A stretch of 64,000 bases of DNA from an uncultured Dehalococcoidia bacterium (GCA_964508175.1 CAZDRU010000043.1:1843-65842); one strand, 5' to 3'; shown: positions 1 through 64,000, counted from the stretch's first letter. A program made the numbers and translations. Notes: a model not told the origin generated them from the letters alone.

Positions 1-965
1 CCTGAAATAGAATGCATATCATTAGCTCCATGTCTACATATACCTGATGGGTTATTTTCATGATCTGCCAAAATATTTTTCATAACATTAGTATCGATTG
101 TTCCCCATTTTTCATTAATTAAATATTCCATTCTATTCAATCTATATGGAGAATCAGGTAATTCTGTTTGACGTTTTATATATTTTTTACTTAAATAATG
201 GTTGGTATGAATTAGTACTTTTGATTTTTCTTCGATTATAGCATTTTGATTTTTCCCAGGAAGTATTTCAACATCAAGTATATTGTTTTGCTTATCAACA
301 ATTAAAACATTAGCAGCTGAACATATAGGGGTTTTTTGTATAATATTCAAACAATCTGTTGTATTTGTTTGCTCTAGAAAAGCTCTTCTTAGAGGATAGT
401 GAGATATTCCTGATTCCCATTTGAAATCATATAATGAATTAGCGAATTGAGCTATTCCAGCATTATTCATTCCAGCATAACCTAGTTGTCCAGCAAATGT
501 AAATAATATTGATTTTGGTAGGGGTTTTTGGGGATTAATTTTAATAATTACTGCTATGTCAGTATATTCAGAAGATAGATCTTGATTTTGTCCAGCTATA
601 ACGTTTCCATCTACTGTTGCATCTCCTTTTATTGCAAATGCTGTACACCCTCCGTCTATTTTATGAACAGCCTCGGCTCTTAGTTGACATAATGCTGCCT
701 CTTCTATTGTTAAATTTGCTCCTTTTGCGAGACCTTTCATTTCTTCAAAATATGAAGGACTAAATTCTTTAAGTAAAGGAATGAATTTTTTTGCATGGTC
801 AGAGAGAGTTCCAAGTGACATTTGAGTAAGTTTTTCTATCCATATTAAATATTTTTGAATTGTGTTTGAAAGTTGAACTCCATGTTGATATCCCATTTCG
901 AAAGGAGTACCGTTCACTTCTATGATTGGGAAAAATGGTTCTGTAATGTTTAATAATTTTTTCAT
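1..965 (-). CDS. C45 family peptidase / acyl-CoA:6-aminopenicillanate acyltransferase-like Ntn hydrolase (3' end runs off window)
   Basis: Not in ORF track. Manual minus-strand translation from ATG at 965: MKKLLNITEPFFPIIEVNGTPFEMGYQHG...DGGCTAFA...AGQNQD...HTNHY, the C45 signature motifs (G-C-T autoprocessing site). Confidence 0.85.
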   Translation of the reverse strand, partial: MKKLLNITEPFFPIIEVNGTPFEMGYQHGVQLSNTIQKYLIWIEKLTQMSLGTLSDHAKKFIPLLKEFSPSYFEEMKGLAKGANLTIEEAALCQLRAEAVHKIDGGCTAFAIKGDATVDGNVIAGQNQDLSSEYTDIAVIIKINPQKPLPKSILFTFAGQLGYAGMNNAGIAQFANSLYDFKWESGISHYPLRRAFLEQTNTTDCLNIIQKTPICSAANVLIVDKQNNILDVEILPGKNQNAIIEEKSKVLIHTNHYLSKKYIKRQTELPDSPYRLNRMEYLINEKWGTIDTNVMKNILADHENNPSGICRHGANDMHSIS

Positions 966-971
966 GCAAGG

Positions 972-1000
972 AATGTAAGATTTGGGGGATAATTTGTCAA
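972..1000 (-). promoter_or_regulatory. sigma70-type promoter for the C45 gene, probably leaderless
   Basis: Minus strand TTGACA(1000-995)-17 nt-TACATT(977-972), then 6 nt to the ATG at 965. Confidence 0.6.
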
Positions 1001-1060
1001 GATTTTTTTTCTTTGTAGTAAAATATTATTAATATTAATTTTTATAGTTAGGAGTAAATA

Positions 1061-1507
1061 ATGATTACTGGATTTAACCATTCGGGATTTGTTGTTAAAG
1101 ACATTGAAAAACAGGTTGCATTTTATAAAGACGTTTTAGGTCTTAATGTTATACGAGAAACTAATCCAGGACCTGAAGATAGTCAACATACAGGCATTCC
1201 CAATGCACATAGAGCTTTAGTTTTTATGGGAAAAGAAGAAGATGGGCATTTGATCGAATTGGTTCAATTTATTGAACCTGAATTGACTGAAGATGGACAT
1301 GTTCCAAATACTCATATTGGAGCAGCGCATATTTGCTTTGATGTGAAAAATTTAAAACAAATGTACGAAAATATGACCGAAAAAGGAATGGAATTTTTAA
1401 CAGAGCCTATTATAAAAAAAGATTCTCAAGGAATAACTACTTCAATTTGTTATGGACATGACCCAGAAGGTAATTGGCTCGAATTTAAGGGAATTGAAGA
1501 AGATTAA
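1061..1507 (+). CDS. VOC/glyoxalase family protein
   Basis: HSGF...FYKDVLG, IELVQF, HICF, DPEGNWLE metal-binding motifs; AGGAG SD. Confidence 0.85.
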   Translation: MITGFNHSGFVVKDIEKQVAFYKDVLGLNVIRETNPGPEDSQHTGIPNAHRALVFMGKEEDGHLIELVQFIEPELTEDGHVPNTHIGAAHICFDVKNLKQMYENMTEKGMEFLTEPIIKKDSQGITTSICYGHDPEGNWLEFKGIEED

Positions 1508-1527
1508 TTTATAGGAGGCATATATTT

Positions 1528-2481
1528 ATGGTTATGCGAATTCCAGAAGAAAAAGAGGTATTAAGTTATTTTGATTCTTTAAGTAATTGGGGTCGATGGG
1601 GAGATGATGATCAAAAAGGCACATTGAATCTTATTGATAAGAATAAGACATTAGAAAGTATAAAAATTCCGACGAGAGGAAAAACTGTTTCTTGTTCTAG
1701 AACTATTGTTGGAGGAGAAGTTGCCCCGGACATTCCAAATCCTCCAGTCCATTTTATGTTAGAAAGTGGTGAAGGTTGGGAAAGTGGTAAGAAAATAACA
1801 AGTAGAAAAACACAAGGAGCAATTGATTATATAGGAATGATATTTCATGGATATTCAGTTACTCATATAGATAGTCCGGCACATTTTTTTTGGGAAGGAA
1901 AAATGTTTAATGGCATACCTTCTCATTATGTTTCGACTAACTTAGGAGCTACAGCAGGTTCTGTTGAGTTAGTACGTGAAGGGTTGATTACTAGAGGTGT
2001 ATTAATAGATGTGCCTATGCTTAGAAATATTGATTGGTTAGAACGTGGGACTGGTGTAATGCCTGAAGATATTTTAGAAGCTGAAAAACAATGTGGTTTT
2101 ACGATTGAACCAGGTGATGTTTTACTAGTTAGAACTGGTCAATATCATCGAAGAAAAATAGAAGGACCAGCAAATCCTTTAGAAGCCGGTAGTACAGCTT
2201 GTCATGCTGCTTCCTTACCGTTATTTCGAGAAAAAGATATAGCTATGCTTGGTTCTGATACTGGAAATGATATACAACCTCCTCCATATCCTTCTTTACC
2301 ACAACCAATTCATCAAATTGGTATTGTTGGGATGGGATTATGGATATTAGATAATGCAAATCTTGAAGAATTAGCTCGTACATGTCGAGAATATAATCAG
2401 TGGCATTTTATGTTTGTTTTGTCTCCTTTAATGATTAAAGGAGGAACTGGTTCTCCTGCAAATCCTCTTGCTTTATTTTAA
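1528..2481 (+). CDS. cyclase family metal-dependent hydrolase (kynurenine formamidase-like)
   Basis: NWGRWG..DQKGTLN, HG..THIDSPAH, GDVLLVRTG, GGTGSPANPLA motifs. Confidence 0.9.
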   Translation: MVMRIPEEKEVLSYFDSLSNWGRWGDDDQKGTLNLIDKNKTLESIKIPTRGKTVSCSRTIVGGEVAPDIPNPPVHFMLESGEGWESGKKITSRKTQGAIDYIGMIFHGYSVTHIDSPAHFFWEGKMFNGIPSHYVSTNLGATAGSVELVREGLITRGVLIDVPMLRNIDWLERGTGVMPEDILEAEKQCGFTIEPGDVLLVRTGQYHRRKIEGPANPLEAGSTACHAASLPLFREKDIAMLGSDTGNDIQPPPYPSLPQPIHQIGIVGMGLWILDNANLEELARTCREYNQWHFMFVLSPLMIKGGTGSPANPLALF

Positions 2482-2486
2482 ATGTT

Positions 2487-3221
2487 ATGAGGAAATTGGG
2501 AAAGAAGCCTCCAGTTTTTTTAAAAGCTAACTGGCATGATATTGCTATGTTAACTTATGAAGTTCCTGAATCGATTCTTCGGAAATATTTGCCGAATGGA
2601 TTGGAACTTGATTCTTGGAATGGGAAATATTTTGTTACTCTAGTTGCATTTGTTTTTCGTAAGACGTCAATTATACAAATACCTGCATTTTTCCATAGAA
2701 ATTTTGAAGAAATTAATCTTAGATTTTATGTTCGGAAATTAGTTGATAATAAAATGCGTAGAGGAGTTGTTTTTATAAAAGAGATTGTTCGAAAACCAAT
2801 GGTTACATTTATTGCGAAACATTTTTATAAGGAAAATTATATTACTTTACCGACATTTCATAATATTTTAATAAGTGATCAACAGCGTAAAGTTACTTAT
2901 GGTTGGACTACTGGTAATTCTGATAATGTTATTGAAATTACTGTTTTTGGCAATCCTTCTATTCCTAAATCTGAAACATTATCGAGTTTTGTAATAGAAC
3001 ATTATTGGGGATATTCTAAACAGAAAAATAAAACTATAGAGTACGAAGTTGAACATATTCCTTGGCGAATATGGGAAGATACAAATTACAGATTTAAATG
3101 TGATGTTAGTGAGATATATGGTAAGGAATTTCAACCTTATATTACTGAAAAACCTTCATCAGTGATTGTTGTTGAAGGTTCTTCAGTAAATGTTCGTTTT
3201 GGCAAAGAATTAAAGAATTAA
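2487..3221 (+). CDS. DUF2071/YqjF family protein
   Basis: W.D.AML.YEV, LP.GLELD, FEEINLRFYV, EHYWGY, YEVEHIPW motifs. Confidence 0.8.
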   Translation: MRKLGKKPPVFLKANWHDIAMLTYEVPESILRKYLPNGLELDSWNGKYFVTLVAFVFRKTSIIQIPAFFHRNFEEINLRFYVRKLVDNKMRRGVVFIKEIVRKPMVTFIAKHFYKENYITLPTFHNILISDQQRKVTYGWTTGNSDNVIEITVFGNPSIPKSETLSSFVIEHYWGYSKQKNKTIEYEVEHIPWRIWEDTNYRFKCDVSEIYGKEFQPYITEKPSSVIVVEGSSVNVRFGKELKN

Positions 3222-3226
3222 ACTTA

Positions 3227-3934
3227 CTATTCCTTTTCTTCTATAGTGATTTTCGATATTAAAGCACCAGGAGTGGTTGCTTTACCAGGATCTCGAACAG
3301 GTATATTTAAAACTGCATCGAGTCCATCTATTACTTTCCCAAAAACAGTATGACATGATTCTACTAAACAGTTTTTAGCTGTTCCGTCTTCATTGTATCC
3401 ATCAAGCCAAGGAGTTGCTCTAAAAGTTATGAAAAATTGGCTTCCATTTGTTCCAGAACCATCTTTATTTAGTCCTCTATTGGCCATTGATAAAATACCA
3501 GCTGATTCATGTCGTTTATTGGGAGTAAGTTCATTATCAAAAGTATAACCTGGATATTTACCGCCTCCTCCATCACCTCTGCCCGTTGGGTCTCCTGTTT
3601 GTGCCATGAAATTTTCTATGACTCTATGAAATGTTAGACTATCGTAATATCCTTTTGTAGCAAGAAAGATAAAACTATTTACGGTGATTGGAGCATCATT
3701 GTGAAATAATTCGATGGAGATTGTATCTCCTTTATCCATTTTTATTGTTGCTATATAACGTTTTTCTGGTTGCAAATTGCATTTTTCAGGATTCTTATAT
3801 TGTTTATTTGATTCTATTGCTCCGGGACATAGTGCTCCGTTTTCATCATTATTCGATGTTGAACATGCAATGAGCGAAACTAATATTGTTAATAATAGTA
3901 TTGGAAGAAGTTTTTTCATTATATTGATATACAT
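3227..3934 (-). CDS. cyclophilin-type peptidyl-prolyl cis-trans isomerase, predicted lipoprotein
   Basis: FHRVIENFMAQTGDP, LSMANRG, TNGSQFFIT, HTVFGKV; hydrophobic signal ending LIAC; GAGGTG SD. Confidence 0.9.
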   Translation of the reverse strand: MYINIMKKLLPILLLTILVSLIACSTSNNDENGALCPGAIESNKQYKNPEKCNLQPEKRYIATIKMDKGDTISIELFHNDAPITVNSFIFLATKGYYDSLTFHRVIENFMAQTGDPTGRGDGGGGKYPGYTFDNELTPNKRHESAGILSMANRGLNKDGSGTNGSQFFITFRATPWLDGYNEDGTAKNCLVESCHTVFGKVIDGLDAVLNIPVRDPGKATTPGALISKITIEEKE

Positions 3935-3951
3935 TGTAACACCTCTATATT

Positions 3952-4980
3952 TTAAATTTTTATCAATTTTTGCATTGAACGAAGTTCTTTAGGAGGCTCC
4001 ATTTTGCTTCCATAATCGCTCCATGATACTTCAGCTACATAAATATTACCTTTTGAATCAACTGCAATCCCATGAGGAGAAAAGAATCTGCCTTTTTGTT
4101 CTCCATAACTTTGTCTGCCTAAACGAGCAAGTACTTTCCCTTGTAAGTTCAAAATTGAAACCCTAGGTCCGAGATCCGTGCCTTGATCATTACTGCCAAT
4201 GCCACAGAAGTATTCTCCGACATATATGAGATCTTCGCTTTGATTTTTACTTAAGCATATTGCAGCAGCTCGGGATAAATTCCCCCATTGTGTTTCATAT
4301 TTGCCATTACTATCAAAAACTTGTATGCGATGATTTTCTCTGTCTGCTATATACACCCATCCTTCTGAATCTACACAAATATTATGAACGATATTAAATT
4401 GACCAGGATTTGTTCCAGATTCTCCCCAAGTAAATTGTAGTTTTCCTTCTGGTGTATATTTGTGTACTACTGCATTTGAATAGCCATCTGCAACATAAAA
4501 TTCCCCAGTTCGTTGATCAATAGCAACATGAGTAGGTTTTGCAAAAGGTATTCCACTCATTTGAGGAGATTCCTTTCCCGCTGTTCCGATAGTCATAAGA
4601 AGTTTCCCATCAGCAGTAAATTTTCGAACGGTATGATCTCCATTATCTACACAAAATACTTCATCATTTGGTCCGATTGTTACTCCGTGTGGATTTTTGA
4701 ATATGCCATTTCCCCAGGTATTTACAATATCCCCTTCAGCGTTAAAGATAATCATTGGAGTAGTTCCTCTATTAAATACATAAACTAAATCTTTGGAATT
4801 GTCATCTACAGCAGTTGCTTCTTTATAAACCCATCCTTTTGGTAGATTTCCCCAGTTTTCACCACTAGTTTCATATTTAAATTTGCCTTCTCCTAATATA
4901 ATGTTATCGTTTGAATCTTCTTTAGATGTATGTCCATCTTCTTTAATTCCAAATTCCCAGTCATGTTCTTTATTGGTCAT
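3952..4980 (-). CDS. NHL-repeat protein, peptidyl-alpha-hydroxyglycine alpha-amidating lyase (PAL)-like
   Basis: VYVFNRG, PHG, YVADGYSN, GQFNIVHNI, ADRENHRIQVF, PHGIAVDSKGNIYVAEV beta-propeller repeats. Confidence 0.85.
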   Translation of the reverse strand: MTNKEHDWEFGIKEDGHTSKEDSNDNIILGEGKFKYETSGENWGNLPKGWVYKEATAVDDNSKDLVYVFNRGTTPMIIFNAEGDIVNTWGNGIFKNPHGVTIGPNDEVFCVDNGDHTVRKFTADGKLLMTIGTAGKESPQMSGIPFAKPTHVAIDQRTGEFYVADGYSNAVVHKYTPEGKLQFTWGESGTNPGQFNIVHNICVDSEGWVYIADRENHRIQVFDSNGKYETQWGNLSRAAAICLSKNQSEDLIYVGEYFCGIGSNDQGTDLGPRVSILNLQGKVLARLGRQSYGEQKGRFFSPHGIAVDSKGNIYVAEVSWSDYGSKMEPPKELRSMQKLIKI

Positions 4981-4994
4981 TTTTTTCTCATTTT

Positions 4995-7130
4995 TTATAA
5001 ATCAAATATTATAGCTTCATGAATATCCAAAACAGGAAGATTAACATATGGTTTTCCGTTTTGATTATTTTTTATTGTAAGTTCTTTTTGATTTGAAAAA
5101 CTTGTTGCTTTAGTCGAGTTGAATTGATTCAAAGTAATTTTTATATTGTGTATTGGAGTAATTTCATCTACTACTAACTTTTGATTATAATTTACAGCTC
5201 GATTTGTAGCATGAGGTAGATTTACTAAGTGCACTATGAGTTTATTATTTTTTATTTTAGCTGTTGTAATGGTTGTAGTAGGAGCATCAATTACAATAGG
5301 AGGGGTTACAGAAGAAGTGATAATATTTGAAAAAATAGTTCGGGTATTTTTTTCAGGCCAATCAAAATAGGCAAGACCAATATCAGTTGCAAAATAAATT
5401 ACTTTTCCTTTGCCATGGTTGCGTTCTATAATTCTTGGTTCTTCTTTTCCAATAGGTTGTTTTGCAAATCCTCCTTCATGATGAAAAGTAGTCTCAGTTG
5501 GTTTAACTGCTATTATTTTCACGTCTTTATTTACTATATTAAATTTAGTAAATGAACCATAAAAAATGGCATTTTTTTGACCATCATTTAAGTCTGGATT
5601 TTTGAGTTCAAGGCTTCGAATTGCTAAGTCCATGAGATTTTTTGGCAAGTAAGGATCTCCTTGCATTGGTTTTTCGATAATGGATTCAACATATTTAATA
5701 CCAAACAGGTCAGCAAGAGAAAAGTCATCTAAACGTTCTCCCCATTCGTCATATAGAGATGTTTCATATGTTGCAATTAAAGTGCCTCCATTATGAACCC
5801 AATTTTTTAATGCAGTGATTCCTGCAGATGAGATACAAGTTGTATTACCAAGGATTAAAATTTTATAGTTGTTTAAATCAGCAGTATCAATATCTTTATC
5901 AAAAACTATGTTATTGATAAGGTGATGTTGTGAGAGTATTGAATCAATTCCGAAGAGATTATGACGGTATTTATCAGTGGCATTTTTGGCATCAGTACGA
6001 TTTCCATAACGATCTTTTGTTCTATCGGAAATAACAAGTCCGATATATTCTACATCTTCTCCTCCGAAAACAGGGAGTCTTTTTTGAGTTTGATAATTCA
6101 CATCTTTCATAATGTAGATGTGATCATCTGGACCTCCTCCCCATGGATAAATTCCATGGGCTACAGCAAGCATAGAATGAAGCATCATGTTTGTTTGACT
6201 AATAGGGATATGGTGTGCAAATACTTCTTCTCTGGCTGAATAGAAAGGTTGCCAAATATCAGAATGTTTGCGATTTTGTGCATGGGATGTTTTGGATTGC
6301 ATAGGATTTTGTTGTATCCCATTGGTTGTTCCTCCTCCTGAATGTTGGGATGCTCCAAAAGGAACTTGTTGTAAGGGGGTTCCTCTGTGGTAAGAGATTC
6401 CAGGTTTAGGAAAACTATGGGTATTAAAATGAACTACTGCATTTGGAACATGATCAGTAATTCGTTTATTTAGGTATTGTGCTGCTTCAATCATTTGAGT
6501 TCCACGCCACTCTATCCATTTTAAAAATATTTTATCGTTCCAATTGATTTTTTGAGGTAGATCTTCCTTATAATCTTTTTTAAAATGTTGAGCACATGCA
6601 TCACAAACACATGAGATCGCCATTCCAGGCATGCCAGCTGCCCAATATCCATCGAACCACATTCCATCAAATCCTAAGTCCATAATTTCATTATTAAAAT
6701 TAGCTAAATGTTCACGATAAGGAGTAGAAAACATACACATTCCGACAGAATTTGCCTCTTCAGAGGTTTTATGGCCTATTTCATCAATATATTTTTGTTG
6801 CCATTGAGGATACATTTTCATAGGAACATAATTTTCTTTATCATAACGAACGTCTTGAATATTAAAACAACCCCAGCTTAGTATCATGATGTCATTTTTA
6901 TGACATAAAGATATTAATTCAGGGATGTATTTAGGATTCATTTTAGGAGCAGGAGGACGAATTTTTGAATCAAATAAAGCCCAACCGTATCCGATAGTTG
7001 CACTTGAAATAATCATATTATAATTATTGTCTTTAAGTAATTTAACTACACGTTCAGGATCGTCATCAATTGGTCGAAATTCTAATCTACATAAGCGAGA
7101 ATCGTAATTGAGCGTTAAATTATTTTCCAT
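4995..7130 (-). CDS. putative glycoside hydrolase (GHL6/GH42-like TIM barrel plus beta-galactosidase trimerization-like domain)
   Basis: DGMWFDG, CxCxxC (CVCDAC), V.NGGTLIATYETSLYDEWG...LADLFG, GKGKVIYF motifs; substrate unknown. Confidence 0.65.
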   Translation of the reverse strand: MENNLTLNYDSRLCRLEFRPIDDDPERVVKLLKDNNYNMIISSATIGYGWALFDSKIRPPAPKMNPKYIPELISLCHKNDIMILSWGCFNIQDVRYDKENYVPMKMYPQWQQKYIDEIGHKTSEEANSVGMCMFSTPYREHLANFNNEIMDLGFDGMWFDGYWAAGMPGMAISCVCDACAQHFKKDYKEDLPQKINWNDKIFLKWIEWRGTQMIEAAQYLNKRITDHVPNAVVHFNTHSFPKPGISYHRGTPLQQVPFGASQHSGGGTTNGIQQNPMQSKTSHAQNRKHSDIWQPFYSAREEVFAHHIPISQTNMMLHSMLAVAHGIYPWGGGPDDHIYIMKDVNYQTQKRLPVFGGEDVEYIGLVISDRTKDRYGNRTDAKNATDKYRHNLFGIDSILSQHHLINNIVFDKDIDTADLNNYKILILGNTTCISSAGITALKNWVHNGGTLIATYETSLYDEWGERLDDFSLADLFGIKYVESIIEKPMQGDPYLPKNLMDLAIRSLELKNPDLNDGQKNAIFYGSFTKFNIVNKDVKIIAVKPTETTFHHEGGFAKQPIGKEEPRIIERNHGKGKVIYFATDIGLAYFDWPEKNTRTIFSNIITSSVTPPIVIDAPTTTITTAKIKNNKLIVHLVNLPHATNRAVNYNQKLVVDEITPIHNIKITLNQFNSTKATSFSNQKELTIKNNQNGKPYVNLPVLDIHEAIIFDL

Positions 7131-7218
7131 TTAATATTTCCTTATAAAATGATGTTTTTTATTCATAATAATGATACCATTTTTTTTTACTTTATTATGG
7201 GTCAGAAGGAGAATTAAT

Positions 7219-7968
7219 ATGATTAAAAAAAATGTTTTAATTACAGGTGCTGGTAGTGGGATAGGACAGGCTACTGCAAAACTTTTTGCTGAAAATGGAT
7301 TTACTGTCATTTTAGTTGGACGTAATGTAGATAAATTAAAACATACAGAAACGTTGGTGAAAGATAATGGAGGTAAAGGGTTTATTTTCCCATGTGATCT
7401 TACTGATCTTGAAGCTACAAAGTCTTTGGTTGAATTTACTTTGGACAAGGTTGGGAAAATTGATATATTAATTAATAATGCTGGTGCTAGCAGTCAAAAT
7501 CGAACTACATTAAAAACAACTGAATTTGAAGCTAGAAATATGGTTGATCTTAATTTATTAGCTCCATTTTTTTTATGCCAATATATAGTTCCAACAATGC
7601 TTAAGCAAAATCAAGGAACAATAATAAATATCGCTTCTTTGTCTGGTATATCTATAGGTTTGATAGGAGGACCTATGTATTCTGCGGTTAAAGCAGGACT
7701 AATACATTTTTCTAAATATCTTAATGCGGAATTTGTTAATACAGGTTTGAGAGTTTCGTGTATTATTCCTGGAGAAGTTGATACTGATGCAATTAATAAA
7801 AGACCCATAAAACCTAGTAAAGATTCACTAGCTACTATGTTACAACCGGAAGATTTGGCGAAAACTATTTTTACTATTGCTACATCTGAAGATCGAATTT
7901 TATTTGAAGAAGTAGTTATCACCCCAAGATTCCGACGTGATATGTCGAATGAAATTGTTTCTTCTTAA
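7219..7968 (+). CDS. SDR family oxidoreductase
   Basis: TGAGSGIG, NNAG, YSAVK; start moved from 7171 to ATG 7219 (AGGAG SD). Confidence 0.9.
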   Translation: MIKKNVLITGAGSGIGQATAKLFAENGFTVILVGRNVDKLKHTETLVKDNGGKGFIFPCDLTDLEATKSLVEFTLDKVGKIDILINNAGASSQNRTTLKTTEFEARNMVDLNLLAPFFLCQYIVPTMLKQNQGTIINIASLSGISIGLIGGPMYSAVKAGLIHFSKYLNAEFVNTGLRVSCIIPGEVDTDAINKRPIKPSKDSLATMLQPEDLAKTIFTIATSEDRILFEEVVITPRFRRDMSNEIVSS

Positions 7969-8041
7969 AAGTTTTTAATTGATAGAAATATATTTTTAAT
8001 TTAGACTAATATTTATTATAAATAATCTAGGAGAATTACAA

Positions 8042-9202
8042 ATGGTTTTACCTAAGAGAATGAAATTTGGAACGTTTCTTGCCCCATTTCATAAATTAGG
8101 AGAAAATCCAACTTTGGGATTAGAACGAGATTTAGAATTGGTGCAATGGTTGGATTATCTTGGTTTTGATGAAGCTTTTATTGGAGAACATCATAGTGCT
8201 GGGTGGGAAACAATTTCATCTCCTGAATTATTTATTGCGTCTGTTGCCGAACGAACTCGACATATAAAATTAGGAACAGGAGTTATGAGTCTTCCTTATC
8301 ATAATCCTTTAATGGCTGTTAATAGGATGATCCAACTTGATCATATTACTAGAGGACGAGTAATGTTAGGAGTGGGGCCAGGTGCTTTGGCATCTGATGC
8401 ATATATGCTTGGCATTGATCCTCGTCTTCAGCGAAAAAGAATGGAAGAGTCTTTAGATGTCATAATGAAACTTTTATTAAGTAAAGACCCTGTAACTGTT
8501 GAGACAGATTGGTTTAAATTGCAAGAAGCTCGAACCCATCTTTCACCTTATACACAACCTCATTTTCCAATCGTTGTTGCAAATTCACAATCTCCTTCAG
8601 GTATAGCTTTAGCAGGAAAACATGGATTAGGAACTTTATCGTTAAGTGAAATAAATCGTGGAAGTCATGCGAAATCATTATCTAGTTTTTGGACAATTGC
8701 AGAAGAACAAGCTGCAAAACATAATAAAACTGTATCTAGAAATGATTGGAGAATAGTTATTGTTGCTCATTTAGCAGATTCTAAGAAAGAAGCTATTAAA
8801 CAGGCTAGAGAAGGATCAAAATTGTGGCAATACGATTATTTTGAACAAACCATGGGATTTGACCGATCCCATGACTGTAGCCCGGAAGAATATATTGACA
8901 AAATGGTAGATACTGGAGTTTGGGTTATTGGTACGCCTGATGATTTAGTAAAGAAAATTAATGAATTGGATCAAGAATCTGGTGGTTTTGGTGGTTTATT
9001 GGTTATTTCTACAGAATTTGGAAATCGACAACAGGTTATGTATAGTTATGAGCTTTTAGCAAGGTATGTTATGCCGCAATTTCAAGGGTCATTGACCAGT
9101 TTGGAAAATTCTGCTAAATGGACGGCAGAAAAAGCTCCTATGTTGTGGGATTTAAGAAAACAATCATTAAAAATAGCTTCAGAAGATTACAAGAAAAAGT
9201 AA
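8042..9202 (+). CDS. LLM-class flavin-dependent monooxygenase (limonene 1,2-monooxygenase-like)
   Basis: FG.FLAPFH, GEHHSAGWETI, LGTGV.SLPYH, GRVMLGVGPGAL, SYELLARYVMPQFQ. Confidence 0.9.
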   Translation: MVLPKRMKFGTFLAPFHKLGENPTLGLERDLELVQWLDYLGFDEAFIGEHHSAGWETISSPELFIASVAERTRHIKLGTGVMSLPYHNPLMAVNRMIQLDHITRGRVMLGVGPGALASDAYMLGIDPRLQRKRMEESLDVIMKLLLSKDPVTVETDWFKLQEARTHLSPYTQPHFPIVVANSQSPSGIALAGKHGLGTLSLSEINRGSHAKSLSSFWTIAEEQAAKHNKTVSRNDWRIVIVAHLADSKKEAIKQAREGSKLWQYDYFEQTMGFDRSHDCSPEEYIDKMVDTGVWVIGTPDDLVKKINELDQESGGFGGLLVISTEFGNRQQVMYSYELLARYVMPQFQGSLTSLENSAKWTAEKAPMLWDLRKQSLKIASEDYKKK

Positions 9203-9250
9203 TTTCATCTAAGAAAAAAATTACAGAAATCGTATAAATTAGGATAAATA

Positions 9251-9955
9251 ATGACCCTGTCTGAAAAGCATAAGTATGTAAAAACTCTTTTTTCTAGAAT
9301 ATCTCATAGATATGATTTCATGAATTCTATGATGACTCTTGGTTTACATAATAAATGGAGGCGAATTGCTGCTGTTTTAGCTTCTGATTCTCCTATTGGC
9401 AAAGCTCTTGATGTTGCTACTGGAACTGGAGATATGGCATTTGAGCTTGCAGCTTTTGAGAATTTTAATGAGATTGTTGGAGTTGATTTTGTTCCAGAAA
9501 TGATTCAACTTGCTAAACAAAAGAACACTAAATTGAAAATTGGTAAAAAAATGAAATTTTTAGAAGCTGATGCAGAAGCTTTACCGTTTAATGATAATGA
9601 ATTTATTTGCGTGACTTCTAGTTTTAATTTAAGAAATGTTTCAGATTTAAAAGTAGCTTTAAGTGAAATGATTCGAGTTTTAAAACCTGGAGGAAAATTT
9701 ATCACATTAGATATTCTTCTTTTACATAATATTTTTTTACGAACATTTTTCCGTTTATATTTTAATTTCATTGTTCCTATACTTGGTGCATTATTTGCAC
9801 GAGATAGAGCTGCTTATACATATTTGCCTAGTTCTGTTGATGCTTTTTTAACCCCTGATGAATTATCTAAAATTCTTAAGGAATTAGGATTACGGAATGT
9901 GGGTTATAAAGCGCTAGGATTAGGGACTCCTGTGATTCATTTTGGAGAGAAATAG
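9251..9955 (+). CDS. menG: demethylmenaquinone methyltransferase MenG/UbiE
   Basis: YDFMN..M.LGLH..W, LDVATGTGD, LRNV, RVLKPGG, AYTYLP.S; converges on the men operon. Confidence 0.9.
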   Translation: MTLSEKHKYVKTLFSRISHRYDFMNSMMTLGLHNKWRRIAAVLASDSPIGKALDVATGTGDMAFELAAFENFNEIVGVDFVPEMIQLAKQKNTKLKIGKKMKFLEADAEALPFNDNEFICVTSSFNLRNVSDLKVALSEMIRVLKPGGKFITLDILLLHNIFLRTFFRLYFNFIVPILGALFARDRAAYTYLPSSVDAFLTPDELSKILKELGLRNVGYKALGLGTPVIHFGEK

Positions 9956-9969
9956 TTTACAGTATTGGT

Positions 9970-10383
9970 CTATTTTTCAAGAGATTTTATAATTATAGGA
10001 AGTGTGGTGCTACGTCCAGTTTGCATATCTATTGCACAGATTATTACTCTTCCTTTTGCTGCTAATTCATTATTTTCGAAATGAACATTAAATTGCAATG
10101 TGATTGATTTATTTCCTAATTTTTCGATAGAGGTTCTTATTTGAAGTAAGTTATCATGTTGTATGGGTATTTTGTAATCACATTCAACATGAACTCTTGG
10201 CAAATCAATGCCTTGTTCCTTTAGACTTTTATAGGTTATTCCATTAGTTCTAAAGAAAGCTGCTTCAGCTATTTCAAAGTAGCGTAAAACGGCTGTATAA
10301 TGAATTCTTCCTGATGCATCCGTATCTGCCCAATGAACTCTTTGATTAGATAAAAAAACATTTTTATTTTCAAGATTATTCAT
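9970..10383 (-). CDS. hotdog acyl-CoA thioesterase (4HBT/YbgC-like), likely DHNA-CoA thioesterase
   Basis: RV.WADTDASGRIHY...YFE motif; last gene of the men operon. Confidence 0.75.
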   Translation of the reverse strand: MNNLENKNVFLSNQRVHWADTDASGRIHYTAVLRYFEIAEAAFFRTNGITYKSLKEQGIDLPRVHVECDYKIPIQHDNLLQIRTSIEKLGNKSITLQFNVHFENNELAAKGRVIICAIDMQTGRSTTLPIIIKSLEK

Positions 10384-10423
10384 AATGTTAATTGTTAAAA
10401 CTAATTTTGGTCTTTCTATATTG

Positions 10424-11329
10424 TCAGGTTATTACGTTATTTACAAGTAATCCTAATAAAATAAATATTCCAAATACAGTATGGAATATTGCAGAATTTT
10501 TTAACATTTTAAAATAATCTTGATGAGTTGTAGCTTTCCATATATTACGTATATTAATGATTGCCATAGGGATTGTTATTATAGTTATTAGCGTTGTTTG
10601 TGATAAATTTAATAGGATTATTCCTATCATCAAGAAAATGTAGGGACTGATTATTATAATAAAGTAGCAATATTTACCAAAAAGTTGCCCTAATATTGTA
10701 ATAGGAGTGATTTTTTTTGCAGTAATATCTTCTTTATAATCTCTTAGATCATTGGCTATTAATATTATTGTTGCTGTACTACCTGAACATAAAGAAAGAA
10801 TAATTCCTTTAGACGAAATTGCGTTAGTTAAAGTAAATTCTGTTCCTAAAGTTAATATAGGTCCCATGAATAAAAACACTAGAGGCCAGCCAAAACCTTT
10901 ATTTCCAATAGAAAGAGGTTTTCCGGCATAGTTGTAAGCAACAAAAACACTAATAATACAAATTGCTAAGATGATTAATCCATTTGTAGAAGTAATAATG
11001 AAATATAATCCAATAATTGTTGCAAAACTAAATGATATAAGTGCCGCTATTTTAACTGTTTTTGCAGTAAAAATTCCTAAACTTATGACTTTATATGTAG
11101 GTAACGTAGACACATTTCTTTTGTATATAGTTTCATCACTATATTCGTCTACTAAATTAGTGCCAATTTGTACAGCTGTTGCTGCTAATAATATAAGTAT
11201 TGTGTGAAACAGGTAAATACTATTCCAATGTAAATTTATTACACTTCCAAGAAGAACGGGAATTAATGATGCCCCTAATGTAAAAGGTCTTGATGCTTGA
11301 ATCCAATATTGTAATTGATTTTTTACCAT
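10424..11329 (-). CDS. menA: 1,4-dihydroxy-2-naphthoate prenyltransferase MenA
   Basis: [29 protein letters not shown]...KKIT; multiple TM helices; overlaps the menB stop. Confidence 0.85.
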
Positions 11330-12123
11330 GGATAATTTCTGTATTTTGAAAAATCAGGATTTCTTTTTTCTAGAAATGCATTTTTCCCTTCTTTTGCTTC
11401 TTCAGTATTGTAATAAAGTGAAGTTGCCCCATGTGCAATGTTTTGTATTCCGTATACATGATCAGTATCAGCATTAAATGCATGTTTTAAGAATCGTAAA
11501 GCAGTAGGACTCTTATCAAGTAGTTCTTTTCCCCATTTGATAACTTCTTGTTTTAAATCTTTAACAGGAACTACACAATTAACAAGGCCCATTTTTTCTG
11601 CTTCTTTTGCTGAATATCGTCGACATAAGTACCATATTTCGCGAGCTTTTTTTTCTCCAACTATTCTTGCAAGATAAATAGAACCAAATCCAGCATCAAA
11701 ACTTCCAAATTTTGGACCGATTTGTCCAAATTTTGCCCTTGTTGATGCTATTGTTATATCACATAAAACATGAAGTACATGACCTCCTCCAATTGCATAT
11801 CCATCTACCATGGCAATAACAGGTTTAGGTATTTCACGAATCATTCTGTGTAGTGATGTTATTTGTAATTTATTTTCTCCACTTGAGTCACTGTATCCAG
11901 TGTCCGTTCTAGTTTTGACATCTCCTCCTGTACAAAAATTTCCTTTTGTTCCTGTGAGTACAATTACCCCAATTTTGTCATCATTCCAAGCTAATTCAAA
12001 CGCTTCAATTAATTCATCTAATGTTGTTGGTCGGAAAGCATTTAATACTTCTGGACGATTAATAGCGATGAAACTAATGCCTTCTTTATTAGTTATTTCG
12101 ATGTCATGATATTGTTTTTTCAT
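11323..12123 (-). CDS. menB: 1,4-dihydroxy-2-naphthoyl-CoA synthase MenB
   Basis: [55 protein letters not shown]. Confidence 0.95.
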
Positions 12124-12153
12124 AATATTTCTCCTAATTTTAATATGAGTATT

Positions 12154-13344
12154 TTAAATAATTTTATTTTTTTTCAATTGTGAGAAAGTTTCTTTATTGA
12201 TATTTAATTCAGAAGTTATTATTTCTTCTGTGGATTCTCCTAAAAGAGGTGCTTTCGCTTGAGGTCCAGACTTATATCCCTTAATTTTAAAAGGAGTATT
12301 TACGAATGTGTTTTTTGATGTATTATTTTTATTTAAGTTTATAAGTATATTTCTGTGGAGTACTTGCTTATCTTTAGTTATTTCATCTATGGTATTAGTT
12401 TTACTACAGGCTATGTTCAATTTATGGAATTTTTTTATCCAATAATTTGCTGATTTTTTGGCAATAGCATTTTCCATTATTGGTTTTAATATAGTATAGT
12501 TTTTATTTCTTTTATCGGATGTATTAAAATCTTTGTTTAGGATAAGTGATTCTTCTCCAATTGCCATACAAAAATCAGTCCATAATTTTGAAGAATTTGG
12601 CGTAATTGCTAGTACTATATAATCAGTAGTTGTTTTAAACATTTGAAATGGAACAATACTTGGATGTCTTGCCCCTACTTTTTGTGGTATTTCCCCAGTT
12701 GTTAAAAATCTACTGATTGGATTTTCAAGCATAGTTAATAAACTATCTAACATAGCGATATCTATATTAGTTCCTTTATTAGTAAAATTTCTTTTCCATA
12801 ATGCAGCTAAAATAGCTACTGTAGAAAAAAGACCTGCCACACTATCACCTAGTGAAATGCCTGTTCTAATTGGAGGATCTTCATCGTTTCCAGTGATACT
12901 CATTAATCCACTCATAGCTTGAATTATAATATCAAAAGCAGGAAAATTTTTATAAGGTCCAGTTTGTCCGAATCCTGAAATAGATGCGTAAATAATTTTA
13001 GGATTTATAAGTTTAATTGTTTGATAATCAAGTCCGAAATTTTTCAAATGACCCGGAACATAATTTTCAACTAAAATATCAACATTTGAAGCTAATTTTT
13101 GAGCTAATTTTTGTCCTTCTGGTTTTTTTAAGTTGATGGTTATGCTTTTTTTTCCTCGATTTAAGCTGTTAAAGTACGTGCTTTGCCCTTTTGAATTATC
13201 TATAGATCGAGAAGGGTCTCCGTTGGATGGGTTTTCTATTTTTATTACTGTAGCTCCTAAATCTGCAAGATTCATAGTGCAAAAAGGACCTGCTAGCATA
13301 TGTCCAATTTCGAGTACTTTAATTCCTGATAGAATCGAATTCAT
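12154..13344 (-). CDS. class III CoA-transferase (CaiB/BaiF/Frc family) embedded in the men operon
   Basis: LAGPFC..LADLGA.VIKIE, NRGKKSI, VENY.PG, SISGFGQTGP, catalytic-Asp region GISLGD, APLLGE; GAGGAG SD. Confidence 0.92.
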   Translation of the reverse strand: MNSILSGIKVLEIGHMLAGPFCTMNLADLGATVIKIENPSNGDPSRSIDNSKGQSTYFNSLNRGKKSITINLKKPEGQKLAQKLASNVDILVENYVPGHLKNFGLDYQTIKLINPKIIYASISGFGQTGPYKNFPAFDIIIQAMSGLMSITGNDEDPPIRTGISLGDSVAGLFSTVAILAALWKRNFTNKGTNIDIAMLDSLLTMLENPISRFLTTGEIPQKVGARHPSIVPFQMFKTTTDYIVLAITPNSSKLWTDFCMAIGEESLILNKDFNTSDKRNKNYTILKPIMENAIAKKSANYWIKKFHKLNIACSKTNTIDEITKDKQVLHRNILINLNKNNTSKNTFVNTPFKIKGYKSGPQAKAPLLGESTEEIITSELNINKETFSQLKKNKII

Positions 13345-13364
13345 TTTATTTTTCTCCTCGAAAA

Positions 13365-14177
13365 TTAATTTAATTGATTGATAAAATCGGATACTATTTT
13401 TGTGAATATTTCTGGTTTTTCAAAATGAGTATTATGTCCAGCATCTTGAATGTTCATATATGTGCCGTTTCCTAAATTATTTGACATATTTTTTGCGATT
13501 GTAGAGTATTTAAAATCTTTTTCTCCTGCTATACAAAGACTAGGAATTGATATATTTGAAAGAATATCGTTAAGTGGATATAGAGAACCAGTTCCTATTT
13601 TGCGTAACATATTTGCTAATCCGAAAACGTTATTGCTAAGACGCATATTACGTTGGTCTGTTATTTGACTATTAGATATACTGGTTTGTGTTTGAAAAAT
13701 AGGCAATTTTTCCCAATAATTCACGAACCATTCGATACCCTTTTTTTCGATATTGGTTGCTAATTTTGAATCATTTAATTTTCTTAAATTTCTTTCTTTT
13801 AAATTCGTTATTCCGCTAGTTGTCCCTTCAAAAATTAGAGCTGAACATTTCTTAGGATATTGTTTGGCAAAATGGAGAAGGATTCTTCCTCCCATTGAAT
13901 ATCCAATCCAAATAGCTTTCTTTATTTTATGAGAGTCAGTGATAGTTTTTAAAAGTTTGGTTAAATTTGACATTGAATATTGATTAATATCTAATGGAGA
14001 ATTCGATTTTCCGTGACCTGGTAGATCTATTAAATAACATTTAAATTTTTTTGCAAAAATTGAAGCTACTGTTTTCCAAGATTGAGTTGTTCCTGCAAAT
14101 CCATGGAGAAAATAAATAGGAGTTCCTGCGCCTAATTCTTCGATGTTTATTATGAATTTATTACAAGTTACTAACAT
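13365..14177 (-). CDS. menH: SHCHC synthase MenH (alpha/beta hydrolase)
   Basis: LHGF.G, DLPGHG, GYSMGGR, R..RK..D..LA, GHNTH; follows menD. Start taken at ATG 14177 (track gives 14207). Confidence 0.88.
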   Translation of the reverse strand: MLVTCNKFIINIEELGAGTPIYFLHGFAGTTQSWKTVASIFAKKFKCYLIDLPGHGKSNSPLDINQYSMSNLTKLLKTITDSHKIKKAIWIGYSMGGRILLHFAKQYPKKCSALIFEGTTSGITNLKERNLRKLNDSKLATNIEKKGIEWFVNYWEKLPIFQTQTSISNSQITDQRNMRLSNNVFGLANMLRKIGTGSLYPLNDILSNISIPSLCIAGEKDFKYSTIAKNMSNNLGNGTYMNIQDAGHNTHFEKPEIFTKIVSDFINQLN

Positions 14178-15930
14178 ATGTTTTTTCCATAATTTTTTTA
14201 AATACATTGTTATGAAGTAGGTTGTTTTTTGATATGGTTGACGTTATTTCGATGATTTTTGGCCCTTTTTTAGCGATGAAATTTTGAATGTTTTTAGTGA
14301 ATATTTTTCTCGAAGTTGGATTCCAGTATGGTATTTGAAATAAATTAGCAGCATTTTCAAAAGTTAAATTATGAGGTGTTAGGAAAAGATTTTTGAAGTA
14401 CTTTTTAAATTTTGATTGAGGAAGAAATGAAAAAATTCCTCCACCATTATTATTTAAAATAATTATTGTCAAGTTTGATTGAGTATTCGTACATAGTAAT
14501 AAGCTATTTAGATCGTGTAAGAAAGCTATATCTCCTATTAGTAAAATTACTGGAGATTGTGTTTGTGTTGCAGTTCCTGTTGCACTGCTGATCATTCCAT
14601 CGATGCCACTTGAACCTCTATTGCCTAAAATTTTTATACCTTTTCGTTTAGGGAAAAACATGTCCGTATCTCTTATAGGCATACTATTACTTAGATAGAG
14701 TATTGTTTTTTGAGGGAGTGATTTATGTAAGTCGATGTATATTGAAGGTTCAGATATTACATCTGTTTTTTCAAAGATTTCATTTATTGTATTTAATGTT
14801 TGTATTTGAATATCCTGCCATAATTTTTGCCATATTCTATTTGGTTTATTGTTTTCAGTCTGAAGAAGGTTTAACAAAATTTTTGGATCTTCTTTTATAT
14901 GAAAATTTCCTGAATGATTTGGGTCTGAAAATGAAAAAGGATTTAAGATTATTTGGGTTGTATTTTTCTTGTCATTAAGATATTGCAGAAGTGTTTTTGA
15001 AGTAGGAGTCATTCCTACTCTTATGATTAAGTCTGGTGTTAAAGATTTAGCTAGTGTTTTATTTTTTAGAAAAAGATCATGGTTATCTATAATGTTTGTT
15101 AAATTATGAATTCCAGTTCTTACTTGGGATAATGGATCTGCCAAAATCGGGAATCCAGTTTTTTCTGAAAATAGAATAATGTCTTCAGGGGAAAAACTGT
15201 TATTGTTGGGTCCACAAACGATAATACCTTGAGTAGAAATAGCAAGTGCTTTTTCTAGAATATTTTTTGTAGTATTGTTTGACTGGATAGTATATTTTTG
15301 TTGTGATTCTCTCGTATTTTTTAGTCTTTTTTTTAATTTTTTTATGACTTTCTCAATTTCTGGAGTTTGGTCTTTTTTAATAGTTATTGGATGAAGAGGG
15401 TCATCAAATGGGAAGTTGATATGAATTACTCCTTGAGGATCTTTCATTATGATATTCATGCCATCCAATACTTTTTTGAACATAATTTCTAAGAGTTGAG
15501 GGTTATTTCGAGGTGTAGGAAGATTGATGCTGATTTTCGGATAGATTCCGAAAATATTTGTTTGATCTATTGTTTGTAATGCGCCAGTTCCTTGTAATTC
15601 TGATGGTCGATCAGCAGTGACTATTACTAGAGGTATTTGAGAATAAGTAGATTCAATGATTGAAGGCAGGAAATTACTGGTAGCAGTTCCGGAAGTGCTT
15701 AAAACTACGACTGGATTTTTTGTAATTCGTGCAATTCCAGTGCCAAAAAAACCTGCTCCTCTTTCGTCAATGTGAGTCCATGTTTTTATATTTTGGTTAT
15801 CAAAGAGAGAAATTGCTATAGGTGATGAACGGGATCCTGGACAAATACAAGCATTTTTAACTTGATAATGTTCTAATATATCAACGAATAAATTAGAAAA
15901 AGCGTAATTGATATTTGGGGGTATTTTCAT
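14161..15930 (-). CDS. menD: SEPHCHC synthase MenD
   Basis: PGSRSSP, IDERGAGF, TSGTA..N, TADRP, SNSMPIRD, NRGSSGIDG, GD.AF.HD, NNNGGGIF..LP. Confidence 0.95.
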   Translation of the reverse strand: MKIPPNINYAFSNLFVDILEHYQVKNACICPGSRSSPIAISLFDNQNIKTWTHIDERGAGFFGTGIARITKNPVVVLSTSGTATSNFLPSIIESTYSQIPLVIVTADRPSELQGTGALQTIDQTNIFGIYPKISINLPTPRNNPQLLEIMFKKVLDGMNIIMKDPQGVIHINFPFDDPLHPITIKKDQTPEIEKVIKKLKKRLKNTRESQQKYTIQSNNTTKNILEKALAISTQGIIVCGPNNNSFSPEDIILFSEKTGFPILADPLSQVRTGIHNLTNIIDNHDLFLKNKTLAKSLTPDLIIRVGMTPTSKTLLQYLNDKKNTTQIILNPFSFSDPNHSGNFHIKEDPKILLNLLQTENNKPNRIWQKLWQDIQIQTLNTINEIFEKTDVISEPSIYIDLHKSLPQKTILYLSNSMPIRDTDMFFPKRKGIKILGNRGSSGIDGMISSATGTATQTQSPVILLIGDIAFLHDLNSLLLCTNTQSNLTIIILNNNGGGIFSFLPQSKFKKYFKNLFLTPHNLTFENAANLFQIPYWNPTSRKIFTKNIQNFIAKKGPKIIEITSTISKNNLLHNNVFKKIMEKTYVSNL

Positions 15931-17369
15931 AACGAAATTTTAATTGCGTCAAGAATTGTTTTTAATTTTAATTGAGTTTCATCAAATTCTTGGTCAGGTA
16001 TAGAATTTTTTACGATTCCAGCTCCTGCAAAGAGTGTTGCTGTAATATTTTTAATGAGTGCACTTCGTATAGCTATTACAAAACACCCTTCGTTTAGGTT
16101 GCGAATAATACCAACATTTCCTGAAAACCATCCTCGTGAAAAATTTTCTAAATATTTTATCGTTGTTAAAGCAGATTCTTTTGGTATGCCACAAATTGAT
16201 GGACTATGGTGAAGAGAATCAAGTAAATCAAAAATGGTGACGTTTTTTTTCGATTTTCCTTTTACGAGTGATACTAAATGTTGAATGTGTTGTAATTTTA
16301 TAATGTGAAGTTTTTTTTCGATGTGTAATTTAGTAGTTAAATGTCTTAATTTTTTTAAAATCCATTTGACTACTAAATTATGTTCGTGAAGATTTTTTTC
16401 ATCTTCTAGTAAATTTGTTCGAGAATTTTTATTTAATATTTCTGAATTATCATCGGCGTTTGTTCCTGCGACAATTTTTGATGTTAGATTGTTATTTTCA
16501 AGTTGTAAAACAACTTCTGGTGTAGCTCCAAGAAATTCTTTATTTCCTCGTCTAAAAGAAAAAATAGAGCAACTAGGGTATTTTTTGTCAAGAATTTCTA
16601 AAATATTTGTTGTATTGATCGGAGTTGAAGAGTTATATAATACAGGTCTACATAATACAACTTTCTCAACTTTATTGTTTTCAATCTCATCTAATATTTT
16701 TTTGACTCCACGATTCCATTCTTTTTTAATGAATGTATCTTCTTTTTCTTGAACTGGATTTAATTTTTTTTCTGGAAAGTCTTCTTTTTTAGTATTATTG
16801 ATTAGAGTGTTTTTAATGATTTCTATGCCTTTTGAGATGATTTTTTCAATTGTTTTATTTGCGTTGGTCCCTTTAATTGATATGTTAATAGTTAAAGTTG
16901 TTTTATCGTTTTTATGTTCTATAGTGTATGTTGGCAGTGTTACTAGTCCATTAGGAAAATCATGCCAAATATCTTGTTTGTTTAGTATTTTAGTTTCAAA
17001 ACTGAATCCTGAAAAACATAGAGGATTTGGCTTTTCATTATTTAATCCAAATGAATAAATTGATATCATTGGTTGAATTTTTTTATATTTTTCTTTGATT
17101 TCTATATATGGATTAATTGCGTTTGTTTTTAATTCAATTGTTTTCCCAGCACTACTGATCCAGTTGTTTTCTGACTGATTAGACCAAAAACAACTATAGG
17201 TGCTTAATTTTTTCATGCCATCAATAATTTTCCAAGGATTATTTACTTTAGGTAATGGAGTTATGAATGAAAAAATTTGAGAATTATTTGATTGAGTTGA
17301 AAGGTCTTTTTTTAATTGCGTTATTATTTGATTCTCAAATGAATTCAGTATGTTTATATTATTAGTCAT
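15927..17369 (-). CDS. menF: isochorismate synthase MenF
   Basis: KVVL.R, GATPE, AGT, KN.HEH..VV, IQHL, RGWFSG, IAIRSA, FAGAGIV..S.P..EF.ET..K chorismate-binding motifs. Confidence 0.88.
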   Translation of the reverse strand: MTNNINILNSFENQIITQLKKDLSTQSNNSQIFSFITPLPKVNNPWKIIDGMKKLSTYSCFWSNQSENNWISSAGKTIELKTNAINPYIEIKEKYKKIQPMISIYSFGLNNEKPNPLCFSGFSFETKILNKQDIWHDFPNGLVTLPTYTIEHKNDKTTLTINISIKGTNANKTIEKIISKGIEIIKNTLINNTKKEDFPEKKLNPVQEKEDTFIKKEWNRGVKKILDEIENNKVEKVVLCRPVLYNSSTPINTTNILEILDKKYPSCSIFSFRRGNKEFLGATPEVVLQLENNNLTSKIVAGTNADDNSEILNKNSRTNLLEDEKNLHEHNLVVKWILKKLRHLTTKLHIEKKLHIIKLQHIQHLVSLVKGKSKKNVTIFDLLDSLHHSPSICGIPKESALTTIKYLENFSRGWFSGNVGIIRNLNEGCFVIAIRSALIKNITATLFAGAGIVKNSIPDQEFDETQLKLKTILDAIKISL

Positions 17370-17379
17370 AGCATGTAGT

Positions 17380-17991
17380 TTAAGGGACTAATCCAATTGA
17401 TCTTAGTAATAAATTTCTTAATTCAGGTAATGTTGTTTCTAAAGGAATATTTTTATCGTTATGTATCCAGTTAATTATTATTTCATTAATAGCCCCTAGC
17501 CAAGCATATGCTGTGATTGTAGTGTTTATTTTAGTGATTGAATGATCTTTTATCGCTGTATCCAGATTTATTTTTATGAAATTTGCAAATCTTTCATGAA
17601 TATTAAATATGTGTTCATTAATAATCGGACTTGAAATATTAGAACTAGTTAAAACTAATTTTGTTAAATTTTTATGTTTCGAAATTAAATCAAATAAAGT
17701 GTTTAATGGTGTGTTGATTTGATTAACTATATTTGTTTTTTCGTTAATTTTTTTAATAGTTGCTTGTTCTAATGAGTTGGCTAGCTTATCGATCAAGGAA
17801 CAGAATAAATTTTCCTTGCTAGGAAAATGAAAGTATATAGATCCTTTTGAAGTGCCAGATTTTTCTGCAATTTTATCCATGCTTGTTTTATGGTACCCAT
17901 CTTTAGCGAAGATATTTTCAGCTGTATTGAGTATTATTTTTTTCGTTAATGATTTATTACGACGTTTTGGTTGTTGTAATATTTTTTTCAT
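17380..17991 (-). CDS. TetR/AcrR family transcriptional regulator heading the men operon
   Basis: N-terminal HTH (F...GY..TS...IA..SG.SKGSIY.HF.SKE.LF); 10 bp upstream of menF. Confidence 0.92.
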   Translation of the reverse strand: MKKILQQPKRRNKSLTKKIILNTAENIFAKDGYHKTSMDKIAEKSGTSKGSIYFHFPSKENLFCSLIDKLANSLEQATIKKINEKTNIVNQINTPLNTLFDLISKHKNLTKLVLTSSNISSPIINEHIFNIHERFANFIKINLDTAIKDHSITKINTTITAYAWLGAINEIIINWIHNDKNIPLETTLPELRNLLLRSIGLVP

Positions 17992-17997
17992 GGTTAT

Positions 17998-18033
17998 TTA
18001 ATCTATAAACTGACTGGTCAGTCTATAGATTAA
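17998..18033. promoter_or_regulatory. 36-bp inverted repeat, putative TetR operator
   Basis: TTAATCTATAAACTGAC-TG-GTCAGTCTATAGATTAA: 17-bp arms with one mismatched pair, starting 7 bp upstream of the TetR start codon. Confidence 0.75.
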
Positions 18034-18056
18034 CAAATTGATTGAATAATGGTCAA
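18027..18056 (-). promoter_or_regulatory. sigma70-type promoter of the tetR-men operon
   Basis: Minus strand TTGACC-18 nt-TAATCT with extended TGn; the -10 overlaps the palindrome. Confidence 0.55.
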
Positions 18057-18084
18057 ATATGCGATTGTTTATCTATTGAAATTA

Positions 18085-19266
18085 TTAAGTTGTAGATAAT
18101 GGTTTTTTTCGAAAAAAAGTGAGAAATGAAGGAATAATCAACATGAGTGTCAGCATTATTAATAAATAGACTGAAGAAAATCCAAATTGATCTATCGATA
18201 TACCTAAAATAACTCCTGATGTTGCTCCAATTACAGAGCCTACTCCATAGAGCATAGCAAATCCTTTTCCATGATGTTTTTCATTCAAATATTTTCCAAC
18301 AAGACTTGCACTTATTGGTTCACTTATTTGCATGAAAAAGAAGGTTACAGGAATTAAAAGGAGGATCATAATATCATTTGCATGTAAGACCCAGAGTAAG
18401 AATAGTGGGATTATTGGCATTAAACAGGTGATAATAAAATAGAATTCTGGTTTGGCTTTTTCGGCGGTTTTGCCACCTAATAATGTTCCAAAAGCTCCTA
18501 TAATCATTATTATACTTGTGCAAATTCCTATTGTTGGAATAATGCCGATAGTTTTTCCTTCTAAGAAAGTTGTTTTGAGGATAATAATAGGAGCGAATGT
18601 TAATATTCCAGATATGGCAAATTGACGAAATATTTGTATCGTGTAAAGTCCTGTTAATTTAAGATTAAAGGTTTTATTTTCTGAGATTTGAGTTTCAGTT
18701 TGTTTTGAATTTTTGCCGTGTTTTATGTCTAATAGTGGAATGAATGGTAATAATATTAAAGAAGTAATAATTGCAAATAAAAATGTCATTCTCCATCCTT
18801 CTAAAACTCCAATAATTATTGCTAATAATGGAATAATTGCAAGACCAAAATTACCTACGAATCCAAATATTCCCAAAGCATTGGTAGTTTTTCGGAAATT
18901 TCTGGTTATTGTTGCGAGTCCAACAGGATGAAAAATTCCTGTACCAATGCCAAATACTATCATTGAAAGAATAAGAAAAACTTTTTGGTGTGAAAAAAAT
19001 ACTAGTAATGCTCCTAATGCAGTTATAAGTGAAAATGCTGTTAAGAGTACTTTCCCTCCAATTTTATCGAATAAAATTCCTGAAAGCACTCCCGAGCTAC
19101 CCGCGCCAATTAAGAATGCAGTACCTAATGCTCCGAGGAATGTGAAATCATTTACAAATTCTTTTTCTAGTAAAAATAAAATTGCAGGATATAATATATG
19201 CCATCCATCAGAAATGAAATGTCCCAAGGAAATAATTCCAATTATTTTACGTTCTTTTTTATTCAT
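18085..19266 (-). CDS. MFS transporter (Fsr-like)
   Basis: About 12 TM helices; GH...D, G.LFDK.GGK, G.G.GIFHP, GWR motifs. Confidence 0.85.
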   Translation of the reverse strand: MNKKERKIIGIISLGHFISDGWHILYPAILFLLEKEFVNDFTFLGALGTAFLIGAGSSGVLSGILFDKIGGKVLLTAFSLITALGALLVFFSHQKVFLILSMIVFGIGTGIFHPVGLATITRNFRKTTNALGIFGFVGNFGLAIIPLLAIIIGVLEGWRMTFLFAIITSLILLPFIPLLDIKHGKNSKQTETQISENKTFNLKLTGLYTIQIFRQFAISGILTFAPIIILKTTFLEGKTIGIIPTIGICTSIIMIIGAFGTLLGGKTAEKAKPEFYFIITCLMPIIPLFLLWVLHANDIMILLLIPVTFFFMQISEPISASLVGKYLNEKHHGKGFAMLYGVGSVIGATSGVILGISIDQFGFSSVYLLIMLTLMLIIPSFLTFFRKKPLSTT

Positions 19267-19271
19267 AATGA

Positions 19272-20150
19272 TTAAGAAGTAGTAGTTTCTTTAACAAATT
19301 TTTTAATTATATTTACTAGTTCTTCTGGTTTATGTAATGGTATGTCATGTAATGTTTCTTCCATAGTTGTTATTGAATAATTAGGAAAAATTTTCATTTG
19401 AGGAAATATTTTTTCTTTCATGAATTCGAATCCTAAATGTACTTCAGATTCAATATTATTACGTTTAGCTTCAATTATTTTTGTTGGAATATTAACTTTA
19501 GAAAAAAGATCGGAAGGGTGATGGTTATAAAGATTTTTGAGTATTTTCAAGTGATTGTTAATTGTTAATTTCCGAGTAACATAATTTTTTTCATCAATTA
19601 TAAAACTATTTTTTCTTATAGATTTGGTTTTCTCATTCCAATTTAAAGAAATATTTGTGGGTTCATTTTTTTCCATTTTTAATACTAATTCATCCCATTT
19701 CAATTTTGATACATCGGGGGGAGTGAGAAATTTTTTAATTAAAGGCCAATTTATTCCAGGGATAGCCGTAAATTCAATGAACCCTCCATCTATTAGAATT
19801 AATTGTTTTACATTTTTAAATTTACTTGCATAATCTAGTGCAAGATTACCTCCCCAAGAATGACCTATAAGAATAAAATTACTTAATCCTAGCATTTCTA
19901 TACAATGATTTATGTCTTTAATTATTGTATGAAAATCATATCCAGTATTTGGTTTAGACGTATTTCCATGTCCTCTCAAGTCAATCGCATAACATGAGAA
20001 AGAATCAATAAGTTTGGGGCATATTAAGTCCCAAATCATTGATGTTGATGATAATCCATGAAGGAGTACAATAGCTGGTTTAGGACCTTTCCAATAGCGA
20101 CATTCGAATAATAATTTATCGAATACAATAGTTTTAATTTCTGGAGCCAT
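19272..20150 (-). CDS. alpha/beta fold hydrolase
   Basis: LLHGL, DLRGHG, GHSWGG nucleophile elbow, C-terminal His (LHDIP). Confidence 0.88.
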   Translation of the reverse strand: MAPEIKTIVFDKLLFECRYWKGPKPAIVLLHGLSSTSMIWDLICPKLIDSFSCYAIDLRGHGNTSKPNTGYDFHTIIKDINHCIEMLGLSNFILIGHSWGGNLALDYASKFKNVKQLILIDGGFIEFTAIPGINWPLIKKFLTPPDVSKLKWDELVLKMEKNEPTNISLNWNEKTKSIRKNSFIIDEKNYVTRKLTINNHLKILKNLYNHHPSDLFSKVNIPTKIIEAKRNNIESEVHLGFEFMKEKIFPQMKIFPNYSITTMEETLHDIPLHKPEELVNIIKKFVKETTTS

Positions 20151-20277
20151 CTAATTAATCCATATTTACATAAAATTACTGGGTATATGTTTATTGTACT
20201 AGGTAAATTTATAAAATAAAAAAACTTTTTTTATTTTATAATGCTAAGTAAATTTTGTAATTAAGGACTTTTTATTT

Positions 20278-21060
20278 ATGGATGAAATTTTTACTAGAAA
20301 AAGTAGCAATATTACAACCATTGTATTGAATGCCCCAGAACGTAGAAACGCTTTAAATTATGAAATGTGGAAAGAATTTGCAGTTATTTTAGACAAAGTT
20401 AAAAGGGATAAAAGCACAAGAGTATTGATAATTCGAGGTTCTGGTGATTTAGCGTTTTCTTCTGGTGCGGATATTAATGAATTTGAAAAAATTAGAGCTA
20501 ATGCTATTCAAGCTAAGAAATATAATATTGTTGTAGAGAAAGCAATAACAGATCTCGAATGTTTTCCTATTCCTACAATATCTATGATAGATGGTGATTG
20601 TATAGGAGGAGGATGTGAATTGTCTTTGGCAACTGATATTAGAATTGCATCATATAAAAGTAGGTTTGGAATACCAGCTGCCAAGCTTGGCATAGCAATA
20701 GGCTATCAAGAACTTAAATTGCTTGTATCATTAGTAGGCATAGCTAATGCAAAACTTATACTTTTTTCAGGGAATCTTTTTTCTGCTGAAGAAGCATACC
20801 GTATGGGATTATTAACTTTACTTGTAGATTCCACTGAATTGGAACAATATACTTATCAATTAAGTGAATCTATTGCTAAATTAGCGCCATTATCACATCA
20901 GACCCACAAAGAACTGTTTCGTTTATTGTTTTCTAAGATTGAAGGTTCTGTATTGGCTAATAAAAAAGAATTTTTATTTTCAATTTTTGATAGTAAAGAT
21001 TATTTTCGTGGAATTGAAGCATTCAAAAAGAAAACAAAGCCTAATTTTATAGGAGATTAA
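20278..21060 (+). CDS. enoyl-CoA hydratase/isomerase (crotonase) family protein
   Basis: RRNAL, AFSSGADI, CIGGGCEL...DIRIA, FGIPAAKLG, KP.F.G. Confidence 0.9.
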   Translation: MDEIFTRKSSNITTIVLNAPERRNALNYEMWKEFAVILDKVKRDKSTRVLIIRGSGDLAFSSGADINEFEKIRANAIQAKKYNIVVEKAITDLECFPIPTISMIDGDCIGGGCELSLATDIRIASYKSRFGIPAAKLGIAIGYQELKLLVSLVGIANAKLILFSGNLFSAEEAYRMGLLTLLVDSTELEQYTYQLSESIAKLAPLSHQTHKELFRLLFSKIEGSVLANKKEFLFSIFDSKDYFRGIEAFKKKTKPNFIGD

Positions 21061-21068
21061 ATACTATC

Positions 21069-22286
21069 TTGAATTTTAAAAAGCAAAGAAAAAATAAAGG
21101 TCCTTTATCTGACATGAAAATTCTTGATTGTACTCAGGTTATGGCTGGTCCATTTTGTACTATGTTACTTGCTGACATGGGAGCTACAGTTGTTAAAATA
21201 GAAAATCCTGATGGAGGAGACCCCATGCGTACTCATGGCCCAGAATATTTTAAAAATGGCACAGCTGCATTTTTGGCATTGAATCGTAATAAGAATAGTT
21301 TAGCGATAGATTTAAAAACTATTCAAGGCAAGAGAATATTTAAAAAATTAGTGAAAGAATTTGATGTTATCGTAGAGAATTTTAAGCCAAGTACTATGGA
21401 TAACTTAGGTTTAGGATATGAAGTATTAAAAAAAATTAATAGAAGATTAATTTATTGTTCTATTTCTGGTTTTGGTTCTTCAGGTCCTTATAAAAATCGA
21501 CCAGGATTTGATTTAATAGCTCAGGGAATGAGTGGAGTAATGAGTTTTACTGGATTAGAAGATGGCACATTAGTTAAAGTAGGCGTTCCCTTAGGAGATT
21601 TGAATTCTGGTCTCTATGGTTCTTACGGTATTCTTTCTGCCTATATAAATTTATTAAGAACAGGAAAAGGTCAATTTGTTGATACTTCACTTTTGGATGC
21701 AAGTATAGCATCTACATTTTGGCAAGCAGCAGTATATTTTTCTACAAGTGAAATCCCAAGACCTTTAGGGACCAAACATCCACTTACTGCTCCTTATCAA
21801 GTTTTTAGAACAAAAGATGATTATATTGTTATTGGTGGCGCATCTCAACGAGCTTGGGAATCACTTTGTGTTGCTTTAGATTGTTTAAAATTAATTGATG
21901 ATAAAAGATTTAATACGAGTAAAAGAAGAAAAGATAATGAAAATGTATTGGCAAAAATATTACAAGATATTTTTACTAAAAAAACTACTAATGTTTGGTT
22001 AAAGATATTAGACAAAAATCATGTGCCTGTAGGTCCTATTTATAGTTTAGATCAAGTTTTTAATGATCCTCATGTTCAAGCACGAGAAATGGTAATAAAT
22101 TTAGAAGATTTAGAAGGTAATAAAATTAAGCATATTGGATTGCCTGTAAAACTTTCAGATACACCAGGAAATATATCTTATATAGCCCCAAAATTAGGTG
22201 AGCATTCTAAGGATATTTTGTTAGAATATGGATTCTCTGAATTGGATATTTCAAAATTTATTTCAAAAAATATAATTAAAGTATAG
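21069..22286 (+). CDS. class III CoA-transferase (CaiB/BaiF family)
   Basis: MAGPFC, LNRNKNS, VENFKP, SISGFG..GP, VPLGD, APKLGEH; TTG start 8 bp after the crotonase. Confidence 0.92.
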   Translation: MNFKKQRKNKGPLSDMKILDCTQVMAGPFCTMLLADMGATVVKIENPDGGDPMRTHGPEYFKNGTAAFLALNRNKNSLAIDLKTIQGKRIFKKLVKEFDVIVENFKPSTMDNLGLGYEVLKKINRRLIYCSISGFGSSGPYKNRPGFDLIAQGMSGVMSFTGLEDGTLVKVGVPLGDLNSGLYGSYGILSAYINLLRTGKGQFVDTSLLDASIASTFWQAAVYFSTSEIPRPLGTKHPLTAPYQVFRTKDDYIVIGGASQRAWESLCVALDCLKLIDDKRFNTSKRRKDNENVLAKILQDIFTKKTTNVWLKILDKNHVPVGPIYSLDQVFNDPHVQAREMVINLEDLEGNKIKHIGLPVKLSDTPGNISYIAPKLGEHSKDILLEYGFSELDISKFISKNIIKV

Positions 22287-22295
22287 ATAGTCTTT

Positions 22296-23378
22296 TTATT
22301 TTTTCCTAATCGTTGATAAACAGAATTTAGATGTGTTCATTAGTTCATCGATAATAACGTATTCTTTTTTCGTGTGCATATCATATGTTCCCATTCCTAC
22401 TACTACACTTTGAATACCGTTTTTATTGAATATATTAGCGTCTGTACATCCTCCGGAGTATTCATTTACAGGGGTTAATCCTATTGTTTTTATATGATTT
22501 TTTGCAAATTTAACTAGAGAATTTTCTTCGTTTAAGGAATATCCTTCTGATTCTACATGTATTTTGTCATCGATAGTAGCTTTGGGATTGTTCATTTTTA
22601 TTTTATTAATAGTATCTGTAACATGACGATGAGTAAGTTCTAATGTTTCGAGATTTCTACTTCTGAATTCACCGATAATTGTTGTTTTTTCAGGCACACC
22701 ATTTCGTATTAATCCTCCATTAATTTTCCCTATATTAATTGTAGTTTCGTGATCAATTCTTCCTTGTTTTAAATTGGTAATAATTTCAGCTGCAATACGA
22801 ATTGCTGAAATTCCTTTTTCAGGTTCACCTCCAGCATGAGCTGCTTTACCAGTTATTTCGATATCAATACTTACGTAAGTTGGGCTTGCCATATGAATTT
22901 TTTCTACGGAACCATTGCCATCAAAGATAATTGCTTGTTTTGCATTAATTAGAGAATAATCAAGATTCCTTGCTCCACGCAGTCCGACTTCTTCTTCTCT
23001 TGTTAATACAATTTGTAATGGAACAGTAGATATTTTTTCTTCTTTAGCGGTTGTTATTGCTTCAAGAATAGCTGACATTCCTGCTTTACAGTCTCCTCCT
23101 AATATTGTTGTTTCATCAGATATAATTCGTCCATTATCAATGCGAGGCTGAATACTTCTTCCTGGTTCAACGGTATCCATATGGGCCGATAGTAAGAATG
23201 GATTACTACTATCACTATTAGAAGCAATTACATTTTCATAGTTATCACGTTTGACTTTAAATCCTAATTGTTGGAGTTTTTTGATTAAATAATCACCTAT
23301 TTGTTTTTCTTCTCCTGAAGGACTGTCTATTTTAACTAAGTCGCAAAATGTTTCAATTAAACGGTTTTTATTTATCAT
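22296..23378 (-). CDS. M20B peptidase T-like metallopeptidase
   Basis: SAHMDTV, LGGDCKAG, EEVGL.GA, GKAAHAG..PEKG, GGCTDAN, H...E. Confidence 0.88.
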   Translation of the reverse strand: MINKNRLIETFCDLVKIDSPSGEEKQIGDYLIKKLQQLGFKVKRDNYENVIASNSDSSNPFLLSAHMDTVEPGRSIQPRIDNGRIISDETTILGGDCKAGMSAILEAITTAKEEKISTVPLQIVLTREEEVGLRGARNLDYSLINAKQAIIFDGNGSVEKIHMASPTYVSIDIEITGKAAHAGGEPEKGISAIRIAAEIITNLKQGRIDHETTINIGKINGGLIRNGVPEKTTIIGEFRSRNLETLELTHRHVTDTINKIKMNNPKATIDDKIHVESEGYSLNEENSLVKFAKNHIKTIGLTPVNEYSGGCTDANIFNKNGIQSVVVGMGTYDMHTKKEYVIIDELMNTSKFCLSTIRKK

Positions 23379-23508
23379 CTTTTTCCTCTAATTAATTATT
23401 TTTAATTAAATTCAATTTTCTAGATTTTCTTTTAACAAAATAATAACAAATAGTAGAAAAATTTTATTGATTTGATATAAAATAAATCAAATATTATAGG
23501 ATTTTATA

Positions 23509-25944
23509 ATGGCAAAAGAATTATGTCGAAATTGTAATCGTGAAATTGATTCAAGTCAAAGATTTTGTATTCATTGTGGAGAAAAAATAGTTTCTCAAAA
23601 TGATGAGGGAAATTTATCAAAAGAAACACGCAATGAAGAAAAAATAACTGAATTATCTAATAAAATTGTTCAATTATCTGAAAGACTTGATTTAATTTCC
23701 AACCAACTTTCTGAAATATCGTCCAAAGGTCTTAAGGAAGCTGAATCAGTTCCTAAGCCAACTATTGAATCACAGGAGTCAGAAGAAGATTATATTGTTT
23801 GTAAGAATTGTGGGCTTAAGTTTGGTGAAGCTAATTTATTTTGTGTTCATTGTGGAGTAAAAGTTAGTGATATAGAAGAATCGAAAGAGAATAAATCTCC
23901 AGAATTAATCAAACCCGTTTCTAATACTGAAAATACTCAAGTTGAAAGTAAAATTGGAATTAATTGGTTAACTATTGGTGGTGCAATACTTTTAGTACTT
24001 GCAGCTGTTATATTTCTTGTAGGACTTGGTGTTTCGGATAGCAAAATCCCTCAAATTATTTTTTCCTGTATTTTTGGTTCAATTCTCATGTTGATAGGAT
24101 ATTTCCCAGGGAAGCGGTATGGAATATGGGGAGATAGTTTAATTGGAGCTGGATTAGCTGCTTGGTATGTATCTATTTATGCCGGATCAGTGTGGTATGA
24201 CCTGCCATTTTTTAGTGTTTATAATACCTTGCCTATCTTGACAATTATTGCAGGTTTTAGTTGGTATCTTTCTATAAAACGTAATTCTATATGGATTGCT
24301 CTCTTAGGACTCGTAGGAGCGATTATAACTCCTACAATATTCTTTCAAGCTGTTGAGATAAGCTATGTATTTGTTTTGATCGCATACCTTGTTTTGCTTG
24401 ATTTAGCTGTGCTCGCAATTTCATTTAGTAAAAATTGGAAATGGTTTAATTACCTTAGTATATTAGGATCATACGCGTATCTTACAGCTCTGAATACTCA
24501 AATGCCGGGTTTTCAGAATGATGCTGTAGTTTTTACAATTTGTTATTCAATTGTATTTTTAGTTTTTGTTGGAGTAATTACAGTATTAAGCTTGAGACGC
24601 CATGACACTGATTCTTTTACAACTATTCCTTTATCAGTTATAAATGTTGTTTTATTTTATGTCCCTCTTTTGGTAGGTTTTTTGCAAGAAGGATATACGT
24701 TCTCCGCAGCTTTATTGACATTGGTTCTTTTTGGGCTCTATGCAAGTTTCTCTATATGGTTTCAAAGCTCTCGGTTTTTTAGAAGAGATTTAGCTGTTTT
24801 TTATTTAATGAAAGCATTTGGCTTTTTAACTATTTCAATTCCATTAATTATCCGACATTTTGGAATTGAATTTAGCGGTGAAAGTATGTTGACTATTTTA
24901 TGGAGTGTTCTCGCTTCTGTTGTTATTCTTTCTGGTGCTTTGATTAAAGATTGGAGATTTAGGGCATATGGTTTTGTTTTGTTATTGATCGCGATGATAT
25001 ATGAAACTTTTTCTGGAATTTTATTCCAAGATGGAACGAGACTATTTAGTTCATTATCATGGTTAATTTCTAGTTTAGTAATTGTATGTATTTATTTAGT
25101 TTTTAATTCAAATATAAATGTAGTTAAAGAAGAAAAAAACATAGAAATTAGATGGTTAAAGGAAATTATAGAATTTTGGAGATTGATCGAGAAATATATT
25201 CCTTCAATAAGTTTATCCTTATTCCATTTGGTTTTATTTTTAGGGACAACATCGGAACTCGCATATCGTTTGTCTGATGCCTTAGTTCCAATTACATTGG
25301 CTTGGATTTCACAAGGATTTATTTTAGGTATTTATCCTGGGATTTTATTATTAAAAAACAAGATATTTTTGACCCATTATATTCCTCAAATACTAAGATA
25401 TGCAGGGTTTATTTTACTTTGTGTAGGGGTAATTAAATTTATGTTTGTCGATATTAGTGTTAGTGATAATAGTTTTTTGATTATTACTGCATTAATAATT
25501 GGTGGATTGATTGTTACATATTCTTTATCTTTATTAACCGGATGGAAAATGTTTGTTTTAAAAAGCAATGATGAATTTCTGAAAGAAGAATTCAAATATA
25601 CGTCAGTTGCTATTGTTATAATACTTGCACTAGTAATTTTGTGGAGTGGCAGTAGATATTTGTGGGGCGACGCAACATGGCAACAACTTAGTTTAACCTT
25701 GTATTGGGCTATCTATGCCTTAGTTGGTGTTGGGTTAGGAGTTTGGAAACAAAACCGATATTTGCGTTTGAGTGGATTAGGTTTTTTTCTTGTGCCAATT
25801 GGAAAGTTATTTCTTTATGATATTTGGCAACTTGGACCAGCAGTCGTTTGGATTGCTTTTCTAGGATTAGGTATAGTATTACTAATTACTGGCTTGACTT
25901 ATCAGCGTTTTCAAGATCGTATACAGAAATTTATTCGAGAATAA
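23509..25944 (+). CDS. DUF2339-like multi-pass membrane protein with two N-terminal zinc ribbons
   Basis: CRNC..FCIHCG and CKNC..FCVHCG; E.KIG.NWL..GG start and K.FLYD C-terminal motif typical of DUF2339; many TM segments. Confidence 0.75.
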   Translation: MAKELCRNCNREIDSSQRFCIHCGEKIVSQNDEGNLSKETRNEEKITELSNKIVQLSERLDLISNQLSEISSKGLKEAESVPKPTIESQESEEDYIVCKNCGLKFGEANLFCVHCGVKVSDIEESKENKSPELIKPVSNTENTQVESKIGINWLTIGGAILLVLAAVIFLVGLGVSDSKIPQIIFSCIFGSILMLIGYFPGKRYGIWGDSLIGAGLAAWYVSIYAGSVWYDLPFFSVYNTLPILTIIAGFSWYLSIKRNSIWIALLGLVGAIITPTIFFQAVEISYVFVLIAYLVLLDLAVLAISFSKNWKWFNYLSILGSYAYLTALNTQMPGFQNDAVVFTICYSIVFLVFVGVITVLSLRRHDTDSFTTIPLSVINVVLFYVPLLVGFLQEGYTFSAALLTLVLFGLYASFSIWFQSSRFFRRDLAVFYLMKAFGFLTISIPLIIRHFGIEFSGESMLTILWSVLASVVILSGALIKDWRFRAYGFVLLLIAMIYETFSGILFQDGTRLFSSLSWLISSLVIVCIYLVFNSNINVVKEEKNIEIRWLKEIIEFWRLIEKYIPSISLSLFHLVLFLGTTSELAYRLSDALVPITLAWISQGFILGIYPGILLLKNKIFLTHYIPQILRYAGFILLCVGVIKFMFVDISVSDNSFLIITALIIGGLIVTYSLSLLTGWKMFVLKSNDEFLKEEFKYTSVAIVIILALVILWSGSRYLWGDATWQQLSLTLYWAIYALVGVGLGVWKQNRYLRLSGLGFFLVPIGKLFLYDIWQLGPAVVWIAFLGLGIVLLITGLTYQRFQDRIQKFIRE

Positions 25945-26432
25945 TGATTTCTCCAATTCGACATTTTACAGCTACTACATTTATTGTTTTTCAAGAAGCT
26001 ATTTTTTTACATTGGCATAAAAAAATAGAAAAATGGTTGCCCCCTGGTGGACATATTGATAAAAATGAAGATCCTGTTACTGCTGCATTAAGAGAAGTTA
26101 AAGAAGAAACTGGTTTAACTTGTCAGATAATTTCGAAATTTAAACCATTTTCTTTTTCTTCCCCTAAACAAATAATCCCGCCTCTAGTTATTAATATAGA
26201 GGATATCAATGATCCAAAGGAAGGATATCATCAGCATATTGATATGATTTATGTAGGATGTCCTGTTGATTCATTAAATGAATTGAAAAATGGCTGGATT
26301 TTAGTAGGCAGAAAAAAGCTGAATGATGGAGTTAAATTATCGGTAAGTGATAATTTTTCGATTGCTCCTGAAGAAGATGTTATTTCTTTGGGTTTATATG
26401 CCATTGATTTAGTTGCCAATGTTGCAAATTGA
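25944..26432 (+). CDS. NUDIX hydrolase
   Basis: Nudix box GGHIDKNEDPVTAALREVKEETGL; true start is likely ATG 25944 (TAATG overlap), not 25824. Confidence 0.88.
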   Translation: MISPIRHFTATTFIVFQEAIFLHWHKKIEKWLPPGGHIDKNEDPVTAALREVKEETGLTCQIISKFKPFSFSSPKQIIPPLVINIEDINDPKEGYHQHIDMIYVGCPVDSLNELKNGWILVGRKKLNDGVKLSVSDNFSIAPEEDVISLGLYAIDLVANVAN

Positions 26433-26518
26433 ACTGAAATTTTTTTTATTTATATTCATAATTTTCTTGTGACTTTACTCTTTGGTTTGGTATTCTATTA
26501 GGCAGAGGTTTGAATCAA

Positions 26519-26610
26519 GGAGGGATCGCATAGTGGTCTAGTGCGGGCGCCTGCTAAGCGCTTAGTCCGAGAAATTGGACTCGTGGGTTCGAATCCCACT
26601 CCCTCCGCCA
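26519..26610 (+). tRNA. tRNA-Ser(GCT)
   Basis: Acceptor GGAGGGA/TCCCTCC-G-CCA, anticodon arm GGCGC-CTGCTAA-GCGCT, long variable arm, GTTCGAATC T-loop. Confidence 0.95.
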
Positions 26611-26619
26611 GAACAAGAT

Positions 26620-27921
26620 ATGATTAACGTAGAATTAAATAGCAATATGAAAACATTTTATATCTGGACTATCGGATGCCAAATGAATAAAGCAGATTCA
26701 GATAATTTAGGTTCAGCTTTGGAACAAATGGGCCTTGTTCAAGTTTCTGAAAAAGCGTTAGCTGATGTAGTTGTATTAAATTCTTGTGTAGTTAGACAAA
26801 GTGCAGAAGATAAAGTTACAGGGACGTTGAGAGCAATGAAGCTTGTTAAACAAAATAAACCTGAGAGTGTGTTAGCTTTGATGGGTTGTATGGTTGGTCC
26901 GAAATCTGATCAATTACAAGAACAATTTCCATATGTTGATTTTTTTATGAGGCCTCAACGATTCGAGCCATTACTTGCAGAAATTGGAGATAGAATTGGA
27001 GTTGATTGGCAAGGTTGTGTTAGGAATTTAGTTGTTTCTAAACCAAGCGTTTCTGCTTATGTTCCAATTATTCATGGCTGTGATCTTATGTGTACATTTT
27101 GTATTATTCCTTATCGACGAGGAAGACAAGTAAGTCGAACTGTTCAAGATATTCTTTCCGAAGTGAAACTTTTGGTAGAAAGAGGAATTAAAGAAGTTAC
27201 GGTGTTAGGTCAAACAGTAGATGCTTATGGATATGATTTGCCAGATAAACCTAATTTAGCTGTATTACTTGAAGAACTTAATTTTGTTGATGGGTTAGAG
27301 AGAATTCGATTTTTAACTTCTCATCCAAATTTTATGACTGATGACATAATTGATGTTGTGAAGAATGCAGAGAAAGTGTGTGAACATATTAATTTGCCTA
27401 TTCAGTCTGGCGATGATGATATGTTAAAGGTAATGCGTAGACGATATACTTTAAATGATTATATGGTTTTAATTGATAAAATAAGAGATAAAATTCCTGA
27501 TGTTGCAATTAGTACTGATATTATTGTTGGATTTTGTGATGAGAGTAAAAAACAGTTTGAAAATACAGTTGAATTGATTCAAAATATTAAGTTTGATAAA
27601 GTACATGTTTCTGCTTATTCAACGAGAGAAGGGACTATTGCTTCTCGAAAAATGATTGATAATATTTCTATTGATGAAAAAAAACTCAGAAAAAAGATTA
27701 TTGATGAAGTTCAACGTGATATACAATTAGATAAGAACCAAAAGTTTATAGGAGAATGTTTAGAAGTTTTGGTAGATGGGAGAGAACGTGGTAAATGGAA
27801 GGGTAGAACAAGAAGAGATAAATTAGTATTTTTTGAAGATTCACGAGATATGTTAGGAAACTTTGTTAAGATTCAGATAACTGAAGGCAGTCCTTGGTCT
27901 TTACAAGGAATTTTAGTTTAA
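26620..27921 (+). CDS. miaB: tRNA methylthiotransferase MiaB
   Basis: GCQMN..DS, NSC.VR..AE, CxxxCxxC (CDLMCTFC), HINLPIQSG, TDIIVGF, TRAM domain. Track start 26575 lies inside the tRNA; ATG 26620 or 26647 is more likely. Confidence 0.93.
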   Translation: MINVELNSNMKTFYIWTIGCQMNKADSDNLGSALEQMGLVQVSEKALADVVVLNSCVVRQSAEDKVTGTLRAMKLVKQNKPESVLALMGCMVGPKSDQLQEQFPYVDFFMRPQRFEPLLAEIGDRIGVDWQGCVRNLVVSKPSVSAYVPIIHGCDLMCTFCIIPYRRGRQVSRTVQDILSEVKLLVERGIKEVTVLGQTVDAYGYDLPDKPNLAVLLEELNFVDGLERIRFLTSHPNFMTDDIIDVVKNAEKVCEHINLPIQSGDDDMLKVMRRRYTLNDYMVLIDKIRDKIPDVAISTDIIVGFCDESKKQFENTVELIQNIKFDKVHVSAYSTREGTIASRKMIDNISIDEKKLRKKIIDEVQRDIQLDKNQKFIGECLEVLVDGRERGKWKGRTRRDKLVFFEDSRDMLGNFVKIQITEGSPWSLQGILV

Positions 27922-27950
27922 TACTTAAATTGGTGCCTGGAGGATCATAA

Positions 27951-29153
27951 ATGGTAGTGAAAAAAAACACAGCAATGCCCATTACTGAGATAGAACATTC
28001 TGCGTTTTGTTCTACTAGTGATCAATTAAAAGTTAAAACTCTTAGTGAAGAATTTGGGGTTAATGTTAGATGGCAAAAAATTCCTGAAAAATATCTTACT
28101 ATGCAACCAGATGAACTAGATGTGCGTATTAGTAAATGTAAAGAAATTTTACAGGGAAAAGTTAAAATATTAGGACATCATTATCAACGTGATGAAGTTA
28201 TTAAACATGCAGATTTTGAAGGAGATTCTTTTAAATTATCCAAAGAAGCATCCGAATCGCCTGATGCAGAATATATAGTCTTTTGTGGTGTGCATTTTAT
28301 GGCAGAGACAGCTTGCATTGTTTGTTCAGATGACCAAAAAGTATTTTTACCTAATATTAACGCTGGTTGTTCTATGGCTGACATGGCTCCTACAGATGAT
28401 GTTTTAGATGCTTGGGATGATATTGTTAGTTTGGTTCCAGCATCTTCAGTGGTCCCTATTACTTATATGAATTCAACTGCTTCTATTAAAGCGTTATGTG
28501 GGGAACATGGAGGGATTGTTTGTACTTCTTCTAATGCAAAAAAGATTTTCGAATGGGCGTTTTCTAAAGGAGATAAAGTATTTTTTATACCAGATCAACA
28601 TCTTGGAAGAAATACAGCAGTTGATTTTGGGATTTCTCTTGAGGACATTGTTGTTTGGAATCCATTCAAACCATTTGGAGGCCTTTCGTCAGAACAAATT
28701 AAGAAGTCAAAAGTCATTGTTTGGCAAGGACATTGTTCTGTTCATACTAGATTTTCTGCTCAGCAAATTATTCAAGCACGATCTCGTTATAAAGATATAA
28801 ATATTTTGGCACATCCTGAATGTCCTCTTGAAGTTGTAGAAGCAGCAGATTATGTTGGGTCAACCGAATATATTATTAACACAGTTAATAAAGCTGCTAA
28901 AGGTACTATTTGGGGAATTGGGACCGAAATTAGTTTGGTGAATAGACTTGCTAGGATTAATCCTGATAAAACTATATTTTGTTTAGACCCTATAGTATGT
29001 CCATGTTCAACAATGTATAGAATTCATCCCGCATATTTACTTTGGGTTCTTGAAGGTTTGTGTAATGGGATTGAGATTAATCGAATTACTGTTGATGATA
29101 ATATTAAACGAAATGCTTTTGTAGCGCTTGAAAGGATGCTGCAAATAAATTAA
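27951..29153 (+). CDS. nadA: quinolinate synthase NadA
   Basis: LGHHYQ, FCGVHFMAET, GCSMA, CTSSNA, PDQHLG, C.VH, HPEC, C..M. Confidence 0.95.
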   Translation: MVVKKNTAMPITEIEHSAFCSTSDQLKVKTLSEEFGVNVRWQKIPEKYLTMQPDELDVRISKCKEILQGKVKILGHHYQRDEVIKHADFEGDSFKLSKEASESPDAEYIVFCGVHFMAETACIVCSDDQKVFLPNINAGCSMADMAPTDDVLDAWDDIVSLVPASSVVPITYMNSTASIKALCGEHGGIVCTSSNAKKIFEWAFSKGDKVFFIPDQHLGRNTAVDFGISLEDIVVWNPFKPFGGLSSEQIKKSKVIVWQGHCSVHTRFSAQQIIQARSRYKDINILAHPECPLEVVEAADYVGSTEYIINTVNKAAKGTIWGIGTEISLVNRLARINPDKTIFCLDPIVCPCSTMYRIHPAYLLWVLEGLCNGIEINRITVDDNIKRNAFVALERMLQIN

Positions 29154-29189
29154 TTTCAGATTGTTCTATTTGTTGTTTTAGGTTCTATT

Positions 29190-30734
29190 GTGGATACATA
29201 TGATTATATTGTAATTGGTAGTGGTATAGCTGGTTTATACACCTCATTGTTTGCTCGTGAATATGGGAGTGTTTTACTTCTTACTAAAGGACAAATAGAT
29301 GATTGTAATACCAAGTATGCACAAGGAGGAATAGCTGCTGCTATTGGGGATGATGATTCAACTTCTTTACATATAAAAGATACTTTGAAGGCGGGAGCTG
29401 GTCTTTGTGATAGAGAAGCAGTTGAAATTCTTGCTCAAAATGGTCCAGAAGAAATTGCTAAACTTGTTAGTTTTGGAGTTAATTTTGATACGGTTCATGG
29501 GAAAATATCGTTAGGACTTGAAGGAGCTCATAGTAAAAATAGAATTTTACATTCTGGTGGAGATTCTACGGGTGAACATTTAGAAACAGTTTTATCAAAT
29601 TCCGTTTATCAAACAAAAGTTTTAGTTAAGGAACATACATTAGTTAAAGAATTAATAGTCAATAATAATAAAATAGAAGGTGTTTCTATTTATGATAGGA
29701 ACACAGCTGAAACGAAACAAATACGAACAAAAAATGTTGTATTAGCGACTGGTGGGGGTGGACAGGTTTATCGTCATACAACTAATTCTTCAGTTGCAAC
29801 TGGTGACGGGGTTTCTCTTGCTTTTCTTGCTGGAGCTGAAGTTATGGATATGGAATTTTATCAATTTCATCCGACTGCTTTTAGTATGCCAAATAAACCG
29901 CGTTTTTTAATTTCTGAAGCTGTTCGTGGAGCCGGTGCTAAATTAGTTAATTCTAAAGGACAGTTTTTTATGGGCGAATATCATCAAAGTGCTGATTTAG
30001 CTCCACGTGATATTGTTGCACGTGCGATTGCAGATCAAATGGTGAAAAATGATAGTGATTGTGTTTATTTAGATATTCGTATGTTAAAACCAGAAATTAG
30101 TAAAAATCGATTTCCTTCTATATATGCTTTTTGTAATAAACAAGGAATTGATTTTACGAAAGACTTGATACCAGTAGCTCCTGCAGCTCATTATATGATT
30201 GGAGGAGTTAGAACAGATTTAAATGGTCGAACAACTGTTAAAAATTTATATGCTTGTGGAGAAATAGCATGTTCAGGTTTACATGGAGCTAATCGTTTAG
30301 CTAGTAATTCGTTATTAGAAACAATTGTTTATGCTCGCAGAGTAGTTGAAAGTTCTTTGGTTAATTTTCAATTTTCTGGGAAACAAGAAATTTGTAAAGA
30401 AACACTCAATATGAATTCTAAAGAAGTATTAAAAAAAGGTGTTTTAGAACCAAACTTGTTGGATATTCAACAATTAATGTGGGATAAGGTTGGCATAAAA
30501 CGAAATTCCATAGGTTTATCAACAGCTTTTAAAACATTGAAGACTTGGTATAGTAAAACAGTTGTTGAAGACAACGATTTTGATGTTCAAGAAAAAGCGA
30601 ATCTTTTATTACTTGCTAGTTTGATTGCTAAATCAGCGGAAATTAGGAAAGAAAGTCGAGGGGCACATTATAGAACTGATTTTTCAATAACTGATTCTAA
30701 GTGGGAAAAACATATTGTGTTATCTAAGGAGTAA
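29190..30734 (+). CDS. nadB: L-aspartate oxidase NadB
   Basis: GSGIAG, AQGGIAA, EGAHS..RI, QFHPT, LISEAVRG, PAAHY, GLHGANRLASNSLLE, ESRGAH. Confidence 0.95.
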   Translation: MDTYDYIVIGSGIAGLYTSLFAREYGSVLLLTKGQIDDCNTKYAQGGIAAAIGDDDSTSLHIKDTLKAGAGLCDREAVEILAQNGPEEIAKLVSFGVNFDTVHGKISLGLEGAHSKNRILHSGGDSTGEHLETVLSNSVYQTKVLVKEHTLVKELIVNNNKIEGVSIYDRNTAETKQIRTKNVVLATGGGGQVYRHTTNSSVATGDGVSLAFLAGAEVMDMEFYQFHPTAFSMPNKPRFLISEAVRGAGAKLVNSKGQFFMGEYHQSADLAPRDIVARAIADQMVKNDSDCVYLDIRMLKPEISKNRFPSIYAFCNKQGIDFTKDLIPVAPAAHYMIGGVRTDLNGRTTVKNLYACGEIACSGLHGANRLASNSLLETIVYARRVVESSLVNFQFSGKQEICKETLNMNSKEVLKKGVLEPNLLDIQQLMWDKVGIKRNSIGLSTAFKTLKTWYSKTVVEDNDFDVQEKANLLLLASLIAKSAEIRKESRGAHYRTDFSITDSKWEKHIVLSKE

Positions 30735-30739
30735 ATCAA

Positions 30740-31600
30740 TTGAATATAATTGAATCATTTGAAGTGAATAATTTGATTGACCTTGCGATTAAAGAAGATA
30801 TAGTTGATGTTGATTTAACTTCCGATATATTCATTGCGAATGATCAAATTGCTCTTGCAAAAATTAAAGTAAATGAAGACTGTGTTATAGCTGGTTTAGT
30901 GTTGATTGAAATAATTTTACAAAAATTGGGAAATTCTTTTGATATTTCTTTATATTCAGAAGATGGGTCTATCGTTTCTCGAGGAGATATAGTTGTAAGT
31001 ATTAAAGGTAATGCAAAAATGCTGTTACAAGCTGAACGTATTATATTAAATTTTTTACAAAGAATGAGTGGGATTGCTACAATTACCAAACAGTATTGTG
31101 ACTTAATAAAAGGCACAAATGCAAGAATTTGTGATACTCGAAAAACTGTTCCAGGATTACGTATGGTTGATAAATATGCAGTCAAGATGGGTGGAGGCAA
31201 AAATCATAGGATGAATCTTTCCGATGGAATTTTAATTAAAGATAATCATCTTTTTTTGTTAAAAGAATTTGGTGATAATATTAAAAAAAAATTAGGGGAA
31301 CTATTAGAATCAATTTCTTCTGATGTATTAATAGAAGTTGAAGTTAGTTCTATGAAAGAATTTCTATTAGTTAAAGATACTGGAGTTAAAGTGATAATGC
31401 TTGATAATATGTCACCAATGGATATTCGTGAAATAGTGAAATTAAATAAGAATAAAATATTGTTAGAAGCATCTGGTGGTATAAACAAAGAAAATGTTCG
31501 TTCTATTGCAGAAACTGGAGTGAATTTGATTTCTATAGGAGCATTAACTCATTCAGTGAAAGCAATTGATCTGAGTTGCGATATGCAATTTATTGATTAG
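30740..31600 (+). CDS. nadC: nicotinate-nucleotide diphosphorylase NadC
   Basis: SGIAT, DTRKT.PG, HR..L.D..LIKDNH, IEVEV, MLDN, EASGG, GALTHS. Confidence 0.95.
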   Translation: MNIIESFEVNNLIDLAIKEDIVDVDLTSDIFIANDQIALAKIKVNEDCVIAGLVLIEIILQKLGNSFDISLYSEDGSIVSRGDIVVSIKGNAKMLLQAERIILNFLQRMSGIATITKQYCDLIKGTNARICDTRKTVPGLRMVDKYAVKMGGGKNHRMNLSDGILIKDNHLFLLKEFGDNIKKKLGELLESISSDVLIEVEVSSMKEFLLVKDTGVKVIMLDNMSPMDIREIVKLNKNKILLEASGGINKENVRSIAETGVNLISIGALTHSVKAIDLSCDMQFID

Positions 31601-32052
31601 TTTAATTGTTTCACATCATTAGTATCAATAACAATTGTTACTGGACCGTCATTTATTGAAGAAACTTGCATTGTTGATTGAAAAACCCCAGTTTGAACAG
31701 ATATTGAATGATTTTTTAAACAATTAATGAAATATTCGTATAGAATTTTTGCTTGTTTTGGAGGTGCAGCATTACTAAAACTAGGTCTTCTTCCTTTTTG
31801 GGTATTTGCACATAGAGTAAATTGACTAATAACTAAAACCTCGAGATTTAATTCTTGTATGGATTTGTCAAAAGAAGGATTCTCTCCAAATATTCGCATT
31901 TGTATTAATTTTTTTACAAGGTATTCAGCATCAGTTTCTGAGTCAGTATGTGTTATACCTAAATATATCAGTAAGCCTTCTTTGATATGACTTGTTTCAG
32001 AGTTATTTATAAAGACTGATGCATTTAATACTCGTTGTATTACAATTTTCAT
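31597..32052 (-). CDS. dtd: D-aminoacyl-tRNA deacylase
   Basis: VIQRV, SQFTL, KGRRPSF, NDGPVT. Confidence 0.95.
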   Translation of the reverse strand: MKIVIQRVLNASVFINNSETSHIKEGLLIYLGITHTDSETDAEYLVKKLIQMRIFGENPSFDKSIQELNLEVLVISQFTLCANTQKGRRPSFSNAAPPKQAKILYEYFINCLKNHSISVQTGVFQSTMQVSSINDGPVTIVIDTNDVKQLN

Positions 32053-32391
32053 TTACTTTTTGGTTGATTTTGGGGTGTCTGTAGGTTTTGATGAGGAAGG
32101 AGTTTTTTTTGTTTTATCAGTTTTATCAGTTTTATTTTCAGTTTTATTTTCAGTTTTATTTGTTGGGGATTTTGATTTTGTTTCTTCAGATCTAGAAGCA
32201 GAATTTTTTTGTTTATAATCGGTTGTATAAAATCCACTACCTTTATAAATAACTGGGACAGCACTAAATTTTCTTCTTATTTCTTCTCCGCAGATTTCAC
32301 ATTTTAATGTAGGAGATGAGTCAAAAGAATGCCGTATTTCAAACGTTTCTGCGCAATTTTTGTTTACGCATTGATATTCGTATAATGGCAT
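32053..32391 (-). CDS. FmdB family zinc-ribbon protein with disordered tail (Rv0991c/Ruc-like)
   Basis: MPLYEYQC....C...FE, C..CG, YKGSGFYTTDY, followed by a low-complexity K/T/S/E tail. Confidence 0.88.
   Translation of the reverse strand: MPLYEYQCVNKNCAETFEIRHSFDSSPTLKCEICGEEIRRKFSAVPVIYKGSGFYTTDYKQKNSASRSEETKSKSPTNKTENKTENKTDKTDKTKKTPSSSKPTDTPKSTKK
32111..32160. repeat. short in-frame tandem repeats (9-bp and 12-bp units) in the FmdB tail
   Basis: CAGTTTTAT and CAGTTTTATTTT units encoding NKTENKTENKTDKTDKT on the minus strand. Confidence 0.7.
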
Positions 32392-32410
32392 ATTTGGATT
32401 CCTAAAAAAA

Positions 32411-32437
32411 TTAGCACTTAACTTAGGAAAGTGCCGA
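32411..32437. promoter_or_regulatory. CIRCE-like element (HrcA operator)
   Basis: TTAGCACTT-N9-AAGTGCCGA versus consensus TTAGCACTC-N9-GAGTGCTAA; lies between the promoter and start codon of the FmdB gene. Confidence 0.75.
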
Positions 32438-32443
32438 ACAAAT

Positions 32444-32473
32444 ACTTTAGCATCGATTTTGTAATATTGTCAA
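32444..32473 (-). promoter_or_regulatory. sigma70-type promoter for fmdB-dtd
   Basis: Minus strand TTGACA-18 nt-TAAAGT with extended TGn, just upstream of the CIRCE. Confidence 0.6.
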
Positions 32474-32508
32474 ATAAGAATAATTTTACAAAAAGAAATG
32501 TTGTTAGA

Positions 32509-32538
32509 TTGCTGATTTATAAACTCCTATGTTATACT
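32509..32538 (+). promoter_or_regulatory. promoter of the rpsB-tsf operon
   Basis: TTGCTG-18 nt-TATACT with extended TGn. Confidence 0.55.
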
Positions 32539-32644
32539 CAAATGGATTTTGTGTTGCTTAGACACACTTTTTTTTCGTATATTTTAAATAAAATTATTCA
32601 GGTTTAAATGTGTAAATATAGTAAAAATATGGGGTTAATTATTA

Positions 32645-33484
32645 ATGGTTGAACAGCTTGCAGTAAGTATGAAAGCCTTACTAGAAGCCGGTGTTCATTT
32701 TGGTCATCAAACTAGGAAGTGGCATCCCAAAATGAAGAACTATATTTTTACTCAAAGAAATTCTATTCATATAGTCGATCTTCAAAAAACTCGTTCAATG
32801 CTTCTAGATTCGATAAAACATGTTCAGGAAGTAGTTGAAGGTGGAGGAACTGTTCTTCTTGTTGGGACAAAAAAACAAGCTCAAAATGCTATAAAAGAAG
32901 AAGCTCAGAGAAGCGGTGCTTTTTATGTTAGTCATAGATGGTTGGGTGGAATGCTGACAAATTTTGAAAATATTCGTTCCCGAGTTAAATATATGACAGA
33001 TCTTCGTAAAAGAAGAGATGAAGGTGGGTTTGAAGGCTTAACGAAAAAAGAATCGTCTAAATTGGGAGAAAAACTTTTGCGATTAGAGAATTATTTTCTT
33101 GGTATTGAAGAAATGATTAAACTCCCAGATTTGATTTTTATTATTGATATTGGACAAGAGAATATAGCTGTAGCAGAAGCTAATCGACTTAATATTGAGA
33201 TAATGGCTTTAGTTGATACGGATTGTGACCCAACAAATATTCAATTTCCTATCCCAGGAAACGATGATGCTATTCGTTCTGTTAAATTAGTAACTAAATT
33301 GGTTGCTGACGCTATCTTATTAGGGAAAAAGCAATATGATTCCGAGACTGCTGAATTAGCTGAAGGTTCAATTGAAGAAAAAACTGAGGTTACTACTGAA
33401 ATTCGAGAACAATCTCCAGCCAGTGATACAGAGTCTGTAGCCAGTAAAGAAGAATCTGTAGATAGTGATACAAACAAAGAATAA
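32645..33484 (+). CDS. rpsB: 30S ribosomal protein S2
   Basis: [44 protein letters not shown]. Confidence 0.98.
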
Positions 33485-33502
33485 ATTAGGGAGTTATATT
33501 TT

Positions 33503-34003
33503 ATGTCTATATCCACTGATGACATAAAAAATTTACGTGAACAAACTGGCGCTGGCATTATGGATTGTAAGAATGCATTACAATCTTGTGATGGCAATGT
33601 AGAAGAAGCAATAAAATATATTAAAAAGAAAGGTTTAGAAGTTGTTCAAAAGAAAAGTGCTCGAGATGCTAGTGAAGGATTAATTAGTTCATATATTCAT
33701 GTTGGTAATCAAATTGGTGCTTTAGTTCAAATAGGCTGTGAAACTGATTTCGTAGCACGAACTGATGAAGTTAAAGAATTAAGTCATAATATTGCCATGC
33801 AAGTTGCTGCTATGAATCCAAGATTTATTTCGAAAAGTGATATTCCAAAGTCTGAAGAGGAAGATTCATCTGCAATTTGTTTACTCGAACAACAATATAT
33901 TAAAGACCAATCTATTACAATTCAAGACCTTTTAAATGATGTAATAGCAAAAGTAGGAGAAAATATCCAAGTGACAAGAATCACTAGATTTGCTCTTGAA
34001 TAA
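33503..34003 (+). CDS. tsf: elongation factor Ts (short form)
   Basis: LREQTGAGIMDCK.AL, CETDFVA, AMQVAA, GENI; 166 aa. Confidence 0.95.
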   Translation: MSISTDDIKNLREQTGAGIMDCKNALQSCDGNVEEAIKYIKKKGLEVVQKKSARDASEGLISSYIHVGNQIGALVQIGCETDFVARTDEVKELSHNIAMQVAAMNPRFISKSDIPKSEEEDSSAICLLEQQYIKDQSITIQDLLNDVIAKVGENIQVTRITRFALE

Positions 34004-34021
34004 TAAATTCATGTTTTAATA

Positions 34022-34744
34022 ATGATTGTTAGAAAATTTAATCGTGTGTTATTAAAATTAAGTGGGGAATCTTTGAAAGATTCTTCCAGTTCTCAAGTTT
34101 TGAAACCAGAAATACTTGATTATCTTTCGGAACAAATTGAATTAATTATTAAACAAAATATACAGTTAGCTATTGTTATCGGTGGTGGAAATATATGGCG
34201 AGGAGAAGAAGCAGCGTCAAGAGGTATGGATAGATCAGCAGCAGATTATGCAGGAATGTTAGCCACTGTCATTAATGCTTTAGCATTACAAGATTCTTTA
34301 GAAAGACGTAATTTAATTACAAGAACCCAGACTGCTTTAACAATTCATGCAGTTGCTGAATCTTATATAAGAAGGAAAGCAATACGCCATTTAGAGAAAG
34401 AAAGGATAGTCCTATTTGCTAGTGGGACAGGGAATCCTTACATGACAACTGACACAGCAGCTTCATTGAGAGCAATTGAAATTGATGCGGAAGTATTGTT
34501 AATGGCAAAAAATAATGTTGATGGAGTGTATGATAGTGATCCAAAATTAAATTCTAAAGCGAAAAAATATAAAAATTTAACGTATATGGAAGCTATCAAT
34601 AAAAAATTAGACATTATGGATTCAACAGCACTTTCTTTATGTATGGATAATAATCTCCCAGTAATAGTTTTTGATATATTTAAACCGGGGAATATTTTAG
34701 AGGTTTTATTAAAGCAGAATACAGGCACTTATATTTCTGGATAA
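34022..34744 (+). CDS. pyrH: UMP kinase
   Basis: RVLLKLSGE, GGGNIWRG, GTGNPY.TTD, VDGVYD.DP, MDSTA. Confidence 0.97.
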   Translation: MIVRKFNRVLLKLSGESLKDSSSSQVLKPEILDYLSEQIELIIKQNIQLAIVIGGGNIWRGEEAASRGMDRSAADYAGMLATVINALALQDSLERRNLITRTQTALTIHAVAESYIRRKAIRHLEKERIVLFASGTGNPYMTTDTAASLRAIEIDAEVLLMAKNNVDGVYDSDPKLNSKAKKYKNLTYMEAINKKLDIMDSTALSLCMDNNLPVIVFDIFKPGNILEVLLKQNTGTYISG

Positions 34745-34750
34745 AAAATC

Positions 34751-35332
34751 ATGAATGAAAACCAATCAAATTCGTCGATTAAAGAAGTTTTGGATTCTGT
34801 AAAAGAAAGTATGCAGTCTGTTTTTCATTTTATGGAAACAGATTTAGCTTCAATTAGAACCGGTAGAGCTGACCCTGATTTAATAAAGAATATAAAAATT
34901 AATTATTATGATACACTGACTCCCCTGAATCAACTTAGTAGTATTAGTGCTCCCGATGCTACTTTATTAGTTATTCAACCTTGGGATCGTACTGCAATCA
35001 AAGAGATAGAAGATGGATTATTAAAATCTGAATTTGGATTTAATCCTTCAAATGATGGAAATATTATTCGTATTCCCATGCCCCCACTTAGTTTAGAAAG
35101 AAGAAAAGAAATGGTTAAACTTCTTAAAAAAAGAATTGAAGAATTTAAAATTAGGATTAGAAATTCTCGACGTGATGGTATTAGTTTTGTGAAAATATTA
35201 GAAAAAGATAAAGAGATTTCTGAAGATGAATCTCGTTATTCTCAAGGAGAAATTCAAAAATTGACCGACGGATATATTTCGGAAATTGAACAATTTTCAA
35301 GTGTTAAAGAAAAAGAAATTACAGAAGTATAA
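34751..35332 (+). CDS. frr: ribosome recycling factor
   Basis: IRTGRA, IQPWD, NP.NDG..IR..P.L..ERR, RN.RRD. Confidence 0.96.
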   Translation: MNENQSNSSIKEVLDSVKESMQSVFHFMETDLASIRTGRADPDLIKNIKINYYDTLTPLNQLSSISAPDATLLVIQPWDRTAIKEIEDGLLKSEFGFNPSNDGNIIRIPMPPLSLERRKEMVKLLKKRIEEFKIRIRNSRRDGISFVKILEKDKEISEDESRYSQGEIQKLTDGYISEIEQFSSVKEKEITEV

Positions 35333-35426
35333 TCGAAGAAATCGATTGTTTGTATCCTTGTTAGTTTGATTTCTCAACTTTAAATTTAATTTTTTAGTAA
35401 AGTTAATTCTGGAGAGTTTTTTTATA

Positions 35427-36137
35427 GTGATACAACAAGATCAAAAAAAAATACCACGGCATATTGCTATTATTATGGATGGGAATGGTAGATGGGCAAA
35501 AGAAAGAGGACAAAATAGAATAAATGGACATCGAGAAGGAGTTCGTAATATTGAGCGTATAGTTAAATATGTATCTTCCATCGGTGTTAAATATTTAACG
35601 TTATATGCCTTTTCAACTGAAAATTGGGAACGTCCCAAAAAAGAGACAGAAGCTCTTTTCAATATTTTTAATAAAGAAATTAAAAAGAGGACAACTCATT
35701 TTCATAAAGAAAATATTCGAATCATTCACTTAGGAAGGAAGCAAAAAATTGATGCAATGGTAACGAAAGAAATAGAAACAGCTGAGCGTTTAACTCAAAA
35801 CAATAAAGGTTTAGTTTTATCTATAGCTTTTGATTATGGAAGTAGGATTGAAATTATAGAAGCAATTCAAAAAGTGATTGATAGCGGTATTAAATCGAAA
35901 GATTTGGACGAGTTGAAATTTTCAAAATTTCTTTATACCCGAGAAATTCCTGATCCAGATTTTCTTATTCGAACTGGAGGAGAATATAGGTTAAGTAATT
36001 TTTTAGCTTGGCAATCAATTTATAGTGAACTTTTTTTTACGAATGTTTATTGGCCTGATTTTAGAGAATCAAATATAGAAGAAGCAATTGATGAATTTTC
36101 TCGGAGATATCGACGTTTCGGGTCGATTAATGATTAA
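35427..36137 (+). CDS. uppS: undecaprenyl/polyprenyl diphosphate synthase
   Basis: PRHIAIIMDGNGRWA, YAFSTENW.RP, PD.LIRTGGE.RLSNF. Confidence 0.96.
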   Translation: MIQQDQKKIPRHIAIIMDGNGRWAKERGQNRINGHREGVRNIERIVKYVSSIGVKYLTLYAFSTENWERPKKETEALFNIFNKEIKKRTTHFHKENIRIIHLGRKQKIDAMVTKEIETAERLTQNNKGLVLSIAFDYGSRIEIIEAIQKVIDSGIKSKDLDELKFSKFLYTREIPDPDFLIRTGGEYRLSNFLAWQSIYSELFFTNVYWPDFRESNIEEAIDEFSRRYRRFGSIND

Positions 36138-36143
36138 TATTAT

Positions 36144-36959
36144 ATGTTAAAAAGAATAATTACTGCTGCATGTCTTTTGCCATTTATTTTAGTAATATTG
36201 TGGATAGGAGAAATTCCATTATTAGTATCAATAGTTCTCTTTTTTAGCATAATCATTTACGAAATGCATTTTATGTTCAAAAATATTGGATTAGAAATTA
36301 ATAGAATAATTTATAGTATATGGATTCTATTAACTCTTTTATATGCTTATTTTTCACAGGATGTTTTTTGGCAATATAAAATTGAAGCGTTTATATTTTT
36401 AATGGTTGCTGGAGTATTACTTTTATCTGTGGATTCTATTTATAAAACTAAATCATCGAATTTAAAAGTGATGTTCTTGCCTATTATTTTTATAGTAGGT
36501 TTAACTTTCTGTTTTAGTCATTTGTTCTTTTTTGACCAAATGATTTGGGAGGAAGGACGAAAATGGATTTATTTGGTTTTATTTACTGTAATAGTAAATG
36601 ATACAGCTAGTATGTTTATGGGCAAACGTTTCGGTAAGCATAAATTATTTCCTAAGGTAAGTCCTAATAAAACTTGGGAAGGTTTATTAGGTGGAATTTT
36701 GTTTGCCATCGTTACATGTTTTTTATTAAATATTATTTTTAGTATTAATTTATCGATAATTAAAATCAGTTTTTTAAGTTTAATTATTGTATTTTTTGCT
36801 CATTTTGGTGATTTTTTGGAATCATTATTAAAACGTAAAACAAAAGTTAAAGATTCAGGAAATATTTTGCCAGGACATGGGGGAATTCTTGATAGAATAG
36901 ATAGTATTGTCCTTAACATTCCTGTTGCGTATTATTTTTTTATACTTTGGAGTATTTAA
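36144..36959 (+). CDS. cdsA: phosphatidate cytidylyltransferase
   Basis: SPNKTWEG, GD..ES..KR...VKDSG..LPGHGG.LDR.DS. Confidence 0.95.
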   Translation: MLKRIITAACLLPFILVILWIGEIPLLVSIVLFFSIIIYEMHFMFKNIGLEINRIIYSIWILLTLLYAYFSQDVFWQYKIEAFIFLMVAGVLLLSVDSIYKTKSSNLKVMFLPIIFIVGLTFCFSHLFFFDQMIWEEGRKWIYLVLFTVIVNDTASMFMGKRFGKHKLFPKVSPNKTWEGLLGGILFAIVTCFLLNIIFSINLSIIKISFLSLIIVFFAHFGDFLESLLKRKTKVKDSGNILPGHGGILDRIDSIVLNIPVAYYFFILWSI

Positions 36960-36962
36960 TTT

Positions 36963-38084
36963 ATGAAGCGATTAATTATTTTAGGTTCTACTGGTTCGAT
37001 AGGAGTACAAACTTTAGATATTGTTAGACAATTTCATGAAGAAATAGAAATAGTAGGCCTAGCTGCTGGCAATAATTTAGAACTTTTTGAACAACAAATC
37101 AAAGAATTTAATCCAAAATATATTTATGCATTATCAAAATCATTTAGCGATAAATTTCAGGCAAAGTTTCTTTCAATGGAAGAGATGGTTCAGAGTGAGA
37201 AAGTTGATTTAATTTTAATAGCAACTAGTGGTTCAATAGGTTTTCTTCCTACTGTGTTAGCCCTTAAAAATTCACAAACTGTTGCTTTAGCTAATAAAGA
37301 AGTGATTGTGATGGGAGGGGATTTAATTATGAATCTTGCTAAAAAAAATAATACAAAGATTATTCCAGTTGATAGTGAACCTAGTGCAATTTGGCAATGT
37401 TTGTTAGGAGATCGTGATATGAAGAAAATTATCTTAACTGGTTCTGGAGGACCTTTTAGAAATATTGCTCAAGAAAATTTAAAATCAATTACTCCTGAAG
37501 AAGCTCTAGCGCATCCTACTTGGAATATGGGCAAGAAAATTACAATAGATTCTGCTACTTTGATGAACAAAGCATTTGAAGTAATAGAAGCGAAATTTTT
37601 ATTTGATTTAGATTGGGATAACATTGAAGTTGTTCTTCATCCACAAAGTATTATTCATTCTTTAATAGAATTTAATGATGGTTCGATCAAAGCTCATCTT
37701 GGTGTTCCCGATATGAAAATACCAATTCAATATGCTATTTTTCATCCTAGACGATTAGAAAATCCTCTGATAAGTAATCTTAATTTAAGTATGTTAAAAC
37801 AGTTGACTTTTTATCCACTTACATCGGATAAATTTCCATGTTTTTCGCTTGGTTTATCTATAGGGAAATTAGGAGGTTCACTTCCTGCAGTATTAACTGC
37901 TGTTGATGAATTGGCAGTTAATGCATTTTTAACTCAAAGAATTAAATTTACAGAAATTCACAGGATTATTGAGACTGTCATTGAAAGACATAATAGAATT
38001 CCAACTCCAACAATAGATGATATTTTATATGTTGATCAATGGGCTAGAAATGAAACAAATAAAGTATTTAAGGTATCGAATTAA
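36963..38084 (+). CDS. dxr: 1-deoxy-D-xylulose-5-phosphate reductoisomerase
   Basis: LGSTGSIG, LANKE, PVDSE, SGGPF, HP.W.MG.KITIDSATLMNK..E.IEA. Confidence 0.96.
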   Translation: MKRLIILGSTGSIGVQTLDIVRQFHEEIEIVGLAAGNNLELFEQQIKEFNPKYIYALSKSFSDKFQAKFLSMEEMVQSEKVDLILIATSGSIGFLPTVLALKNSQTVALANKEVIVMGGDLIMNLAKKNNTKIIPVDSEPSAIWQCLLGDRDMKKIILTGSGGPFRNIAQENLKSITPEEALAHPTWNMGKKITIDSATLMNKAFEVIEAKFLFDLDWDNIEVVLHPQSIIHSLIEFNDGSIKAHLGVPDMKIPIQYAIFHPRRLENPLISNLNLSMLKQLTFYPLTSDKFPCFSLGLSIGKLGGSLPAVLTAVDELAVNAFLTQRIKFTEIHRIIETVIERHNRIPTPTIDDILYVDQWARNETNKVFKVSN

Positions 38085-39169
38085 TGTCGAATGTTCTAAT
38101 TTTTATTATTGTTTTATCTTCTTTAATTGTAGTACATGAGTGTGGACATTTTTTTGTTGCGAAATGGTTTAAAATTAAAGTTTTGGAATTTGGATTAGGT
38201 TTTCCGCCCAGAATATTCTCTATTAAATATAAAGGCACTATTTATTCATTAAATTTATTACCTTTAGGAGGATTTGTTAGATTATTAGGAGAAGAAGAGC
38301 CTGATCATCCTGATAGCATACTAAAAAGAGCCATCTATCAGCGTTTCATGGTTATTATAGCCGGTGTATTAATGAATGTTTTCTTAACGTTTATTTTATT
38401 TTCAGTCTTTTTTATGTTGCCTAAAAATGTTTTAGTTGGACATGTAGAGATAAACAAAATTCAAATTGATAGTCCAGCTTATCAAGCTGGATTTAAAGAA
38501 CACGATATTATATTGAGTGTTGATGAAAAACCTATCCAAAACTTTACAGATCTTGCTTATAGGATAAATCTTAAATTAGGTAGTGAGTCTCATTGGCGTG
38601 TTAAACGGGTTGATAATTCTAAATCTCTTGATCAACGTTCAGCGGACATTTTAGATTTGACAGTGACTCCTCGTTGGGACCCTCCTGAAAAACAAGGGCC
38701 AACAGGAATTGAAGTTAGACAAATTATGGCTCATCAAGAAATTATTCAAAGCAATTTCTTCAAAGCTTTTTATTTGGGAGGAGAACGTCTAATAGAAACG
38801 GTGATTTTATTAAAAAATGAAATCACAAAATGGGTATTAGGAATTGCAAAACCATCTTTTTCTGGGCCTGTTGGTATTGCACAAGCTACAGGTGAAATTG
38901 CTAAAGTTGGAGGATTTATTAGTCTTTTGCAATTTGCAGCTTTACTTAGTTTAAATCTTGCGATTTTGAATTTGCTTCCTTTACCAATGCTTGATGGAGG
39001 AAGACTTATGTTTTTAGGAATTGAAGCTGTCAGAGGAGGTAAAAGAGTCTCGGCAAAACGAGAGCGATTTGTTCATGCAGTTGGTTTTTTTAGTTTAATG
39101 TTATTATTAATTATTGTTACGATCGTTGATGTTCAAAGAATAATAAATGGTGATTCTTTATTTCGATAG
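38084..39169 (+). CDS. rseP: RIP metalloprotease RseP (M50)
   Basis: HECGH, LPLGGFV, PDZ-like segment, NLLPLPMLDGG. Confidence 0.93.
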   Translation: MSNVLIFIIVLSSLIVVHECGHFFVAKWFKIKVLEFGLGFPPRIFSIKYKGTIYSLNLLPLGGFVRLLGEEEPDHPDSILKRAIYQRFMVIIAGVLMNVFLTFILFSVFFMLPKNVLVGHVEINKIQIDSPAYQAGFKEHDIILSVDEKPIQNFTDLAYRINLKLGSESHWRVKRVDNSKSLDQRSADILDLTVTPRWDPPEKQGPTGIEVRQIMAHQEIIQSNFFKAFYLGGERLIETVILLKNEITKWVLGIAKPSFSGPVGIAQATGEIAKVGGFISLLQFAALLSLNLAILNLLPLPMLDGGRLMFLGIEAVRGGKRVSAKRERFVHAVGFFSLMLLLIIVTIVDVQRIINGDSLFR

Positions 39170-39198
39170 TATGTAGGAATCAGATTTATTTGATTGAT

Positions 39199-40098
39199 TT
39201 AGAATTGAATTAATATAATCCCAGTAACAATAATTAATGCTCCCAATCCTTTTCGAATTAATGTATTTGTGGTTATTGATTCTTGTAGTATGTTTATACG
39301 TTTAATGCTTAATATTGAACTGAGTAAAAAAGTAAATAAAGGGGTGGTTGCTAATATGGGAGTTACTAAAGTAATCGGAGCTGAATTAAGTGCAAATTGA
39401 TGAATTATTACTGCTAAAGGTCCCCATATCAAATTTGTAAAGAGTAGTAGTTTAAATAATTTAGGTTGTTTAAAGACTTTTTTAAAAAATGTAATATTAG
39501 CTTGCTTCATTACGAGTAAACCAATGATTCCAAAGCCAATATTTCTTAGTATAAATGTTTCAGATATTTCGAATTTTTCCAAGCCAATTTTATTTAGAAC
39601 CATAGCAATCCCAATAAATATTCCTGCTACAATCGCAAATATTATAGGGGTAAAATTTTTCAATTTATTATTCTTTTTGAATTTTTGAGAAGCAATGATA
39701 ATTGTTCCAATCATTGTTAGAGATATTCCGATTATTTGATAATTATTAATTGTTTCATTTAAAAAGAATAGTGCTATTAAGACACTTATGATGGGGTGAG
39801 TATAATACAACGGGATTATATTAGAAGAATCTTCTTTCTTTAATGCTTGAAATAATATAATTATTCCTATTCCCCAAATCATTCCTGCAAAGAGTGGCCA
39901 TAAAAATTCTATTGTGTAAGAAGAAGTAAATGGAATGAATATGAAGAGAATAATAGAGTATAGAATTGAAATTAAACCGATCCAACTAAAGTAAATTATA
40001 GGTGAGACTATATATGAATTTAGTATTCGTTTATCTAGTACACTAACAATCCCCCATGTTGCAGCGCTTATTATTGAAATTATTAACCAATGTGTCAT
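39199..40098 (-). CDS. EamA/DMT family transporter
   Basis: About 10 TM helices in two repeats, FL.E...I.G motif. Confidence 0.75.
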   Translation of the reverse strand: MTHWLIISIISAATWGIVSVLDKRILNSYIVSPIIYFSWIGLISILYSIILFIFIPFTSSYTIEFLWPLFAGMIWGIGIIILFQALKKEDSSNIIPLYYTHPIISVLIALFFLNETINNYQIIGISLTMIGTIIIASQKFKKNNKLKNFTPIIFAIVAGIFIGIAMVLNKIGLEKFEISETFILRNIGFGIIGLLVMKQANITFFKKVFKQPKLFKLLLFTNLIWGPLAVIIHQFALNSAPITLVTPILATTPLFTFLLSSILSIKRINILQESITTNTLIRKGLGALIIVTGIILIQF

Positions 40099-40121
40099 TG
40101 ATCAAATATTCTTCCTTTGCT

Positions 40122-42707
40122 TTATTTTGATTCAATACGGCGTAATATCAGTTCAATTGGAATTAATATTAAAGCTAAAACAATAAATAACCATCTTAAA
40201 TCGGTTAGTGTATTTTCAGTACTAATATCTGTCCGGAAAATATCTCTTATGTCCGATGTTAATTTGCCGTTGCTAATAATAGATAAGTTATTCAAAAAAT
40301 CTTTGTTTGTCGATAAATTTTTGTATTCTTTAGGATAGCTAATGTTAAGAATCGTTTGATATTTTTCTTTGTCATTATATACGGATATATGATAAATGCC
40401 CGTTTCTGTTATCGGGAATTCTCCTGTGAATTGATTAACACTTTCCTGTTCAATTTTTGGAGAAAGATTTGTTAGAGATGGAGTTGTTATTGATGCTTGA
40501 AATTTATTAATTTCAGAAGTTGTATTTAATGATATTTTAGCTATATTATCTAATTCTGTAACAACTAAATTATTATCGGTTTTATTATTTGCAGAATGTG
40601 GAATAGTCCAGTTAATTATGTTGGCCCAAAAATCAGCCTCGTTTTCCCATTTCAAAAAGTTATTTGTCCAAATTCCTTCACTATCACTTGTCCATACTAT
40701 TATTTTCCCTAAGCCATATTGCCAATATGTTAGTAATGGTTCTTTATTGTTGTTTTCAATAATAGTTGTCGAATATTTTTTAGGAACAGTACGAACATAT
40801 CCATCAATTTTAGGAATATTCCCATTTGCGTTTATAAATGGATTATCTCTTTTAATTATAGGGGTTGTTTCTGTAGTATGAAAAGTTCTTTCTGCTATAA
40901 CTTGAGTTTCAGTGACCATGATTTTGGGAATACTTCTCAGTGTTTCTGTGAAATAGAATCGACCTTGAGTTGAATCTGATAAATATTGTAGTAATTTAAC
41001 ATCAGCTCCTGCCCCGATCGCAATCGTAGAAAGGACGATTTCTTTTTCTTTGAGCGTTTTAATTAGGTTTTCAAAATCTCCTGGCAAAGAAAATCCATCT
41101 GTTAAAAGAACAAAATTTTTCGGAATGGAAATATTTGCTGGAATTGCAGTTGCTGCTTCTGCTATTGCTATAGCAAAATTAGTTCCACCTGAAGCAGTAA
41201 TTTTCGAAATTTCATTTAAGATGTTTTCATTTATGTTTTTATTAATAACTTGTATTGGGATTATCCATTCAACATTTTGATCAAAAGCAATAACTCCGAC
41301 TTGATCATCTTCAAAAAGAGATTCTATAGCTCCTTTAGTGGCTATTTTGGCCATAGTTAATTTAGTTTCACCTATGCCCCATTGATTTGACGTGTCTTCT
41401 CTACTCTGTTTTTGCATGCTTTGTGATTTATCAATTAATATGACAAGTAGAATTGGTTTTTCAGAAGATGATTTTGGTAATTTTGATGAGACAGGTAACA
41501 TTGTTTCAAATAAGCTGTTAGCATATCCGCCTGCAGAAAGGCTTTTATTCCCTCCTATTATTGTTAGTCCTCTTCCATGATTTTTTACTAAAGTTTCTAT
41601 AGTTTGTTGTTGTCTTAAAGTTAAATTTTCGACTGAAATATCAGATAATATGAACGAATCGTATTGTAAACCATCACCTACAGATGATGGAAAAGATGAT
41701 GGATTAATATAATTTATATTAAATCCTTTTGATTTTAAAGAGTTGCTTAAATTTGAAGAATTTTCTTTTGTACTTACAACTGCAATTAATGGAGGACCTT
41801 CAAATATAATAGTTGTATTCAATGTGTTATTTTGGACGAAAGTGTCTCTTAATGATTGAATATTGATAGTTATTATTTGTTGTCCACTTTTTTTAGTAAT
41901 AAAGTTAATTGGTATAGAATTAACTCCAGGTTTAGCTAAAAATGTTTTGGATGTTATGGTTTCTCCATCTATATTTACAGATAAAGTTGATTCTGCTTCG
42001 ATATTGCTTTGAATGATAGTAGTTAAATTAACTAATTCTCCTTCTTTGATTCTTTTAGGTGCTAAGACTTTTTCAAGTAATATTTCAGGATAGTTGTAAT
42101 CAGATGTTTCCCAGATATCTAATGAAATATTTTGAGCAAGCAAGTCTTGTGCTATTGAATTTACATTCCCTATAGTTTCATTTCCATCAGAAAATAACAC
42201 TATTTGTTTTTTTGTATTTTCTGGAAAGAGCGTTTGTGCTAATTGTATTCCTGCTGCTAAATTTGTTGCTGAGCCATCTAGATTTGTTTTATTAAAGTCA
42301 ATATTCCATATTCTGCCATCCATCGTAGTTTCTAACTTTGCTGTTTTGGCTATAGAAATTATTGCTGATTTTTCAGTGCCGTTTTTTTGAGTTCTCAAAG
42401 CTTTGTCTATCGTTGTTTTTATAGTATTGAAATTATATTGATTACTATCTGACGTATCTACTAAAAATATTACAGATGTGTTATTGCTTGTTTTACTGAT
42501 TGAAGGATTTGCAACTCCAATAATAAGTAATATAACTATTAAAAGTCGGATGATTAATACTTTACTTAGTACTTTTTTATTTCCACTAATACCAAAAACT
42601 TTGGTATCTAGAGTTTTTTCACCTTCTCGTTTCCATAAAATGAAAAATATAATAAAAATAAAAGGAATAAAAATTAACAACCAAGGATAAGTGAAATTTA
42701 TTTCCAT
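40122..42707 (-). CDS. membrane-anchored double-VWA protein with glutamine-amidotransferase-like middle domain
   Basis: MIDAS DTSDS..T..SDG and DKSQS..GGT..TDG; GGY....E..LPV; WQYGLG...W.SD; TM at both ends. Start taken at ATG 42707. Confidence 0.82.
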   Translation of the reverse strand: MEINFTYPWLLIFIPFIFIIFFILWKREGEKTLDTKVFGISGNKKVLSKVLIIRLLIVILLIIGVANPSISKTSNNTSVIFLVDTSDSNQYNFNTIKTTIDKALRTQKNGTEKSAIISIAKTAKLETTMDGRIWNIDFNKTNLDGSATNLAAGIQLAQTLFPENTKKQIVLFSDGNETIGNVNSIAQDLLAQNISLDIWETSDYNYPEILLEKVLAPKRIKEGELVNLTTIIQSNIEAESTLSVNIDGETITSKTFLAKPGVNSIPINFITKKSGQQIITINIQSLRDTFVQNNTLNTTIIFEGPPLIAVVSTKENSSNLSNSLKSKGFNINYINPSSFPSSVGDGLQYDSFILSDISVENLTLRQQQTIETLVKNHGRGLTIIGGNKSLSAGGYANSLFETMLPVSSKLPKSSSEKPILLVILIDKSQSMQKQSREDTSNQWGIGETKLTMAKIATKGAIESLFEDDQVGVIAFDQNVEWIIPIQVINKNINENILNEISKITASGGTNFAIAIAEAATAIPANISIPKNFVLLTDGFSLPGDFENLIKTLKEKEIVLSTIAIGAGADVKLLQYLSDSTQGRFYFTETLRSIPKIMVTETQVIAERTFHTTETTPIIKRDNPFINANGNIPKIDGYVRTVPKKYSTTIIENNNKEPLLTYWQYGLGKIIVWTSDSEGIWTNNFLKWENEADFWANIINWTIPHSANNKTDNNLVVTELDNIAKISLNTTSEINKFQASITTPSLTNLSPKIEQESVNQFTGEFPITETGIYHISVYNDKEKYQTILNISYPKEYKNLSTNKDFLNNLSIISNGKLTSDIRDIFRTDISTENTLTDLRWLFIVLALILIPIELILRRIESK

Positions 42708-44527
42708 TGAGTTTTGCCTAGCCATTCAATAATTAAGATAATAAGCACTATAATTAAAATCCATGATACGAATTCATTTTTAATTTTCCCAGTTGGTTTT
42801 ATGTTTGTATTAGTATTTAAATAAGAAATTACTTCAGGTATGTTTTGGAAATTCGATTCAGTTGATCCAATAAAATTTATAGTGAAATTAGTCGAATTAG
42901 TTTTAGAATCGATTGTTTGATTTAAAGAATACATTCCAATTTCATTTGTAAATTCTTCAATGTTTTTTTTGTTTACATCGATTATTTCCAATTTGTCTGA
43001 TGGGGTTCTTAAACTGAATTCCGCATCATTTCCTATTTCTGTTACTTTAATGTTATTTATATTTCCTGTCATGAAATTATTCTCTGAACTAAACCATTCA
43101 ATACTATTATAGAATAGTATCGGAAAACTTGTTAACTTACCAAAATTGGATTTCTCCAAAGGAAAAGAAATAAGAATTCTTTTGTGGCTTGATTCTTCCC
43201 ATACGCTAATTAAAGGGGAATCGAAATAATTAATAATCGGTTTTGAGTTTAGAGGTATTTCATTTTTATAAAATTCTGAAATGCTTAATTCTGTTAGATC
43301 TATAAAATTCATAATTGGATGTGTTTTATTAATGATATTTAGTTGTTCTAACGAATTAGTTTTTGGAGATAAAAGAGAAGTTTCAAAATGTTTGTTGTTT
43401 ATTGGAGGATTAATGATTAACAAATCCCCTGTCGGCAACTCGTTTGGGAGGAAATTATTAAATATAGAAATGTCAGCATTGTTGATTATTGTATATTCTT
43501 CAGGTCGCATAACTTTGATAGTATAACCTTCAAATAGACCTGTAAGATTTTCCAGAAAAGCATTTTTTTCTGTAATTATGTTGATTGTTTGATCTTTATT
43601 TGGATTTAGAAATATTACTTTGTTATCTAGTTGAAAAAAATCGTTTGTTAATATATTTAAAGATATTGTTGAAGAATTCCTTGGGATATTAGTCCATTGT
43701 AAATTGTGTTGTTCTTTTGGAGAAAAAGAAATAGTTTTAATATCATATAATTGTGAATTGATCATAAGTTCAATTTCAGTTTCCAGTGATTCATTCCCAT
43801 CCCAATTTAAAGTAGCATTAATTATTAATGAATCAGTATCTGATTTTATTACTTCAAACTGTGTTATTGCTAAATTTTCAAAAGAAGTGCCTATTGGGAT
43901 TTGGCGATAGGAAATGTTTTTTGGTAGTTTTGCTAGATATTCTTTAGAATCTTTGTCTGTCAGGTAGAAAATAGTTGGATTGTTTAATTGATTGCTAATA
44001 GTTTCTGCTAATTTTAATGCAGATGTAGTATTTGATGAAGTGAGTGTTGGGAATAATTTAGACAATTTTTGTTTAGCAAGTTTTTTTTCTTTTGTTTGAA
44101 TAATTAATTTAGGTATTAATCCTGCGTTAATTAGCGATATGGAATTTTCACTTGGCAACGTATCAATTAATTTATTAGTTTCTTTGATCATTTCATTAAA
44201 ACGAGTTGGTTTAATATCTGTCGCTAACATGCTGGCAGATGTATCTATAATTATTATGGAATCTCCATTTAATGAGCTGGTTGTAGAGATAAATGGTTTA
44301 GCAAAAGCAAATATTAATAATGTAGTGATTATCAGATAAAAAAGTAGGCTTCTATTTGCTAGGAATCTTTGAAAAATTGACAAAGAAAGAGTTTGATTTT
44401 TTTGTGTTTTCCAAAATTCTGTAGTTGATACTATTACGTTTTTATTTTTTATTCGAAAAAAATAAAATATAAAAATCGGAATCAATATTAGAAAAAACCA
44501 TAAAGCATTGACATTAAATAAACCCAT
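42698..44527 (-). CDS. BatA-like N-terminus plus VWA domain protein
   Basis: N-terminal TM pair with A.P motif, DTSASM MIDAS, C-terminal TM ending IEW. Confidence 0.8.
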   Translation of the reverse strand: MGLFNVNALWFFLILIPIFIFYFFRIKNKNVIVSTTEFWKTQKNQTLSLSIFQRFLANRSLLFYLIITTLLIFAFAKPFISTTSSLNGDSIIIIDTSASMLATDIKPTRFNEMIKETNKLIDTLPSENSISLINAGLIPKLIIQTKEKKLAKQKLSKLFPTLTSSNTTSALKLAETISNQLNNPTIFYLTDKDSKEYLAKLPKNISYRQIPIGTSFENLAITQFEVIKSDTDSLIINATLNWDGNESLETEIELMINSQLYDIKTISFSPKEQHNLQWTNIPRNSSTISLNILTNDFFQLDNKVIFLNPNKDQTINIITEKNAFLENLTGLFEGYTIKVMRPEEYTIINNADISIFNNFLPNELPTGDLLIINPPINNKHFETSLLSPKTNSLEQLNIINKTHPIMNFIDLTELSISEFYKNEIPLNSKPIINYFDSPLISVWEESSHKRILISFPLEKSNFGKLTSFPILFYNSIEWFSSENNFMTGNINNIKVTEIGNDAEFSLRTPSDKLEIIDVNKKNIEEFTNEIGMYSLNQTIDSKTNSTNFTINFIGSTESNFQNIPEVISYLNTNTNIKPTGKIKNEFVSWILIIVLIILIIEWLGKTQWK

Positions 44528-44529
44528 TA

Positions 44530-45390
44530 TTAATGTTTCAATAATCCTCCCATCTTAAATTTTAAAAGAATTGAAGAATTCGATGAATTGGATACTAATT
44601 CAATGAGTCGTATGTTGTATTTGCCACAAAATTCTTTCATATAATTTTGATGTTTTGATAATCTTGCAAGATAGTTTTTTATAGCGATAGTTTTTTGTTG
44701 TATAGGTATTTGAGTTGAATGTTCTGAGTCAATAATAGTTTGGTTATCACTAATATTAGGAAGAATATCCTCTGTCGATAATATTTGAATAGCATACATT
44801 AGTTTCGTTTCTTTTTTTAACGATAATAGAGAATCAAGTTGTTTTTTTTGAAATAGAAAATCACTTATTACTAAAGTAATATCTTTATGTGCATTTTTTT
44901 TTGATTCTTTGAATGAATTTGGTATTTTAGTAGTTCCATTAGCATTTAATTTATCCAGAATTATTTTGATGTTATTGAAATTGTTATTAGTAAAAGAATT
45001 TTGGTATTTGGTTAATATTTTTGAAAATGAGTAAAATTCGATTTGATTATGGTTTGCGTTAGCTATTTTTGATAATAAAAGGACTATATTTTTTGCAGAC
45101 AATAATTTTTGAGGATTACCTAATCTCATCGATTTAGAGGAGTCTAGTAAGATAGAAATCTTAATGTTTGATTCATCTATTAATTGATTGTAATATAATT
45201 TATCTGAACGAGCGTAAGTGTTCCATGCTATATTTCTAAAGTCATCTCCGGGACTGTATTCTCTAGTATCAAAATATTCTGGATTATTTCCTGAACTATT
45301 TATTCTGTGTTGTCCAAATAACTTTTTTTTTGCTGACAATGGTTCAACAAATTTTAAATGTTTAAAAATCTTGTTGTTTATTTCTGTCAC
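44530..45390 (-). CDS. DUF58 domain protein
   Basis: G.H, REY.PGDD.R.I.W...AR, LDSSKSM, VISDF. Confidence 0.88.
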   Translation of the reverse strand: MTEINNKIFKHLKFVEPLSAKKKLFGQHRINSSGNNPEYFDTREYSPGDDFRNIAWNTYARSDKLYYNQLIDESNIKISILLDSSKSMRLGNPQKLLSAKNIVLLLSKIANANHNQIEFYSFSKILTKYQNSFTNNNFNNIKIILDKLNANGTTKIPNSFKESKKNAHKDITLVISDFLFQKKQLDSLLSLKKETKLMYAIQILSTEDILPNISDNQTIIDSEHSTQIPIQQKTIAIKNYLARLSKHQNYMKEFCGKYNIRLIELVSNSSNSSILLKFKMGGLLKH

Positions 45391-45402
45391 TTTTTTCTCG
45401 AT

Positions 45403-46380
45403 TTAGTTAAATTGTTTTTTTAAAATTTCATCGATTATTGTTTCTGTCTCAATATTTTCTGTTTGGGCTTCAAAATTTCGTATAATTCGATGGCCTAGTG
45501 TTGGTGGAGCTATAAATTGTAAATCTTCTTCAGAGACATTTAATCTGCCATTAAGAAAAGCATAAGCTTTTGCTGCTTTAATAAGTGCTTGTAACCCTCT
45601 TGGACTAACTCCATGTTCAATAAAGTGTTTTACGTTTTTTGAAGTTGTTTTTGAAGGATGAGTATTAATGATAATATTTGTTGCCATGTCAATTAAATCT
45701 GCCGATATTGGTATTTGTTTAGTGATATTTATTAATTGTTGAATATTTGTTGAATTAGTTATTTGTTGTACGTTTGAAAGAGTTGTTACAGGATTATATT
45801 CAGCGAGTTTTTTCAAAGTATCTTTAGAAGGAAAGTTGATTTTTATTTTAAAAATAAATCGATCTAGTTGAGCTTCCGGTAAAATATAAGTTCCTTCCAT
45901 TTCTATTGGGTTTTCAGTTGCTAATACGAAAAATGGGGAATCCAAAGGATGTGTTTCATTTCCGAAAGTAACAGTTTTTTCTTGCATGGCTTCTAGCATT
46001 GCTGATTGAGTTTTAGGAGTGCCACGGTTGATTTCATCTGCTAAAATCATGTTTGAAAAAATTGGTCCTTTATTAAAAGAAAAACTTCTTATACCTTTTG
46101 TTGTTTCTGTTATTATGTTTGTTCCTGTTATATCTGCTGGCATTAAATCAGGAGTAAATTGGATTCTTTTGAATGATAATCCTAATATTTTAGCAAGCAC
46201 TTTTACCATCATAGTTTTTCCTAAACCAGGAACTCCCTCTAATAAAGAATTTTCTTCAGATAGAATAGTACAGATCAGAAGGTTACAAGCATCTTTTTGC
46301 CCAAGAATAGTTTTTTCAAATTCCTTTTTGATTTTTTCTATGATATTTATAGATTCATCAATTGTTTTTTCATCTTTCAT
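45403..46380 (-). CDS. moxR: MoxR family AAA+ ATPase
   Basis: GVPGLGKT, RIQFTPDLMPADITG, DEINR..PKTQSA.LEAMQE, NPIE.EGTY.LPEAQLDRF. Confidence 0.95.
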   Translation of the reverse strand: MKDEKTIDESINIIEKIKKEFEKTILGQKDACNLLICTILSEENSLLEGVPGLGKTMMVKVLAKILGLSFKRIQFTPDLMPADITGTNIITETTKGIRSFSFNKGPIFSNMILADEINRGTPKTQSAMLEAMQEKTVTFGNETHPLDSPFFVLATENPIEMEGTYILPEAQLDRFIFKIKINFPSKDTLKKLAEYNPVTTLSNVQQITNSTNIQQLINITKQIPISADLIDMATNIIINTHPSKTTSKNVKHFIEHGVSPRGLQALIKAAKAYAFLNGRLNVSEEDLQFIAPPTLGHRIIRNFEAQTENIETETIIDEILKKQFN

Positions 46381-46402
46381 TTTTTGTCCTAATTACATAA
46401 GT

Positions 46403-47878
46403 TTATGATGATTTTTCACTTAATCGCATAAAGTATTCTAAAATTAAATTATGATATTTATCTGGTATAGAGTGTTTTTTGATATACATTCTAGCTTGTT
46501 TTTCATATGTTTTCTTAATTTGAGGGGTTTGGGTATTTAAAATTTGTTTACTGGTATTAGAAGTTTCTTGTGATGTATAGCTTGTTGTAGCCATATTATT
46601 ATCTATAGTTTTATTTTGGATTATTAGTGTGTCTCCTTTTGGCGCAGAAATTTTTTCCGGTGATTGGGTAATCTTTTTATTGTTTATTCCTAATTGATTG
46701 CCCGCTTTTGAGGTAGAAACCGTTTTTTCATTTTTCAATTCAGATTGATTTATTCCCAATAGATTTTCTCTAAGTAGTTGAAGGATTTCTAATGATTCTC
46801 GAGTATTTTCTTGAATGTTTTCAGATGTCATTTTTTCTATTTCTTTTAGAATATTTTCAATAGAATCATTTGATATATTTTTATTATCTTTATTTAACAT
46901 ACTGAGAATATTTTCAAACAATGTTGTTGTTGCATCTAGACTTGATGATTCGTTGTTAGGCTTAAAGTTTGATTTAAGAGTTGTATCTGGCCATTGTTGA
47001 ATTTGTTCTTTTAGAAGATTTTTTTTAGCTTCATAATTTAATGAATTGGATTGTAATTTAGTTAAAATTTCGTTTAATTGTTCATTATTAATTTGAGAAG
47101 TTAATTCTTCAAATTTATTTTTATTTAGGGTCGTTTGTTCTATTTTCTCAAGTGATTCTATTGCTTCTGATATTGATTTAATAGTTTCTCGTTCTGATGT
47201 TGCCTGGTCAAGTTTGTCGATTGTTTCCTTCAGTATTCCATCCGCAGAGTTTTTGGGGGTTAAAGAGGTAGGATTGTTTTTTTCAATTGCATTTAATAAA
47301 TCTTGAAGTGGGGTTGTATTGATTTGATTATTTATTTCTTCAGGATTAGTAGATTGGTTTCTTAAACTGTTTGGAGTATTACTTGGAGTATCCCAGAAAA
47401 AGAAAGTTAAAAGACTCGCAAGAGATAAAGTAAAAAAGACAATAGTTAAAGTTTGTGGGAATAGTCGAATTTTAGAATCAGCTTTGAATTTTTTCAAGAA
47501 TAATATTGCATTCTGAGCTTGAACATTTGCTAGATCGTGTTTAGTATTTCTTAATTCCCATGCAGTTATAAACCGATGTTCTCCTTTTAATAATTGGTCA
47601 ATAGTATTGATTACTTTATTTCTTAATATCTTAGGAATAGTTATGATGATAAGAGTAAGAATTGAAATTGAAACTATAAAAATTATCATTATTGATATCA
47701 ATGTTTGTAATTTGGGAATGAATAATGTTAGAAATAAAAACAATGAAATTATAAAAATTCCTAAAGATGAAATTTTTAAAGCATTTGAACTGATAATAAA
47801 AAATCGATATTTGAAACTCAATCTATTTAGTAAATTGAAAAGTTTATTTTGAGTGAATGTTGTTTTTTGTTTATTCAT
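46403..47878 (-). CDS. hypothetical membrane-anchored coiled-coil protein, first gene of the MoxR operon
   Basis: Three N-terminal TM helices, long Q/E/N/K helical region, C-terminal IP..Y..LI..YF motif. Confidence 0.65.
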   Translation of the reverse strand: MNKQKTTFTQNKLFNLLNRLSFKYRFFIISSNALKISSLGIFIISLFLFLTLFIPKLQTLISIMIIFIVSISILTLIIITIPKILRNKVINTIDQLLKGEHRFITAWELRNTKHDLANVQAQNAILFLKKFKADSKIRLFPQTLTIVFFTLSLASLLTFFFWDTPSNTPNSLRNQSTNPEEINNQINTTPLQDLLNAIEKNNPTSLTPKNSADGILKETIDKLDQATSERETIKSISEAIESLEKIEQTTLNKNKFEELTSQINNEQLNEILTKLQSNSLNYEAKKNLLKEQIQQWPDTTLKSNFKPNNESSSLDATTTLFENILSMLNKDNKNISNDSIENILKEIEKMTSENIQENTRESLEILQLLRENLLGINQSELKNEKTVSTSKAGNQLGINNKKITQSPEKISAPKGDTLIIQNKTIDNNMATTSYTSQETSNTSKQILNTQTPQIKKTYEKQARMYIKKHSIPDKYHNLILEYFMRLSEKSS

Positions 47879-48052
47879 CAGAAACCATGTTAAAAGTAAA
47901 TTAATATAATTTGATAGGTCGAAAAATAATTGTGAAAATTTATTTTTTATAGATTTTTGAAAATGCTTTAAACTTTAAATGTATTTTAACACGTTATCTT
48001 CTAGTGAGTTATATTCAACAGTATTGTTCATAATGTATTATATCTAATTATT

Positions 48053-49162
48053 ATGTCTCAAAGAATCAAATTAGGATTTATTGGTGCCGGATGGTGGGCT
48101 ACTTCAAATCATATTCCAATATTACAAAATAGACAGGATGTTGAATTTAGTGCGGTTTGCAGAAAAGGGACTCAAGAACTTGAAAAAGTTGCGAAGCATT
48201 TTGGCTTTGAATATTCTACGGAAAATTATCTAGAAATGCTTGAACAATGTGATCTGAATGGAGTTATTATTAGTTCGCCTCATTCTTTACATTATGAACA
48301 TGCTAAAGCTGCTTTAAATAGAGGGATGCATGTTATGTGTGAAAAACCTATGACTCTTAACGCTAAAGAAGCAAATGAATTAGTAGATATTGCGAATAAA
48401 CAAGGTCTTCATTTATTAGTTCCTTACGGTTGGCATTATAAGAATTTTGTGAAGGAAGCAAAAAAGAAATTGTCCGAAAAATGTGTAGGAGAAATTTATT
48501 ATGTATTAGTTCACATGGCTTCACCTGCATTGGATTTATTAACTGGCAAATCACCAATAATAGGAACTGATGGGAAAACAGTTGAAAATCAAGCGGTTAA
48601 TACAGCTAATGCTCAAATGTTTTTTGAGCCGGGAATTGATACTTGGGCTAATCTGGAAGTAGCTGGTGGAGGATACGGACATTCTCAAATTACACATTCA
48701 ATGGGAATGTTTTTTTGGTTAACAAAAATGAGAATTAAGAAAGTATTTGCAAAAATGAGTGGGCCTAATTCTCAAGTAGAATTATATAATGCGATGACTA
48801 CGCTATTTGATAATGGTGCTATTGGAGTTATTTCAGGTTCTGGTTCTGTTCCATCAACTCAAAATTTTCAGCTTGACATACGTATTTTTGGGTCTGAAGG
48901 ACAATTATCGTTAGATTGTGATAGAGCTAGAATGGATATTCAAAGACATGATAATAATAATTTCTCTCTTGATTTAAAAGGAGATGAAGGCGCGTATGAT
49001 TGTGAAGGTCCTCCTAATAATTTTGTTGATTTAATTAAAGGAAATACTACTGAAAATAATGCTCCAGGTTGGGCGGCTGCAAGAAGTGTTGAATTTTTAG
49101 ATTTGGCATATCGGTCTATTATTTCATCAAAAGAGGAATCAATAGAGTCTTTGAATATTTAA
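48053..49162 (+). CDS. Gfo/Idh/MocA family oxidoreductase
   Basis: GFIGAGWWA, SPH..H, HVMCEKP. Confidence 0.9.
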   Translation: MSQRIKLGFIGAGWWATSNHIPILQNRQDVEFSAVCRKGTQELEKVAKHFGFEYSTENYLEMLEQCDLNGVIISSPHSLHYEHAKAALNRGMHVMCEKPMTLNAKEANELVDIANKQGLHLLVPYGWHYKNFVKEAKKKLSEKCVGEIYYVLVHMASPALDLLTGKSPIIGTDGKTVENQAVNTANAQMFFEPGIDTWANLEVAGGGYGHSQITHSMGMFFWLTKMRIKKVFAKMSGPNSQVELYNAMTTLFDNGAIGVISGSGSVPSTQNFQLDIRIFGSEGQLSLDCDRARMDIQRHDNNNFSLDLKGDEGAYDCEGPPNNFVDLIKGNTTENNAPGWAAARSVEFLDLAYRSIISSKEESIESLNI

Positions 49163-50037
49163 ATTGTTGGATAATTTAAAGATATCCCAGGTATTGTTGT
49201 TTCATATTCTGTTAGATGCCACCGTCCGAGGTTTGCGCTAATTAATTTCTCTCGTTTTTTACCACAAAATGCTATATTGGTTGGAGCAGAAATTACGTGT
49301 CCTGTTAGTTCTTCTGCAAAAATTTCTAATTGCCCATTTTCCTTCAAGCGATAAATTCTGTCTGGTCTGTAGCATGAAATATATAGGTTGTTTTCTTGAT
49401 CGAACGCTATGCCATCGGGAACTACTCCAATTTTGGGTAAATTAAGTACAGTTTCTACTTTACCGGCTGTTCCGTTTGATAGAATTGGGATTCGATAAAT
49501 TCCTGGTCGATTGAAACTAAGAACTACGTATAGATAATTATTAGTCGGGTCCATACACATGCCATTTGGAAAATCATTAAGGCTGTTTTCCCATATTTCA
49601 GCTTTATTTCCTCCTGGTTTTATTTTACATATATTCCCATTTAAACTAGGTATTCCTTTTGTAAATTCACCTGAATCAGAAACATAAAGATTGCCTGAAT
49701 TATCAAATACTGGGTAATTAGGAATTCTAAAAGGATATTCATTGTTTCCTGCAGAATAAGGAGTTACTTTTCCGTCAGGTGTGATTTTTTGTATGTTTGC
49801 ATTTCCAACATCGCAAGCATAAATATTTGAATTTGCATCTAAAGCCAAACCAGCAACAAAACCGTCTCCAACACTAGCTAATTGTTTCATTGATTTTTCT
49901 TGAAAAGAAATTTCATAAATTTGCCCTGCTTCTCCGCCAGCATATATCTTGCCATTTAATCCCCATGCAATTCCTTCAGGATGATCAAGTCCTGATAAAA
50001 ATTCAACTACTTGAGTATCATTGTTTAATACTGCCAT
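49159..50037 (-). CDS. SMP-30/gluconolactonase family protein
   Basis: HPEG, PN, FPNG, PDG.AFD...NLY, PTN.AF propeller motifs. Confidence 0.88.
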   Translation of the reverse strand: MAVLNNDTQVVEFLSGLDHPEGIAWGLNGKIYAGGEAGQIYEISFQEKSMKQLASVGDGFVAGLALDANSNIYACDVGNANIQKITPDGKVTPYSAGNNEYPFRIPNYPVFDNSGNLYVSDSGEFTKGIPSLNGNICKIKPGGNKAEIWENSLNDFPNGMCMDPTNNYLYVVLSFNRPGIYRIPILSNGTAGKVETVLNLPKIGVVPDGIAFDQENNLYISCYRPDRIYRLKENGQLEIFAEELTGHVISAPTNIAFCGKKREKLISANLGRWHLTEYETTIPGISLNYPTI

Positions 50038-50160
50038 TTGAAACTCCTTTTACTGATTACAAGCAATAATAATACTTAATGTAAAGAAGTCAATGAAAGA
50101 GCTTGTTTTCAGTCATTTTACTTGTATTATTGTATCAATAGATTTTTTTGGAGGAATAGC

Positions 50161-51420
50161 ATGAATAATAAAAAATTAAGTATTGGTATTTTAGGTTGTG
50201 GAGGTATTTCTCGATGGCTTTATGTACGAGTACTTAGCGAACTTTGTGATATTGCTCAAGTTGTAGCTGTTTGTGATCTCGAAGAAAATTTAGCTGAAGA
50301 AAGAAAATTGATGTTTCAAAATGCTTATTTGGAAAAACATCTTGAAAACGAAAGATTAATACTTCAAAGTACTTCTTCTGAAGATTTGGAAACATTTGCA
50401 TTTAAATCTTTAGCTGCAAAGGAAGCTGCAAGTTCAGAAATTACAGTATATTCTGATTATCATGAGATGCTTAAAAATGATGATATTGATGTGATTTTTG
50501 TTTTAACTCCTCCTAATTTTCGTTCACAACCAGTAGTAGATTGTTTAGAAGCAGGTAAACATGTTTTTTCTGAAGGACCTATGGACCCTACAGTTGAGGG
50601 AGCGAATTTAATTTGGAATACAGTACAGAAATCTAAACTTAAGTATCATTCACAGTGTCAGGATCGTTTTACTAGAGGAGTTAATATAGCTAGAGAGACT
50701 GTTAATAAAGCTCTGGGTTCTATTATTAGTGCTAGAATAGAGATGCATGGATTTAGAGATAATTCATATTATGAAGCAGGTGGTGGTTCAGGTACAGGTT
50801 GGCATGGAAGTTTTGCTACTGAAGGGGGAGGATGCGTTTACCATCATGGAAGATATCAAATAGAGCCGTTTTTATATATTATTGATTCTCCTATTAAAGA
50901 AGTTTTTGCTTATTCTAAAGCACGTTTTCGAAACATTGAAGTTGATAATATTACCGATGCTCTCTTACTTTTTGAAAATGGTGCTATAGGTACAGTACAT
51001 GCTTCTCTTTTAGATCGAAAACTGAAAGATCATCCAAATAGAGGGAGAATAGAAGTTCAAGGAGAACACGGAGGTTTATTATATTTGGGAGGAATAATGG
51101 AGCAAGGAAATACTGGAGCAGATGTTTCCATTAGTCCTAATTCAACTCCAGAAAGTATTAAGAAATTCGAGGATATTTCCAATCAATTTTCACATATTCC
51201 TGAATTTGTGGCTGAAAGTTATCAAAGTAGAGTTTTCTTAGAAAGTATTATTGAAAACAAAACATTTTTTGAGCCAGCGAACGTCCCAATGAATCATGTT
51301 GAATTAACTTGGGCTATATATAAATCGGCAGCAACAAAACAACCTGTAACTTTACCTATTAAATTAGGGGATGATTTTTATAAAGGAGCTCCAAAAGGGC
51401 TCGATTTATCTAAATGTTAG
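50161..51420 (+). CDS. divergent Gfo/Idh/MocA family oxidoreductase
   Basis: GILGCGGI, DID.....PP, AGKHVFSEGP, W......GGG; start at ATG 50161 (GGAGG SD). Confidence 0.8.
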   Translation: MNNKKLSIGILGCGGISRWLYVRVLSELCDIAQVVAVCDLEENLAEERKLMFQNAYLEKHLENERLILQSTSSEDLETFAFKSLAAKEAASSEITVYSDYHEMLKNDDIDVIFVLTPPNFRSQPVVDCLEAGKHVFSEGPMDPTVEGANLIWNTVQKSKLKYHSQCQDRFTRGVNIARETVNKALGSIISARIEMHGFRDNSYYEAGGGSGTGWHGSFATEGGGCVYHHGRYQIEPFLYIIDSPIKEVFAYSKARFRNIEVDNITDALLLFENGAIGTVHASLLDRKLKDHPNRGRIEVQGEHGGLLYLGGIMEQGNTGADVSISPNSTPESIKKFEDISNQFSHIPEFVAESYQSRVFLESIIENKTFFEPANVPMNHVELTWAIYKSAATKQPVTLPIKLGDDFYKGAPKGLDLSKC

Positions 51421-51524
51421 CTTATTATCTCAAAAGAAAAGTTTACATTTATAGGATAGGATAGTTTTATATGATGTTGTTGAAAAGAAAGAAATATAAT
51501 ACAAATTAAATATGAGGTGAAATA

Positions 51525-52535
51525 ATGGATCCACTGAAGAAAAATAGAATTAGTAATACAGATCTTTTTGTGACTTCAATCGGATTTGGAGCTGCTACTT
51601 TAGGTAATTTATATAAAAGTGTTGAGGAAAAACAGGCTTTGGCAACCCTTGAATCGGTTTTTGATTTGCAATTAAATTATCTTGATGTTGCTCCTTATTA
51701 TGGATATGGTTTGGCAGAAGAAAGAGTAGGGAAAATTTTAAGTCAATTACCCAGAAATGATTTTGTTATATCTACTAAAGTTGGTCGTTTGATAAGAGAT
51801 GAAGGAGTTCATGACACTGAAGTATTTGTAGGTGGAAATAAAGAAGGAATTATATATGATTTAAGCAGAGATGGAGTACTCAGGTCTATTGATGAAAGTT
51901 TAAATCGTTTAAAAATAGATAGTATTGATATTATTTTTATGCATGATCCAGATACACATCCTGAAGGACGTGAAAAAGGATATAAAATTGCCATAGAAGA
52001 GGCCTATCCCACTATTCATGATTTGCGTAGTCAGGGAGTCATTAAAGCTATTGGAGCAGGAATGAATGAGTCTGAAATGTTGATTCAATTTGCTAAAAAT
52101 GGAGATTTTGATTGTTTTTTACTTGCAGGACGCTATACCTTAATTGATCATGAAGCGCTTGAAGAATTACTCCCACTTTGTATTGAGAAAAATATAAGCA
52201 TTTCTTTAGGAGGTGCGTATAATAGTGGCATTTTAGCTTCAGATTTAAAAGACCCAAAGAGGTTGAAATTTAATTATACAGATGCCTCTCAAGAAATATT
52301 GGATAAAGCTAAAAAAATCAAAGATGTATGTGACCAATATAATATTTCTTTAAAAGCCGCAGCTCTTCAATTTGTATATGCTCATCCTGCTGTGGCAAGC
52401 GTGATTATAGGTGCTTCATCTCCTGATAGAGTTAGAGAAAATTTTCAAATGGCTTCGGAACCTATTCCTTCTGAATTCTGGATGGAATTAAAAAGAAATA
52501 ATCTAATTCCAGAACACGCTCCTACTCCAAATTGA
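51525..52535 (+). CDS. aldo/keto reductase, D-threo-aldose/L-fucose 1-dehydrogenase-like
   Basis: GFG.A.LGNLY, D.APYYG.GLAE, STKVGR, HDPD, IGAGMN, LLAGRYTL, NSGILA. Confidence 0.88.
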   Translation: MDPLKKNRISNTDLFVTSIGFGAATLGNLYKSVEEKQALATLESVFDLQLNYLDVAPYYGYGLAEERVGKILSQLPRNDFVISTKVGRLIRDEGVHDTEVFVGGNKEGIIYDLSRDGVLRSIDESLNRLKIDSIDIIFMHDPDTHPEGREKGYKIAIEEAYPTIHDLRSQGVIKAIGAGMNESEMLIQFAKNGDFDCFLLAGRYTLIDHEALEELLPLCIEKNISISLGGAYNSGILASDLKDPKRLKFNYTDASQEILDKAKKIKDVCDQYNISLKAAALQFVYAHPAVASVIIGASSPDRVRENFQMASEPIPSEFWMELKRNNLIPEHAPTPN

Positions 52536-52558
52536 GTGGATTTCAATATATAAAAATA

Positions 52559-53278
52559 TTACCGAAATTGTTCTTTGAAATTAAAAATTTCTTTCATTGA
52601 ACACCACCATTCATTATTATCACTATCTGGCAATTGTTCTTGAAAAGTTTGCATTAAATCTTCCCATTTTAGAGTGATGGGATACTTGTTATAGATCTCA
52701 TCAGCTTTTTGAGGGTCATAGTCATCTTTTACTGTGCTGTACATACATAGAGTAGTTCCTTGGATAAATATTTTCATATCTTCAGAACCAGATTCTGAAA
52801 GAGCTTTTAATACATCTGGCCAAACATTTTTATGATGTTCTATATATTTCCCAATTAACGAGGAATCATTTTTCAAATGAAGTATTTTCGCATTATATTT
52901 TATGATTTCGTCATTATCTTTTCTTGTTTTAATAAGATTTGATTGTTCTCCCAAATTAAAAATTTCTTTCATTGGACTCCACCATTCATTATTATTACTA
53001 TTTGGTAATTGTTCTTGAAAAGTGTGCATTAAATCTTCCCATTTTTGAGTGATGGAATACTTGTTATAAATTTCATCAGCTTTTTGAGGGTCGTAGTTGT
53101 CTTTGACTGTAGTGTACATGAATAAAGTAGTTCCTCGGATAAATATTTTCATGTTTTGAACTCCAGATTCTGAATGAGCTTTTAATACATCCGGCCAAAC
53201 ATTTTTATGATGTTCTATATATTGTTTAATTAATGAAGGATCATTTTTTAAATGAAGTATTTTTGCATTATATTTCAT
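52559..53278 (-). CDS. L-rhamnose/L-fucose mutarotase-like (RhaM/DUF718) protein with two tandem domains
   Basis: Each half has Y...H..VWP.V, KIF, W...M and W..M.EIF motifs. Confidence 0.8.
   Translation of the reverse strand: MKYNAKILHLKNDPSLIKQYIEHHKNVWPDVLKAHSESGVQNMKIFIRGTTLFMYTTVKDNYDPQKADEIYNKYSITQKWEDLMHTFQEQLPNSNNNEWWSPMKEIFNLGEQSNLIKTRKDNDEIIKYNAKILHLKNDSSLIGKYIEHHKNVWPDVLKALSESGSEDMKIFIQGTTLCMYSTVKDDYDPQKADEIYNKYPITLKWEDLMQTFQEQLPDSDNNEWWCSMKEIFNFKEQFR
52578..53275. repeat. intragenic direct repeat, 2 x ~323 bp (52578-52900 and 52953-53275; period 375 bp)
   Basis: Visible at DNA level; the encoded halves differ at about 18 of about 107 residues (manual count). Confidence 0.92.
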
Positions 53279-53385
53279 GATTGTCTTTTTCCTACTGAAT
53301 AAAATTACATTGTTTCTTGACTAAGTTGTAAGACCATTATAGCCTAACTAAGAATATGTAATCTATCGTTGTAAAGGAGTTATCA

Positions 53386-54162
53386 ATGGATTTAGGGATT
53401 AAAGGGAAAATCGCTCTTGTGACAGGAGGAAGTCGTGGTTTAGGTAGACAGTCTAGTTTATCGTTAGCAAAAGAGGGAGTTCATGTAGCAATATGTGCAA
53501 GAGGTAAGGATGCTATTTCAGATGTAGTTGAGGAAGTAAAACAATATGGAGTTAATGGATTTGGAATAGTAGCTGATATGACTTCATCAGATTCAATTAA
53601 AGAACTTTTTGATACTGTTTCAAGAAAATTTGGCTCTATCAGTATTTTAGTGAATAATGTTGGTGGAAGATTAGGAGGAAAAGATTTAGAAGACACCTCT
53701 GATGAAGAATTTCGACAGACAGTTGAACTTAATCTTTTTTCTACATTAACTTTAACTAGGCTTGTTATTCCTGAAATGAAACAAAATAAATGGGGTAGAA
53801 TCATTAATATTGCATCTATTTATGGACGTGAACATGGAGGAGCATTGGCATATATGTCTGCAAAGGCTGGATTAATTGCAATGACTAAACATTTATCTTT
53901 AGAGTTAGTGAAGACAGGTATTACTGTTAATTCTGTTGCTCCCGGGTCTATTTTTTTTAAAGGAGGATCTTGGGACCGTTTTATATCTCAGAATACAGAA
54001 GAAGATGTTAATAAATTTATAGAGACTAATTTGCCTATGGGTAAATTTGGGTGGCCAGAACCTATAGGAGATACTGTTGCATTTTTATCTTCTAAGAATG
54101 CAGATTTAATTACAGGAAGTTGTATTAATGTTGATGGAGGTCAGAGTACTTCATTAATCTAA
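53386..54162 (+). CDS. SDR family oxidoreductase
   Basis: TGGSRGLG, NNVG, YMSAK, VDGG. Confidence 0.9.
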   Translation: MDLGIKGKIALVTGGSRGLGRQSSLSLAKEGVHVAICARGKDAISDVVEEVKQYGVNGFGIVADMTSSDSIKELFDTVSRKFGSISILVNNVGGRLGGKDLEDTSDEEFRQTVELNLFSTLTLTRLVIPEMKQNKWGRIINIASIYGREHGGALAYMSAKAGLIAMTKHLSLELVKTGITVNSVAPGSIFFKGGSWDRFISQNTEEDVNKFIETNLPMGKFGWPEPIGDTVAFLSSKNADLITGSCINVDGGQSTSLI

Positions 54163-54180
54163 TAGCATAGAATTATAATT

Positions 54181-54915
54181 TTGATTGAAAAGATAGTGAA
54201 TTGTGAGTTTAAGAAACAGTTTTCTTTAAAACGTGTAATAGCTTTACTTTGTTCGCTCGAAAAGAAAGAGAAATGTTATTATTATTTTTTAAATGAACAG
54301 AATATTGATTTAATAGTTAATGATGAGATTCGAAGATTCACCAAAGATAGTATAAAGAGATATCAAACCGATATATTCTTTGTTGATTCCCATCAATCAA
54401 TGTATATTATAATTCCTAAACTTCCGCAAAGATTTGACATTGCTGGTAAAAAAGAATTTGAGATTGTTATGGATTTTATTAAAAATAATCCATTGATAGC
54501 TATTGTATTGATACAATTAGGAAGATTGGCAGTTGGAATTTCTAAAGGAATTAAAAAAATTGATTCGAAAATAGCAACTCGTTTTGTTAAAAACAGGCAT
54601 AAAGCAGGAGGACAATCCCAGAGAAGATTTGAGAGAAATCGATTGAAACAGATTCAAGAATTTAAAATTAAAGCTTGTACAATCACAACTGAAAAGTTGA
54701 CTAAATTTGAAGGAAAATTAGATAAATTATTTGTTGGCGGAGAAAAATTAGTTTTAAATGCCTTTTTAAATGAATGTCTTATTTTTCAGCGGTTTAATAG
54801 TAAAATTATTAATAGAGTTGTTAATTTTAAAAGAGCAGATGAACGAAATCTACTTAAATTAATGAAGGAATTAACTTCTTACGAAGTTGTTAAATTTAAT
54901 GTGAATTTTGATTAA
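54181..54915 (+). CDS. acVLRF1 / Vms1-like (eRF1-fold) peptidyl-tRNA hydrolase family protein
   Basis: SK...RFVKNRHKAGGQSQRRFERNR motif preceded by a G..AVG strand and followed by L.VGG; TTG start. Confidence 0.78.
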   Translation: MIEKIVNCEFKKQFSLKRVIALLCSLEKKEKCYYYFLNEQNIDLIVNDEIRRFTKDSIKRYQTDIFFVDSHQSMYIIIPKLPQRFDIAGKKEFEIVMDFIKNNPLIAIVLIQLGRLAVGISKGIKKIDSKIATRFVKNRHKAGGQSQRRFERNRLKQIQEFKIKACTITTEKLTKFEGKLDKLFVGGEKLVLNAFLNECLIFQRFNSKIINRVVNFKRADERNLLKLMKELTSYEVVKFNVNFD

Positions 54916-54955
54916 TCTGTTTAATGTTTTTGTATTTGATGAAGGATGGTAAATT

Positions 54956-56692
54956 GTGACAAATTTAAGAAGTGGTAATTGGTTAAATGCTAAAGATGTT
55001 CATGGTTTTATTCGGAGAGGTGGATTAAAGGCACAAGGATTTAGTGAAAAGGGATTTAAAAATAAACCAGTTATAGGTATATGTAATAGTTGGAGTGAAT
55101 TGACTCATTGTAATGGGCATCTTCGAGAAGTAGCAGAATCAGTTAAACGAGGTGTTCTACAAGCAGGAGGATTACCATTAGAATTCCCTGTAATCTCTTT
55201 AGGGGAACCGTATATGTTACCTACTGCGATGTTATTTAGAAATTTAATGGCAATGGATGTTGAGGAATCAATAAGAGCAAATCCTTTAGATGCGGTTGTG
55301 TTATTAAGTGGATGTGATAAAACTACTCCTGCAATGCTTATGGGAGCAGCTAGTGCTGATATTCCTTCAATTTTTGTTTCGGGAGGGCCAGCCTTAAAAG
55401 GAAATTGGCGTGGTGAAGTGCTCGGTTCGTGTACTGATTGTCGGAAATATTACGTTGAACTTAGAGCAGGTACGATAAATCGTGAACAGTACAATGCTAT
55501 GGAGCAAAATATTTATCGTAGTTATGGACATTGTATGGTTATGGGGACAGCTTCAAGCATGGGATGTATTGTAGAATCGTTGGGAATGACTTTGCCTGGT
55601 GGGGCTGCTATCCCAGCAGTAGATTCACGTCGTTATGCTTTTGCTGAGGAAACTGGGATGAGAGCTGTTGAACTTGTTAAAGAAAATTTAAAACCTTCAC
55701 AAATTATGACTCAGAACTCTTTTTTAAATGCTATACGGGTTTTGATGGCTTTAGGAGGATCTACAAATGCTGTTATTCATTTATTAGCATTAGCAGGCAG
55801 ACTAAATGTAGATATTGATTTGAAAACATTTGACGATATTTCTTCAAAAGTGCCTGTTTTAGCTAATTTAAAACCTGTTGGGAAATATTTGATGGAGGAT
55901 TTTTTCTATGCGGGAGGACTTCCAGCATTATTGAATGAAATGTCTGATTTACTTGACCTTGATATGCTTACTGTTTCAGGAAAAACTTTAGGCGACAATA
56001 TAAAGGGCTTTTCTAATTACAATAAAGATGTAATTCATTCGAAAAACACAGCTTTATTTAATGAAGGAGGACTAGTTGTTCTTCAAGGTAATTTAGCTCC
56101 GAATGGTGCAATTATTAAACATACAGCGGCTGATCCGGATTTATTGACACATCGTGGAAAAGCACTGGTATTTGATAGCTTAGAAGAAATGGAATCTAAA
56201 ATTGATGATCCTGATTTAGATGTTGATAAGGATAGTGTTATTATTCTTCGTAATATAGGGCCTAAAGGTGGGCCAGGCATGCCTGAATGGGGATTTATTC
56301 CAATCCCACAAAAATTATTAAAAAAAGGCATTCGTGATATGGTTAGAATTACTGATGGAAGGATGAGTGGGACTGCTTTTGGGACTATTGTTTTACATGT
56401 ATCTCCTGAATCTAGAGTTGGGGGCCCTTTATCGATTGTTAAGAATGGAGACTATATTATTTTAGATGTTAAAAATCGTCAATTAAATCTAGATTTAGAT
56501 TCTAAAGATATTGCTTTGCGGTTTGCTGATTATAAAAAACCTCAGACATCTAATACTAATCATCGAGGATATTCTTCGTTATATTTAAATCATGTATTAC
56601 AAGCAGAATATGGTTGTGATTTTGATTTTTTGCGAAGAGATTATTCAAATTCTGAACAATTATCAACAGATCCTACAATTCCAACTATATAG
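54956..56692 (+). CDS. IlvD/Edd family dehydratase, sugar-acid (AraD-like) type
   Basis: IGICNSWSEL..CN, MLFRNL.AMDVEE.IRANPLD, GCDKTTP, GHC.VMGTAS, GGSTNA, GGPGMPE, DGRMSGTAFG. Confidence 0.9.
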   Translation: MTNLRSGNWLNAKDVHGFIRRGGLKAQGFSEKGFKNKPVIGICNSWSELTHCNGHLREVAESVKRGVLQAGGLPLEFPVISLGEPYMLPTAMLFRNLMAMDVEESIRANPLDAVVLLSGCDKTTPAMLMGAASADIPSIFVSGGPALKGNWRGEVLGSCTDCRKYYVELRAGTINREQYNAMEQNIYRSYGHCMVMGTASSMGCIVESLGMTLPGGAAIPAVDSRRYAFAEETGMRAVELVKENLKPSQIMTQNSFLNAIRVLMALGGSTNAVIHLLALAGRLNVDIDLKTFDDISSKVPVLANLKPVGKYLMEDFFYAGGLPALLNEMSDLLDLDMLTVSGKTLGDNIKGFSNYNKDVIHSKNTALFNEGGLVVLQGNLAPNGAIIKHTAADPDLLTHRGKALVFDSLEEMESKIDDPDLDVDKDSVIILRNIGPKGGPGMPEWGFIPIPQKLLKKGIRDMVRITDGRMSGTAFGTIVLHVSPESRVGGPLSIVKNGDYIILDVKNRQLNLDLDSKDIALRFADYKKPQTSNTNHRGYSSLYLNHVLQAEYGCDFDFLRRDYSNSEQLSTDPTIPTI

Positions 56693-56719
56693 ATCTTTGT
56701 TAATTATTTAAGAATAAAA

Positions 56720-56797
56720 TGGTGGGCTGCGGTGGACTCGAACCACCGACCTCCGCTTTATCAGAGCGGTGCTCTAACCAGACTGAGCTAGCAGCCC
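56720..56797 (-). tRNA. tRNA-Ile(GAT)
   Basis: Reverse complement GGGCTGCTAGCTCAGTCTGGTTAGAGCACCGCT-CTGATAA-AGCGGAGGTCGGTGGTTCGAGTCCACCGCAGCCCACCA; encoded CCA. Confidence 0.95.
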
Positions 56798-56878
56798 TTC
56801 TAATTTCATGTTACACCATGCTTAATTTTCACTCAAGAAACTTCTATTGTTATTTATAGTATAAGCTAATTTTTTTGT

Positions 56879-56907
56879 TTGCGACTCATTATATCCAAGA
56901 GTATAAT
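56879..56907 (+). promoter_or_regulatory. sigma70-type promoter of pdxST
   Basis: TTGCGA-17 nt-TATAAT. Confidence 0.6.
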
Positions 56908-56952
56908 TATCGATTGAAAATATAAATTAATTTAATCTGGAGATGATGAATA

Positions 56953-57846
56953 ATGAATAATGGCAAAGTAACTGGTTCATTAAAAATAAAATCTGGACTT
57001 GCACAGATGTTAAAAGGTGGAGTTATTATGGATGTTGTTACAGCTGAACAAGCAAAGATTGCATATGATGCAGGCGCTGTAGCTGTAATGGCCTTAGAAA
57101 GAGTTCCTTCAGATATAAGAGCTCAGGGAGGGGTTGCTAGGATGACTGATCCATCTAGAATAGAAGATATTATTGACGCAGTAACTATTCCTGTTATGGC
57201 TAAATGTAGAATCGGACATTTTGTTGAAGCGAAAGTACTTGAATCTTTAGGAATTGATTATATTGATGAATCTGAAGTATTAACTCCTGCAGATGAAAAT
57301 TATCATGTTTGGAAACATGATTTTAAAGTGCCTTTTGTTTGTGGATGTCGTAATTTGGGTGAAGCCTTAAGAAGGGTAGCTGAAGGTGCTGCTATGATCC
57401 GTACAAAAGGAGAAGCCGGAACAGGCAATATAGTTGAAGCAGTTAGACATATGAGAACTGTTATGGATGGAATTAGAAAATTACAGAATATGCCAGATGA
57501 TGAATTAGTAGCTGAGTCTAAAAATATAGGAGCTCCTTTGGATTTACTTCTTAAAACAAAAAAATTAGGTAAGCTTCCAGTAGTTAATTTTGCTGCTGGA
57601 GGAGTTGCAACTCCAGCGGATGCAGCATTAATGATGCATTTAGGAGCAGATGGCGTTTTTGTAGGTTCGGGCATTTTTAAATCAGCAGAACCTAAATTAT
57701 ATGCTGAAGCAATAGTTAAAGCAGTTACTCATTACAAGGATCCTAAAATCGTTGCAGAGGTTTCAAAAGGACTTGGAGAACCAATGTCTGGTATTGATGT
57801 AAGGACTCTTAGTGAAGAACAATTATTATCTTTAAGAGGATGGTAA
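56953..57846 (+). CDS. pdxS: pyridoxal 5'-phosphate synthase lyase subunit
   Basis: [56 protein letters not shown]. Confidence 0.98.
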
Positions 57847-57858
57847 TACCTCAAATAA

Positions 57859-58440
57859 ATGGTATCTAATAGGGTTATAGGAATTTTGGCTTTGCAAGGT
57901 GATTTTATTGAGCATGAATTTGTATTGAAACAAATTGGAGTTCAGTCAAAACAAATTAGATTACCTCAAGATCTTGACGAAATAGATTCATTAATAATTC
58001 CAGGAGGTGAAAGCACTACCTTGGTTTATTTAATGAATTTATATCATTTAGATAAATTGATTGTAGAAAAAGTTCTTAGTGGGATGCCTGTATGGGGTAC
58101 TTGTGCAGGACTTATAGTTTTATCTAAAAAAATAAGAGAAAAATTTCCGGTTCCTTTAAATTTATTGAATATTGAAGTCAGTAGAAATGCATATGGCAGG
58201 CAAGTTGATAGTTTTGAACAGGAGATTATATTTGATGTTATAGGCAATACTCCATTTAATAGTGTATTTATACGAGCTCCAAAAATTATCTCTATTGGGA
58301 ATACCGTAGAATCTTTGGGAGAATTAAATAAGAATACTCCAGTTGCAGTTAGAGAAAAAAATATTCTTGGCACTTCTTTTCATCCAGAATTAACTTCAGA
58401 TTTTAGATTTCATAATTATTTTATTCAAAATGTTGTGTGA
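57859..58440 (+). CDS. pdxT: PLP synthase glutaminase subunit
   Basis: LALQG.F.EH, PGGEST, GTCAG, RNAYGRQVDSF, FIRAP, FHPE. Confidence 0.97.
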   Translation: MVSNRVIGILALQGDFIEHEFVLKQIGVQSKQIRLPQDLDEIDSLIIPGGESTTLVYLMNLYHLDKLIVEKVLSGMPVWGTCAGLIVLSKKIREKFPVPLNLLNIEVSRNAYGRQVDSFEQEIIFDVIGNTPFNSVFIRAPKIISIGNTVESLGELNKNTPVAVREKNILGTSFHPELTSDFRFHNYFIQNVV

Positions 58441-58468
58441 TATAGATATAAAAGTATAAGGAATATGT

Positions 58469-59917
58469 ATGGATTCAAATCTTATATATGATGACCTTAA
58501 TTTGTTTGTTTCAGTTTTTCCTAAACATATCAGTTCGGAATTGTATAAACTTTCAAATTTTGATGATTTACTAGAAATTGCATTAGATATTGGTCGAGTG
58601 CCAGAAGTACGTTTTGGTAATGGAGCATCAGTGTTTTTATCAAAAGAAATTCAATTTGAAGATTTAAATTATATTATTGGGAATCTTGGGGAATTTGGAG
58701 ATGATAATAGAGCAGGCATAGAAAGAACGTTGCATAGATTTTCTGCGATACGTAATCGTAAAAAGGTCATTATAGGTCTTACTTGTAGAATAGGTAGAGC
58801 AGTATTTGGAACTATCCAGGTTATACAAGACCTTCTTTCTATGGGTAAGTCTATACTGCTTCTCGGTAAACCTGGAGTAGGAAAAACAACAATGTTAAGA
58901 GAAATTGCAAGAATCTTAGCAGACCAAGATCAAAAACGAGTAGTTATTGTAGATACTTCTAATGAAATAGCTGGAGATGGAGATATTCCTCATACTTCAA
59001 TTGGAAAAGCCAGAAGATTACAAGTAACCGCTTCAGCATTACAACATGCTGTAATGATTGAAGCAGTAGAAAATCATATGCCAGAAGTCGTTATTATTGA
59101 TGAAATGAGTACTGAATTAGAAGCGTTTGCTGCTAGGACTATAGCGGAGAGGGGAGTTCAATTAATAGCAACAGCCCATGGAGGAAGTTTAGAAAACTTG
59201 ATACTTAACCCCAGTTTAGCTGATTTGATTGGAGGTATTAATGCAGTTACTTTAGGTGACGATGAAGCTAGACGTCGCGGTACTCAAAAAACTATTTTAG
59301 AAAGAAAATCTCCTCCTACATTTGAAATTATTGTTGAGATTAATAATCGTAATTTAGTAATTGTTCATAAAGATGTAGGCACTGTTATTGATAAATGGTT
59401 ACGTGGTTCGAAAATTATTGGAGAAAAACGTTCGACTGATCAAACAGGGAAAATTATAAAAACTCAATTACTTGTTAATGGGATGAATAATTTATCTAAA
59501 CGATCATCAGAAAAATTTCCTCAAAAATCTAAATTATCAGCTAATAGTCCGCAAATTTCAGTTTTCCCTATTGGCATAAATTCTCGGAAATTCAAATTAT
59601 TAGATCAGATTAATACTAAAGTTAATTTTGTGGAATCTATGAATTTAGCTGATTTCATTGTTACTACTAGAGCTTATTATCGCAAAGAACCACGTTTAAT
59701 GAAGAATATCGAAAATTCTAAGAAATCACTTTATGTATTAAAGCGTAGTTCAGGATATTATTTAAAAGAATTTTTGAAAGTTATTGAAAGAAAACAGTTA
59801 AAATCTTTTTTAACTAATAGAAGTGATTATAATTTAGTTAATATTGAACAAGAGGCTAGAGGAAATGAATCCAATCAACAAAAATACATAAAAACAATAC
59901 AAGAAAAATATTTATAA
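58469..59917 (+). CDS. Ycf45/SpoIIIAA-like AAA ATPase
   Basis: D.GR.PE.R, NRAGIERTLHR.SA, GKPGVGKTT, VDTSNEIAGDGD.PH, AVENHMPE, ATAHG. Confidence 0.88.
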   Translation: MDSNLIYDDLNLFVSVFPKHISSELYKLSNFDDLLEIALDIGRVPEVRFGNGASVFLSKEIQFEDLNYIIGNLGEFGDDNRAGIERTLHRFSAIRNRKKVIIGLTCRIGRAVFGTIQVIQDLLSMGKSILLLGKPGVGKTTMLREIARILADQDQKRVVIVDTSNEIAGDGDIPHTSIGKARRLQVTASALQHAVMIEAVENHMPEVVIIDEMSTELEAFAARTIAERGVQLIATAHGGSLENLILNPSLADLIGGINAVTLGDDEARRRGTQKTILERKSPPTFEIIVEINNRNLVIVHKDVGTVIDKWLRGSKIIGEKRSTDQTGKIIKTQLLVNGMNNLSKRSSEKFPQKSKLSANSPQISVFPIGINSRKFKLLDQINTKVNFVESMNLADFIVTTRAYYRKEPRLMKNIENSKKSLYVLKRSSGYYLKEFLKVIERKQLKSFLTNRSDYNLVNIEQEARGNESNQQKYIKTIQEKYL

Positions 59918-59944
59918 ATTTAATATATTGAGGATGAAAATAAT

Positions 59945-60553
59945 ATGTTTATTGTATTCGAAGGTACTGAAGGTTGTGGTAAAAGTACACAAGCTAAAAA
60001 ATTAGCTGATGATTTGAAAAAATTACCTAAGAAGGTTCAATTAATTCGTGAACCAGGCACCACTCTTTTGGGAGAATCTATTAAAACTTTTTTTAAAGAT
60101 ATTGAAAAAATAAATCCTATTTCAGAATTATTTCTATTTGAAGCTGCAAGAGCACAATTAGTTAATGATGTAATTAATCCATCATTAGCGTTAGGGAATA
60201 TCGTTATTTGTGACAGGTTTTATCCATCAACTCTCGCCTATCAAGCTTATGCAAGAGGGATTGATAAGGAATTTGTTACACGTTGTAATGATTTAGCCAC
60301 ATCAAAACTAGTTCCAGATTTGATTATTTGGTTGAAAATTCCCATTGAAATGGGACTAGAACGCAAAAGCGAGGACGAAAAAAATTTTTATGAGAGAGAA
60401 AGTTTATCTTTTCATAAGAAAGTTTATGATGGTTATTTATCACAAGAAAGAGATTCAAATAATTGGTTTATTGTTGATGGCACAGCATCAGTTGAAGAAG
60501 TTAGTAAGATAATTTGGGATAGAATTATTGTTGAATTAGCTAAATTTCAATAA
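59945..60553 (+). CDS. tmk: thymidylate kinase
   Basis: FEG.EG.GKSTQ, REPG.T, LF.AAR.Q, DRF..ST.AYQ, PDL. Confidence 0.95.
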   Translation: MFIVFEGTEGCGKSTQAKKLADDLKKLPKKVQLIREPGTTLLGESIKTFFKDIEKINPISELFLFEAARAQLVNDVINPSLALGNIVICDRFYPSTLAYQAYARGIDKEFVTRCNDLATSKLVPDLIIWLKIPIEMGLERKSEDEKNFYERESLSFHKKVYDGYLSQERDSNNWFIVDGTASVEEVSKIIWDRIIVELAKFQ

Positions 60554-60666
60554 TGAATATATCTCATTCAGTATAGATCTAATAGTTTTTACATTTATAA
60601 CTTGACTATTTATGTATTATACTTATATTAGTAGGATAGTTTTAAGTTAATACAGAGAGGTGTAAA

Positions 60667-61023
60667 TTGGTTACAGCCAATCAAAAACCAGATACTACGA
60701 TAAGTATCACTGAAAAAGCATCTATAAAAATTAAACATTTTATAGAAAAAGAAAAAGCTGTTGATGGTTCGGGCTTGCGTGTTGGAGTTAAAGGCGGAGG
60801 TTGTTCGGGATTAGTTTATACATTAACCGTTGCTGCTCAACCAAAAGAGGATGATAAAATTATTGATGATAAAGGAGTAAAAGTTTTTATTCCTAAAAAA
60901 AGTTATATATTTTTAGCTGGAATGGTTTTAGATTTTTCAGATGGTTTGAATGGCAAAGGCTTTACTTTTGAAAATCCTAATGCTAAAAAAACTTGTGGGT
61001 GTGGCAATTCATTTGCTGTTTAG
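60667..61023 (+). CDS. A-type Fe-S carrier protein (HesB/IscA/ErpA family)
   Basis: LRVGVKGGGCSG..Y, F.FENPNA..TCGCG.SF; TTG start with GAGGTG SD. Confidence 0.93.
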   Translation: MVTANQKPDTTISITEKASIKIKHFIEKEKAVDGSGLRVGVKGGGCSGLVYTLTVAAQPKEDDKIIDDKGVKVFIPKKSYIFLAGMVLDFSDGLNGKGFTFENPNAKKTCGCGNSFAV

Positions 61024-61094
61024 AGAATAAAAACCTCATTATATTTGCTAGTTATTGTATGTTTTTCCTAAAGTAATTTCTTAAGGATGCACTT

Positions 61095-62039
61095 TTGAAT
61101 TCATTTGTTTCCCAATATATTAATTCTATGATCTTACCCCAAATGTTTAATGTTGATGCTATTGGATTAATTAGATTAACAGGAACTGATGGGTTGGATT
61201 TATTAAATAGATTAACTACTAATTTGGTTGAGCCTTTAGAGGAATATAGTTGGTGTGATACGGTATTGACTTCGGAAAAAGGAAGAATCATTGATGTATT
61301 ACGAGTATACAATTGTGGTGAATTTATTTTCTTGAGAACATCTAAGTCTAGAGAAAAAATTGTAATTGATTGGATTGAAAAATATAATTTTGATGAAGAT
61401 GTTGAATTAGAATTGGTTACTACAGAGTTTACTTTGATTTCAATTTTCCAAAATCCAAATTTAGGAGTTTCAATATTTGGTAATTCTTTTGAATCATTAG
61501 AATTTTGTAGGGAATTTCAAATTGCAAAAAATGAATTTACAGGAATATATTTGCCAAATATTTTAGATCTTGTGGGTGGTGATTTATTAGTCAATGCTAG
61601 TGAAATTGATTATTGGAAGCGACAATTAGTTCATTTTGATGTTCAAGAAATGAAGAAGGAGTCATTTGAGTTATTAAGAATTATGCAAAAATTTCCGATT
61701 TGGGATAAAGAACTTAGTGATCAAATAAATCCATTAGAAGCTGGACTTGAAAAATTTATAAATTTTGAAAAAGGTTGTTATATTGGTCAAGAAGTTATAG
61801 CTAGATTAGATACTTACGATAAATTAAAGAAGAAGTTATACCTTGTGGAGATAATTGGAGGGTATCTTGAATTGGGAACTAAATTATTGGTAGATAATGA
61901 TTATGCAGGAGAAATAACTTCTTGTAGTTCTATTAAAATTGACAACAAACGTTTTGGACTTGCATATATTAATAAAAAATATTTAGATGTTAAAGAATTT
62001 TTAGTCCCATCTTTAAATACAGTAGTCCAAATTCCATAA
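61095..62039 (+). CDS. ygfZ: YgfZ/GcvT family folate-binding protein
   Basis: G.D....L..L.TN, KGRI.D, P.EAG, F.KGCYIGQEVIARL signature; start uncertain. Confidence 0.88.
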   Translation: MNSFVSQYINSMILPQMFNVDAIGLIRLTGTDGLDLLNRLTTNLVEPLEEYSWCDTVLTSEKGRIIDVLRVYNCGEFIFLRTSKSREKIVIDWIEKYNFDEDVELELVTTEFTLISIFQNPNLGVSIFGNSFESLEFCREFQIAKNEFTGIYLPNILDLVGGDLLVNASEIDYWKRQLVHFDVQEMKKESFELLRIMQKFPIWDKELSDQINPLEAGLEKFINFEKGCYIGQEVIARLDTYDKLKKKLYLVEIIGGYLELGTKLLVDNDYAGEITSCSSIKIDNKRFGLAYINKKYLDVKEFLVPSLNTVVQIP

Positions 62040-62090
62040 GTATTAGTACTTAAAATAAATTTTTCTTTAACTTCACAAAGTGAATGAAGT

Positions 62091-62870
62091 TTAAACACCC
62101 ATTATATTGTATCCACCGTCTACAAAAATTGTACTTCCAGTTATTCCACTAGCCATATTACTAGCAAGAAATAAAGCAACTTTTGCAACTTCACTAGTTG
62201 AGACATTCCGTTTTAAAGGGGCACGATTTTCATGAATTGTTTTCATGTTAGAAAATCCAGAAATGCCTCTTGAAGCTAGTGTGTCAAGAGGTCCAGGAGA
62301 TATTGTATTTACTCTAATCCCATCTTGTCCATATTCATAAGCGAGTTGACGAACAATGTTTTCTAAAGATGATTTTGCTACTCCCATTACGTTGTATCCT
62401 GGATACACTTTTTCTGATGCTTGAAACGATAATGTAATAATTGAACTTCCAGGTTTTTTCATAAATGGTTTTGCTGCTTTTGATATGGCTATTAATGAAA
62501 AAGCACTTATTTCTAGAGATAAAAGAAATCCATTTCGAGTTGTATTAGAGAAATTGCCACTCAGTTCTTCCTTAGGAGCAAAAGCTATACTGTGAATGAT
62601 GATATCGATATCTCCTATTTTTTTATTTACTTCCTTGATTGCATTTTCAATTTGATCTTCTTGAGTTACATCACATTCTGTTAAGATAATTGATGGGTCA
62701 TTTTCAGTAAGTTTATTTACATGTTTTTTTAATCTTTCATTTTGGTAAGCAAGAGCTATATTAGCTCCAGATGACTTCAATTCGCTTGCTATTGCCCAAG
62801 CAATACTACGATGATTTGCTACTCCAAAAATTAAAGCATTTTTACCTTTTAAATCTATTTCATATGCCAT
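62091..62870 (-). CDS. fabI: enoyl-ACP reductase FabI
   Basis: GVAN.RSIAWAIA, HSIAFAP, YNVMGVAKSSLE, GP..TLAS.GI, VDGG. Confidence 0.95.
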   Translation of the reverse strand: MAYEIDLKGKNALIFGVANHRSIAWAIASELKSSGANIALAYQNERLKKHVNKLTENDPSIILTECDVTQEDQIENAIKEVNKKIGDIDIIIHSIAFAPKEELSGNFSNTTRNGFLLSLEISAFSLIAISKAAKPFMKKPGSSIITLSFQASEKVYPGYNVMGVAKSSLENIVRQLAYEYGQDGIRVNTISPGPLDTLASRGISGFSNMKTIHENRAPLKRNVSTSEVAKVALFLASNMASGITGSTIFVDGGYNIMGV

Positions 62871-62883
62871 TTATTAGTACTCC

Positions 62884-63639
62884 TCAAGCTGTTAATCCAC
62901 CATCAATTACTATTGTTTGACCTGTGATGTAAGCTGCTTTCTCACTAGATAAAAATCCAACTAATTGTGCTATTTCTTCTGGGGATCCAAATCTATTCAT
63001 TGGAATATTTGATAGTATTTTTTCTTGTATATTTGAATTAATAGCATTAGTCATTTCAGTTGATATATATCCAGGCGCAATAGCATTTGAAGTGATATTT
63101 CTTGTTCCTACTTCTCTTGCTATGGCTTTAGTAAATCCAATTAATCCTGCTTTAGATGCAGAATAGTTACTTTGTCCTGGATTTCCAGTCATTCCAACTA
63201 CAGAAGAGATATTGATAATTCTCCCATATTTTGCTTTTAGCATATAAGGAAGTGTGTATTTAGTACATAGGAAGGTAGAATTTAAATTAGTTGTAATTAC
63301 TTTGTTCCAATCGTCACTAGTCATTCTTATGGCTAATTTATCTTTAGTAATCCCAGCATTATTAACAAGAATATCAATTTTTTGAAATTCTGATATCGTT
63401 TTTTTTATCATTTCGGAGACTGCATTTTCATCCGAAACATCTGTTTGTATTTTTATAGATTCTCCGCCTGTTTTATTAATTTCATTCGATATTTGTTCAG
63501 CAGCTTTATGATCAGAATTATAATTAATGACAATTTTTGCACCTTGGTTTGATAATTCTTTAGCTATTGCTTTTCCTATGCCTTTTGAAGCACCGGTGAC
63601 AATTGCTATTTGATCTTTTAATTGTTTAGTATTTGTCAT
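62884..63639 (-). CDS. fabG: 3-oxoacyl-ACP reductase FabG
   Basis: TGASKGIG, NNAGITKD.L..RM, GNPGQSNYSASKAG, APG.I.T.MT. Confidence 0.95.
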   Translation of the reverse strand: MTNTKQLKDQIAIVTGASKGIGKAIAKELSNQGAKIVINYNSDHKAAEQISNEINKTGGESIKIQTDVSDENAVSEMIKKTISEFQKIDILVNNAGITKDKLAIRMTSDDWNKVITTNLNSTFLCTKYTLPYMLKAKYGRIINISSVVGMTGNPGQSNYSASKAGLIGFTKAIAREVGTRNITSNAIAPGYISTEMTNAINSNIQEKILSNIPMNRFGSPEEIAQLVGFLSSEKAAYITGQTIVIDGGLTA

Positions 63640-64000
63640 TATATAGGTCCCATTGATTTTCTGAATTTATTAAGTTCTATTGTCATTTTGTCTACTACTT
63701 TTAAATTAATTAAATCATAGGTGTATTGTATAGCTCCTATAACATTCCGAGCTTTTGAGGATCCATGTCCAATAAATACAGGTCCATTTACTCCAAATAA
63801 AGGTCCTCCTCCAATTGTTTTTGTGTAGCTTGTTGTATCAACAATAGTTTCTATTAATTTGGTTAATTTTTTTTCTGGAATCGTTGTTGAAAGTTGTTTT
63901 TCTATAAGTTTACTTAGTGCTATTCCTAATCCCGCTGCAAATTTTAATATTATATTACCAACAAATCCATCACAAACAATCACATCAGCTTTACTTGTTA
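63639..64000 (-). CDS. plsX: phosphate acyltransferase PlsX (C-terminal part; 5' end outside window)
   Basis: ADVIVCDGFVGNIILK and GG.PLFGVNG....GHGSS motifs; frame open to the window edge. Confidence 0.9.
   Translation of the reverse strand, partial: TSKADVIVCDGFVGNIILKFAAGLGIALSKLIEKQLSTTIPEKKLTKLIETIVDTTSYTKTIGGGPLFGVNGPVFIGHGSSKARNVIGAIQYTYDLINLKVVDKMTIELNKFRKSMGPI

What the first reader, a model, noticed from the sequence alone, without database searches (positions are those of the whole stretch)
9970..17369. Menaquinone operon with a class III CoA-transferase in place of menE, and no menC
Seen: the co-directional operon menF-menD-menH-[CaiB/BaiF CoA-transferase, 12154-13344]-menB-menA-thioesterase, with overlaps or gaps of 40 bp or less. 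The transferase has its own GAGGAG SD, an intact catalytic-Asp region (GISLGD), and sits between menH and menB. menG is adjacent. No enolase-superfamily MenC or ANL-family MenE occurs anywhere in the 64 kb. Established: between MenH (SHCHC) and MenB (which needs OSB-CoA) the classical pathway requires MenC dehydration and ATP-dependent MenE ligation. Inference: the transferase may make OSB-CoA without ATP, using succinyl-CoA or recycling CoA from DHNA-CoA. That would be a non-orthologous displacement of MenE and an energy-saving variant of vitamin K2 synthesis.
Basis: partly seen in the sequence, partly recalled or inferred. Interest (0 to 1): 0.75.

Follow-up and report, generated by a model that had tools for sequence, protein, structure and literature searches.

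The report
CoA-transferase replacing MenE in menaquinone operon
In some uncultured marine bacteria the vitamin K2 (menaquinone) gene cluster carries a CoA-transferase where relatives carry the ATP-using enzyme MenE, so it probably makes the same CoA intermediate without ATP; I found no paper describing this, and it can be tested at the bench.

Summary
The operon is real: TetR-menF-menD-menH-[class III CoA-transferase]-menB-menA-thioesterase on the minus strand, with menG convergent. "No menC" holds only for the window. The genome has an o-succinylbenzoate synthase over its curated cut-off on another contig.

The transferase idea survives testing. Sampled relatives yielded 18 genomes with a transferase of one clade (D167-S168...F352 signature). 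In 17 it lies directly upstream of menB; the 18th contig ends there. Ten of these were found by a profile built without them, and all ten sit in the slot.

None of the 18 has a MenE orthologue (best 397 bits, against 607 for a held-out true MenE). In two of them the only ANL enzyme was shown to be acetate-CoA ligase. Twelve sister operons end in menC-menE and lack the transferase.

The closest solved relative is the promiscuous succinyl-CoA:dicarboxylate transferase SUGCT.

Against: three complete operons have neither enzyme, and one of them lost the transferase within a genus that otherwise has it.

This is a probable non-orthologous displacement of MenE, with no biochemistry yet. Six literature searches found no paper proposing it.

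The parts
17380..17991 (-). TetR-family regulator, first gene of the cluster
   Evidence: PF00440, 63 bits. A TetR homologue heads the men operon in both MenE-type and CoAT-type relatives.
15927..17369 (-). menF, isochorismate synthase
   Evidence: TIGR00543, 281.3 bits, cut-off 224.75.
14161..15930 (-). menD, SEPHCHC synthase
   Evidence: TIGR00173, 403.2 bits, cut-off 244.2.
13365..14207 (-). menH, SHCHC synthase (alpha/beta hydrolase)
   Evidence: TIGR03695, 248.9 bits, cut-off 208.55.
13354..13359 (-). Shine-Dalgarno GAGGAG of the transferase gene
   Evidence: Read directly from the sequence, nine bases before the ATG at 13344.
12154..13344 (-). Class III (CaiB/BaiF) CoA-transferase of the men-linked clade; proposed OSB CoA-transferase
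   Evidence: PF02515, 373.9 bits, full length. No NCBIfam equivalog is reached (best NF052585, 297 bits, cut-off 750). The same operon slot is occupied in 17 other genomes. It falls in the men-linked clade, SH-aLRT 100.
12841..12846 (-). Codons of catalytic Asp167 and clade-specific Ser168
   Evidence: D167 is invariant and aligns with the Asp of the SUGCT motif. S168 is present in 8 of 8 men-linked transferases and 0 of 37 sister-clade transferases. It is also present in 10 of 10 further clade members.
11323..12123 (-). menB, DHNA-CoA synthase
   Evidence: NF005637, 400.6 bits, cut-off 380; TIGR01929, 372.9 bits, cut-off 342.7.
10424..11329 (-). menA, DHNA prenyltransferase (UbiA family)
   Evidence: PF01040, 46 bits, cut-off 34.2. 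TIGR00751 scores 98.7, just under its cut-off of 102.15. A MenA homologue follows menB in relatives.
9970..10383 (-). Hotdog (YbgC/FadM, 4HBT) thioesterase; probable DHNA-CoA thioesterase by context
   Evidence: TIGR00051, 74.8 bits, cut-off 68.7. MenI_Staph scores only 48 bits against a cut-off of 225. A 47%-identical homologue ends the operon of G006.
9251..9955 (+). menG/ubiE, demethylmenaquinone methyltransferase, convergent with the operon
   Evidence: TIGR01934, 227.2 bits, cut-off 158.35.

Best explanation
The 396-residue class III CoA-transferase at 12154-13344 is a dedicated menaquinone-pathway enzyme. It makes o-succinylbenzoyl-CoA (OSB-CoA), the substrate of MenB, by moving CoA from an existing thioester onto the aliphatic carboxylate of OSB. 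It thereby replaces the ATP-dependent ligase MenE.

The proposed pathway in this genome is as follows.
- MenF, MenD and MenH from the operon make SHCHC.
- MenC, encoded on contig C19, makes OSB.
- The transferase makes OSB-CoA.
- MenB makes DHNA-CoA.
- The operon's hotdog thioesterase releases DHNA.
- MenA and MenG finish the quinone.

The most likely CoA donor is succinyl-CoA. DHNA-CoA as donor, which would recycle CoA within the pathway, is possible but less favoured because a thioesterase is kept in the operon.

Shown here: the gene content, the conserved slot, the clade, and the failure to find MenE. Inferred: the substrate, the donor and the chemistry.
For: 1. Conserved slot. In samples of relatives, a transferase of this type was found in 18 genomes, counting the window's own.
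- In 17 it lies immediately upstream of menB and downstream of menH (with or without menC). The 18th contig ends at the gene.
- Ten of the 18 were found by a profile that did not include them, and all 10 sit in the slot.
- A 92-99% identical metagenome contig repeats the whole window operon.

2. One clade. Once 46-50% identical intermediates are added, the window protein and the 7 men-linked proteins in that tree fall in one clade, SH-aLRT 100, apart from 36 other class III transferases.
- All 18 rows of that clade carry Ser168 next to the catalytic Asp167, and Phe352.
- 0 of 37 sister-clade proteins carry Ser168.

3. Complementarity with MenE.
- Twelve related operons end in menC-menE and lack the transferase. 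Their MenB proteins, with those of two menB-menA loci, form their own 14-row clade (99/starred).
- A profile of 11 operon MenEs scores a held-out true MenE at 607 bits. The best hit in any of the 18 transferase genomes is 397 bits.
- The 370-397-bit hits look like one paralogue group. A 387-bit hit of this kind also occurs beside true MenE in G046.
- Three members of that group, and every other ANL protein tested from 6 genomes, fall outside the MenE clade (97, starred).
- G006 (one contig, 96% complete) and G017 each have a single AMP-binding gene in the whole genome. In both it is acetate-CoA ligase (NF003313, 882 and 904 bits, cut-off 729).

4. Chemistry. The closest solved relative is human SUGCT (375 bits, E 3.7e-111, full length). 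It is a promiscuous dicarboxyl-CoA:dicarboxylate transferase that uses succinyl-CoA and has a large open active site (passages of PMC10871334).

5. The gene is intact. It has its own GAGGAG site and the catalytic Asp.
Against: There is no biochemical or expression evidence.

Three genomes (G038, G060, G125) have a complete F-D-H-C-B-A operon but neither a MenE orthologue nor a men-type transferase. Some other way of making OSB-CoA must therefore exist in this group.
- G038 belongs to a genus in which 3 other sampled species carry the transferase. The gene can apparently be lost while the rest of the operon stays.

The window protein itself is very divergent.
- It is 41-45% identical to the other men-linked proteins.
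- When left out of the profiles it scores 473 bits on the men-type profile against 499 on the sister-clade profile.
- A careful tree without the intermediates placed it outside the clade. The AU test did not reject monophyly (p 0.26).

The window's genome is only 85.65% complete. It holds a 503-residue ANL ligase of unknown substrate on contig C23.

ADP-forming acyl-CoA synthetase-like genes occur in G006, G017 and G365.

Only the top 4 to 9 candidates per genome were scored in the census searches.
Confidence: 0.68

Rival explanations
1. The transferase works at the other end of the CoA-bound stretch. It takes CoA off DHNA-CoA onto succinate or acetate, replacing or supplementing the thioesterase. 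OSB would then be activated by some other enzyme.
For: - Its position next to menB fits a role with either the substrate or the product of MenB.
- No homologue of the window's thioesterase was seen in the operons of G017, G028, G083 or G365 (tblastn at E 1e-8).
- Three complete operons manage without either MenE or the transferase, so another OSB activator exists in the group.
Against: - This does not explain why the transferase and MenE are mutually exclusive: 0 of 18 against 12 of 12.
- G006 and G017 have no ANL enzyme other than acetate-CoA ligase.
- The window and G006 keep a thioesterase in the same operon.
Confidence: 0.12
2. MenE activity is supplied by a non-orthologous ATP-dependent enzyme, and the transferase is a passenger from the large catabolic CaiB/BaiF expansion of this group with no role in quinone synthesis. 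Candidates are the C23 ANL ligase in this genome, the conserved 370-397-bit ANL paralogue, acetate-CoA ligase, or an ADP-forming acyl-CoA synthetase.
For: - Relatives carry many class III transferases; up to 46 matches in one genome. The literature reads these as catabolic (passages of PMC5395668).
- A generic ANL ligase exists in G000.
- ATP-grasp_5 hits of 159-303 bits occur in G006, G017 and G365.
- G038 lacks the transferase but keeps the operon.
Against: - A passenger would not keep one slot in 18 genomes of at least 9 families, or form its own clade with an active-site signature.
- No single alternative enzyme is shared by all transferase genomes. G006 and G017 lack the ANL paralogue. 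G000 and G028 lack strong ATP-grasp_5 hits.
Confidence: 0.1
3. In this particular genome a normal menE exists in the unassembled 14%, and the transferase is redundant.
For: Completeness is 85.65% in 49 contigs.
Against: - Relatives with the same operon that are 96% complete (G006 on a single contig, G146, G365, G870, G930) also lack MenE.
- In MenE-type relatives the gene sits in the operon. The window's operon is contiguous and has no such gene.
Confidence: 0.05

Closest known systems
MenE, o-succinylbenzoate-CoA ligase (ANL superfamily) of the classical menaquinone pathway
   Same: The proposed product (OSB-CoA) and the pathway step are the same. The gene is part of a men operon. It is mutually exclusive with MenE across the related operons examined.
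   Different: The fold and mechanism are unrelated. It has no AMP-binding domain; PF02515 is its only Pfam match. It would use a thioester donor rather than ATP. The gene lies between menH/menC and menB rather than after menC at the operon's end.
SUGCT / C7orf10, succinyl-CoA:glutarate (dicarboxylate) CoA-transferase; PDB 9br6 and 9br7
   Same: It is the best solved match, full length at 375 bits, with the catalytic Asp aligned. It is a class III enzyme with a succinyl-CoA donor, dicarboxylate acceptors and a large promiscuous pocket (passages of PMC10871334).
   Different: The window protein does not reach the NCBIfam succinate-glutarate equivalog (297 bits, cut-off 750). It carries Ser, not Leu, after the catalytic Asp. 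Its genomic context is biosynthetic, not catabolic.
Succinyl-CoA:(R)-benzylsuccinate CoA-transferase BbsEF; PDB 9fn0
   Same: It is a class III enzyme. From recall, it loads CoA from succinyl-CoA onto an aryl-substituted C4 dicarboxylate, which makes it a chemical precedent for OSB as acceptor. The sequence match is 205 and 181 bits.
   Different: It is a much more distant relative and a two-subunit enzyme of anaerobic toluene catabolism.
Widespread sister clade of class III transferases in the same bacterial class, function unknown
   Same: 41-46% identical and of the same length.
   Different: It is not next to men genes (35 of 39 loci). It occurs in families without MenB: f51 has the transferase in 25 of 25 genomes and MenB in 0 of 25. 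It has Ile, Met or Leu at position 168.

Membership tests
Class III (CaiB/BaiF) CoA-transferase, PF02515 | Full-length match to the family profile | tested here: met
   373.9 bits, residues 5-372 against profile positions 1-366 of 366.
Class III (CaiB/BaiF) CoA-transferase, PF02515 | Catalytic aspartate that forms the acyl-anhydride intermediate | tested here: met
   D167 is invariant in 8 of 8 men-linked proteins. It aligns with the Asp of SUGCT's motif. The SUGCT paper calls its residue catalytic Asp212; I did not check the numbering offset.
Class III (CaiB/BaiF) CoA-transferase, PF02515 | Interlocked homodimer with the active site at the interface | not tested
   No structure or complex was predicted.
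Succinate-glutarate CoA-transferase equivalog NF052585, and the other named class III equivalogs | Score over the curated cut-off | tested here: not met
   NF052585 scores 297 against 750. YfdE-type NF008511 scores 279 against 522. The mesaconate type scores 267 against 700.
MenE, OSB-CoA ligase (TIGR01923, ANL superfamily) | AMP-binding domain and a score over the cut-off | tested here: not met
   The transferase has no PF00501 match. The best ANL protein in the genome scores 227.5 against 330.15. It falls outside the operon-MenE clade.
Classical (OSB) menaquinone pathway | MenF, MenD, MenH and MenB over their curated cut-offs | tested here: met
   Scores and cut-offs are 281/224.75, 403/244.2, 248.9/208.55 and 372.9/342.7.
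Classical (OSB) menaquinone pathway | MenC, o-succinylbenzoate synthase | tested here: met
   It is not in the window. Contig C19:2557-3516 scores 261 bits on TIGR01928, cut-off 200.65. From recall, this family also holds N-succinylamino-acid racemases.
Classical (OSB) menaquinone pathway | MenA and MenG | tested here: inconclusive
   MenG is over its cut-off (227/158). MenA is a UbiA-family protein, but TIGR00751 scores 98.7 against a cut-off of 102.15.
Men-linked CoA-transferase clade (defined here) | Placement in the clade, the D-S...F signature, and the slot upstream of menB | tested here: met
   Clade support is SH-aLRT 100 with intermediates added. The signature is in 18 of 18 clade rows. 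The slot is shown. Without intermediates the placement was unstable.

The most novel reading that the evidence does not exclude
A distinct family of class III CoA-transferases, marked by Ser after the catalytic Asp, is the OSB-activating enzyme of an ATP-independent variant of the classical menaquinone pathway in marine Chloroflexota. It was recruited from the group's large pool of catabolic CaiB/BaiF paralogues. Complete men operons with neither this enzyme nor MenE point to at least one further unknown way of making OSB-CoA.
Probability: 0.6. Interest if true: 0.72.

Novelty: new variant of a known kind. Interest (0 to 1): 0.64.

Why it matters
From recall, the classical menaquinone pathway is treated as fully assigned, and MenE is pursued as an antibacterial target. 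A different enzyme class at this step would show that the step can be done without ATP. It would correct pathway calls that score these abundant ocean bacteria as menE-negative or incomplete. It would also give the first biosynthetic role to one of the many CaiB/BaiF paralogues of this group, which are usually read as catabolic (PMC5395668, passages). The claim can be tested directly with one recombinant protein and commercially available or easily made substrates.

Tried and rejected
- **RNA evidence.** No RNA holder was listed for the operon, so nothing can be said about expression or co-transcription.
- **Named genomes and metagenomes.** Of 80 named-genome loci with 38-45% identical transferases, 0 had a men gene at 35% identity or more nearby. 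Of 80 metagenome loci, only the 98% identical one (L210) was men-linked. These scans used patterns from the window protein and mostly reached unrelated clades.
- **TIGR01923 cut-off as a MenE test.** 0 of 41 genomes of the order pass it, including those with an operon menE at 301 bits. The cut-off is too strict for this group, so I replaced it with a profile of 11 operon MenEs.
- **Percent identity as an orthology test.** Non-men paralogues are as similar to the window protein (41-46%) as the men-linked ones.
- **First trees.** These were unstable for the window protein because of long-branch and composition effects (30% GC against 58-69%). It joined the clade with support 59 when other long rows were removed. 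It sat outside the clade in the careful tree. The AU test gave p 0.26.
- **Genomes with menB-menA only.** G164, G272, G360, G012 and G258 looked like counter-examples. They lack MenD (0 of 5) and so have no complete pathway.
- **Flanks of the three operons with neither enzyme.** Pfam scans of 35 ORFs gave no candidate activator. The only hint was a distant class III transferase two genes upstream of the G060 operon.
- **561-residue ORF in G028.** It lies between the transferase and menB and has no Pfam or NCBIfam match.
- **Literature.** Six full-text searches found no paper proposing a CoA-transferase for OSB activation in bacteria. PMC6189191 (passages) only speculates that low-specificity peroxisomal CoA transferases activated OSB early in plant evolution. 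Subscription journals are not covered.
- **Not run.** I ran no structure prediction, fold search or complex prediction.


Full report
**What is in the window**

On the minus strand, eight co-directional ORFs run from 17991 to 9970. They are, in order:
- a TetR regulator;
- MenF (TIGR00543, 281 bits, cut-off 224.75);
- MenD (TIGR00173, 403/244.2);
- MenH (TIGR03695, 248.9/208.55);
- a 396-residue class III CoA-transferase (PF02515, 373.9 bits, full length);
- MenB (TIGR01929, 372.9/342.7);
- a UbiA-family MenA (TIGR00751, 98.7 bits, just under its cut-off of 102.15);
- a YbgC/FadM-type hotdog thioesterase (TIGR00051, 74.8/68.7).

UbiE/MenG (9251-9955, plus strand) is convergent with the operon.

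The transferase has GAGGAG nine bases before its ATG. It reaches no named NCBIfam equivalog; the best is the succinate-glutarate type at 297 bits against a cut-off of 750.

Contigs from other public runs bridge both of its junctions without differences. All 4 runs laid bridge menB/CoAT, and 2 of 4 bridge CoAT/menH. A 7.3-kb metagenome contig repeats the whole order at 92-99% protein identity. The arrangement is therefore not an assembly artefact.

The window's genome (G000) has 1.25 Mb in 49 contigs and is 85.65% complete. It encodes an o-succinylbenzoate synthase on contig C19 (261 bits on TIGR01928, cut-off 200.65), between an MFS transporter and a 5'-3' exonuclease gene. "No menC" therefore holds only for the 64-kb window.

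The best ANL ligase in the genome is on C23 (503 residues). It scores 227.5 on the MenE model against a cut-off of 330.15. It sits beside MocA/XdhC-type genes, and its best family matches are generic acyl-CoA or malonyl-CoA synthetase models, none over cut-off.

**Is the transferase tied to the pathway?**

Earlier notes of this scan call the organism a marine Dehalococcoidia/Chloroflexota bacterium. I did not verify that label. The many class III transferases in relatives (up to 46 matches in one genome) agree with what is reported for SAR202 (PMC5395668, passages).

I examined 53 MenB neighbourhoods. These were the window, all 12 other genomes with a MenB match in the order sample, and 40 of the 190 genomes with a match in the class sample. 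I chose the 40 as all same-order hits plus about one or two per family. Three operon types appear.

- **Type A (12 genomes).** TetR-menF-D-H-B-(A)-menC-menE, all co-directional.
- **Type B (8 genomes, counting the window).** TetR-menF-D-H-[menC on the opposite strand]-CoAT-menB-menA. The window lacks the inverted menC there.
- **Neither enzyme (3 genomes).** G038 and G060 have the type B layout without the transferase. G125 has F-D-H-B-A-menC without menE.

The remaining 30 loci show menB, with or without menA, and no other men gene in the stretch fetched. Five such genomes were tested and all lack MenD (0 of 5), so they do not have a complete pathway.

**Census with a profile of the 8 type B transferases (A2), at E 1e-176 or better**

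- 5 of 401 genomes in the class sample.
- 2 of 401 in the phylum sample, both of the window's order.
- 15 of 201 in a denser sample of the order.

Ten of those 15 were new, so they give an independent test. Nine have menH-[menC reversed]-CoAT-menB-menA. The tenth is cut by a contig end, with the inverted menC on its other side.

In all, 18 genomes of at least 9 families carry the transferase, and in 17 it is seen directly upstream of menB. Only the 4 to 9 best first-look candidates per genome were scored in these census searches.

**Orthology**

The other men-linked transferases form a firm clade. Support was SH-aLRT 100 for the first four. Leave-one-out profile scores for the seven were 644-706 bits, against 556-584 on the sister-clade profile.

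The window protein is a long, AT-biased branch, and its first placements were unstable.
- It joined the clade with support 59 when other long rows were removed.
- It sat outside the clade in a careful tree.
- When left out of the profiles, it scored 473 bits on the men-type profile against 499 on the sister profile.
- The AU test did not reject monophyly (p 0.26).

Adding 46-50% identical proteins from the large protein collection broke the long branch. The window protein, 10 new proteins and the 7 men-linked ones then form one clade with SH-aLRT 100. The other 36 rows are separate.

All 18 clade rows share Ser168, directly after the catalytic Asp167, and Phe352. In the sister clade, 0 of 37 have Ser168; they have Ile, Met or Leu. 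The genomic context of the new proteins could not be looked up.

**Is MenE really missing?**

The curated MenE cut-off is too strict for this group. 0 of 41 genomes of the order pass it, including G035, whose operon menE scores 301 bits. I therefore built a profile from 11 operon-linked MenEs (A1).

- A held-out operon MenE (G046) scores 607 bits.
- The best hits in the 18 transferase genomes range from no hit (G042, only 54% complete) to 397 bits.
- The 370-397-bit hits look like one conserved paralogue group. A 387-bit hit of this kind also occurs beside true MenE in G046.
- In a tree, the 11 operon MenEs form a clade (97, starred). Three members of that paralogue group fall outside it, as do all other ANL proteins tested from G000, G006, G017, G028, G038 and G012.
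- G006 (one contig, 96% complete) and G017 each have exactly one AMP-binding gene in the genome. In both it is acetate-CoA ligase (882 and 904 bits on NF003313, cut-off 729).
- Three further f7 genomes with the transferase and G893 have best hits of only 183-189 bits, about the score of the G006 acetate-CoA ligase (189.6). I did not annotate those hits. The fifth, G870, has a 309.5-bit hit.

Conversely, only 5 of the 401 genomes in the class-level A2 census had a men-type transferase, and none of those 5 is a type A genome. The type A genomes came from the same class sample.

The MenB proteins of the 12 type A operons form a clade of their own (99, starred; 14 rows including two menB-menA loci). 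The type B MenB proteins lie outside it.

**How it most likely works**

The closest solved relative is human SUGCT (375 bits, E 3.7e-111, aligned end to end, catalytic Asp aligned). It is described as a promiscuous dicarboxyl-CoA:dicarboxylic acid transferase that uses succinyl-CoA and has a large open active site (PMC10871334, passages).

OSB is a dicarboxylate whose 4-oxobutanoate arm is the carboxylate that MenE activates (recalled). A succinyl-CoA:OSB CoA-transferase is therefore a small chemical step from known family members. Benzylsuccinate CoA-transferase (205 and 181 bits) is a recalled precedent for an aryl-substituted acceptor.

I favour succinyl-CoA as donor because the window and G006 keep a thioesterase at the operon's end. 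This suggests that DHNA-CoA is hydrolysed rather than recycled. DHNA-CoA as donor is not excluded.

The energy argument is weak. Compared with ATP going to AMP and PPi, spending succinyl-CoA saves about one ATP equivalent per quinone. This is inference from textbook stoichiometry.

**What speaks against it**

- G038, G060 and G125 have complete operons but no MenE orthologue (387 bits or less) and no men-type transferase. Their best transferases, where present, score like the sister clade at 539-549 bits.
- G038 is in the same genus as three species that do carry the transferase. The gene can therefore be lost with the operon otherwise intact. Either the pathway is dying there or another activator exists.
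- Pfam scans of 35 flanking ORFs gave no candidate. The only hint was a distant class III transferase two genes upstream of the G060 operon.
- ADP-forming acyl-CoA-synthetase-like genes are present in G006, G017 and G365, but only weak hits occur in G000 and G028. They are not a consistent alternative.
- No RNA run holds the locus.

**Novelty**

Six full-text searches found no report of a CoA-transferase acting on OSB in bacteria or replacing MenE. One paper only speculates about low-specificity peroxisomal CoA transferases activating OSB early in plant evolution (PMC6189191, passages). The library lacks most subscription journals.

I rate this as a new variant of a known pathway: a probable non-orthologous displacement supported by gene order, phylogeny and complementary distribution, and not yet by any assay.

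Noticed in passing
window 19272-22256: A separate small CoA cluster: an alpha/beta hydrolase (minus strand), a crotonase at about 20311-21048, and a second class III CoA-transferase at 21105-22256 (39% identical to the men one; PF02515, 420 bits). These two are the only class III transferases found in this genome by tblastn at E 1e-6.
   Followed up: partly
L103 5571-6734, L104 about 7294-8463, L106 about 7611-8708, L107 10944-12164, L183, L197, L294-L302: In the transferase-type operons of relatives, and in two operons without it, menC (TIGR01927 type, just over its cut-off) lies on the opposite strand between menH and the transferase or menB. The window lacks it there and instead has a TIGR01928-type menC on contig C19.
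   Followed up: partly
G038 (L107), G060 (L177), G125 (L189): These are complete men operons with neither a MenE orthologue nor a men-type transferase, so OSB activation there is unexplained. G038 is in the same genus as three transferase-bearing species.
   Followed up: partly
G164, G272, G360, G012, G258 (L162, L165, L167, L108, L164): These genomes have a menB-menA pair but no MenD match at E 1e-20 or better (0 of 5). This is a partial pathway of unknown use.
   Followed up: partly
L103 7992-9677 (G028): A 561-residue ORF sits between the transferase and menB and has no Pfam or NCBIfam match. It may be a real unknown gene or a spurious ORF in high-GC DNA.
   Followed up: no
L177 15229-16440 (G060): A distant class III CoA-transferase (27% identical, PF02515 368 bits) lies two genes upstream of the TetR-menF operon, separated by a TPR protein. 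This could be an independent recruitment.
   Followed up: no
G046:C1:1876290-1877709 (L174 about 10166-11531): The operon menE matches the MenE profile in two pieces in different frames near its C-terminus. This is either a frameshift or a sequencing error.
   Followed up: no
window 8042-9202: A luciferase-like (LLM class) monooxygenase gene lies next to menG. It belongs to a family reported as expanded in SAR202 (PMC5395668, passages).
   Followed up: no
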